Below, one piece after another: positions 1 to 37,832 of a stretch of DNA of 37,832 nt. Position numbers and translations under genes: made by a program. The notes below the pieces were generated by a model, which did not search any database, was not told the DNA's origin, and saw only the letters and a list, made by a program, of their open reading frames with translations. Source of the stretch: Pedosphaera sp. (GTDB lineage Bacteria > Verrucomicrobiota > Verrucomicrobiia > Limisphaerales > SIBH01); the NCBI GenBank assembly GCA_031414955.1, contig JANOQV010000169.1, forward strand, positions 1 to 37,832, in the 5' to 3' direction. Numbering within the stretch: the stretch's first letter is position 1; each line of letters opens with the position of its first letter.

Positions 1-87
1 CGCTAAAGCGACCGCATTCCAAACGCTGGCACGCAACCCTGAACGCCTCGACTGGCGCGAAGCGTTTGGAGTGCGGTCGCTTTAGCG
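1..87. repeat. REP-like inverted repeat doublet (GGAGTGCG type) downstream of ileS
   Basis: Arm 1-27 (cgctaaagcgaccgcattccaaacgct) is the reverse complement of 61-87 with 1 mismatch; may be cut by the window edge. Confidence 0.8.
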
Positions 88-106
88 CCGCTTTTTCGAG
101 CACCGG

Positions 107-2932
107 TCAAACCACAGGCGTGGCCTGCTTTACCGCCTCCACACAGCGTCCGCAAATCGTCGGATGCTCCGCCTGCTGGCCGACGTTCAGCTCGACGTGC
201 CAGCAGCGTTCGCACTTCACGCCGTCGGCTTTCACCACTTCGGCGCGCAGGTCGCCTTCAGCCACTTGCAACTGGAGCTGCGAGATATTGAGCAGTTCGC
301 GGAACGTGTCCGCGTGACGCTGAACAAGCGCGAGCAGGTCCGCTTTGCCGCTCAAGGTGACTTTGGCCTCCAGCGATTTGCCGATGAGCTTCGACTGCCG
401 CGCCTTCTCCAGTTCCGGCAGCACGCGCACGCGCAGGTCGAACAGTTCCTTCCAGTCCTTTTCATCCTCGGCGGAAAGCATCACGCGCGACGCCACGAAT
501 TCCTCCACATGCACCGAGTCGCCCATGCCGGGCACAAACTCCCACGCTTCATCCGCCGTGAAGACGATGATCGGCGCGAGCAGGCGCGAGAGTCCGGTCA
601 CGAGATGGCAGAGCGCGGTCTGTGTCGAGCGGCGGCGCGGGGAATTCGCGGGGTCGGTGTAGAGCCGGTCCTTCACGAGGTCGTGATACTGCGAGGACAG
701 TTCCACCGCCACGAACTGGCTCACGCGCTGATAGACGACGTGGAACTCGTATTTGTCGTAGGCCGCGAGCACGTCGCGTTCGAGCTTGGCGAACTCGTTC
801 AGAATCCAGCGGTCGAGTCCGGTCAGGTCCTTGTCCGCCACGGCGTCGTGCGACGGGTGGAAGTCGTAGAGGTTCGAGAGCTGGTAGCGCAGCGCGTTGC
901 GGATGCCGCGATAGGTCTCGGACACTTTCTTCAACCGCTCTTCGCTGACCACGATGTCGTTGCGGTAATCCTGCGAGGCAACCCAGAGGCGAATCACATC
1001 CACGCCGTAGTCCGCAATGTATTGCTCGGCGGTCTGCGGCTTGAGGTAAGCGCCCTGGCCTTGCTTGCTCTTGGAAATCTTCTCGCGATCCTCGTCCACC
1101 ATGAAGCCGTGCGTGAGCACGGTCTTGTAAGGTGCGGCCCCGTTGCCCGCGAGCGAGAGCAACAACGACGATTGAAACCAGCCGCGATGCTGGTCGGAGC
1201 CTTCGAGGTAGAGATCGGCCTGCCAAACTTCATCGCCCGTTTTGCCTTCGTGCTGCAATTCCTTCCGCCGTTTCAAAACCGCGCTCGACGACGAGCCGGA
1301 ATCAATCCACACGTCGAGCGTGTCCTGCGACTTGGCAGCAGCGTCGGCGCCGCTCCAATTCTTCGGCTTCACCAGCGCCCAGAGTTCCGCGGCGGATTTC
1401 TCGAACCACACGTTGGAACCGTGCTGCTCAATGAGCGCGGCCACGTTGCGCACGATGTCGGCATTGAGAATCGGTTCGCCCTTCGCATCGTAGAACGCGG
1501 GAATCGGCACTCCCCAAGCGCGCTGGCGAGAGATGCACCAGTCGGGACGCGTCTGCACAGCACTTTTGATCCGGTTCACGCCCCAGTCAGGAATCCAACT
1601 CACGCGGTCGATTTCAGCGAGCGCGGTCTGGCGGAACTGATTATGATCGATGCGGATGAACCACTGATCCATCGCGCGGAAAATTACGGGTGTCTTGCTG
1701 CGCCAACAGAACGGGTAGCTGTGCTTGTAGTCCTCGGCGTGAACCAAGCGATTGCCCGTGCGCAGAATGTTCAGCACCGCTTCGTTCGCTTCGCTCTTGC
1801 CGTCGCCCTTTTCGAGAATGGCTTTGCCGACCAGCTCCGCGCCGAATTGTTGATCGAGCGGGAGGTCGCTGTTGGTCGCGAGTTTGCCGTCGTCATCCAC
1901 GGGCGAGTAGATCGGCAGGCCGAACTGGCGGCCGAGACTGTAGTCGTCGAGACCGTGGCCGGGCGCGATGTGGACGAAGCCCGTGCCCGTGTCGTTGGTC
2001 ACGAAATGATCGCCCGCGTGCAGCTTGCCGGTGCGGTTCACGAACGGATGCTGATATTCCAGTCCGGCGAGTTGCGTGCCTTCGAGCGAGCGGATGATCT
2101 GGTAGCCATCCCACTTGCACTTCTCCGACACCGCGCCGAGCAACATGGTCGAGACGATGTAGGTCTCGCCATTCGCCATGACTTGCGAGTAGCTGAAGGT
2201 GGAGTTGTAAGCCACGGCGAGGTTCGCGGGCAGCGTCCACGGCGTGGTCGTCCAGATGATGATGAACGTGCCGGGCTGGCCGACGACGGGGAACTTCACA
2301 TACACGCTGGTGCTGGTGTGGTCGTGGTATTCCACCTCAGCCTCGGCCAGCGCGGTCCGGCACGGGATGCTCCAATAGACCGGCTTTTTGCCGCGATAGA
2401 CAAAGCCCTTCTCCACGATGTCCGCGAACAGGCGCAGTTCGTCGGCCTCGTATTCCTTGTTCAGCGTGAGATACGGATTTTCCCAATCGCCCAGCACGCC
2501 GAGGCGTTTGAACTGCGTGCGCTGGAGATCGATGTATTTGCGCGCGTAGGCGTCGCAGGCGGAGCGAATGGTCGCGGCATCGGCGGCGGCATTGCCGGCC
2601 TTGCGCATCTCCTGCGAGACCTTGAACTCGATGGGCAGCCCGTGGCAGTCCCAGCCGGGGATGTAAGGCGCGTTGAAGCCCCGGAGCGTCTTGTACTTGA
2701 TGATGATGTCCTTGAGGATCTTGTTCAGCGCGGTGCCGATGTGGACATCGCCGTTGGCGAAGGGCGGGCCGTCATGCAGGACGAACTTCGCGGCGGTGGC
2801 GCGCGCGGCTTGAATGCGGGCGTAGAGGTTTTCCTTCTCCCACTTGGCGAGACGTTGCGGTTCGCGCGCGACGAGGTCGGCCTTCATCGCGAAGTCCGTG
2901 CGCGGCAGATTCAGTGTATTTTTATAGTCCAT
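107..2932 (-). CDS. ileS: Isoleucine--tRNA ligase (type 1, C-terminal Zn finger)
   Basis: 941 aa; HDGPPFANG-HIGT, GWDCHGLPIE, WTTTPWTLPAN, DWCISRQR, EGSDQHRGWF, KISKS, CERCW..CGRC. Confidence 0.98.
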   Translation of the reverse strand: MDYKNTLNLPRTDFAMKADLVAREPQRLAKWEKENLYARIQAARATAAKFVLHDGPPFANGDVHIGTALNKILKDIIIKYKTLRGFNAPYIPGWDCHGLPIEFKVSQEMRKAGNAAADAATIRSACDAYARKYIDLQRTQFKRLGVLGDWENPYLTLNKEYEADELRLFADIVEKGFVYRGKKPVYWSIPCRTALAEAEVEYHDHTSTSVYVKFPVVGQPGTFIIIWTTTPWTLPANLAVAYNSTFSYSQVMANGETYIVSTMLLGAVSEKCKWDGYQIIRSLEGTQLAGLEYQHPFVNRTGKLHAGDHFVTNDTGTGFVHIAPGHGLDDYSLGRQFGLPIYSPVDDDGKLATNSDLPLDQQFGAELVGKAILEKGDGKSEANEAVLNILRTGNRLVHAEDYKHSYPFCWRSKTPVIFRAMDQWFIRIDHNQFRQTALAEIDRVSWIPDWGVNRIKSAVQTRPDWCISRQRAWGVPIPAFYDAKGEPILNADIVRNVAALIEQHGSNVWFEKSAAELWALVKPKNWSGADAAAKSQDTLDVWIDSGSSSSAVLKRRKELQHEGKTGDEVWQADLYLEGSDQHRGWFQSSLLLSLAGNGAAPYKTVLTHGFMVDEDREKISKSKQGQGAYLKPQTAEQYIADYGVDVIRLWVASQDYRNDIVVSEERLKKVSETYRGIRNALRYQLSNLYDFHPSHDAVADKDLTGLDRWILNEFAKLERDVLAAYDKYEFHVVYQRVSQFVAVELSSQYHDLVKDRLYTDPANSPRRRSTQTALCHLVTGLSRLLAPIIVFTADEAWEFVPGMGDSVHVEEFVASRVMLSAEDEKDWKELFDLRVRVLPELEKARQSKLIGKSLEAKVTLSGKADLLALVQRHADTFRELLNISQLQLQVAEGDLRAEVVKADGVKCERCWHVELNVGQQAEHPTICGRCVEAVKQATPVV

Positions 2933-3053
2933 CCGCTTTTCCTAAAGAGCGCGCACGGTAGCGGGCCGATCTGAGGCGATCAAGCGTGCTGCCGTAATGC
3001 TGCACAGTTCAACATTTGCAGCGGCGTGGGTGACCCGTTAACCTCGCCCCATC

Positions 3054-4088
3054 ATGGATTCAACCGAACGTCCGCCCGTCGCGGAAGGCGAGTTGCGGAG
3101 GCGCATTCAGGATTTGATCGATCTCAAGGGCGGAGGTGCCAACGCCGACCTGGTCGAGGACATCATCGAGAACGCGCTCAAGATGCTGCGCGACATCCCC
3201 GATCGTGGCGACGCGCGTGTCATCTCAATCGCCATTCGCGAGCTGCGACTGGCTTACAAGCTCTTCGCGCCCTATGCCGAGCGGCGGAAGGTCACGATGT
3301 TTGGATCGGCGCGCACGCTGCCGACCAAGGCCGAGTATCAGCAGGCCCAGGAATTCGCGCGCAAGATGGCGGCGGCGAACTGGATGGTGATCACGGGCGC
3401 GGGACCGGGCATCATGCAGGCCGGTCACGAAGGCGCGGGACCGGAGAACAGCTTCGGGGCGAACATCCGGTTGCCGTGGGAGCAGTCGGCGAATCCGATC
3501 ATTTCCAAGGACAAGAAGCTCATCACCTTCCGCTACTTCTTCACTCGCAAACTGACCTTCATGCGCAACTCGGACGCGATCGTGCTCTTCGCCGGCGGTT
3601 TCGGCACGCTCGACGAAGGCTTCGAGGCGTTGACGCTTATGCAGACGGGCAAGAGCCGGTTGATGCCGCTGATCATGATGGACCCGCCCGGTGCCGAGTA
3701 CTGGAGCACTTGGGACCGCACCATCCGTGAGCACTTGTTGCGGAACAAACTCATCTCGGCGGATGATCTCCATTTGTACGAATGCACGGACGACGTGGAC
3801 CACGCGGTGAAGGTGATTACAAAATTCTACCGCAATTACCACTCCATGCGCTTTGTGCGCGACAAGCTGGTCATCCGTCTGAAGCATGTGCCGTCCGTGT
3901 CCGCCTTGCACGCGATGAACGAGGACTTCGCGGACATCATCGTGGGCGAGAAAATTTGCGTGTGCGAGCCGTTCGAGGAGGAGCGGGAGGACAACCAGTT
4001 TCTCGATCTGCCGCGCATCGCCTTCGACTTCGACCGGCGTCACTACGGCCGGCTGCGGCAACTGGTGGACGTGCTCAACACGTTCTAA
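3054..4088 (+). CDS. LOG-family (Rossmann-fold) nucleotide phosphoribohydrolase-like protein
   Basis: VTMFGSAR, ITGAGPGIMQA, FRYFFTRKLTF, AGGFGTLDE motifs. Confidence 0.9.
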   Translation: MDSTERPPVAEGELRRRIQDLIDLKGGGANADLVEDIIENALKMLRDIPDRGDARVISIAIRELRLAYKLFAPYAERRKVTMFGSARTLPTKAEYQQAQEFARKMAAANWMVITGAGPGIMQAGHEGAGPENSFGANIRLPWEQSANPIISKDKKLITFRYFFTRKLTFMRNSDAIVLFAGGFGTLDEGFEALTLMQTGKSRLMPLIMMDPPGAEYWSTWDRTIREHLLRNKLISADDLHLYECTDDVDHAVKVITKFYRNYHSMRFVRDKLVIRLKHVPSVSALHAMNEDFADIIVGEKICVCEPFEEEREDNQFLDLPRIAFDFDRRHYGRLRQLVDVLNTF

Positions 4089-4103
4089 CGCGGTCCGGAA
4101 ATT

Positions 4104-5225
4104 TCAGCGTCCGCGCACCTGATGCCAGAGCTTAATTACCGGCTCCGGGTGCTTGTAGAAATGCCAGCCCGCCCACACCAATGCAGCCAGGAGCAGAATC
4201 ACGATGGCGAGGTTGCGGCGGGCGCGTCTCTTGCCGCTTGCATCCAGCTCCCAGTAACGGGCAATCCACACGCTCAACTCGTAGAGACCTTGGAGCGGGA
4301 TGAACATCAGCACCTGCGTGATGACCTCGGGCGTGGTCAGCACTGCGCCTAGGAACAAGTTGACCACGATCATGTAGCGGCGCATGGCCGAGAGCCGCGC
4401 CGCGTTCAAGATTCCAATCTTGACCAGCGTGAGAATGACCACCGGCAACTCGAAGCCTAACCCCATGCCAAGCATGAATTTGCAGACGAAGCTGATGTAT
4501 TCCTCCGCGCGCCATTGCTCGGAGGAAAAGCCCAGCCACTCTGAGTATTGCACGGCCGCGCTCAAGGCAATGGGCATCAAGGCGAAGTAGCAGAAAGCCA
4601 CACCTGACAGGAACAGCCCGGTGCCGATGCCGAATCCGCGCAGCAGATATTTCCGCTCCTTAATCTTCAGCGCTGGCAGGATGAAACTGCCCAGAAAATA
4701 GATGAGGAACGGCGAGGCAATGATGATGCCGCCGTAGAGCGCCACTTGGAAAGCGATCCAGAACGCCGCCGCCGGCCCCAAGTTCACGAGGTTCTGGCGC
4801 GGATTCGATGCGATTTCGATCAGTGCCGCATTGGTGGTGGGCTGAAAGGCGAAGGCGGTACCGCCGCCGGCAAGCGGCACCGGCAGCAGTTCAAACGACG
4901 CGTGCAGGACGTTGCTGCCAAAGTAGAAAGTGCCGAGGGCATTCGTGCCTGGCTTGAATTTGCCCAGCACATTGGTGCCGACGAAAAGCGTCGCCGACGG
5001 CGTGGAGGACATGCGCAGCCGGGCGGCCTGCATCAGCGGCGCCTCAATGACTCGCACGACGTGATTCGCACCAATCAGGCAGACGAGGACACAGACCCCG
5101 GCCGCGACCACGCACTTGATGAGAACCCAGCGGAGATCCTCCAGGTGATCGAGAAATGATTTGATCGGGCCGCCCTCGTCACCGTCGTGAAGCTCGGGCC
5201 GCTCCTCTTCCCCCGTGGACGCCAT
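4104..5225 (-). CDS. tatC: Twin-arginine translocase subunit TatC (with loop insertion and extra C-terminal hydrophobic helix)
   Basis: SFLDHLEDLRW, LPALKIKE, GLGFELPV, AVLTTPEVITQ, LYELSVW; follows tatA. Confidence 0.95.
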   Translation of the reverse strand: MASTGEEERPELHDGDEGGPIKSFLDHLEDLRWVLIKCVVAAGVCVLVCLIGANHVVRVIEAPLMQAARLRMSSTPSATLFVGTNVLGKFKPGTNALGTFYFGSNVLHASFELLPVPLAGGGTAFAFQPTTNAALIEIASNPRQNLVNLGPAAAFWIAFQVALYGGIIIASPFLIYFLGSFILPALKIKERKYLLRGFGIGTGLFLSGVAFCYFALMPIALSAAVQYSEWLGFSSEQWRAEEYISFVCKFMLGMGLGFELPVVILTLVKIGILNAARLSAMRRYMIVVNLFLGAVLTTPEVITQVLMFIPLQGLYELSVWIARYWELDASGKRRARRNLAIVILLLAALVWAGWHFYKHPEPVIKLWHQVRGR

Positions 5226-5243
5226 GAGAATAGCGGGCGGAGC

Positions 5244-5537
5244 TTAAGCCTTCTGCTGGTGGGACTGCGCCGCAGGAGCGCCAGGTTGAACGGTACTGGA
5301 AGCCTCAATGGTCTTCTCCGCCGGGCGGTAGGGCGTCTGGGAGTGTTCGTTGCTATCCGCCGCGCGTTGAATTTCACTGGTGATCTCGTTGCTGGCCTTC
5401 TTGAATTCGCGGATGCCTTGGCCGAGTCCCTTGGCTAGCTCCGGCAGCTTCTTCGCGCCGAAGAGAATGAGGACAACAGCTAGAATCAAAATGACTTCCC
5501 AACCGCCCAGGCCAAAAACTGCTAACATCGTGTTCAT
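5244..5537 (-). CDS. tatA: Twin-arginine translocase subunit TatA/TatE
   Basis: [38 protein letters not shown]. Confidence 0.95.
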
Positions 5538-5641
5538 AAAATTCTAATTCGAGTGCCGCTGAAACTAGGTCACGGTCATGGACGTGTAAAGGAGCATTCC
5601 CCTTCACTTGGGTTGCGTACGACCTCAATACAATGCCCGAT

Positions 5642-5674
5642 AAAAAAGCGAGGCTGGGTTGCCCCAGCCTCGCT
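5642..5674 (-). terminator. Intrinsic terminator after groEL
   Basis: Minus strand AGCGAGGCTGGG-GCAA-CCCAGCCTCGCT followed by a T-run. Confidence 0.9.
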
Positions 5675-5700
5675 GATGATATTCCGATCCAGGTGCAGGA

Positions 5701-7356
<1,656 letters not shown>

Positions 7357-7386
7357 TTAGTTTTTTGTTGAGAGTTGAGAGTCGGA

Positions 7387-7680
7387 TTACTCGATCACTG
7401 CGAGGATGTCGTCGCTGTTGAGAATCTTGTATTCCTTGCCGTCGAGTTTGATTTCGGTGCCGCCGTATTTACTCACGAGCACGCGGTCACCCTTCTTGAC
7501 TTCGAACGGAACCTTCTTGCCGTTGTCGTCGGTCTTGCCGGTGCCCAGCGCCACGACGATGCTTTCCATCGGCTTTTCCTTGGCGGAATCGGGAATGATG
7601 ATGCCGCCCTTTTTGGTTTCTTTTTCCTCGGACGCTTCCACGAGCACGCGGTCGCCGAGGGGTTTCAGGTTAACTGCCAT
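7387..7680 (-). CDS. groES: Co-chaperonin GroES
   Basis: [31 protein letters not shown]. Confidence 0.99.
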
Positions 7681-7758
7681 AGTTTTTTGTTTGTTGCGTT
7701 TTTTGTTTGTTGCGTAAGCAAATCCCGCCGCACCAGCGGACGGGAAAATTTCAAAGCC

Positions 7759-8067
7759 TTAAATGCTAGGCCGTCGAGAGAGTGGAACATCGAACTGCGG
7801 CTTTGTCTCAACCGAATGAGAACGTAGCTGGTTCAGAGCTTCCTCTAGGCTGGGAGCCCAATCCAATTTTTCCAACTTAAATTCACTTTGACGTCCCAGA
7901 TGCCGAACACTGATTTCGAGATCAAGACGCTGCCAATTTTCAAACGGCCCATCCAAGATATTGTTACGTTTTAAGGGCTGTTCGGCGCGGGCCACGTAAT
8001 AGCCTTTGTTGGTTATTTCCAATACACAGTTCCCGAAACCGTCCGCTTCGATAGTCTTTGCTAACAT
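7759..8067 (-). CDS. Hypothetical 102-aa protein, AT-richer than its neighbours, inside the chaperone operon
   Basis: ATG 3 nt after the dnaK stop; fills the dnaK-groES gap; no recognisable motif. Confidence 0.55.
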   Translation of the reverse strand: MLAKTIEADGFGNCVLEITNKGYYVARAEQPLKRNNILDGPFENWQRLDLEISVRHLGRQSEFKLEKLDWAPSLEEALNQLRSHSVETKPQFDVPLSRRPSI

Positions 8068-8070
8068 TGT

Positions 8071-10008
<1,938 letters not shown>

Positions 10009-10061
10009 AAAATCAACGCAGTGTGCCGCTTCATTGCTGGCTGAACACCGCCCTTACTCTT

Positions 10062-10077
10062 AGCAATGGCAATGCCG
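10062..10077 (-). promoter_or_regulatory. Putative sigma54 (-24/-12) promoter of the dnaK operon
   Basis: Minus strand CGGCATTGCCATTGCT = GG-N10-GC with GGCA and TTGCT, about 55 nt upstream of the dnaK ATG. Confidence 0.65.
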
Positions 10078-10150
10078 CCAGGATCGAACTCCACAAAACC
10101 CCATAATCATTGAGCATTTATTGATTCAGTTCTTCCCTGGGGCGCTCTCA

Positions 10151-10192
10151 AGTGTGCCAACTTGCGCCAATCAACGGCTAGGATGGCACACT
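10151..10192. promoter_or_regulatory. Putative upstream activator (bEBP) binding region
   Basis: Perfect inverted repeat AGTGTGCCA-N24-TGGCACACT, 75-115 bp upstream of the sigma54-like motif, with an AT-rich tract between. Confidence 0.5.
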
Positions 10193-10464
10193 GCGGAGGG
10201 CCGGTGGGGTCGAACCAGCCCGACCTCAGTTCTGGAGATGAAAAGTGGAACGTTGACCCAATGGGGCGCTCACTCGGCCCAACCCAGGCCTGGCCGGTTC
10301 TGTCCTGAACACATCAACCCACGAGATCAGATCGAGAAAAGTGCTCCGGCTGCTGACTGGACAAGCCTCTTGGTCGAGTTCCAAGACCTCCTCCAGGCCA
10401 TAGTGCGCAGTCCGCCGCACAAAAGGCACATTGAACTCGCCGCGCCTTGGGGCATACTGCCGCC

Positions 10465-10911
10465 GTGAACGAGCGCCCCACGGCCCACATTGTCCTCTAC
10501 GACGGAGACTGTTCTCTCTGCACGTTTCAGATGCGTGTCGTCACCTGGCTGGACTGGTTTAACACCGTGGCCCTCGTGCCGATCGCCGATCCGCGCGCGG
10601 GTGAAATCGCGCCGCGCCTGACCCGCATCGATTTGCAGGCCGCGATTCATTGCGTGGCGCGCGACGGAAAAATCCATCGGGGCGCGCGCTGCCTGCGGTT
10701 CATTGGCCTGCGCATGCCGCTGGCTTTTCCCTTCGCTTTGTTGATGTGGATTCCGGGCGTGATTCTGGTCGCGGAAGTTTTCTACCGCTGGATCAGCCGC
10801 AACCGCTACCTCCTCAGCCGCGTGTTCGGATGCAAGGATGCCTGCGCCATCCTCCCCGCGCGCCACCGGTCGGGCGACCACGCCGTCACAGCGGATTCCA
10901 AACAAGTCTGA
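10465..10911 (+). CDS. DCC1-like thiol-disulfide oxidoreductase family (DUF393)
   Basis: IVLYDGDCSLC and FYRWISRNRY motifs; GTG start 6 nt after a CATACT -10 box. Confidence 0.88.
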   Translation: MNERPTAHIVLYDGDCSLCTFQMRVVTWLDWFNTVALVPIADPRAGEIAPRLTRIDLQAAIHCVARDGKIHRGARCLRFIGLRMPLAFPFALLMWIPGVILVAEVFYRWISRNRYLLSRVFGCKDACAILPARHRSGDHAVTADSKQV

Positions 10912-10963
10912 AGTTGCGCCGTCCACTCGTCGCCCCCCCTTCCTCGCCGCCTCACCTCACGCC

Positions 10964-11755
10964 ATGCCGGAACTCGCTGAAGTCGAATACTACCGGCAGC
11001 AATGGGCGTCGGGCCTCGGCTCGAAAGTGCTCGCGGTGGAACTGCACTCCGGGAAGCGAATATTCCGGGGCACCGACACGCAGGCGCTCGCCGAGGGACT
11101 GCGTGGGGCGACGCTCATCGCCTCAGAAGCGCGCGGCAAGCAGATGGCCTTCCGCTTTTCTCGTGACCTCTGGATGGCCATTCATCTCGGCATGACGGGC
11201 ACGTTGCGGATCGAACCGCCCGGCTACACCAGCGCCAAACATGACCATCTGCTGTTGCGTCAGCGTGGGCGGGCCCTCGTCTTTCGCGACCCGAGGCAGT
11301 TCGGTCGCGTGCTGCATTTTCATGGCGCAGGCGAGCCGCCGTGGTGGTCTTCCATCGCGCCCGCGCTGACTTCAGACGCCTTTACCCGTGAGGCGCTGCA
11401 CGCCGCGTTGCAACGTCACCGGCGGCTGCCCATCAAGGCCACGCTCCTCTTGCAACAGCACTTCCCTGGCGTGGGCAACTGGATGGCGGATGAAATACTT
11501 TGGCGGTCGCGAATCGATCCGCGCGCCGCCTCCGGCGATTGCTCCGCCGCGCGCGTTGTCGTTTTGTGGAAAGCGATTCGCTTCGTCTGTCAGGGCGCGA
11601 TGAAATACGTCAGTGGTGATTTCTCCGATCCGCCGTCCGGCTGGTTCTACCATGCCCGCTGGAAAGCCGGGGACCGCTGCCCGCGCGACGGCGTGCTTTT
11701 GAAGCGTGCCACCATCGGCGGTCGCACCACGGCGTGGTGCCCGAAGTGCCAATGA
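10964..11755 (+). CDS. Fpg/Nei-family DNA glycosylase/AP lyase
   Basis: N-terminal MPELAEVE, RGKQM, HLGMTG, DPRQFG, GVGNWMADE, C-terminal GRTTAWCPKCQ. Confidence 0.93.
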   Translation: MPELAEVEYYRQQWASGLGSKVLAVELHSGKRIFRGTDTQALAEGLRGATLIASEARGKQMAFRFSRDLWMAIHLGMTGTLRIEPPGYTSAKHDHLLLRQRGRALVFRDPRQFGRVLHFHGAGEPPWWSSIAPALTSDAFTREALHAALQRHRRLPIKATLLLQQHFPGVGNWMADEILWRSRIDPRAASGDCSAARVVVLWKAIRFVCQGAMKYVSGDFSDPPSGWFYHARWKAGDRCPRDGVLLKRATIGGRTTAWCPKCQ

Positions 11756-12091
11756 GGAGCACGGCCTTCAGGCCCGGACCTTGACCTGAAGTTGGAAGGA
11801 TTTCTTCCCCCCCCTTTCACTCTGGCTCACTCCCTCGGGGAGAGATATCCAGAGCCGCTGAGGTTTATGCTTCATGCCCCTGAATCCCACAGCCTGGCCC
11901 GCTGATTCAGCGCGGCACCGGATCAAGATGGCCGAGCTTCAATTCCTTTGAATCCGCGCTGGCCGGCGGAGTTGGACCCATTCTCACATCCGTCGGCCAG
12001 GTCCAAAGAGCTGTCACCAACCTCGCTTGGGCCATGCCGTCCAAATGGCGGCTCCTCTCCTCCCTCCGTTCCGCCCCTGAAATCCGATCCT

Positions 12092-12109
12092 ATTTACAAA
12101 ACCATGACA
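12092..12109 (+). promoter_or_regulatory. Putative OmpR/PhoB-type binding site (TTACA-N6-TGACA) upstream of the histidine kinase
   Basis: ATTTACAAAACCATGACA; 17/18 identical copy at 15781-15798; 11-bp direct-repeat spacing. Confidence 0.65.
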
Positions 12110-12145
12110 TCCGCGCTTCGCCCGCGCGGCACAGTCTGCTAACAG

Positions 12146-14740
12146 ATGCGACAACACCGCGTGAAAAGAACCAATCGCAAGCCGAACTTTTTCTGGCAGG
12201 GCGTGCTCATCCTCGCCCCGGTGCTGGTCCTGGCGAAACTCGGCGCGGTCGCACTCTCGCAAGACAAGCGCATGGCGCAACACGAGGCGGAGTTGCGCGC
12301 GCAAGACGAGGCGGAGGAGGCGGCGCAGACGATCTGGACCGACTTGCAGAAACTCGACGAAGTTCCAGTTCCATCCCTCGCCTTCCCACCACAACTTGTC
12401 ATGGCGGCCAGTCCCACTGCCATACGGCGAATAACCGTTGCCAACTCAGTGGCAACGGTGACGCAAGGCATGTTCACCGCCCGCGGCGCGGGGCGGATCG
12501 AGATCGACAACACAGGTCGTCTCCTTTTTCCGCCGCCTTATGAACCCGTGCCACGCCCGAATCCACTCGATACTTCTGAGTTGAGCGCGGAGCAGCGCGT
12601 GTTGTGGGACGCGGCGCGGCAGCACTTCATCGGTCCGCCAGCCCCGATCAAAACTTATTTCAAACCCGAGGCTCAACTTCCGTCGGGAGACTATCGTGTC
12701 GCTCAATGGACCAATCTTGCCCGGAACCCGTATGCGCGCTTCCTCGACTCCAGACCGCCGAGCAACTTCGGGGCGCTGGCTTACTTCGCGCTGGGCAACG
12801 CTTACGCGGCGGAAGGCGACTACTGGTTGGCGTTCAATCAGTTTTCGGGAGTCACGAATTATTTCGCGTCCGCCGTGACCGAGGCCGGCCTGCCGCTCAG
12901 ACCGCTGGCGATTGTCAAAATGTTTGAGACCCGTCCGCCGCCGAGTGCGATGTCACCCAATGTCTGGCCGTCGCGCGAAGCGGTGTTGCGGTCGCTGCTC
13001 GCCGAGCCGTGCGCAGTCACTGGGGACTTGCTGCGCCAGATTTCCGAGATGCCGAACAACCTCGTGCCGCCGAACCTGTCGCCCGGCGATAGCGATTTGC
13101 ACGCGGCGCTTAAAGGGTGGCAGCAACAGGAGCAGCTTCGCGCCATTTATTCCACCGCAAGTCCGTCGCTTATGGTGCAACCCAGCATTGGACTCGTCAG
13201 TGCGACAAATGCTTCCCCGTTGACCTTCTCGCCATCGCGCGCAGTTTCACTCTTCTGGATCACGCTGCACACAGAACAGGCGGTCACGAATGCTGCGGCT
13301 GTCTCCACCCGCATGGCACCAGCCCGGAAACCAGCAGTGCAACCCGGCCAGCCAGTCCTGTCACCGCTCACGATTGTCGGGACAAATCTGGACGAGGAAC
13401 CCCAAGGCATTCGCCCGCTCTCCGCACACTTATCGGCAGTGCGTTGGTTGAGCTACGACGAACGCTGGCTGGTCGTGCGGCTGCCGGGTGAGTCCGGCGC
13501 AACTTTGCTCTGCTGGGCCGAGCCCGTGCTGAAGAAAATGGCCGAAGCTTCCTTCCGACGCGTGCGCAAGCCCGAATATTTCGACGTGAGTGTCCGCATC
13601 GCCGGCGCGGATTTGATCTCGAGCAACAGCCTGCAAAGCCTCGAATACGTGGCGGGCAGCAAGGGCAGCGGACATTACTGGCACCGAACCACGCCGAAAG
13701 CGCCGCCCGCCATTCTGGCCCGGACTTCACGCCTGATCGGCGGTGACTCGGTGCTGGAAGTGGCCGTCCACCTCATCGGGCCGGACATGCTCTTTGAACA
13801 CCAACGCTCGCGCACTCATCTTTTTGGCGGAGTCATCGGTTTCGCCATCGTTTCCGCCGTCCTCGGTTTCTACTTCGCCTGGCGCGCGTTCCGCAAGCAG
13901 CTCCGCCTGGCTGAAATGAAATCCAACTTCGTCTCCAGCGTGTCGCATGAACTGCGCGCGCCCATCGCCTCGGTGCGGCTGATGGCGGAGGGATTGGAGC
14001 GCGGGAAAATTTCTGACCCGGCCAAGCAGCGCGAATACTTCCGCTTCATCACCCAGGAATGCCGGCGGCTCTCGGCCATGATCGAGAACGTGCTCGACTT
14101 CGCCCGCATCGAGCAGGGCCGCAAGGAATACGAGTTCGAGCCGACCGACATGGCCGCGCTGGTGCAGACAACGGTCAAGCTGATGGAACCGTATGCGGAG
14201 GAGCGCGGGGTCGGGTTGAGAGTTGAAAGTGGAGAGTTGAAGGCCGGAGGAGCAGAAGCAAACGACGCCACGGTTGCAACTGAGACGGAATGCGATTCTC
14301 CCTCTCCTTGGGGAGAGGGCCGGCGTGAGGGAGAACGGTGCGTCGCGAACATCGACGGCCAGGCCGTGCAACAGGCTCTCGTCAACCTCCTCGACAACGC
14401 CATCAAGCACTCACCGAGCGGCAGCGAAGTGACTGTGACTTTGGCAATCCCCAATCCAAAATCCAAAATCCAAAATCCTCAATTGCTCCTCTCCATCTCC
14501 GACAGCGGCCCCGGCATTCCCGCCGCCGAGCATGAGAAAATCTTCGAGCGCTTCTACCGTCTCGGATCGGAGCTGCGCCGCGAGACACCCGGCGTCGGCA
14601 TCGGTTTGAGCATTGTGAAACACATCGTCGAGGCGCACGGCGGCCGGGTGATTGTGGAGAGCGAAATCGGGAAGGGCAGCCGCTTCACCATCGAACTGCC
14701 TTTGAATGCAGAGACGCGAACCATGGAGGTGAACCCATGA
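12146..14740 (+). CDS. Sensor histidine kinase (2 TM, large periplasmic domain, HisKA + HATPase)
   Basis: FVSSVSHELRAP H-box, NLLDNAIKH, DSGPGI, IFERFYR, GVGIGLSIV, GKGSRF. Confidence 0.95.
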   Translation: MRQHRVKRTNRKPNFFWQGVLILAPVLVLAKLGAVALSQDKRMAQHEAELRAQDEAEEAAQTIWTDLQKLDEVPVPSLAFPPQLVMAASPTAIRRITVANSVATVTQGMFTARGAGRIEIDNTGRLLFPPPYEPVPRPNPLDTSELSAEQRVLWDAARQHFIGPPAPIKTYFKPEAQLPSGDYRVAQWTNLARNPYARFLDSRPPSNFGALAYFALGNAYAAEGDYWLAFNQFSGVTNYFASAVTEAGLPLRPLAIVKMFETRPPPSAMSPNVWPSREAVLRSLLAEPCAVTGDLLRQISEMPNNLVPPNLSPGDSDLHAALKGWQQQEQLRAIYSTASPSLMVQPSIGLVSATNASPLTFSPSRAVSLFWITLHTEQAVTNAAAVSTRMAPARKPAVQPGQPVLSPLTIVGTNLDEEPQGIRPLSAHLSAVRWLSYDERWLVVRLPGESGATLLCWAEPVLKKMAEASFRRVRKPEYFDVSVRIAGADLISSNSLQSLEYVAGSKGSGHYWHRTTPKAPPAILARTSRLIGGDSVLEVAVHLIGPDMLFEHQRSRTHLFGGVIGFAIVSAVLGFYFAWRAFRKQLRLAEMKSNFVSSVSHELRAPIASVRLMAEGLERGKISDPAKQREYFRFITQECRRLSAMIENVLDFARIEQGRKEYEFEPTDMAALVQTTVKLMEPYAEERGVGLRVESGELKAGGAEANDATVATETECDSPSPWGEGRREGERCVANIDGQAVQQALVNLLDNAIKHSPSGSEVTVTLAIPNPKSKIQNPQLLLSISDSGPGIPAAEHEKIFERFYRLGSELRRETPGVGIGLSIVKHIVEAHGGRVIVESEIGKGSRFTIELPLNAETRTMEVNP
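14215..14335 (+). repeat. In-frame repeat insertion in the kinase: 4x GTTGARA-like heptamers plus CCCTCTCC/GGAGAGGG palindrome
   Basis: gttgaga gttgaaa gtggaga gttgaag (14215-14242); ccctctcc-ttgg-ggagaggg-ccggcgtgaggg (14300-14331). Confidence 0.75.
14446..14480 (+). repeat. In-frame AATCCAA heptamer tandem repeat (5 units) in the HATPase domain
   Basis: aatcccc aatccaa aatccaa aatccaa aatcctc, encoding IPNPKSKIQNPQ. Confidence 0.85.
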
Positions 14741-14768
14741 ACGGCACCCGCCATCCAGGCAGGAATAG

Positions 14769-14829
14769 GTCAAACGAATGGGGGCAAACGAATGCCAAGT
14801 CTTTATTCGCTTGTCCCCATTCGTTTGAC
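14769..14829. repeat. Intergenic inverted repeat with internal CAAACGAAT duplication
   Basis: gtcaaacgaatgggggcaaacgaat / attcgcttgtccccattcgtttgac, 23/25 complementary. Confidence 0.8.
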
Positions 14830-14864
14830 ACTCGTCCGGTTCGTCTGACAAGGAGCGCGGGGCA

Positions 14865-15557
14865 ATGAGCCTGAACGCCCGCATCCTCATTGTGGAAGAC
14901 GAACTGCCCATGCGGACGGCGCTGGAGGACTGCCTCGTCGGCGAGGGTTTCCGTGTCATTACCGCCGCGGATGGCGAACGCGGATTGGAACGCGCATTGA
15001 AGGAGAAGCCCGACGTCATCCTGCTCGACGTGATGATGCCGCGCCTCGACGGCTTCGCGGTCTGCGCGGAACTGCGCCGGCTCGGCCACGCCACGCCCGT
15101 GCTCATGCTCACCGCCAAGGGCCAGGTGCGCGACCGCGTGAACGGACTCGACTGCGGCGCGGATGATTATCTGGTGAAGCCGTTCAGCACGGATGAACTG
15201 CTGGCGCGCGTGCGGGCCTTACTGCGCCGCGCACAAAGGCCCGGTTCGTTCGTGCGCGAACTGACCTTGGGCGACGTGCGGATTGATTTCATCCAGCAGA
15301 GCGCGACGCGGAAACGGAAGGCGCTGCATTTCACCGCCAAGGAGTTCGCCATGCTGCGGCTGCTGGCCGAGGCGCAGGGCGAGCCGGTGTCGCGCGAGAA
15401 ATTTCTCGACGTGGCGTGGGGCTACGCGGCGTTTCCCACCACGCGCACGGTCGATATGCACATCGCCTCGCTGCGCCGCAAGCTGGAGAAAAACCCCGAC
15501 GCCCCGCGCTGGATCAAGACGGTGCATGGCACCGGCTACCGATTGGAGAGGGAATGA
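14865..15557 (+). CDS. OmpR/PhoB-family response regulator
   Basis: ILIVEDE, LLDVMMP, MLTAK, GADDYLVKPF, TRTVDMHIASLRRKLE, TVHGTGYR. Confidence 0.97.
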   Translation: MSLNARILIVEDELPMRTALEDCLVGEGFRVITAADGERGLERALKEKPDVILLDVMMPRLDGFAVCAELRRLGHATPVLMLTAKGQVRDRVNGLDCGADDYLVKPFSTDELLARVRALLRRAQRPGSFVRELTLGDVRIDFIQQSATRKRKALHFTAKEFAMLRLLAEAQGEPVSREKFLDVAWGYAAFPTTRTVDMHIASLRRKLEKNPDAPRWIKTVHGTGYRLERE

Positions 15558-15559
15558 AC

Positions 15560-15773
15560 GGCCGCGAGAGAACGCAGAGAGCGCCAAGAGCCTTTCGTCG
15601 GCTGTCTTCTTCCTCTCCCCGTGACGCAGGAGCGGGGAGAGGACCGAGGAGAGGGGCAGGCGGAGGAGCGATGGAATGTTCCGCGCGCCTCCTCTCCCCG
15701 GCCCTCTCCTCCGCTCCGCGGAAGAGAGGGAGTCGGACAGCCGGTTTTGCGTTCTCTGTGTTCTCTCGCGGCC
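15560..15773. repeat. Nested repeat: 21-bp inverted arms enclosing a pair of CCTCTCC palindromes
   Basis: ggccgcgagagaacgcagaga (15560-15580) vs tctctgtgttctctcgcggcc (15753-15773), 20/21; inner hairpins at 15611-15656 and 15688-15730. Confidence 0.8.
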
Positions 15774-15780
15774 AATCCCA

Positions 15781-15798
15781 ATTTACAAAAGCATGACA
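15781..15798 (+). promoter_or_regulatory. Second copy of the putative OmpR/PhoB-type box, upstream of the ankyrin gene
   Basis: ATTTACAAAAGCATGACA, 17/18 identical to 12092-12109. Confidence 0.65.
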
Positions 15799-15801
15799 AG
15801 G

Positions 15802-15872
15802 CCGTAGCCGCATCCTGTGAAGGTGCGGCTGACTGAAATCAAATGGCCGCGCCTTCACAGGCGCGGCTACGG
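15802..15872. repeat. GTAG-type REP doublet
   Basis: ccGTAGccgcatcctgtgaaggtgcggc ... gccgcgccttcacaggcgcggCTACgg. Confidence 0.8.
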
Positions 15873-15885
15873 AGTGAATCGAATT

Positions 15886-18075
15886 ATGAAAGCAATCAAC
15901 CTGTTCGTGGCGGTGCTGGTGCTCGCGGTCAACGCCTTTGCCGCCGACGCGCTCACCGAGCGGCTCCAGCGCGGGCTGTTCGAGGAGGAGGCGAATCACA
16001 ATCTCGACGCGGCCATCAAGGAGTATCAATCCGTGGTCACGGCGTCCGATGAGCAGCGCAAGGTCGTCGCCACGGCGCTGTTTCGGCTCGGCGAGTGTTA
16101 CCGCAAGCTGGGGCGGACGAATGAGGCCACCGCGTTCTACCAGCGCATCGTGCGCGACTACTCGGAGCAGGAACAACTGGCAAAGCTCGCGAGTGATTTT
16201 TTGAAGCCTTCGCTCGTGGCGACCGGAAACAAGTCCGCGCTCACGCTCGAACTGGAACGCAAGCTCGCCACGCTGAAGGTGGAGAGCATCACCCAGCGGA
16301 TGGAGGCGGAACGGCTCGCGAGCCTGAGCCGGGACGACTTGCTCAACACCGACGTGGTGCAGAAGGACGCGGGCTACCTCAGTCTCATGCAGCAGGGAAT
16401 GGCCATTTCCCAAAAGTCCACGGACCTGAAATCCAAGCTCGCTGATAATCATCCGGAGGTACAGGCCTTGAACGGGCTGCGCAAGAAGCTGATCGAGCAA
16501 ATTGACGAACGCCTGAAAACCATCGTGGCTGGTGCGCAAGAACGGGCCCGACTGGCTGCATTACAGGTGTCCGCGCTGGGTGATGAGTTGAAGAAGGCCC
16601 AGAACGAAACGGCTGCGGCTCCACGCCCCGCGACCGAGACCACATCACTCACCCAGGCGGAGGCCGAGGAGCTGGCGCGGGTGAAGACCGTCGCTCGGAA
16701 CAGCCCGGATCGCCTGGAAGCACCCGTGAACCACAGCATGAGTGAGTTGCAATACGCCGCGTTGAATGGCAACGCCAGCGTGGCCGAGTTTCTCCTCGCC
16801 CAGGGCGTCTCGGCCAACGGGAATGCGGCTGCAAACCGCCCGCTCTACCTCGCGGCCAAGGAAGGTCATCTGCGCATCGTCAAGATGCTGGTCGAACACG
16901 GGGCCAAGGTGGATGGCAACGACCCCACGGCTTTGAATGCCATCGTGTTGGCCGCCGGGGCCGGCCACAAATCCGTGGTCAGCTATCTCCTCGAGCACGG
17001 GGCCGACGTGAACTCCGGCCATCCCTCCGGCAACGCCGCCCTCGCCTACGCCGTGTCGGGCTACCGGGACGACATGGTCGAGTTTCTCCTCGCCCATGGA
17101 GCGAAGCCCGACGGGCTTTCCTTTGGCGGCTACAACCTTCGATCCACGCGCAGCAGCATGGATGTGCAGAGCGGCACCCCGTTGCACCGGGCCGTGGCCA
17201 ATAAGAACCGGGCCATCGCGGAACTTCTCATCCGCGCCGGCGCCTCAGTGAACGCCACCAATCTTGAAGGCCAGACGCCTTTGCACCTGGCCGCGTTCAT
17301 TGGCGCCACGAACGCCGCCGCGCTGCTCCTGGAACAGGGTGCCGCCGTCGAACCCGTCACCCGCTACGGTGTGACGCCGTTTAGCTCTGCCTTGTCCGAA
17401 AGAAACACCGAGGTGCTGTCGCTCCTCCTGCAACGCGGCGCAAATCCCAACCAGTTGATTGAGGTCTCCGGCCAGCCGATGCCCGCGCTCTTCGTGGCCA
17501 TAATTCTCGGCCCGGCGGATTTGCTTTCCGCCCTGCTCGCGGCCAAACCGGACTTGAAAGTGGTGGCAGCCGACGGAAACACCCCGCTGTTCATGGCCAT
17601 TGAAAGGAGGAGTCCCGACATGGTGGAGGCGCTCCTCAAGGCGGGAGCCGAACCCAACCAGAGGAATCGCGCCGACTACCTGCCGCTGATTCGCACCGTC
17701 GATCTGGGGCAGGTGAAAGCCTTCGAGGCACTGCTGAACTCCAAGGCCGATCCGAGTCTCGCCGATCCGCTGGGCCGCACCGCGCGGCAACTGGCGGCGA
17801 ACTACGCCTCGCGACCGGTTACAGGCGAGGCGTATGTCTCGACGCCCGGCATAGCGAAACAAATCATCTCAGCAGAGCTTCGGAACGCCGCCAGCCAGAT
17901 GACCAATCTCTTGCAGCAACATGGGCTCATGCCCCCGCCCCCGCCACCCTTGGATCCACCGCCCAATCCGGCCCCCGGGCCGGGGAACCGCATCCTGCCA
18001 CCCACGTCGCCTGGTGCGCCGGGTTTGCCTGTCCAACTGCCGCCCACGTCTTTGGATGTGCCCAAGCCGCGCTAG
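15886..18075 (+). CDS. Secreted TPR / coiled-coil / ankyrin-repeat protein with Pro-rich tail
   Basis: Signal peptide MKAINLFVAVLVLAVNAFA; TPR-like ALFRLGECYRKLG; multiple ankyrin motifs (GTPLHRAV, GQTPLHLAA, GNTPLFMAI); C-terminal poly-Pro. Confidence 0.9.
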   Translation: MKAINLFVAVLVLAVNAFAADALTERLQRGLFEEEANHNLDAAIKEYQSVVTASDEQRKVVATALFRLGECYRKLGRTNEATAFYQRIVRDYSEQEQLAKLASDFLKPSLVATGNKSALTLELERKLATLKVESITQRMEAERLASLSRDDLLNTDVVQKDAGYLSLMQQGMAISQKSTDLKSKLADNHPEVQALNGLRKKLIEQIDERLKTIVAGAQERARLAALQVSALGDELKKAQNETAAAPRPATETTSLTQAEAEELARVKTVARNSPDRLEAPVNHSMSELQYAALNGNASVAEFLLAQGVSANGNAAANRPLYLAAKEGHLRIVKMLVEHGAKVDGNDPTALNAIVLAAGAGHKSVVSYLLEHGADVNSGHPSGNAALAYAVSGYRDDMVEFLLAHGAKPDGLSFGGYNLRSTRSSMDVQSGTPLHRAVANKNRAIAELLIRAGASVNATNLEGQTPLHLAAFIGATNAAALLLEQGAAVEPVTRYGVTPFSSALSERNTEVLSLLLQRGANPNQLIEVSGQPMPALFVAIILGPADLLSALLAAKPDLKVVAADGNTPLFMAIERRSPDMVEALLKAGAEPNQRNRADYLPLIRTVDLGQVKAFEALLNSKADPSLADPLGRTARQLAANYASRPVTGEAYVSTPGIAKQIISAELRNAASQMTNLLQQHGLMPPPPPPLDPPPNPAPGPGNRILPPTSPGAPGLPVQLPPTSLDVPKPR

Positions 18076-18231
18076 TGGCTGCGCACGCGCGCCGACGCAC
18101 TGAATAGTTTGTCCGACCGACAGGATTCTTTGGTTGAACGGCGTGAGGCGGAGCAGCGGATCGCCGAGTCCGCTGATCCTCCGCTCTGAAACAGGCACGG
18201 CGGACATGGCTGTCCGCCGCTCCGCTTCTGG

Positions 18232-18398
18232 CTCCCCTCACCCTCTTTCCCTCTGCATGAACCGGAGCGCGGCTCTCCAGAGCCGCAGCACGTCCAGAAC
18301 GTCGTGGCCACTGCGGCTCTGGAGAGCCGCCGTCGGTTCAGGGGTTCAAGGCGCGAGTTCTTCATCCGGAAAATTCTCTCCCCGTTGAGGGGAGAGGG
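18232..18398. repeat. Three-layer nested repeat element
   Basis: CCCTCACCC..CCCTCTCCCC/GGGGAGAGGG element split by a 121-bp insert (18255-18375) flanked by CTCT; the insert has TGAACCG/CGGTTCA arms enclosing a perfect 19-bp inverted repeat (18269-18287 / 18312-18330). Confidence 0.75.
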
Positions 18399-18438
18399 AG
18401 GACTGGCCCGGAGTTGCGGGTTGCGCCGCCGGAGGCTC

Positions 18439-19551
18439 ATGGCTAGCGTCGCGAAGATGATTCTCCGCCGCAGTCTCCAGGCCTTGCTGCTGCTTGCCGT
18501 ATTGCAGAGCAGTCACGCCGCCGAGCGGCGCACAGCGGTCTCGAACGTGGGAGACGAATTTCACATCAACGGAAAGCCGACTTACGCCGGGCGCGTTTGG
18601 AACGGGCACAAGATTCAGGGACTGCTGTTCAACTCCCGCATGGTGCAGGGCATCTTCGACGACCTGAACACGAACACGGCGGCGCAGTGGGCTTATGCGG
18701 ACACGGGCCGCTGGGACGCGGAGCGGAACACACGCGAGTTCATCGCGGCCATGCCGGAGTGGAGAGCGCACGGGTTGCTGGCTTTCACGATCAATTTGCA
18801 AGGCGGCTCGCCGCAGGGTTATTCGAGCGCGCAGCCGTGGCACAACTCGGCCATCGCCGCCGATGGATCGCTGCGCGCGGATTACTTGCGACGGCTGGAA
18901 CGCATTCTCGACCGGGCGGACGAACTGGGGATGGTGGTCATGCTCGGTTACTTCTACTTCGGCCAGGACGAACGGGTGCGCGACGAGGCGGCGGTGATTC
19001 GCGCCAAGGACGAAGCGACGCGATGGATTCTCGATCACGGCTGGCGCAACGTGCTGGTGGAGATCAACAACGAGTGCAACGTGCGTTACGACCACGCCAT
19101 TCTGAAACCGGATCGGGTGAATGAACTCATCGAGCGCGTGAAGAAGACCACGCGCGAGGGACGCCGGCTGCTGGTCAGCACTTCGTACGGTGGCGGAACG
19201 ATTCCGAAGGAGAACGTGGTGCGGGCGTCCGATTTCATGCTCCTGCACGGCAATGGCGTTTCCGACCCGAAGAAGATTTCCGACATGGTCCGGCAGACGC
19301 GAGCGGTGCCCGGCTACCGGCCGATGCCAATCCTCTTCAACGAGGATGACCACTTCGACTTCGACCAGCCGGCGAACAATTTTATCGCCGCGGTGGGCGA
19401 GCACGCTTCATGGGGCTATTTTGATTTCCGGATGAAGGGCGAGGGCTTTGGGGAGGGTTATCAAAGCGTGCCGGTGAATTGGGGTCTCAGTTCGGAACGC
19501 AAGCGCGGGTTCTTCAAACTGCTGCGCGAAATCACAGGCGAAGGAAAATGA
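18439..19551 (+). CDS. Secreted putative glycoside hydrolase (clan GH-A-like TIM barrel)
   Basis: GGAGG RBS; signal peptide; YLRRLERILDRADELGMVV, NVLVEINNEC (acid/base-like), PILFNED (nucleophile-like). Confidence 0.65.
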   Translation: MASVAKMILRRSLQALLLLAVLQSSHAAERRTAVSNVGDEFHINGKPTYAGRVWNGHKIQGLLFNSRMVQGIFDDLNTNTAAQWAYADTGRWDAERNTREFIAAMPEWRAHGLLAFTINLQGGSPQGYSSAQPWHNSAIAADGSLRADYLRRLERILDRADELGMVVMLGYFYFGQDERVRDEAAVIRAKDEATRWILDHGWRNVLVEINNECNVRYDHAILKPDRVNELIERVKKTTREGRRLLVSTSYGGGTIPKENVVRASDFMLLHGNGVSDPKKISDMVRQTRAVPGYRPMPILFNEDDHFDFDQPANNFIAAVGEHASWGYFDFRMKGEGFGEGYQSVPVNWGLSSERKRGFFKLLREITGEGK

Positions 19552-20549
19552 AACCACGAATCACACTCCTGCTCGGGCTGGCCGGCGCAACGGTGATTGC
19601 CATCACGGCGGTCTTCACGCCGGGCTGCACCTGTTACCCACAGGCGAACCAGACGACGCCAGCGAAGATTGAGCACGTGCGTTATCACGGCTGGGAGAAG
19701 GCGTTGCGCCTGCATAATGCGCAGGCCGAGGTCATCGTGGTGCCCGAGATTGGCCGGGTGATGAGCTTTCGCCTTCACGACGGCCAGAATGTGTTTTGGG
19801 AGGACCGTTCACTGGACGGCAAGCGCGGTGACCCAGCCGGCAAGGAGTGGATCAATTTCGGCGGCGACAAGACGTGGCCCGCCCCCGAGGCCGACTGGGG
19901 GAAGTACACCGGGCGCAAGGAATGGATGCCGCCGGCGGCGTTCGATTCGATGCGAGTGCAGGCACGCATCGAAGGCAACGCGGTAGTGCTGACTTCGCCG
20001 GTCGATCCACACTACGGCATCCGCACTATTCGCCGTGTGCAACTCCACGGGCAGAATCTGAACATCACCACCACCTACGAGCGTGTTTCGGGTGAGCCGA
20101 CGAAGGTCGGTGTGTGGGTCATCACACAGTTCAGGGAGCCGGTGGCGGTGGTTGTACCGGTGAAGGCCAGTTCGATTTTTCCCGAGGCCCATTACAAGTT
20201 CGGCCCCGAGCCTTGGCCGCAGTTGGAGCGCCGGGGAAATCATCTGGTGATCAAGCGTGACCCCAAGGCACCGCACAAGATGGGGAGCGATGCGCGGCAA
20301 CTGCTTTGGATCGGCGAGCACGAGACCTGCGTCATCACGACCTGGAGCCAGGGCAACGAGTATCCCGATCGCGGCGCCAGCGCGGAGGTTTATACCAATC
20401 CCGATCCCAAGAAGTACGTGGAGTTGGAGACGCTGGGACCGTTGTCCTGGCTGAAGCCAGGCGAGCAGATCGTGAACACCCAGAGCTATGCCCTGCAACG
20501 ACGAACCGGCACCACGATCGAGCAGGCCTTGAGGCTGGTTGACCACTAA
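19548..20549 (+). CDS. Exported DUF4380-like (galactose-mutarotase-like fold) protein
   Basis: ATGA overlap with the upstream gene; VVPEIGRVMSF, GGDKTWPAP, YVELETLGP; similar to 35501-36517. Confidence 0.65.
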   Translation: MKPRITLLLGLAGATVIAITAVFTPGCTCYPQANQTTPAKIEHVRYHGWEKALRLHNAQAEVIVVPEIGRVMSFRLHDGQNVFWEDRSLDGKRGDPAGKEWINFGGDKTWPAPEADWGKYTGRKEWMPPAAFDSMRVQARIEGNAVVLTSPVDPHYGIRTIRRVQLHGQNLNITTTYERVSGEPTKVGVWVITQFREPVAVVVPVKASSIFPEAHYKFGPEPWPQLERRGNHLVIKRDPKAPHKMGSDARQLLWIGEHETCVITTWSQGNEYPDRGASAEVYTNPDPKKYVELETLGPLSWLKPGEQIVNTQSYALQRRTGTTIEQALRLVDH

Positions 20550-20724
20550 GAGCCGGTCTGAAAATCAGGCGGACGGAGTGCGCCCGTCTCGGGCGCAGAA
20601 GCTTGAAAAGGTGGAAGGCGCTGGAAAAATCCACGCCGGCCGCAGTGCGTGCGTCGCTGCGCCCGGGACGGGCGCACTCCATCCGGGTCTGGTGCCACCG
20701 GATTCTGGAATTTCAGACCGGCTC
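20550..20724. mobile_element. 175-bp MITE-like element with IS5/IS1031-like ends, carrying a REP doublet
   Basis: Perfect 14-bp TIR GAGCCGGTCTGAAA / TTTCAGACCGGCTC flanked by TAA on both sides; internal inverted pair 20570-20598 / 20657-20685. Confidence 0.8.
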
Positions 20725-20882
20725 TAAGGCGGAAGCATTCCACTCCGACCGGCTCCGAATCGGCGGAGGTGGCCCGGTCGGAAACTGAGCATCGAGTTGC
20801 GGCCCGCGCCGGCACAGGCTGACCGATGCCTCCAGGTCCGGCCGCCTCGCATCCATGCTTGGCGCAGCCGGCTTCCTCGCCC

Positions 20883-21452
20883 ATGCTCCGCCCCTTGAGG
20901 ATCGTCATTGCCATCACGGGAGCCAGCGGCGTCATTTACACTCAGCGTTTGCTGGACTGCATCGACACGACTCAGCACGAGGTGCATCTCGTGCTGAGCA
21001 ACTACGCGCACACGGTCATTAAGGACGAACTGCCGGGCGGATTGCGCGTGCCGGCGGGTGTGCCGCAGCACGGGCTTAAGAGCATGAACGTGCCTTTTGT
21101 CAGCGGCAGCAATCCGTTCGACGCCATGATCGTCATTCCCTGCACCATGGGCACGATGGGCCGCATCGCCCACGGGGTGAGCGAGGACGTGTTGACTCGC
21201 GCGGCCGACGTGATGCTCAAGGAGAAGCGCCGGCTCATCCTCGTGCCACGGGAGATGCCACTGAGCCTGATCCATGTGAAAAACATGGAGCTGTTGCTAC
21301 TGGCCGGCGCGACGCTGCTGCCGGCCAACCCGTTCTTCTACACCAATCCCAAGACTATCGAGGAAGTCGTGGATACGGTGGTGGCCCGCGTGATCGACCA
21401 CATCGGCCTGCCGCAGAAGCTCGTGGCGCGGTGGCAGGAGGAGAACGAATAG
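20883..21452 (+). CDS. ubiX: Flavin prenyltransferase UbiX
   Basis: IAITGASG, SGS, IPCTMGT, RAADVMLKEKRRLILVPREMP. Confidence 0.93.
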   Translation: MLRPLRIVIAITGASGVIYTQRLLDCIDTTQHEVHLVLSNYAHTVIKDELPGGLRVPAGVPQHGLKSMNVPFVSGSNPFDAMIVIPCTMGTMGRIAHGVSEDVLTRAADVMLKEKRRLILVPREMPLSLIHVKNMELLLLAGATLLPANPFFYTNPKTIEEVVDTVVARVIDHIGLPQKLVARWQEENE

Positions 21453-21457
21453 CCTCG

Positions 21458-22417
21458 ATGATCTCCACCCTCCGCAACTGGGCCGAGTTCGTTAAGCTCT
21501 CCCACACCGTCTTCGCGATGCCCTTCGCCTTGGCGGCCATGGTCGTGGCGGCGCGGGAAAATCGCGGCTGGCCCGGTTGGCGCGTCTTCGGACTGATCCT
21601 GGCCGCCATGATCTGCGCCCGAACCTGCGCCATGGCCTTCAACCGGATTATGGATCGCGAGTTCGATGCGCTCAATCCGCGCACGGCGACGCGTCATTTG
21701 CCGACGGGCCGGATTTCGCTGGGGAGTGCCTGGGCACTTTGGGCGATCAGCGCGGCTGGTCTGATCACGGCGAGTTTCTTCCTGAACTCACTTTGCTTTT
21801 ATCTCTCGCCGGTCGCGCTGGTGGTGGTGTGCTTTTACTCTTTCACCAAACGCTTCACCGATTACACGCACGTCTTCCTCGGCGTGGCGCTGGCGCTGGC
21901 CCCGATCGGCGCGTGGCTGGCCGTGCGCGGGGAGTTTGGTTTCATGCCGCCGAGCGGTGGACCCGTGGGCGCGGCCGGCGACGTGGCCAAAGCATGGTTG
22001 TCCCACTTCAGCGTGGGGTTGACGCCCATCGTGCTCGCGCTGGTAGTGGTGTTCTGGCTGATCGGCTTCGATATCATTTATGCGCTCCAGGATTATGAGT
22101 TCGACCGGTCGCACGGGCTGCACTCGCTCGTGGTGGCGTGGGGGCCGAGGAACGCTCTGCGCGCGGCCTTCCTCTCGCACATGATCATGTGCGGACTGCT
22201 GCTCGCTTTCGGCCTGCTCTCGCGGTTCAAGGTCGCGTTCATCATCGGCTGGATTCTGATCGTCTTTTGTCTGGTGCTGGAACATTGGATCGCCCAGCGG
22301 CGCGGTTTGAACTGGGTGCAGAACGCCTTTTTCCGTCTGAACGCCGTGGTCAGCCTGGCCTTCCTGGCGGTGACGGTCGCGGAGGTGGTGTTCCAGGGCG
22401 GCTTCAGGTTGAAGTGA
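21458..22417 (+). CDS. ubiA: UbiA-family aromatic polyprenyltransferase (MqnP-like)
   Basis: HTVFAMPFA, AMAFNRIMDREFDALNPRT, YSFTKRFT, GFDIIYALQD; multiple TM helices. Confidence 0.88.
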   Translation: MISTLRNWAEFVKLSHTVFAMPFALAAMVVAARENRGWPGWRVFGLILAAMICARTCAMAFNRIMDREFDALNPRTATRHLPTGRISLGSAWALWAISAAGLITASFFLNSLCFYLSPVALVVVCFYSFTKRFTDYTHVFLGVALALAPIGAWLAVRGEFGFMPPSGGPVGAAGDVAKAWLSHFSVGLTPIVLALVVVFWLIGFDIIYALQDYEFDRSHGLHSLVVAWGPRNALRAAFLSHMIMCGLLLAFGLLSRFKVAFIIGWILIVFCLVLEHWIAQRRGLNWVQNAFFRLNAVVSLAFLAVTVAEVVFQGGFRLK

Positions 22418-22530
22418 GCGCAACGCGACACAACGCTTTCGGTCGCCTTGTTTCCTTTGTGCATAAGCCGGGAAAAGCCGGTGAGTAATTTTTCCTGCGG
22501 TACCCGGTCGCCTGGTGCTACAAACCGCGC

Positions 22531-23406
22531 GTGCCGATTCAGTTGAATCTCGATTGTGAACCGTTGACGCCCCCTCGCGCCGTTCCGCCCAGCGTTGGAG
22601 CCACCCAGCTCAACCTCATCCATGGTGATTGCCTGGAGCGGATGCGTGGCCTGCCGGGTGAATCCATCGACGTGGTCGTCACTTCGCCGCCCTACAATCT
22701 CGGCATCAAGTACGGCAAATACGACGACACGAGCGAGCGGACCGATTACCTGCGCTGGACGGTCGAGTGGTGCCGCGAGGTGAAGCGGTTGCTGCGCGAG
22801 CACGGTTCGTTCTTCCTGAACGTCGGTGCTTCACCCAAAAATCCGATGTTCCCGCATGAGGTGGTGCTGGTCTTGCGCGACGAGTTCGTGCTCCAGAACA
22901 CGTTTCACTGGATCAAGTCGATCACGATCCAGACGCGCGCGGGCGAGAGCATCTCGGCCGGGCATTTCAAGCCCATCAACTCGCAGCGCTTCGTCACCGA
23001 CTGCCACGAGTATGTGTTTCATCTGACCAAGACCGGCAACGTGCCGCTGGAGCGTCTCGCGGTCGGGGTGGAATACGCGGACAAGAGCAACATCGCGCGC
23101 TGGGGCCACACCGGCGGGCGGGACAAACGCTGCCGGGGCAACAACTGGTTCGTGCCCTACGAGACCATCATGAGCCGGGACAAGGACCGGCCGCATCCCG
23201 CGACGTTCCCGGTGCGATTGGCGGAGATGTGTATCCAGATTCACGGGCGCAATGCCGAACTCAGCGTGCTCGATCCGTTCCTGGGTATTGGCAATGCCGC
23301 GATGGCGGCGCACGCTTGTGGCGTGAAGCAGTTCACCGGCATTGAGATTGATGAACAGTATTTGGGGGTGGCGAAGGATCGCGTGGGCGCGCTGCCTGTA
23401 GCTTGA
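22531..23406 (+). CDS. Orphan beta-class amino-DNA methyltransferase (SPPY; likely m4C)
   Basis: VVTSPPYN precedes HPATFP and VLDPFLGIG; GIEID. Confidence 0.92.
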   Translation: MPIQLNLDCEPLTPPRAVPPSVGATQLNLIHGDCLERMRGLPGESIDVVVTSPPYNLGIKYGKYDDTSERTDYLRWTVEWCREVKRLLREHGSFFLNVGASPKNPMFPHEVVLVLRDEFVLQNTFHWIKSITIQTRAGESISAGHFKPINSQRFVTDCHEYVFHLTKTGNVPLERLAVGVEYADKSNIARWGHTGGRDKRCRGNNWFVPYETIMSRDKDRPHPATFPVRLAEMCIQIHGRNAELSVLDPFLGIGNAAMAAHACGVKQFTGIEIDEQYLGVAKDRVGALPVA

Positions 23407-23408
23407 GT

Positions 23409-23476
23409 GGAGCACCGAGCATTGCTCGGCACGAACGCGGTTGTTCCTGTTCAGGCCGAGCAAGGCCCGGCGCTCC
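23409..23476. repeat. GGAG-type REP doublet between convergent genes
   Basis: ggagcaccgagcattgctcggc vs gccgagcaaggcccggcgctcc, 19/22 complementary. Confidence 0.7.
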
Positions 23477-23478
23477 GG

Positions 23479-24123
23479 TCACGGCGATGAGTATTGAACG
23501 AGCCAGTAGAAGGTCAGCCGCTCCATGGAAAGATTCCCGCTTCGGCCATCGAGCGCGGACCGAATTTCTCCGTCAGTCGGGAAATTCTTCAACACCTCGG
23601 TAGTCGTTCCAGCGTCGAGCTTGCGCGACTGCCAGGTATTTTCATCAGCATCGCGCCGGAAGATCGGCGTGCTGCTGCCCTCCACGTAATTGTTGTCAAT
23701 GAACACAATGATGCTGCCCGGCTTGAGTCTGTGATGCAGCGCGTTCAGGAATCGGGCAAGCTCTGCGCGAGTTAGGTGCGACCACCAGAAGACCGCGAGC
23801 GCGGCATCGAATTCGCCTTCGACGGTTTGCAGATCAAACGCATCGCCACGGTGGAAGACTACGTTGCCACGAGGCATCGGCTTCGCCCTGGCGATGGCCA
23901 GCACTTCTTCGTTGACGTCCGTGGCCGTCACCGCCTGCGCGGTGCGGGCGATGATCTGAGTCCACCAACCCGTCCCGCACGCCACTTCGAGGACGCGGCG
24001 TCTCGTAAAGATCGCCGCCACGGATTCGCGCAGGGTGCGCAAATCGTCCTGCCGTTCTGGCTTGTCGTAGATGCGTTCGTATTCCGGGGCGCGCTTCGCG
24101 TAGTAATCTGCGAGCGCGTTCAT
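23479..24123 (-). CDS. Class I SAM-dependent methyltransferase
   Basis: YYAKRAPEY, VLEVACGTGWWT, FWWSH. Confidence 0.9.
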   Translation of the reverse strand: MNALADYYAKRAPEYERIYDKPERQDDLRTLRESVAAIFTRRRVLEVACGTGWWTQIIARTAQAVTATDVNEEVLAIARAKPMPRGNVVFHRGDAFDLQTVEGEFDAALAVFWWSHLTRAELARFLNALHHRLKPGSIIVFIDNNYVEGSSTPIFRRDADENTWQSRKLDAGTTTEVLKNFPTDGEIRSALDGRSGNLSMERLTFYWLVQYSSP

Positions 24124-24124
24124 T

Positions 24125-25063
24125 TCAACCCACAGCCTGCGGGCCTTGTCCGCCGGCGACGAGGAAAAGGACTGCCATGCGCACGGCGAGGCCGTTCGTG
24201 ACTTGCTCCAGAATTACCGAGCGCGGGCAGTCGGCGATCTCGCTGTTGATCTCGACGCCGCGGTTGATCGGGCCGGGGTGCATGATGAGCACGTCCGGCT
24301 TGGTCCGGGCAAAGCGTTCCTGGTTCAGCCCAAACAGCTTGGTGTATTCGCCGAGGCTCGGGAACATGGTCGCGCGCTGACGCTCGTGCTGGATGCGAAG
24401 CAGGTTGATCACGTCGGCGGACTCGATGGCTTCGTCCACGTTGTAAGTCACCCGACAGCCCATGCGCTCGAATACTTTTGGGACGAGCGTGCTCGGACCG
24501 CACAGCGTCACTTTTGCGCCGAGTTTGGTCAGGGCCCAGATGTTCGAGCGCGCCACGCGGCTGTAGAGAATGTCGCCGAGGATGGTGACGTTCAGCCCGG
24601 CCACGCCCCCCTTCTTCTCGCGGATGGTGAAGGTGTCCAGCAGCGCCTGGGTGGGATGCTCGTGGGCACCATCGCCGGCGTTCACGATGTGGGAGTTCAC
24701 CACGCGCGAAAGGAAATGCGGCGCGCCACTCGCGCTGTGGCGCATGACGATGATGTCGGCATTGAGCGCCTCAAGGTTGCGGGCGGTGTCCTTGAGCGTC
24801 TCGCCTTTCTTGAGCGAGGAAGCCTCGGCGGTGAAATTAATCACATCGGCGCTCAGGCGCAGGGCGGCGAGTTCAAAACTGATGCGGGTGCGGGTGGATG
24901 GCTCGATGAAGAGATTGATGATCGTCTTGCCGCGCAAGGCCGGGGTTTTCTTGATGGCACGTTCGCCCACGGCTTTGAAGGCCCGCGCCGTGTCGAGCAC
25001 GGTGATGATCTCGTCCGCCGAGAGGGACTCGATGTCGAGAAGGTGTGAGCGTTGCCAGGTCAT
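24125..25063 (-). CDS. pyrB: Aspartate carbamoyltransferase catalytic subunit
   Basis: [43 protein letters not shown]. Confidence 0.98.
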
Positions 25064-25593
25064 AGCTTTTCCAACGTCACAATGTCCTGTCCGCCGGTCT
25101 CCTTGAGCTGAACGTTGACGCGCTCCCGGAGCGAGGTGGGCACGTTCTTGCCGACGAAATCCGCCTTGATGGGAAGCTCGCGATGGCCGCGATCGATGAG
25201 CACGGCTAGTTGCACGCGCTGCGGGCGGCCGAAGTCGTTCAGCGAATCCAATGCGGCGCGCGTGGTGCGCCCGCTGAAGAGCACATCGTCCACCAGGACG
25301 ACCGTCTTGCCCGTGATGTCGAAGGGAATCTGCGTGGGATGAACGTCCGGCGCGAGCCGGTGGCCAAAGTCGTCGCGGTGCATGCTGACATCGAGGGTGC
25401 CCACGGGAACGGGCTGGCCGAGAATGGTCTTCAATAATTCGGCCAGACGATGAGCGAGGAAAACGCCGCCGCGCTGGATGCCAACCAGGACGAGGTCGCG
25501 GGCGGTATCATTGCGCTCGACTATTTCATGAGCCATGCGCTGCAAGGCCCGCTCCAGGGCGCTGGTAGTGAGGATGGCGGCGGATTCAGGCAT
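25060..25593 (-). CDS. pyrR: Pyrimidine regulatory protein PyrR / uracil phosphoribosyltransferase
   Basis: [39 protein letters not shown]. Confidence 0.97.
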
Positions 25594-25686
25594 AAAAAAA
25601 CGAACCGGCCCGGGCTGGTTCGTCCGCTGGAGTCTGTGTTTTGGTTTGCATCATTCCTTCGCAGCCTCGCAGGACCGCGTTAAAGG
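25594..25686 (-). promoter_or_regulatory. PyrR-binding attenuator leader (binding loop plus terminator)
   Basis: Minus strand CCTTTAA-CGCGGTCCTGCGAGGCTGCG-AAGG matches the PyrR loop pattern (CUUUAA..GUCC.GnGAGGCU..AAGG); followed by hairpin CGAACCAGCCCGGGCCGGTTCG + T7. Confidence 0.85.
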
Positions 25687-25707
25687 ACAAGGGATGTTCG
25701 TGATGTC

Positions 25708-25911
25708 CTAGTGTCGGGCCTTTCGCCACTTGGCCCGGTGTTTGATGATCCAATCGGTTAACGCCCGCTCGAAACCGATGTCGTAGCCGGCCTTCTCGGA
25801 TTCAATCCACTTGTGGCGGAGGATCTCTTCCCGCTCCGCCTGGAACTCCCGGTAAAGGGAAGAGTTCTTGAGAAGGTCAGCGGCCCCGGCTTCTTGAGAG
25901 CTGTTCGACAT
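25708..25911 (-). CDS. Small DUF4032-like protein
   Basis: EILRHKWIESEKAGYDIGFERALTDW motif; upstream TTGTCT-N16-TACACT promoter-like sequence. Confidence 0.75.
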   Translation of the reverse strand: MSNSSQEAGAADLLKNSSLYREFQAEREEILRHKWIESEKAGYDIGFERALTDWIIKHRAKWRKARH

Positions 25912-26010
25912 ACAAAGTCAACGGACGTCCAAGTGTATCATCGGGGAGCAGGGAGACAATCTTTTTGCTGGTGTCCGCACAGTAGGACAAAGCCGGAACG
26001 TCTTGCAGGC

Positions 26011-27054
26011 TCACTTGGCGAACTGCGTGCGCACTCGCATGGCCACATCCATGAAGGCGCGGCCCGGTGCGGAGTCGGGGCTGGTCACAACAATGGGCTG
26101 GCCAGCGTCGCCACCTTCGCGAATCTGGATGTAGATGGGAATCTCGCCGAGGAAGGGCGCGTTCTGGCGCACAGCCTCAGCCTTGCCGCCGCCGTGGCCG
26201 AAGAGCTCGATCCGGTCTCCCGTGGGCGTCGTGTAATAACTCATGTTCTCCACCAGGCCGAGGATGGGCACGTTGACCTTGTTGAACATGCCGATGCCTT
26301 TGCGCACCACGCCGAGCGAAGCTTCCTGCGGCGTAGTGATGATGACACCGCCGTCGAGCGGGACGGTCTGGCAGAGGGAAAGTTGCGCGTCGCCGGTGCC
26401 GGGTGGTAGATCGACGAGTAGATAATCGAGTTCGCCCCACTCCACCGAGTGGACGAACTGCGTGATGGTTTTCTGAATCATCGGCCCGCGCCAGATGACG
26501 GGCTGATCGCTGTCGAGCAGGAAGCCCATGCTCATGAGCTTCACGCCGTAATTCTGCGGTGGCACGAGCTTCTCGTCCGCGCTGATGGTGGGGCGCTGCT
26601 TGATGCCCATCATCAGCGGAATGCTCGGGCCGTAGATGTCGCAATCGAGCAGGCCGACGCGTTCGCCGAGTTGCTGGAGCGCGCAGGCGAGGTTCACCGA
26701 GCAGGTGGATTTGCCCACGCCACCCTTGCCGCTGGCGATGGCGACGATGCGTTTGATGTTCGGAAGTTTGTTCGGCTGCGCCATGCCGCCGGGCTGCGAA
26801 CCCACGGGCGCGGCGGGCTGATTGACCTGCACCGAAACCATTTCCACGCCCGCGAGTCCGCGCAGCACGGCCTCCGCATCGGCTTTGATTTTCGCCGCCG
26901 CCTCACTGTTCGGTGCCGTCAGTTGAATCGTGACACTGACCGCGCCGTTGTTGGCCGCGATGTGCTTGACGATCCCGAACGAAACGATGTCGCGCGAGTA
27001 GCCGGGGTATTTGACGGCCTTGAGGGCCTCGAGAATGGATTGGTCGTTGAGCAT
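26011..27054 (-). CDS. mrp: Mrp/NBP35 (ApbC) P-loop ATPase, Fe-S carrier family, lacking the CxxC motif
   Basis: ASGKGGVGKST, DIYGPS, VIWRGPM, DLPPGTGD, ENMS; N-terminal DUF59-like domain. Confidence 0.93.
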   Translation of the reverse strand: MLNDQSILEALKAVKYPGYSRDIVSFGIVKHIAANNGAVSVTIQLTAPNSEAAAKIKADAEAVLRGLAGVEMVSVQVNQPAAPVGSQPGGMAQPNKLPNIKRIVAIASGKGGVGKSTCSVNLACALQQLGERVGLLDCDIYGPSIPLMMGIKQRPTISADEKLVPPQNYGVKLMSMGFLLDSDQPVIWRGPMIQKTITQFVHSVEWGELDYLLVDLPPGTGDAQLSLCQTVPLDGGVIITTPQEASLGVVRKGIGMFNKVNVPILGLVENMSYYTTPTGDRIELFGHGGGKAEAVRQNAPFLGEIPIYIQIREGGDAGQPIVVTSPDSAPGRAFMDVAMRVRTQFAK

Positions 27055-27060
27055 GGTTGT

Positions 27061-27681
27061 TTAAGGCGCGGGAATGGTGCGGAGGTAATCAGAGGCCGCA
27101 AAAATGAAATCGTTGAAAATCAGATTGTCCGCTTGCAGTCCCAGCCGGCGGCAAGTCGGCTCCAGATCGCGAAGGAAAGACTCGTAGTGCGACCAAATCG
27201 CCGCGTCCGACGGGATTACAATTTTTTTGTCGGCGCTCCGCAGCCAGTTCCTCACCAACTGGATGATCAAGCGCGGCTGGCGCTGGTGCGAACGGATGTC
27301 CTGCCCGGAGATGTCCGAGATAAATTTCTGATAGCGGTACGGCTCGCGGTCGAGAATCAGGCAGTTTTTTTGTCGCTGGCGCGGATTGCCGTAGCGTTTC
27401 GCGGCCAGAAAAATTCCAAGTTCGAGCGGCATGTTGAACCGGGGCAACGCCGTGGCCGGGTCCAGCGCCGTGTAGGAAATGTCGTGGATGCCGAGCCGGC
27501 ATTGTTCGACGATGGCGAACAGCTTCTCGATCCGCACCTGGCTGCCATCATCCGCCTCCAAGGCGCAGCGCGGCTCAAAGCCGCAATCCATGACGGCAAA
27601 AACCATCGCGTGGAACAAATCCCAGTGCGTGTGATCGAACGGGGCGTTGATGAAAACGCTGCGGCTGTAGTCGGAAGGCAT
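27061..27681 (-). CDS. Nucleoside-deoxyribosyltransferase/TIR-like fold hypothetical protein
   Basis: SVFINAPFD, RIEKLFAIVEQCRLGIHDIS, PRFNMPLELG pattern typical of NDT/TIR-like Rossmannoid domains. Confidence 0.7.
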   Translation of the reverse strand: MPSDYSRSVFINAPFDHTHWDLFHAMVFAVMDCGFEPRCALEADDGSQVRIEKLFAIVEQCRLGIHDISYTALDPATALPRFNMPLELGIFLAAKRYGNPRQRQKNCLILDREPYRYQKFISDISGQDIRSHQRQPRLIIQLVRNWLRSADKKIVIPSDAAIWSHYESFLRDLEPTCRRLGLQADNLIFNDFIFAASDYLRTIPAP

Positions 27682-27696
27682 CAGGAAGCGTGTGCG

Positions 27697-27852
27697 TCAG
27701 GCGGCGCGCGCCAGTTTTCGCTGCGCCTGTTCCGCCTCCAAACGCTCCTTGATGACTTCGCGAATGACCCGCCGCCATTTCGTCCGGTCAATCAGCCCCG
27801 GCCGGCGCGGCACGATGATCTCGCGGTAAGGCTTTTTCTTCGCCGTCTTCAT
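27697..27852 (-). CDS. 51-aa basic small protein (absent from the ORF track)
   Basis: MKTAKKKPYREIIVPRRPGLIDRTKWRRVIREVIKERLEAEQAQRKLARAA*; ends 15 nt before the next ATG; TTGACT 30-35 nt upstream. Confidence 0.6.
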   Translation of the reverse strand: MKTAKKKPYREIIVPRRPGLIDRTKWRRVIREVIKERLEAEQAQRKLARAA

Positions 27853-28013
27853 GGTGCTTGTATCGTTTCGCGGGCGCAGGGAGTCAAGGAATGGATGGCC
27901 GGTTCTCGTCCGGCAGAATTCTCACGCCGGTTGCAATTCCTTGGCGCGAGCGAGTTCAGCCCGCGCGCCGCGCACCGATTCCTCGGTCAGGCCGGGCGCA
28001 CCTTGCGAGTAAC

Positions 28014-28189
28014 GCTGTGGCGTCAGGCGTCCTCGCCGGACGTAAAGGGCTGGCGTCCCGCCGCCCGGAATGGGCGGCGAACTTCACGGACGCGCGAGGA
28101 AAACTCCAACGCCCTTTGCTGCACCCACGCTGATTCCGCCGGGCGGGACGCCACGACTCTACGGCAGGCAGGATGCCTTCCGCCACAGC
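28014..28189. repeat. Long REP-like inverted repeat (GTGG/GTAG type)
   Basis: Arms 28014-28071 and 28133-28189 are degenerate reverse complements (gctgtggcg...cgccacagc; tggcgtcccgcc / ggcgggacgcca). Confidence 0.75.
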
Positions 28190-28420
28190 CACGGAAATGC
28201 GCGTGCCCCGCACGCGCAAGCTGCCGCCCAGATGTTCAAGACCAGCCACAATCCTATTTCTTCATGGCTTGAGGGGGCTTCGCCCCGCGATTCAGGTCAA
28301 TGCGCCGGCTTGTCTTTGGCGTCTCGTCCGCGACGAAATCGTGAGTGTAGGTGATGGACAAAAATGGAAAACTTTGCTTTGTTTGAATCGTTTTGAATCA
28401 AAATCGAAATCAAAAACCGT

Positions 28421-28720
28421 ATGTCTGATCATTTGCACAAACGAATGCTCCTGGAACGACCGTTCACGAAAGATGGCGATGTCGTTGAGGTCTCCGTTGA
28501 GGTCGATTGCGACACCCAGGCCAATGTTCTCCTGATGGACGATTCCGACTACTCCAATTACAAAGCGGGACGGTCGTACCACTACTACGGGGGTTTCTTC
28601 ACTCATTTCCCGGCGCGTTTGACGCCGCCCCATTCAGGCTACTGGAATGTCGTTCTCGACTTGGGTGGCGGCCGGGCAACGGTACGCCATTCCATGCGCG
28701 TCGTGAGTCACGCCACGTAG
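28421..28720 (+). CDS. DUF1883-like small beta-sandwich protein
   Basis: GDVVEV..QANVLLMDD..Y.YYGG..PARL..PHSGYWNVVLDLGGG pattern recognised by eye. Confidence 0.8.
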   Translation: MSDHLHKRMLLERPFTKDGDVVEVSVEVDCDTQANVLLMDDSDYSNYKAGRSYHYYGGFFTHFPARLTPPHSGYWNVVLDLGGGRATVRHSMRVVSHAT

Positions 28721-28731
28721 GCTCCAAGTCA

Positions 28732-29367
28732 ATGAGCCAACAAGGACTGCGCGACGAATTCCTCGGCACGCTTACGCACATCGAGAGCGTCCTGACGAAA
28801 GTCACCCAGAACAGCGGACCGCGCGGATTCCTTTCCGCACCTGACCTCCATAAACTTTCAGAGGGACTTTTCCTGTCCGCATGGACTCACTGGGAACAGT
28901 TCACGCATTACCTGCTCGTCGAGGATCTCGCCACAAGCACGACTTCAAAACTTCATCGTGGGGTTCGACAATTTCGCACCACAGGTGCGTCGTGGCGGCT
29001 CGCCAATCAACTGCTCAGTCATCCAGACCATCCGCAGAAGTTTGTCGAGTGGTCGGATTACGCGTCGGTTCTGTCGCGCGCGAACGAATTCCTGGGCGCA
29101 GGCAACCGCTTCGCGGCCACACCGCTTCCACGTCGGGGCGATCTTGAATTGCTCAAGCGGGTTCGCAATGCCATCGCCCACCGAAGCGATAGAGCGTGGG
29201 AAAGTTTTCTCAGTCTCTGCCGTGCCAAGCCCTTTGAGATACCGCCCGCCAGAATGAAAGGCATCACCCCGGGTCGCTTCTTGGTCGCGAACACTTGGAA
29301 CGGACAACCTGTATTGCGCGATGCCATTTCAATGCTCGACGGCGCAGCGCGTCACCTTGTTCCGTGA
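28732..29367 (+). CDS. HEPN-domain protein (putative RNase)
   Basis: Predicted all-helical; upstream WEQF glutamate and Rx4H motif RNAIAH; starts 11 nt after the DUF1883 stop. Confidence 0.75.
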   Translation: MSQQGLRDEFLGTLTHIESVLTKVTQNSGPRGFLSAPDLHKLSEGLFLSAWTHWEQFTHYLLVEDLATSTTSKLHRGVRQFRTTGASWRLANQLLSHPDHPQKFVEWSDYASVLSRANEFLGAGNRFAATPLPRRGDLELLKRVRNAIAHRSDRAWESFLSLCRAKPFEIPPARMKGITPGRFLVANTWNGQPVLRDAISMLDGAARHLVP

Positions 29368-29476
29368 ACCAAGCAGTGGGCAGGCGTGCTCATCAGATGG
29401 ATTGACTGGCCACGATACCACGAGCAGGCTTCGTTCATCAGCTCACTGAAACGCGAAAAACTGAACCATTGAATGC

Positions 29477-30586
29477 ATGAGCGATGAATATGGAAAGGCC
29501 ACTTGCTTGCACTGTGGTCAGCGCATCGAATACCCGATGGATTCTGGCGCAGATTCCGTGGAATGCCCGACATGTTTATTCCCCGTGCCGCTTATCCCGG
29601 CAACTCCAGAAAAGAACCCGACCAAAGCCCCGCACCTAAAGCGAACGAAAATCGCGATTTGGAGCACCATGTTGTGTGTGGTTGCGGGGATTTCGGTGAC
29701 AGTCGTGCTGCTCGCTCGTCATAACTACCGACCGTTAGAAGTTCAGTTGGCGGAGCGGAAGGAGAAAGCCCAGACGCTTTGGGCTAAAGCGGACGCGGGG
29801 GATAAAAGCGCAAAAGGGGCTTTGGGTGAAATGTATTGGGGTGTGCCGACCAATTATACCGGCTTTTTGTTCTGGGATTTCAAGTCACCGAAGCTCCGAA
29901 GCGAATTGTTGAACGCGAAGTCCGATTGGTTAAGCGCGGAAAAGAAGGGCCAGATCCAAACGCTTTTTCACAAGGCCGACGCTGGTGACAAAGATGCGCG
30001 CGGAGAATTGGTGCTGGTTGTAATGGGAGACATTTTCCGAATGCTGGAGCGTGAGCGACTCGAAGAAAGCGCGACGCCAGAAGACAAAATAAAGCGGAAA
30101 GTCCACAGCAATTACAACAACGGCTTCGACACTGTTGGCACTGACCATGTTGCCCTTGGAACAAACAGCGACGGAAGTGTTGGAGACCAACCTTCAATAA
30201 GACTTGAACGCAAATGCTATCGAGATGAACCAGCAGAATACCAAGCACAGTTTTACCTCCATGGCAAAGCACCAATCGTACTTTCCAGAGGAAACGCTGT
30301 GCATGTGGTTGTCAATGACACGCGATACACATTTAAGCACGACACCCCAAGCAATGCCTCAACGAATGCCTCCGGGAGGGCCTTCGAGTCGGTCTATTTG
30401 GTTATCAGCCCGGAGGTCGCGTACGCCTTTTTGTCGGCGCGAAGCGGGTATGTCACTTTTGAAGGCGATCTGAGGTTGGTTTCATTCCCCCTTACGAAGG
30501 AGTCGTTGGCAGTGTTCCGGGAATTTGCCGAGCAGTGTAAGCGCAAAGACGATCTTGTTTCCAAACCTGTCAGCGCGAAACCGTGA
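29477..30586 (+). CDS. Membrane-anchored protein: N-terminal Zn ribbon, TM helix, two SEL1-like segments, C-terminal alpha/beta domain
   Basis: CLHC..CPTC; hydrophobic IAIWSTMLCVVAGISVTVVLLA; KADAGDKSAKGALGEMY / KADAGDKDARGELVL; lower GC. Confidence 0.7.
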   Translation: MSDEYGKATCLHCGQRIEYPMDSGADSVECPTCLFPVPLIPATPEKNPTKAPHLKRTKIAIWSTMLCVVAGISVTVVLLARHNYRPLEVQLAERKEKAQTLWAKADAGDKSAKGALGEMYWGVPTNYTGFLFWDFKSPKLRSELLNAKSDWLSAEKKGQIQTLFHKADAGDKDARGELVLVVMGDIFRMLERERLEESATPEDKIKRKVHSNYNNGFDTVGTDHVALGTNSDGSVGDQPSIRLERKCYRDEPAEYQAQFYLHGKAPIVLSRGNAVHVVVNDTRYTFKHDTPSNASTNASGRAFESVYLVISPEVAYAFLSARSGYVTFEGDLRLVSFPLTKESLAVFREFAEQCKRKDDLVSKPVSAKP

Positions 30587-30669
30587 GAAGTTTGAATGTT
30601 CCTTTGCGTCGCCGTTCTTGTTACCACTCAAACCGCTTTACTCGATAGTCGTTGCAACCGTGGCCCAGA

Positions 30670-31935
30670 TTAATGAGCGGCCTTGCCGGACACCGCCGCC
30701 GCGTGCTCGCTGAAGGATTTGCCGCGGCCCGTGGGCGTGATGCACGAGTCGATGATGCCGCGTTGGAACTCGTCCCACATGGGCGACATGTTGCGGAGCT
30801 TGTCCACGATCTTGGCGAACGTCTCGACGACGTAATCCATGTCTTCCTCGGTGTTGTCCTGGCCGAGCGAGATGATGATGTTGCCCTGGGCCAGCGCGTG
30901 GTCGAGTCCGATGGCGGCGAGGACGTGGGAAATTTTCAGCGACTTGCTCACGCAGCTTGAACCGCTGGCCACGGCGATGCCGTTCATGTCGCAGAGCAGC
31001 AACTGGCCTTCGCCTTCGATGAACTCGGTGCTGATGTTCAGGTTCGTGGAGACGCGCTTCGGTCCCGGCTCGGGGCCGTTGAACTTGATGTAGGTGATCT
31101 TGGACTTCAGCCCTTCGTAGAGGCGCTTCTGCAACTTCGCCGTGTGCGCCATGCGCTCCGCCATTTCGCGCAGCGCAATTTCCGCCGCGAGTCCGCCGCC
31201 GACGATGGCCGGAACATTCTCCGTGCCCGCGCGCCGTCCGCCTTCCTGCACGCCGCCGTGAATGATGCTCACCAGCCGCGCCTTGCGGTTGCGGTAGAGC
31301 ACGCCCACGCCCTTCGGCCCGTAGAAACGATGAGGCGAAAACGACAACAGGTTCACGCCCATCGCCTGCACGTCGATCGGCAACCAGCCCGCGCTGGCCT
31401 CGGCATCGACGTAGAACGCGATACCGCGCTCGCCGGCGATTTTCCCGATCTCGCGAATCGGCGCGATGGTCCCGATGTCGTGGTTCACATGATGCACCGC
31501 GATGAGCGTCGTCTTGTCGGTGAGGGCCGCGCGCACGTCCTCGGGATTGATGACGCCTTCCTTGTCCACCTTCACGCGCGTGCAGGTGAAGCCCTGCTTC
31601 TCCAGGAACTCGATGGAGTTCATCACCGCCGGATGCTCGGTCTCGCTCACGACGAGGTGCATGCCCTTGCGCTGGTTCGCGTAAGCCACGCCCTTGATGG
31701 CGAGGTTCGTCGACTCGGTGCCGTCCGAGGTGAAGATGATGTCGTCCGGCGATTCGGCGTTGATGAGCGCGGCGTATTGCGAGCGCGCCTTGGCCAGCGC
31801 ATCGCGCACGCGCAACCCGTGCTGGTGCAGCGATGACGGATTGCCGAACGCCTCGGTGAAGAACGGCTTCATGGCGTCGAACACTTCCGGCAGAACCGGC
31901 GTGCTCGCCTGATGGTCGAGATAAACTTGGCGCAT
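30670..31935 (-). CDS. iscS: IscS/NifS-like protein with degenerate PLP site (probable pseudo-desulfurase)
   Basis: YLDH.ASTP, FGNPSSLH, EHPAV, GPKGVG, RAGTENV, ASGSSC; but SPHR in place of SxHK. Confidence 0.9.
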   Translation of the reverse strand: MRQVYLDHQASTPVLPEVFDAMKPFFTEAFGNPSSLHQHGLRVRDALAKARSQYAALINAESPDDIIFTSDGTESTNLAIKGVAYANQRKGMHLVVSETEHPAVMNSIEFLEKQGFTCTRVKVDKEGVINPEDVRAALTDKTTLIAVHHVNHDIGTIAPIREIGKIAGERGIAFYVDAEASAGWLPIDVQAMGVNLLSFSPHRFYGPKGVGVLYRNRKARLVSIIHGGVQEGGRRAGTENVPAIVGGGLAAEIALREMAERMAHTAKLQKRLYEGLKSKITYIKFNGPEPGPKRVSTNLNISTEFIEGEGQLLLCDMNGIAVASGSSCVSKSLKISHVLAAIGLDHALAQGNIIISLGQDNTEEDMDYVVETFAKIVDKLRNMSPMWDEFQRGIIDSCITPTGRGKSFSEHAAAVSGKAAH

Positions 31936-31946
31936 AAAAAATTGTT

Positions 31947-32258
31947 TCAATCCTCCGCGATCTCGCGGTTCAAGTCGCGTGTCCCGTCCAGCACCCGGTA
32001 AATCAGCACGCGCTCAGGTTCAACCCGGTAGAAGATCAAAAACCGCTTGAATCCTCGCACTTGCCATGAACGAATTTCCGGTCGTCGGAGGTCGTGTCGT
32101 CGTCGGCCTATTTCTGGGTTGGCCCCGATGAAATCAAATGTGGCGTAGGCTGCGCGCCAAAATCTGATCGCACGCTCAGGGTCTTGCCTGCGAATTCGCC
32201 TCCCGATTTCCTGCAAATCGCAGAAAACATACTCGCCTTCTTCCCACGGCAGATTCAT
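31947..32258 (-). CDS. RelE/ParE-family toxin
   Basis: DLQEI, NPEIGRRR, FLIFYRV, IYRVLDGTRDL. Confidence 0.85.
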   Translation of the reverse strand: MNLPWEEGEYVFCDLQEIGRRIRRQDPERAIRFWRAAYATFDFIGANPEIGRRRHDLRRPEIRSWQVRGFKRFLIFYRVEPERVLIYRVLDGTRDLNREIAED

Positions 32259-32467
32259 TCCAAACTTGCCACGAGCTTCTTGATTTGTTCTTCGGGACTG
32301 ACCCTCCGAAATGTTCCGCGCTCGGCTTCGTCCAGTTTCCGCTGAATCTCAATGATCCGTTCCGGCGTTTCCGCAGGCGCGTGCTGAACAATCCAGTCCG
32401 TGATTTCGTAATACTCTGTCGGCGTCAGGCGACCCAAGGCGGCTTTGATTTCAGTGACTGTGCTCAT
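32255..32467 (-). CDS. Putative antitoxin
   Basis: 70 aa directly upstream of the ParE-like toxin with a 4-nt overlap. Confidence 0.75.
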   Translation of the reverse strand: MSTVTEIKAALGRLTPTEYYEITDWIVQHAPAETPERIIEIQRKLDEAERGTFRRVSPEEQIKKLVASLE

Positions 32468-32471
32468 GCGT

Positions 32472-33086
32472 TCACTTTACAGGATGCATCTGCACTCGGA
32501 AAGCCGACTCACCGCCGTCTTTCGTCAGTACGAGTCCGAAGTTGTCGGCGAGCGCCGTCAGCGCCTGTTTGGGCGTAATGTTCCGCCAGCCAAACGAGAC
32601 CGGGCCTTGTTTCTCCATCATCGCGCGGGCAGCCGGATCAATGTTCAGCGTCACTTGTGCCGCTTCTCCAAGTCTCGTGAACGCCTCGGCGAGCGGCATG
32701 AACTCCACGCCGATGCGCGGTATCGCGCGCCCAGAGTCAACACCCAGGCTGTTCGTCGGGAATGGTGTCGCAGCCACCGTCGCAGGCACGATTCGCATCA
32801 CTGAAGTCGCGCGGTTCGTGATGGCAACTAAGCGATTTTCAGTGAGCAATCTTTGAAACCCGTGTGCCGCCGTTACGTTAGTCCATTGAACGGACACTTT
32901 AGGTTCCGATGCCGCCTGGCCCGAGCCGGACACTTGAGGATCCACAAAAATGTTCAACTCCGCTTGCGATGCGAGATTGCCAATCGCCGCCGTGAGCGGA
33001 ACATCTTTAAGCTCAATTCTCGGCAGCGCTTCCTGCGCGAACACCGGCAGCGCGGCACAGAGAGTGATGACCAGCAGGCGCATCAT
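32472..33086 (-). CDS. Exported protein with two STN / secretin-N0-like domains
   Basis: Signal peptide ..PVFA; repeated units IELKDVPLTAAIGNLASQAELNIFVDP..VSVQWTNVT and IGVEFMPLAEAFTRLGEAAQVTLNIDP..VSFGWRNIT. Confidence 0.7.
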   Translation of the reverse strand: MMRLLVITLCAALPVFAQEALPRIELKDVPLTAAIGNLASQAELNIFVDPQVSGSGQAASEPKVSVQWTNVTAAHGFQRLLTENRLVAITNRATSVMRIVPATVAATPFPTNSLGVDSGRAIPRIGVEFMPLAEAFTRLGEAAQVTLNIDPAARAMMEKQGPVSFGWRNITPKQALTALADNFGLVLTKDGGESAFRVQMHPVK

Positions 33087-33111
33087 GCCTCGGAGTTGCA
33101 AGGTTTCAGCC

Positions 33112-33531
33112 TCAAGCCGGAACTGCCTCGGCCCGTTTTGCCGCCTCGGGATGCTTCTTCAAGTAATCCTCCAGCGCGGCCTTGAGCGCTTCTTCCGCGA
33201 GCACGGAGCAGTGAATCTTCACCGGCGGCAATCCACCCAGCGCGTCCACGACTTCCTGGTTCGAGAAGTTCATCGCTTCGTCGATGGTGCGGCCCTTGAT
33301 CAGTTCCGTGGCCATGCTGCTGCTGGCGATGGCCGAGCCGCAGCCGAAGGTCTTGAAGCGCGCGTCCTCGATCTTGCCGTCCTTGATCTTGAGGCTGATC
33401 TTCATGATGTCGCCGCACGCCGCCGCGCCGACTTCGCCGATGCCGTCGGCGTCCTTCACGTCGCCCATGTTGCGCGGGTTCATGAAGTGATCCATCACCG
33501 TCTGGTTGTAGAGTGTGTAAGTTTCGCTCAT
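33112..33531 (-). CDS. iscU: Fe-S cluster scaffold IscU/NifU
   Basis: DHFMNPRN, CGD, FKTFGCGSAIASS, LPPVKIHC. Confidence 0.96.
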   Translation of the reverse strand: MSETYTLYNQTVMDHFMNPRNMGDVKDADGIGEVGAAACGDIMKISLKIKDGKIEDARFKTFGCGSAIASSSMATELIKGRTIDEAMNFSNQEVVDALGGLPPVKIHCSVLAEEALKAALEDYLKKHPEAAKRAEAVPA

Positions 33532-33539
33532 AAGAATTT

Positions 33540-34013
33540 TCAGTTTTTAAGTTCGAGTTTCATTCCGCCCCGACGCGCGACCGAGCGGTGACTGTCACCG
33601 ACCGGCACATGCGTCTTCATCAAATCCGCGAGAGTTGTCCGGGAAAATACATCCTTCACCCGATCCTGCGCCTGCTCGAACAGGCCGCACAGCGCGCAGC
33701 CGCCGTGATGTTCACACTTCGGCTCGTCTTCTGAGAGGCAGCGTTGGAAAGCGATCTTGCCTTCAATGGCCTCAATGACTTCGAGCACCGTTACATCGCG
33801 CGGCGCTTTGAGCAGGGTGAAGCCGCCGCCGCTGCCGCGATTGGATTTCACCAGGCCCGCCTTGGCCAGCGACTGGAAAATCTTGGCCGCAAAACTCTTT
33901 GGGATGCGCTCCTCGCGGCTCACCTCGTCTATCATCACCACCGAGGCAGCAGGCCGCCGGGCCAGGCACATCAGGCCCAGCACCGCATATTCTCCTGCTC
34001 GTGTGATTTGCAT
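33540..34013 (-). CDS. Rrf2-family (IscR-like) Fe-S transcriptional regulator
   Basis: ITRAGEYAV, LVKSNRGSGGGF, EVIEAIEG, C-X7-C-X5-C-X2-C, RTTLADL. Confidence 0.93.
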   Translation of the reverse strand: MQITRAGEYAVLGLMCLARRPAASVVMIDEVSREERIPKSFAAKIFQSLAKAGLVKSNRGSGGGFTLLKAPRDVTVLEVIEAIEGKIAFQRCLSEDEPKCEHHGGCALCGLFEQAQDRVKDVFSRTTLADLMKTHVPVGDSHRSVARRGGMKLELKN

Positions 34014-34023
34014 CGTTTGGTTA

Positions 34024-34083
34024 AACCGGACGGGATTAGTCCGATTCGCGAATTGAATATAGAAGGGGTGAACCGGGTGTCAA
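34024..34083 (-). promoter_or_regulatory. Sigma70 promoter plus palindromic operator of the Fe-S operon
   Basis: TTGACA-N16-TATATT (34083-34056); AACCGGAC-N7-GTCCGATT palindrome (34024-34046) just downstream of the predicted start site. Confidence 0.75.
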
Positions 34084-34124
34084 CGGGAGTTTCCGCCAGG
34101 CCGTGACTCATTTTGAATTTTGGC

Positions 34125-34191
34125 CTCAGGAACTCAGGAACTCAGGAAATGGAAGCTGGTTCCTTGATCCATTCGTGATTTCCTGAGTTCC
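34125..34191. repeat. CTCAGGAA x3 tandem with a 14-bp inverted partner
   Basis: ggaactcaggaaat (34137-34150) / atttcctgagttcc (34178-34191). Confidence 0.75.
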
Positions 34192-34268
34192 AAATGGAAT
34201 CCTTTTCGGCCTTCTCCTCGAACTGACTCATGGTCTTCCACCGTCTGGCGTTCCAATCTCGGCTTGGG

Positions 34269-34293
34269 TTGGATTTTGGATTTTGGGTTTGGG
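34269..34293. repeat. TTGGATT heptamer tandem (reverse complement of the AATCCAA repeat in the kinase)
   Basis: ttggatt ttggatt ttgggtt tggg. Confidence 0.7.
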
Positions 34294-34325
34294 AGAATCT
34301 CTGTAGCTTCCCGCCGCGCACGCGA

Positions 34326-35396
34326 ATGAAGATTCTTCTGATCGCCATGTCCGGCATCGGCGACACGCTGATTGCCACGCCGCTCCTCCACGAGCTGCGG
34401 GCCAACTTTCCCGCCGCCCAAATCGACGTGCTCGTGATGTGGGCCGGGGCCAGGGATTTGCTCGAGGGCAACCCGCATGTGAACCGCGTCTGGCAGAAGA
34501 ATTTTATCAAGGATGGCGCGCGCCGGTCTTTGCCCTTCCTGCTCGAGGTGCGCCGCCAGGGCTACGACATCTCTCTCAATGCCCACACTCAAGGGCGCTT
34601 GGCCTATCGAGGGTTGGCGCGGTTCATCGGCGCGCAGCGGCGCGTGAGTCATGCCTACGACAACACGCGGGCCTGGGAACGCGCGCTTATCCACCTGACT
34701 GTTCCCGAGGATTATTCAGTCCACAGTGTGGAGAACAACAATCGCCTGCTGCCGTTGATCGGGGCCAGAGTGTTGCTGCCTTCGCACGAGATGAAACTGG
34801 ATCTCACCCCTGGTGAGGTTGCCTGGGCTGCCGAGTTCGCCGCCCGTCATCAGCTCGCATCTCGTCGCTGTCTCGGCCTGCACGTCGGCTCGGGTGGCAC
34901 CAAGAATCTGGCGCTCAAACGCTGGCCGCTGGCCCACTACATCGCCTTGCTCCAGCAGCTTGCCTCCACCCGGTCCGACCTGGTGGTGTTGCTCTTCGGC
35001 GGGCCCGAGGAGCAGCAGGCCCACGCCCGTATCCGCGCCGAGGTGCCCAGCCCGAACATTTTGATTCCTGAGTCGAGGAACCTCCGCCAGGCCGGCGCGC
35101 TCATGAAGCACTGCCACGCCTTCCTCAGCGTGGACACCGCGCTCATGCATCTGGCCGCTGCGATGAAGGTGCCGAATCAGATCGTGATCGAGGCGCCCAC
35201 GCTGAATCCGACCAATTACCCCCACGCCAACCCCTTCACTCTCGTACCCAACCCGGTCGTGAAGGGTCGTAACCTTGAGTACTACCGCTACGACGGTGGC
35301 CCGATCAAAGGCACGGAGGCGGAGCTGCTCGCAGCGATGGCCTCCGTGAGTGTCGAGGCGGTGGCCCGAGCCGTGGGCGAATCATTAAGCCGTTGA
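34326..35396 (+). CDS. Glycosyltransferase family 9 (LPS heptosyltransferase-like)
   Basis: GIGDTLIATP, NPHVNRV, KRWP, DTALMHLAAA. Confidence 0.92.
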   Translation: MKILLIAMSGIGDTLIATPLLHELRANFPAAQIDVLVMWAGARDLLEGNPHVNRVWQKNFIKDGARRSLPFLLEVRRQGYDISLNAHTQGRLAYRGLARFIGAQRRVSHAYDNTRAWERALIHLTVPEDYSVHSVENNNRLLPLIGARVLLPSHEMKLDLTPGEVAWAAEFAARHQLASRRCLGLHVGSGGTKNLALKRWPLAHYIALLQQLASTRSDLVVLLFGGPEEQQAHARIRAEVPSPNILIPESRNLRQAGALMKHCHAFLSVDTALMHLAAAMKVPNQIVIEAPTLNPTNYPHANPFTLVPNPVVKGRNLEYYRYDGGPIKGTEAELLAAMASVSVEAVARAVGESLSR

Positions 35397-35500
35397 GCCA
35401 TGACGGGCGGGATGGTCTGCGAAAATTTCGTTGGCGGACAGGTTGCACTCGATGCCCGGCTTGAATCCACCGTCGAACGTCCGCATAGTCCTGCGGTGCA

Positions 35501-36517
35501 ATGCTTATGATGAAATGTCTCGGACTGTTCGCCGGCCTGGCTTTGGCCGCCTCCGCCGCCCAACCGGCGAAGATGGTCGATGTGGTCACGGAGCCTCACG
35601 GCGGATGGAGCGAAGCCTTGGTCATGCGCGGCGGCGATTGCAAGGCGGTGGTCGTGCCGGCCATCGGCGGCCGGGTGATGAGCTATGCCGTCAACGGCGA
35701 AAATCTGTTCTTTGCGAATCCCGAGGCCTGGGGACTTACGCTGGCGAAAGCATCGAATGGCTTTTGGGTCGGAGGATACCAGTGCGATCTGGGTCCGGAA
35801 TTGCGCGGCCTGCCTGAGCACCAGGCGCTGTGGAACGGACCGTGGGCGTGGCGGCTGCCCCGGCCCTTCACCGTGCAGGTGGTCAGCGATCCATTCTTCG
35901 CCCTCGGGGTGCAGATGGAGAAGGAGCTGGTCATCGATCCAGACACCGGCGATCTGGGCGTTACCCAGCGTCTGCGCAATGTCATTAGCAACGATGTTTC
36001 CTTCTGCCTCTGGGATCGCACGCTCTGCAAAGGCGGCGGCTTCGTCCTTATTCCCCTGCACAAGCGCAGCGCCTTCAAAGCGGGCTGGTCCATCCGGCGT
36101 GGTCAGGCGGGCGGCTACCGTTACGACGGCAGCCGGCCTGCGGACGCCCGCGTGCGTGTGCTTGATGGTGTGCTCGTGGCGCAGGCACGAGCCTTGCCCG
36201 AGGCGAAGGAGTTGAAGCTCGGGGCGGACAGCGACGCCGGTTGGATCGCCTACGTGCGCGGGAAAACCCTGTTCGTGAAATACTTCCCGGTTTTCGCCCA
36301 GGCGAACTACAGCGACGGGGGCAATACGGTGGAGTTTTATTGCGACGATCGCGTGGCTGAACTGGAACCGCTCAGCCCCGAGGTGACCTTAAAGCCCGGC
36401 CACAACTACAGCTTTCCGGAGAAGTGGACCTTGATCGAGCTGGCCGAGGAGGTGACCACTTTTGAAAAGGCGCGCGCGTTGCTGAAACACATTCCCGCCT
36501 CGCCCTTCGCCAATTAA
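35501..36517 (+). CDS. Exported DUF4380-like protein (similar to 19548-20549)
   Basis: Signal peptide; VVPAIGGRVMSY, KLGADS, YSDGG, ELEPLSP; upstream TTGAAT-N17-CATAGT; exact start uncertain (35501/35507/35510). Confidence 0.65.
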   Translation: MLMMKCLGLFAGLALAASAAQPAKMVDVVTEPHGGWSEALVMRGGDCKAVVVPAIGGRVMSYAVNGENLFFANPEAWGLTLAKASNGFWVGGYQCDLGPELRGLPEHQALWNGPWAWRLPRPFTVQVVSDPFFALGVQMEKELVIDPDTGDLGVTQRLRNVISNDVSFCLWDRTLCKGGGFVLIPLHKRSAFKAGWSIRRGQAGGYRYDGSRPADARVRVLDGVLVAQARALPEAKELKLGADSDAGWIAYVRGKTLFVKYFPVFAQANYSDGGNTVEFYCDDRVAELEPLSPEVTLKPGHNYSFPEKWTLIELAEEVTTFEKARALLKHIPASPFAN

Positions 36518-36566
36518 AAGGCGAAGCAGGCAGCGAGTTGCCCCACTGCCTGCCGCTTCCCCTTCT
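36518..36566 (+). terminator. Possible terminator hairpin
   Basis: gcaggcag / ctgcctgc stem just after the stop; weak T-tract. Confidence 0.4.
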
Positions 36567-36812
36567 GATCTCGGACCTGTTGTGTGCGCAAGTCAGGCCC
36601 GAAATTGATTTTCTCCAGCCTCCTGGAGAGCCAGCGCCCAGCGGCCATGAGCCATCTTCACGGGCGGTCGATGGCTCCTGCGCGGGGATTAGCAGCAAGG
36701 TTGCCAGCTGCTTCGGGCTTCGATGGGGAATTAAAATGCAACGGCCGGAAGCCTGGTCGGGGCGGGAAGAGCGTATCAAATCTGGAAGCACCAACCCAAA
36801 TCAGGACATTAG

Positions 36813-37832
36813 GGAGACGCTGAATAAAGCCAAGTTTTCAAATTTCAGTTTGTGCTGACGGGAAAGTCATCCTCAAGCAACAGAGATTCGCCTCTGGCGG
36901 CCTGGGTCGCGGGTCGGTTCTGGGTGGGGGGCGGGGTTGAACCGCTTTTTGCACCGCTTCAACAGGTTTGATTCATGTTTTTTCACGCCGTGGCCCGCCG
37001 CGCCCCGATCACGACATTGGCCAGACCAAAGAGCGTGTAGAGTTGATGCCCGTTCTTCGCCAGCCCTCGATACCGCACTTTCCGGTGCCGAAATAAATTC
37101 TTCACAATGTGGAAGGGATGTTCCACGAACGCCCGCACCGACGCCTTCGTTTTCTCCACCGCCTTGCGGGCCTCCTTCTCCGCGCCTTCAGCCAGCACCT
37201 TGAGCAGGCCGCGTTTGCCTGCGATCTGCCAGTCAATCTTCCGTTCCAGCGCCGCAATCTCCGCCCGCTTCTCCACGCCGGTGTATCCGGCGTCGCCGTG
37301 GACTTGCGTCTCCTCGCCATGCAGCAGTTCCACCGTCTTGGTGAGGTCGGCCACATTCGCCGCCGTCACGACCACGGTATGCACCAGCTTGCTGTCACGG
37401 TCCGCACCGATGTGCGCTTTCATCCCGAAATACCATTGGTTGCCTTTGCGGGTCTGGTGCATTTCGGGGTCGCGTTCCTTCTTCTGATTCTTGGTCGAGG
37501 GCGGCGCGGCAATCAGCGTGGCGTCCACCAGCGTGCCTGCGCGCAGCAGCAGACCGCGCGCGGCGAGGTCGATGTTGATGGCGGTGAAGAGTCCCTTGCA
37601 CAGGTCGTGCGTTTCGAGCCGGCGACGGAAGTTCAAGAGGGTGGTGGCGTCGGGCACGCCCTCGGCACTCAGGTCAATACGGGCAAAGTGCTGCAACGCC
37701 TGGCTGTCGTAGAGGGCGTCTTCGAGGGCTTCGTCGGCCAGCGCATACCATTGCTGGAGGAAATAGACGCGCAGCATCCGTTCCAGACCGATGGGCGGAC
37801 GTCCGCGCTTGCCCCTGGGATAATGCGGCGCA
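36813..37832 (-). mobile_element. IS5-family insertion sequence (cut by the window edge)
   Basis: End GGAGACGCTGAATAA preceded by TTAG (YTAR-type target); contains a transposase. Confidence 0.85.
36983..37832 (-). CDS. IS5-family DDE transposase (5' end outside the window)
   Basis: Frame open to the edge (..GRPPIGLERMLRVYFLQQWY); VPDATT, VDATLI, GNQWYFGMKAHIG, HGDAGY, RAFVEHPF, VRYRGLAKN. Confidence 0.96.
   Translation of the reverse strand, partial: APHYPRGKRGRPPIGLERMLRVYFLQQWYALADEALEDALYDSQALQHFARIDLSAEGVPDATTLLNFRRRLETHDLCKGLFTAINIDLAARGLLLRAGTLVDATLIAAPPSTKNQKKERDPEMHQTRKGNQWYFGMKAHIGADRDSKLVHTVVVTAANVADLTKTVELLHGEETQVHGDAGYTGVEKRAEIAALERKIDWQIAGKRGLLKVLAEGAEKEARKAVEKTKASVRAFVEHPFHIVKNLFRHRKVRYRGLAKNGHQLYTLFGLANVVIGARRATA

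Follow-up and report, generated by a model that had tools for sequence, protein, structure and literature searches.

Lysine-free IscS proteins and related systems

It has been described that IscS of Archaeoglobus fulgidus is inactive as a desulfurase and donates a cysteine ligand to the cluster on IscU, and that the protein still binds PMP although it has no Schiff-base lysine (accessible sections of PMC8918507). By sequence comparison, it lacks the glutamine and arginine of the active site as well as the lysine, and its loop cysteine is kept. In Methanosarcina acetivorans, a lysine-free IscS is encoded beside iscU (IscS1-IscU1, MA0808/MA0807), and active IscS paralogues are present too (PMC7585200, excerpt). 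The MIS system is defined as a desulfurase-scaffold pair, MisS-MisU (PMC13066941, excerpt).

A lysine-free IscS homologue, here named IscS*, is encoded in the window (the whole stretch of 37,832 nucleotides that was analysed). Its predicted structure has the same fold as A. fulgidus IscS2 of the IscS2-IscU structures (PDB accession nos. 4eb5, 4eb7 and 4hvk; D199K variant 4r5f), with TM scores of 0.83-0.85. The archaeal protein has an aspartate at the lysine position, whereas IscS* has an arginine together with the clade-specific residues D153, H152, W184 and Q269; its host differs from A. fulgidus in that an oxidase is present, Dsr is absent and there are three intact desulfurases, of which one is apparently co-regulated in some relatives. 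The anaerobic archaeon M. acetivorans has several copies of IscU as well as SufBC, whereas the source genome has one IscU and no SufB/D, and since this is so the IscS*-IscU system looks indispensable there. Like MIS, the source genome has an IscU-type scaffold without HscB. Unlike MIS, the linked “MisS” appears to be dead and an intact desulfurase is unlinked, on another contig; an Rrf2 regulator, ApbC and two A-type carriers go beyond the MIS definition. SufE, SufU and CsdE are persulfide relays, non-catalytic proteins with one essential cysteine between desulfurase and scaffold. IscS* would resemble them only if it acts as a relay, and the folds are unrelated.

A search of the literature, mostly of non-subscription papers, found no paper that deals with the IscS* clade, with how these bacteria assemble Fe-S clusters or with a desulfurase that forms heterodimers with a dead paralogue. 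The supplements of the paper that defined MIS may list these genes already. Lysine-free IscS is known from Archaeoglobus and Methanosarcina; what is new is a distinct lysine-free clade in bacteria that bear an oxidase and mostly lack SUF, with no TusA/DsrE in the source genome.

The iscS* gene and its product

The gene and the residues discussed below are located as follows:

30670..31935, minus strand: iscS*, encoding a 421-aa IscS/NifS-fold pseudo-desulfurase (SPHR clade)
31723..31725, minus strand: Asp71 of the phosphate loop, found mainly in the close subclade
31396..31401, minus strand: Glu179-Ala180, where the Gln of the DAxQ motif is lost
31327..31329 (CGT), minus strand: Arg203, at the position of the PLP Schiff-base Lys (alignment to 9wep)
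30952..30954, minus strand: Cys328, the invariant loop cysteine
30874..30876, minus strand: Ile354, at the position of the substrate-carboxylate Arg (alignment to 9wep)

The ORF is uninterrupted, with no internal stop codon, and its GC3 of 0.88 compares with 0.83 for groEL and 0.82 for both dnaK and ileS, in agreement with the full-length gene of housekeeping-like codon style reported in a preliminary description of this locus. The residue changes named there (SPHR, NIIIS, VNHD, DAEA and D71) and the retained C328, EHPAV and RAGT were likewise all found at the positions given. The protein scores below every curated NifS/IscS cut-off tested, the best being TIGR03402 (443.5 against 530.75), followed by TIGR02006 (388.1 against 643.2) and NF010611 (386.4 against 548). 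Its predicted structure (pLDDT 87.5) is similar to NFS1, E. coli IscS and A. fulgidus IscS (TM 0.83-0.88) and has the fold type I and the long flexible cysteine loop by which type I desulfurases are recognised; model confidence is low at loop 325-333, as would be expected for a mobile loop.

Alignment to the solved canonical desulfurase 9wep, the reference for the residues of iscS*, pairs R203 with the Lys of “ahk”, A180 with the Gln of “davq”, D153 with the Glu of “nnei” and I354 with the Arg of “vrfs”, while H101, D177, T238 and C328 are kept. By this alignment, the Schiff-base lysine, the substrate arginine and the PLP-binding glutamine are all absent from IscS* (R203, I354 and A180). Activity of E. 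coli IscS is lost in the variants K206A and Q183E and kept in R354K (PMC9978102, excerpt). Since both of the former variants are dead and no basic residue is left at position 354 of IscS*, the sequence argues strongly that the protein would be inactive as a desulfurase.

Conservation, selection and phylogeny of the clade

Among the best 120 of 3941 homologues (78-94% identical; 8000 candidates scored), I354, D153 and C328 are present in 120/120 and Gln180 in none. At position 203, 107 have Arg and 13 have Lys, and these 13 still lack both the substrate Arg and the Gln. Orthologues with the canonical Lys and Arg, which would have indicated decay in one strain, were not found: the substrate Arg occurs in 0/120. 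Two sets of genome loci gave the same picture, namely the best 80 of 141 (close loci; titles mostly Verrucomicrobiota MAGs) and 40 loci hand-picked for diversity and 41-73% identical (spread loci). Arg354 is found in 0/80 close and 0/40 spread loci, Cys328 in 80/80 and 40/40, and Arg203 in 79/80 and 38/40. D71 and E179 are each found in 77/80 close loci, with only 9/40 and 7/40 spread loci having them, and mark mainly the close subclade.

After removal of fragments, over-long rows, P0144 and P0130, an alignment of 82 clade rows was set beside 97 canonical rows, these being defined by having Lys and Arg. Cys328 is present in all 82 clade rows, Arg203 in 72, Lys203 in three, Arg354 in four and Gln180 in none. 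Position 179 is E or D in all 17 clade rows that carry D71, so that Glu179 covaries with Asp71. Cofactor contacts are largely retained (D177 in 80 rows, H101 in 76, T73 in 70, N151 in 68, S200 in 65 and H202 in 62). The dismantling of the PLP and substrate site first described is thus correct for the Lys, Gln and Arg but not for these contacts; as read from the sequence, the cofactor pocket is remodelled rather than erased.

Lysine-free PMP enzymes exist in fold type I, and IscS* could be a re-purposed enzyme that holds a B6 vitamer (PMP or PLP) non-covalently and carries out other chemistry at Cys328. Retention of D177, H101, N151, S200 and H202 is in keeping with this, as is Arg203, which is positively fixed rather than drifting (72/82). 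Such an enzyme is nevertheless very improbable: the substrate Arg has no conserved replacement at position 354, where L, I, M, S and V occur across the clade, Asp71 and Glu179 of the close subclade would, judging from the alignment, point into the pocket, and the genomic setting is an Fe-S operon. The PMP bound by the A. fulgidus protein (PMC8918507, accessible sections) speaks for a B6 enzyme and, with the kept contacts, leaves the PLP-independence proposed earlier not established.

Values of dN/dS for iscS* were 0.045-0.226 in 11/11 pairs with relatives, similar to those of iscU (0.068-0.163, six pairs). The changes conserved across homologues, these values and both locus sets rule out strain-specific decay or sequence error, and selection together with Cys328 in 82/82 rows upholds the view of a selected pseudo-desulfurase. 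With the diagnostic columns removed, the clade forms one side of a branch in a FastTree analysis of 193 rows (support 100), and the same split was obtained in a quick IQ-TREE run on 49 hand-chosen rows (support 99). Its neighbours in the tree are 11 other degenerate IscS proteins. P0156, a proxy for the A. fulgidus type, is placed among canonical enzymes and away from the SPHR clade in both fast trees (support 97 in the IQ-TREE tree); since this stand-in groups with canonical enzymes, the residue loss in IscS* looks independent of that in A. fulgidus, as far as fast tree methods indicate.

Gene order around iscS*

The genes surrounding iscS* in the window are:

33540..34013, minus strand: rrf2-family regulator with a four-Cys motif
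33112..33531, minus strand: iscU, 139 aa, with three Cys, Asp, His and LPPVK intact (TIGR03419, 198.2 against a cut-off of 187.9)
31947..33101, minus strand: lineage-specific insert between iscU and iscS*, with a 209-aa ORF, a 70-aa putative antitoxin and a ParE toxin
26011..27054, minus strand: apbC/mrp, a P-loop Fe-S carrier without the C-terminal CxxC

The gene order in close relatives is rrf2-iscU-iscS*-apbC: in the 80 close loci, iscU lies upstream in 67, rrf2 in 64, and apbC downstream in 56. Where both are present, the gap between iscU and iscS* is below 200 bp in 55/67 close relatives. In the window, an intact iscU does lie upstream, as noted before, but at a distance of 1176 bp, with the ParE toxin-antitoxin pair and the 209-aa ORF in between (GC of the insert 0.54-0.59 against 0.63 for iscS*); 3.6 kb of lower-GC DNA separates iscS* from apbC. 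The four-Cys pattern of Rrf2 is found in 62/62 related loci, and from its sequence the protein is a probable Fe-S-sensing repressor. Within about 6 kb of iscS* in the 40 spread loci, iscU is present in six and apbC in 14, and the operon is therefore a feature of only part of the clade. The preliminary description missed that the clade extends beyond those members that form an operon with iscU. Neither tusA/dsrE nor mnmA or thiI was among the recurring neighbours of iscS* loci.

Donation of Cys ligands by IscS* to the CxxC-less ApbC was considered and rejected as unspecific. The CxxC is missing from every IscS*-linked ApbC in which that region is covered, and it is also missing from ApbC of 20/20 IscS*-negative genomes of the order and of 5/5 other Verrucomicrobiae (three with no Cys, two with one); since IscS*-negative genomes lack it too, its loss is not IscS*-specific. 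ApbC is near-universal in the order (195/201 genomes), and no divergent iscS* remnants were found upstream of apbC in 20 IscS*-negative genomes.

With regard to public RNA data, 18 runs contained only 5-11% of the query words. In four RNA runs, the insert is hardly covered by contigs of relatives that do cover rrf2, iscU and iscS*, and in two such contigs iscS* and iscU are joined across it; as contigs show neither transcription nor its level, these were not counted as support.

Docking surface and predicted complex with IscU

E. coli IscS contacts IscU through Arg379-Lys391, Glu309-Ala316 and Glu347 (PMC2854127, excerpt). The corresponding segments of IscS* are:

30985..31023, minus strand: IscU-docking helix, residues 305-317 (E307, E309, L313)
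30772..30792, minus strand: C-terminal IscU-docking segment, residues 382-388, following R381

In the docking helix, E309 is present in 82, L313 in 81 and E307 in 76 of the 82 clade rows. R381 is found in 80/82, W387 in 59/61 rows that reach it, and the motif LRxxSPxW in 120/120 of the best homologues; E309 and R381 are as conserved as in canonical enzymes. The Glu347 contact is Ala in IscS*, with Glu in 16/82 clade rows.

The complex with IscU, for which modelling had been proposed, was predicted as an IscS* dimer with IscU and [2Fe-2S]. It scored 0.67, compared with 0.00 for the best of three controls; the mark for this score is reached by 116/157 solved pairs and 2/215 mismatched pairs. Runs share at least 78% of contacts, partner pLDDT is at least 86, and the predicted interface lies at residues 305-317 and 382-388; Cys328 is not among the confidently placed contacts. 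As IscS-IscU complexes have already been solved, the prediction indicates likeness to these and not binding.

Fe-S assembly genes in the source genome and the order

In the source genome (6.5 Mb, 95.9% complete, 5.8% contaminated), no match was found to SufB/D, HscB, TusA (PF01206) or DsrE2 (PF13686), and its one NifU_N protein is the intact IscU of the window. Two A-type carriers, MnmA and a heme-copper oxidase are present, with no DsrA above cut-off. PF01458 likewise gave no match in 5/5 SUF-negative relatives, two of them single-contig genomes.

Counts across the order (201 genomes, all at least 90% complete) are counts among kin, not independent, and so describe a pattern and do not test it: IscS* occurs in 112/201. 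Outside the order it was found in 2/300 other Verrucomicrobiota genomes using a clade profile, with at most six candidates scored per genome (536 and 488 bits); the next match reached 417, and the next 27 matches are canonical. Neither iscU nor apbC is near these two members. The IscU type of the window (E below 1e-37) occurs in 48 genomes, each of which has IscS*, and none of the 89 IscS*-negative genomes has it. An IscU at least 80% identical is present in 39 genomes, again all with IscS*; 33 of these lack SufB and six still match it. SufB was not found in 39/201 genomes, of which the same combination of IscS* and IscU at least 80% identical accounts for 33; it is lacking in only 6/162 genomes without such an IscU. 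The gene order, the missing SufB/D, the sole NifU_N protein and the co-occurrence of IscU with IscS* agree with the minimal Fe-S system tied to IscU that had been proposed.

In 64/112 IscS* genomes this IscU type is absent; among these, an IscU- or SufU-like match that is more distant was found in 56 and none in eight. These eight genomes, the two members outside the order with neither gene nearby and the more frequent apbC than iscU neighbours in the spread loci are what might be expected if IscS* had an IscU-independent job, as a relay to tRNA thiolation or another acceptor or as a partner of ApbC, and was later recruited into the iscU operon. This is quite unlikely, given that IscU-docking residues are kept across the clade and that mnmA, thiI and tusA do not recur as neighbours; for a role with ApbC in particular, that protein is almost universal in the order and equally CxxC-less where IscS* is missing.

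A candidate sulfur donor and a shared operator

A search for a canonical desulfurase elsewhere in the source genome, as proposed in the preliminary description, found three intact type I enzymes. One of these, NifS-A, and an operator in the window are located as follows:

contig C296:15729-16967 of the source genome: NifS-A, intact and unlinked to iscS*
34025..34045, no strand assigned: palindromic operator, 12 bp before the rrf2 start

Of two desulfurases scored, only NifS-A passed the NifS cut-off (565.8 against 530.75), and only NifS-A has the C-terminal segment used by E. coli IscS for IscU binding. It occurs in 161/201 genomes, i.e. 108/112 with IscS* and 53/89 without. Its tail, judged by the alignment end in 149 of the 161 genomes (one fragment dropped), is kept in 33/37 genomes with IscU at least 80% identical and 7/9 with a diverged IscU copy, compared with 5/56 IscS*-only and 2/47 IscS*-negative genomes. 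Restricting this to a matched identity of 70-79% gave 15/15, 6/8, 5/29 and 2/32, respectively.

The palindrome upstream of rrf2 was found with a strict pattern in 39/63 upstream regions (1.4% in shuffles), and in 61/61 with a relaxed pattern that was written after the sites had been seen. A weight matrix trained only on rrf2-promoter sites returned eight sites scoring at least 15 in the 6.5 Mb source genome, with the rrf2 site of the window at the top (23.5). Among 36 of the 39 genomes with IscU at least 80% identical, the operator lies 21-59 nt upstream of nifS-A in 11 (2/8 + 9/28); these belong to three families, and none matches SufB. It is absent from this position in the other 25, the source genome among them, and in 0/24 other genomes was it found there. 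Where rrf2 is not adjacent to iscS*, no site of at least 15 precedes iscS* (one at 8.1). As the operator stands upstream of the unlinked nifS-A in 11/36 genomes, the active NifS-A appears to be under the regulator of the operon in part of the group. A CysI-like gene is divergent to nifS-A in many relatives, and 3/3 of those tested match CysI.

It had been proposed that sulfur comes from sulfide or from another enzyme. The distribution, tail and operator of NifS-A support another enzyme, and NifS-A, unlinked and intact, probably supplies the sulfur. Sulfide is not favoured, as the source genome encodes a heme-copper oxidase and three intact desulfurases, and no DsrA in it scored above cut-off. 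An IscS* that is a ligand donor only, with free sulfide coming for example from assimilatory sulfite reductase, would follow what has been proposed for A. fulgidus (PMC8918507, accessible sections); in E. coli without IscS, sulfide gives rescue through IscU under anaerobic conditions (PMC13015791, excerpt), and the CysI-like gene beside nifS-A in many relatives would fit as well. The oxidase and missing DsrA tell against it, as does the absence of TusA and DsrE2 matches, and the tail and operator of NifS-A track this IscU, which points to NifS-A serving IscU. Supply by free sulfide is accordingly judged distinctly improbable.

Another possibility is that IscS* and NifS-A form an obligate heterodimer with one active site, the dead subunit completing the PLP pocket of its partner and presenting IscU or a second cysteine. 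The distribution of IscS* lies almost entirely within that of NifS-A (108/112), and the shared operator suggests co-expression. In addition, E74, N77, P207, G209, G227, E231, R235 and G237, which presumably make up the dimer surface of IscS*, are near-invariant in the clade. T238 occupies a position taken to reach the phosphate site of the partner subunit in canonical enzymes, but it drifts in IscS*, being kept in 51/82 clade rows and 24/40 spread loci against 96/97 canonical rows. Furthermore, NifS-A occurs without IscS* in 53 genomes, and the two genes are not adjacent in any locus seen. On these grounds, an obligate heterodimer is considered unlikely.

Proposed mechanism

The reading that is held to be reasonably probable is that IscS* is a non-catalytic partner of IscU, acting through Cys328 as cluster ligand or persulfide relay and fed by NifS-A. 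A minimal Rrf2-regulated Fe-S assembly system would have replaced SUF in part of the order. In this system, IscS* retains the fold, Cys328 on its mobile loop and the surfaces for dimerisation and IscU docking, but would be unable to form the PLP aldimine or to hold the carboxylate of cysteine. NifS-A would break down cysteine and provide the sulfur, while IscS* would dock on IscU and bring Cys328 into the cluster site. There, Cys328 may hold the nascent [2Fe-2S] for a time as its fourth ligand, in the manner of A. fulgidus, or may take up a persulfide from NifS-A and pass it on.

Evidence against this proposal comes from NifS-A itself: it retains its own IscU-docking motifs and could therefore load IscU alone, without an evident need for IscS*. 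The IscS* genomes without this IscU type (64/112), the scarcity of iscU near spread loci (6/40), the patchy nifS-A operator and the Ala in place of Glu347 are further points against it. The same holds for the six genomes with IscU at least 80% identical that still match SufB, for the absence of Cys328 from the confidently placed contacts and for the kinship of the genomes counted. A more speculative form, regarded as rather doubtful, is that active NifS and dead IscS* share one IscU as docking partner, either successively or as a heterodimer. IscS* would then be indispensable for the cluster to be held, loaded with sulfur or released, as a substitute for HscAB, and this would have let oxygen-respiring Limisphaerales drop SUF.

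Significance

The genes of IscS* homologues are labelled “cysteine desulfurase” wherever they are named, and these labels are probably wrong. The role and the sulfur source of lysine-free IscS are stated to be open (PMC8918507, accessible sections), and the published cases, as far as their accessible text goes, are from anaerobic archaea. The IscS* clade offers a cleaner test, because there is a single scaffold and no SUF, the candidate donor is named and the cysteine is invariant; three purified proteins could thus distinguish between models based on a ligand, a relay, a heterodimer or sulfide. Such a system would part the scaffold-side role of IscS from catalysis and bears on the mechanism of ISC in general.

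Promoter, operator and insertions in the Fe-S operon

The operon encoding IscS*, the putative non-catalytic IscS homologue, carries an operator ahead of rrf2 that is similar to the type-1 operators of IscR; two copies of this site were found in 34 of 61 relatives. Features identified in the window were as follows.

34056-34083 (-), sigma-70-like promoter (TTGACA, 16 nt, TATATT), immediately upstream of the operator
31947-32467 (-), ParE toxin and overlapping 70-aa putative antitoxin, inserted into the Fe-S operon
27055-30669, region of lower GC separating iscS* from apbC and containing three ORFs and a gene for a DUF1883 protein
36983-37777, IS5-like transposase ORF at the window end, recognised by eye

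Genes resembling parE occupy the same operon position in L032, L050 and L069, loci of relatives' genomes, and the site is a possible insertion hot spot. The three ORFs of the lower-GC stretch had no Pfam match.

ApbC/Mrp and its downstream neighbour

The ApbC/Mrp proteins of the order (window 26011-27054 (-); L002-L152, L216-L240) lack the C-terminal CxxC cluster motif as well as the Cys of the N-terminal domain, and despite these absences ApbC/Mrp was found in 195 of the 201 genomes of the order. Throughout the order a conserved protein of approximately 72 aa is encoded 3' of apbC and ahead of pyrR-pyrB (L114:8390-8605 and many others); it had no NCBIfam match, and none was seen in the window.

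IscU types in SUF-bearing relatives

Where the alternative SUF system is present, the window-type IscU has diverged to 49-73% (L115:7202-7603, L133:5549-5926, L169, L170, L174) and is without LPPVK, while the second Cys is also gone from the protein of L115. The divergence and these losses suggest that selection on this IscU is relaxed in the presence of SUF. SUF-bearing relatives also encode another IscU-like protein, which contains three Cys (L166:6018-6503, L171:5897-6959, L172, L173); its gene often lies 3' of that for a rhodanese-domain protein and close to the suf operon, and the protein is a candidate partner of IscS* where the window IscU type is absent.

Neighbourhood of nifS-A

Within the first 850 nt beside nifS-A, the gene of the intact, unlinked NifS proposed as sulfur donor, a CysI-like assimilatory sulfite reductase gene is frequently divergent to it (L242-L249, L251, L253, L259), in IscS*-bearing and IscS*-negative genomes alike. 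All three of the divergent genes tested match CysI.

Distant and other degenerate IscS

In the distant family f90 (L116, L140, L145), IscS* is about 60% and NifS-A 63-67% identical, iscS* is adjoined by the gene for an 80-82% identical IscU, and a search for SufB gave no match; this family possibly represents a second, separate SUF loss. Other degenerate IscS proteins (P0129, P0138, P0159, P0160, P0173, P0183, P0186, P0194, P0245, P0255 and P0130) are missing both the substrate Arg and the Gln. They adjoin the SPHR clade, to which IscS* belongs, in both trees, with one cluster coming from Chloroflexi; dead IscS may form a broader family.
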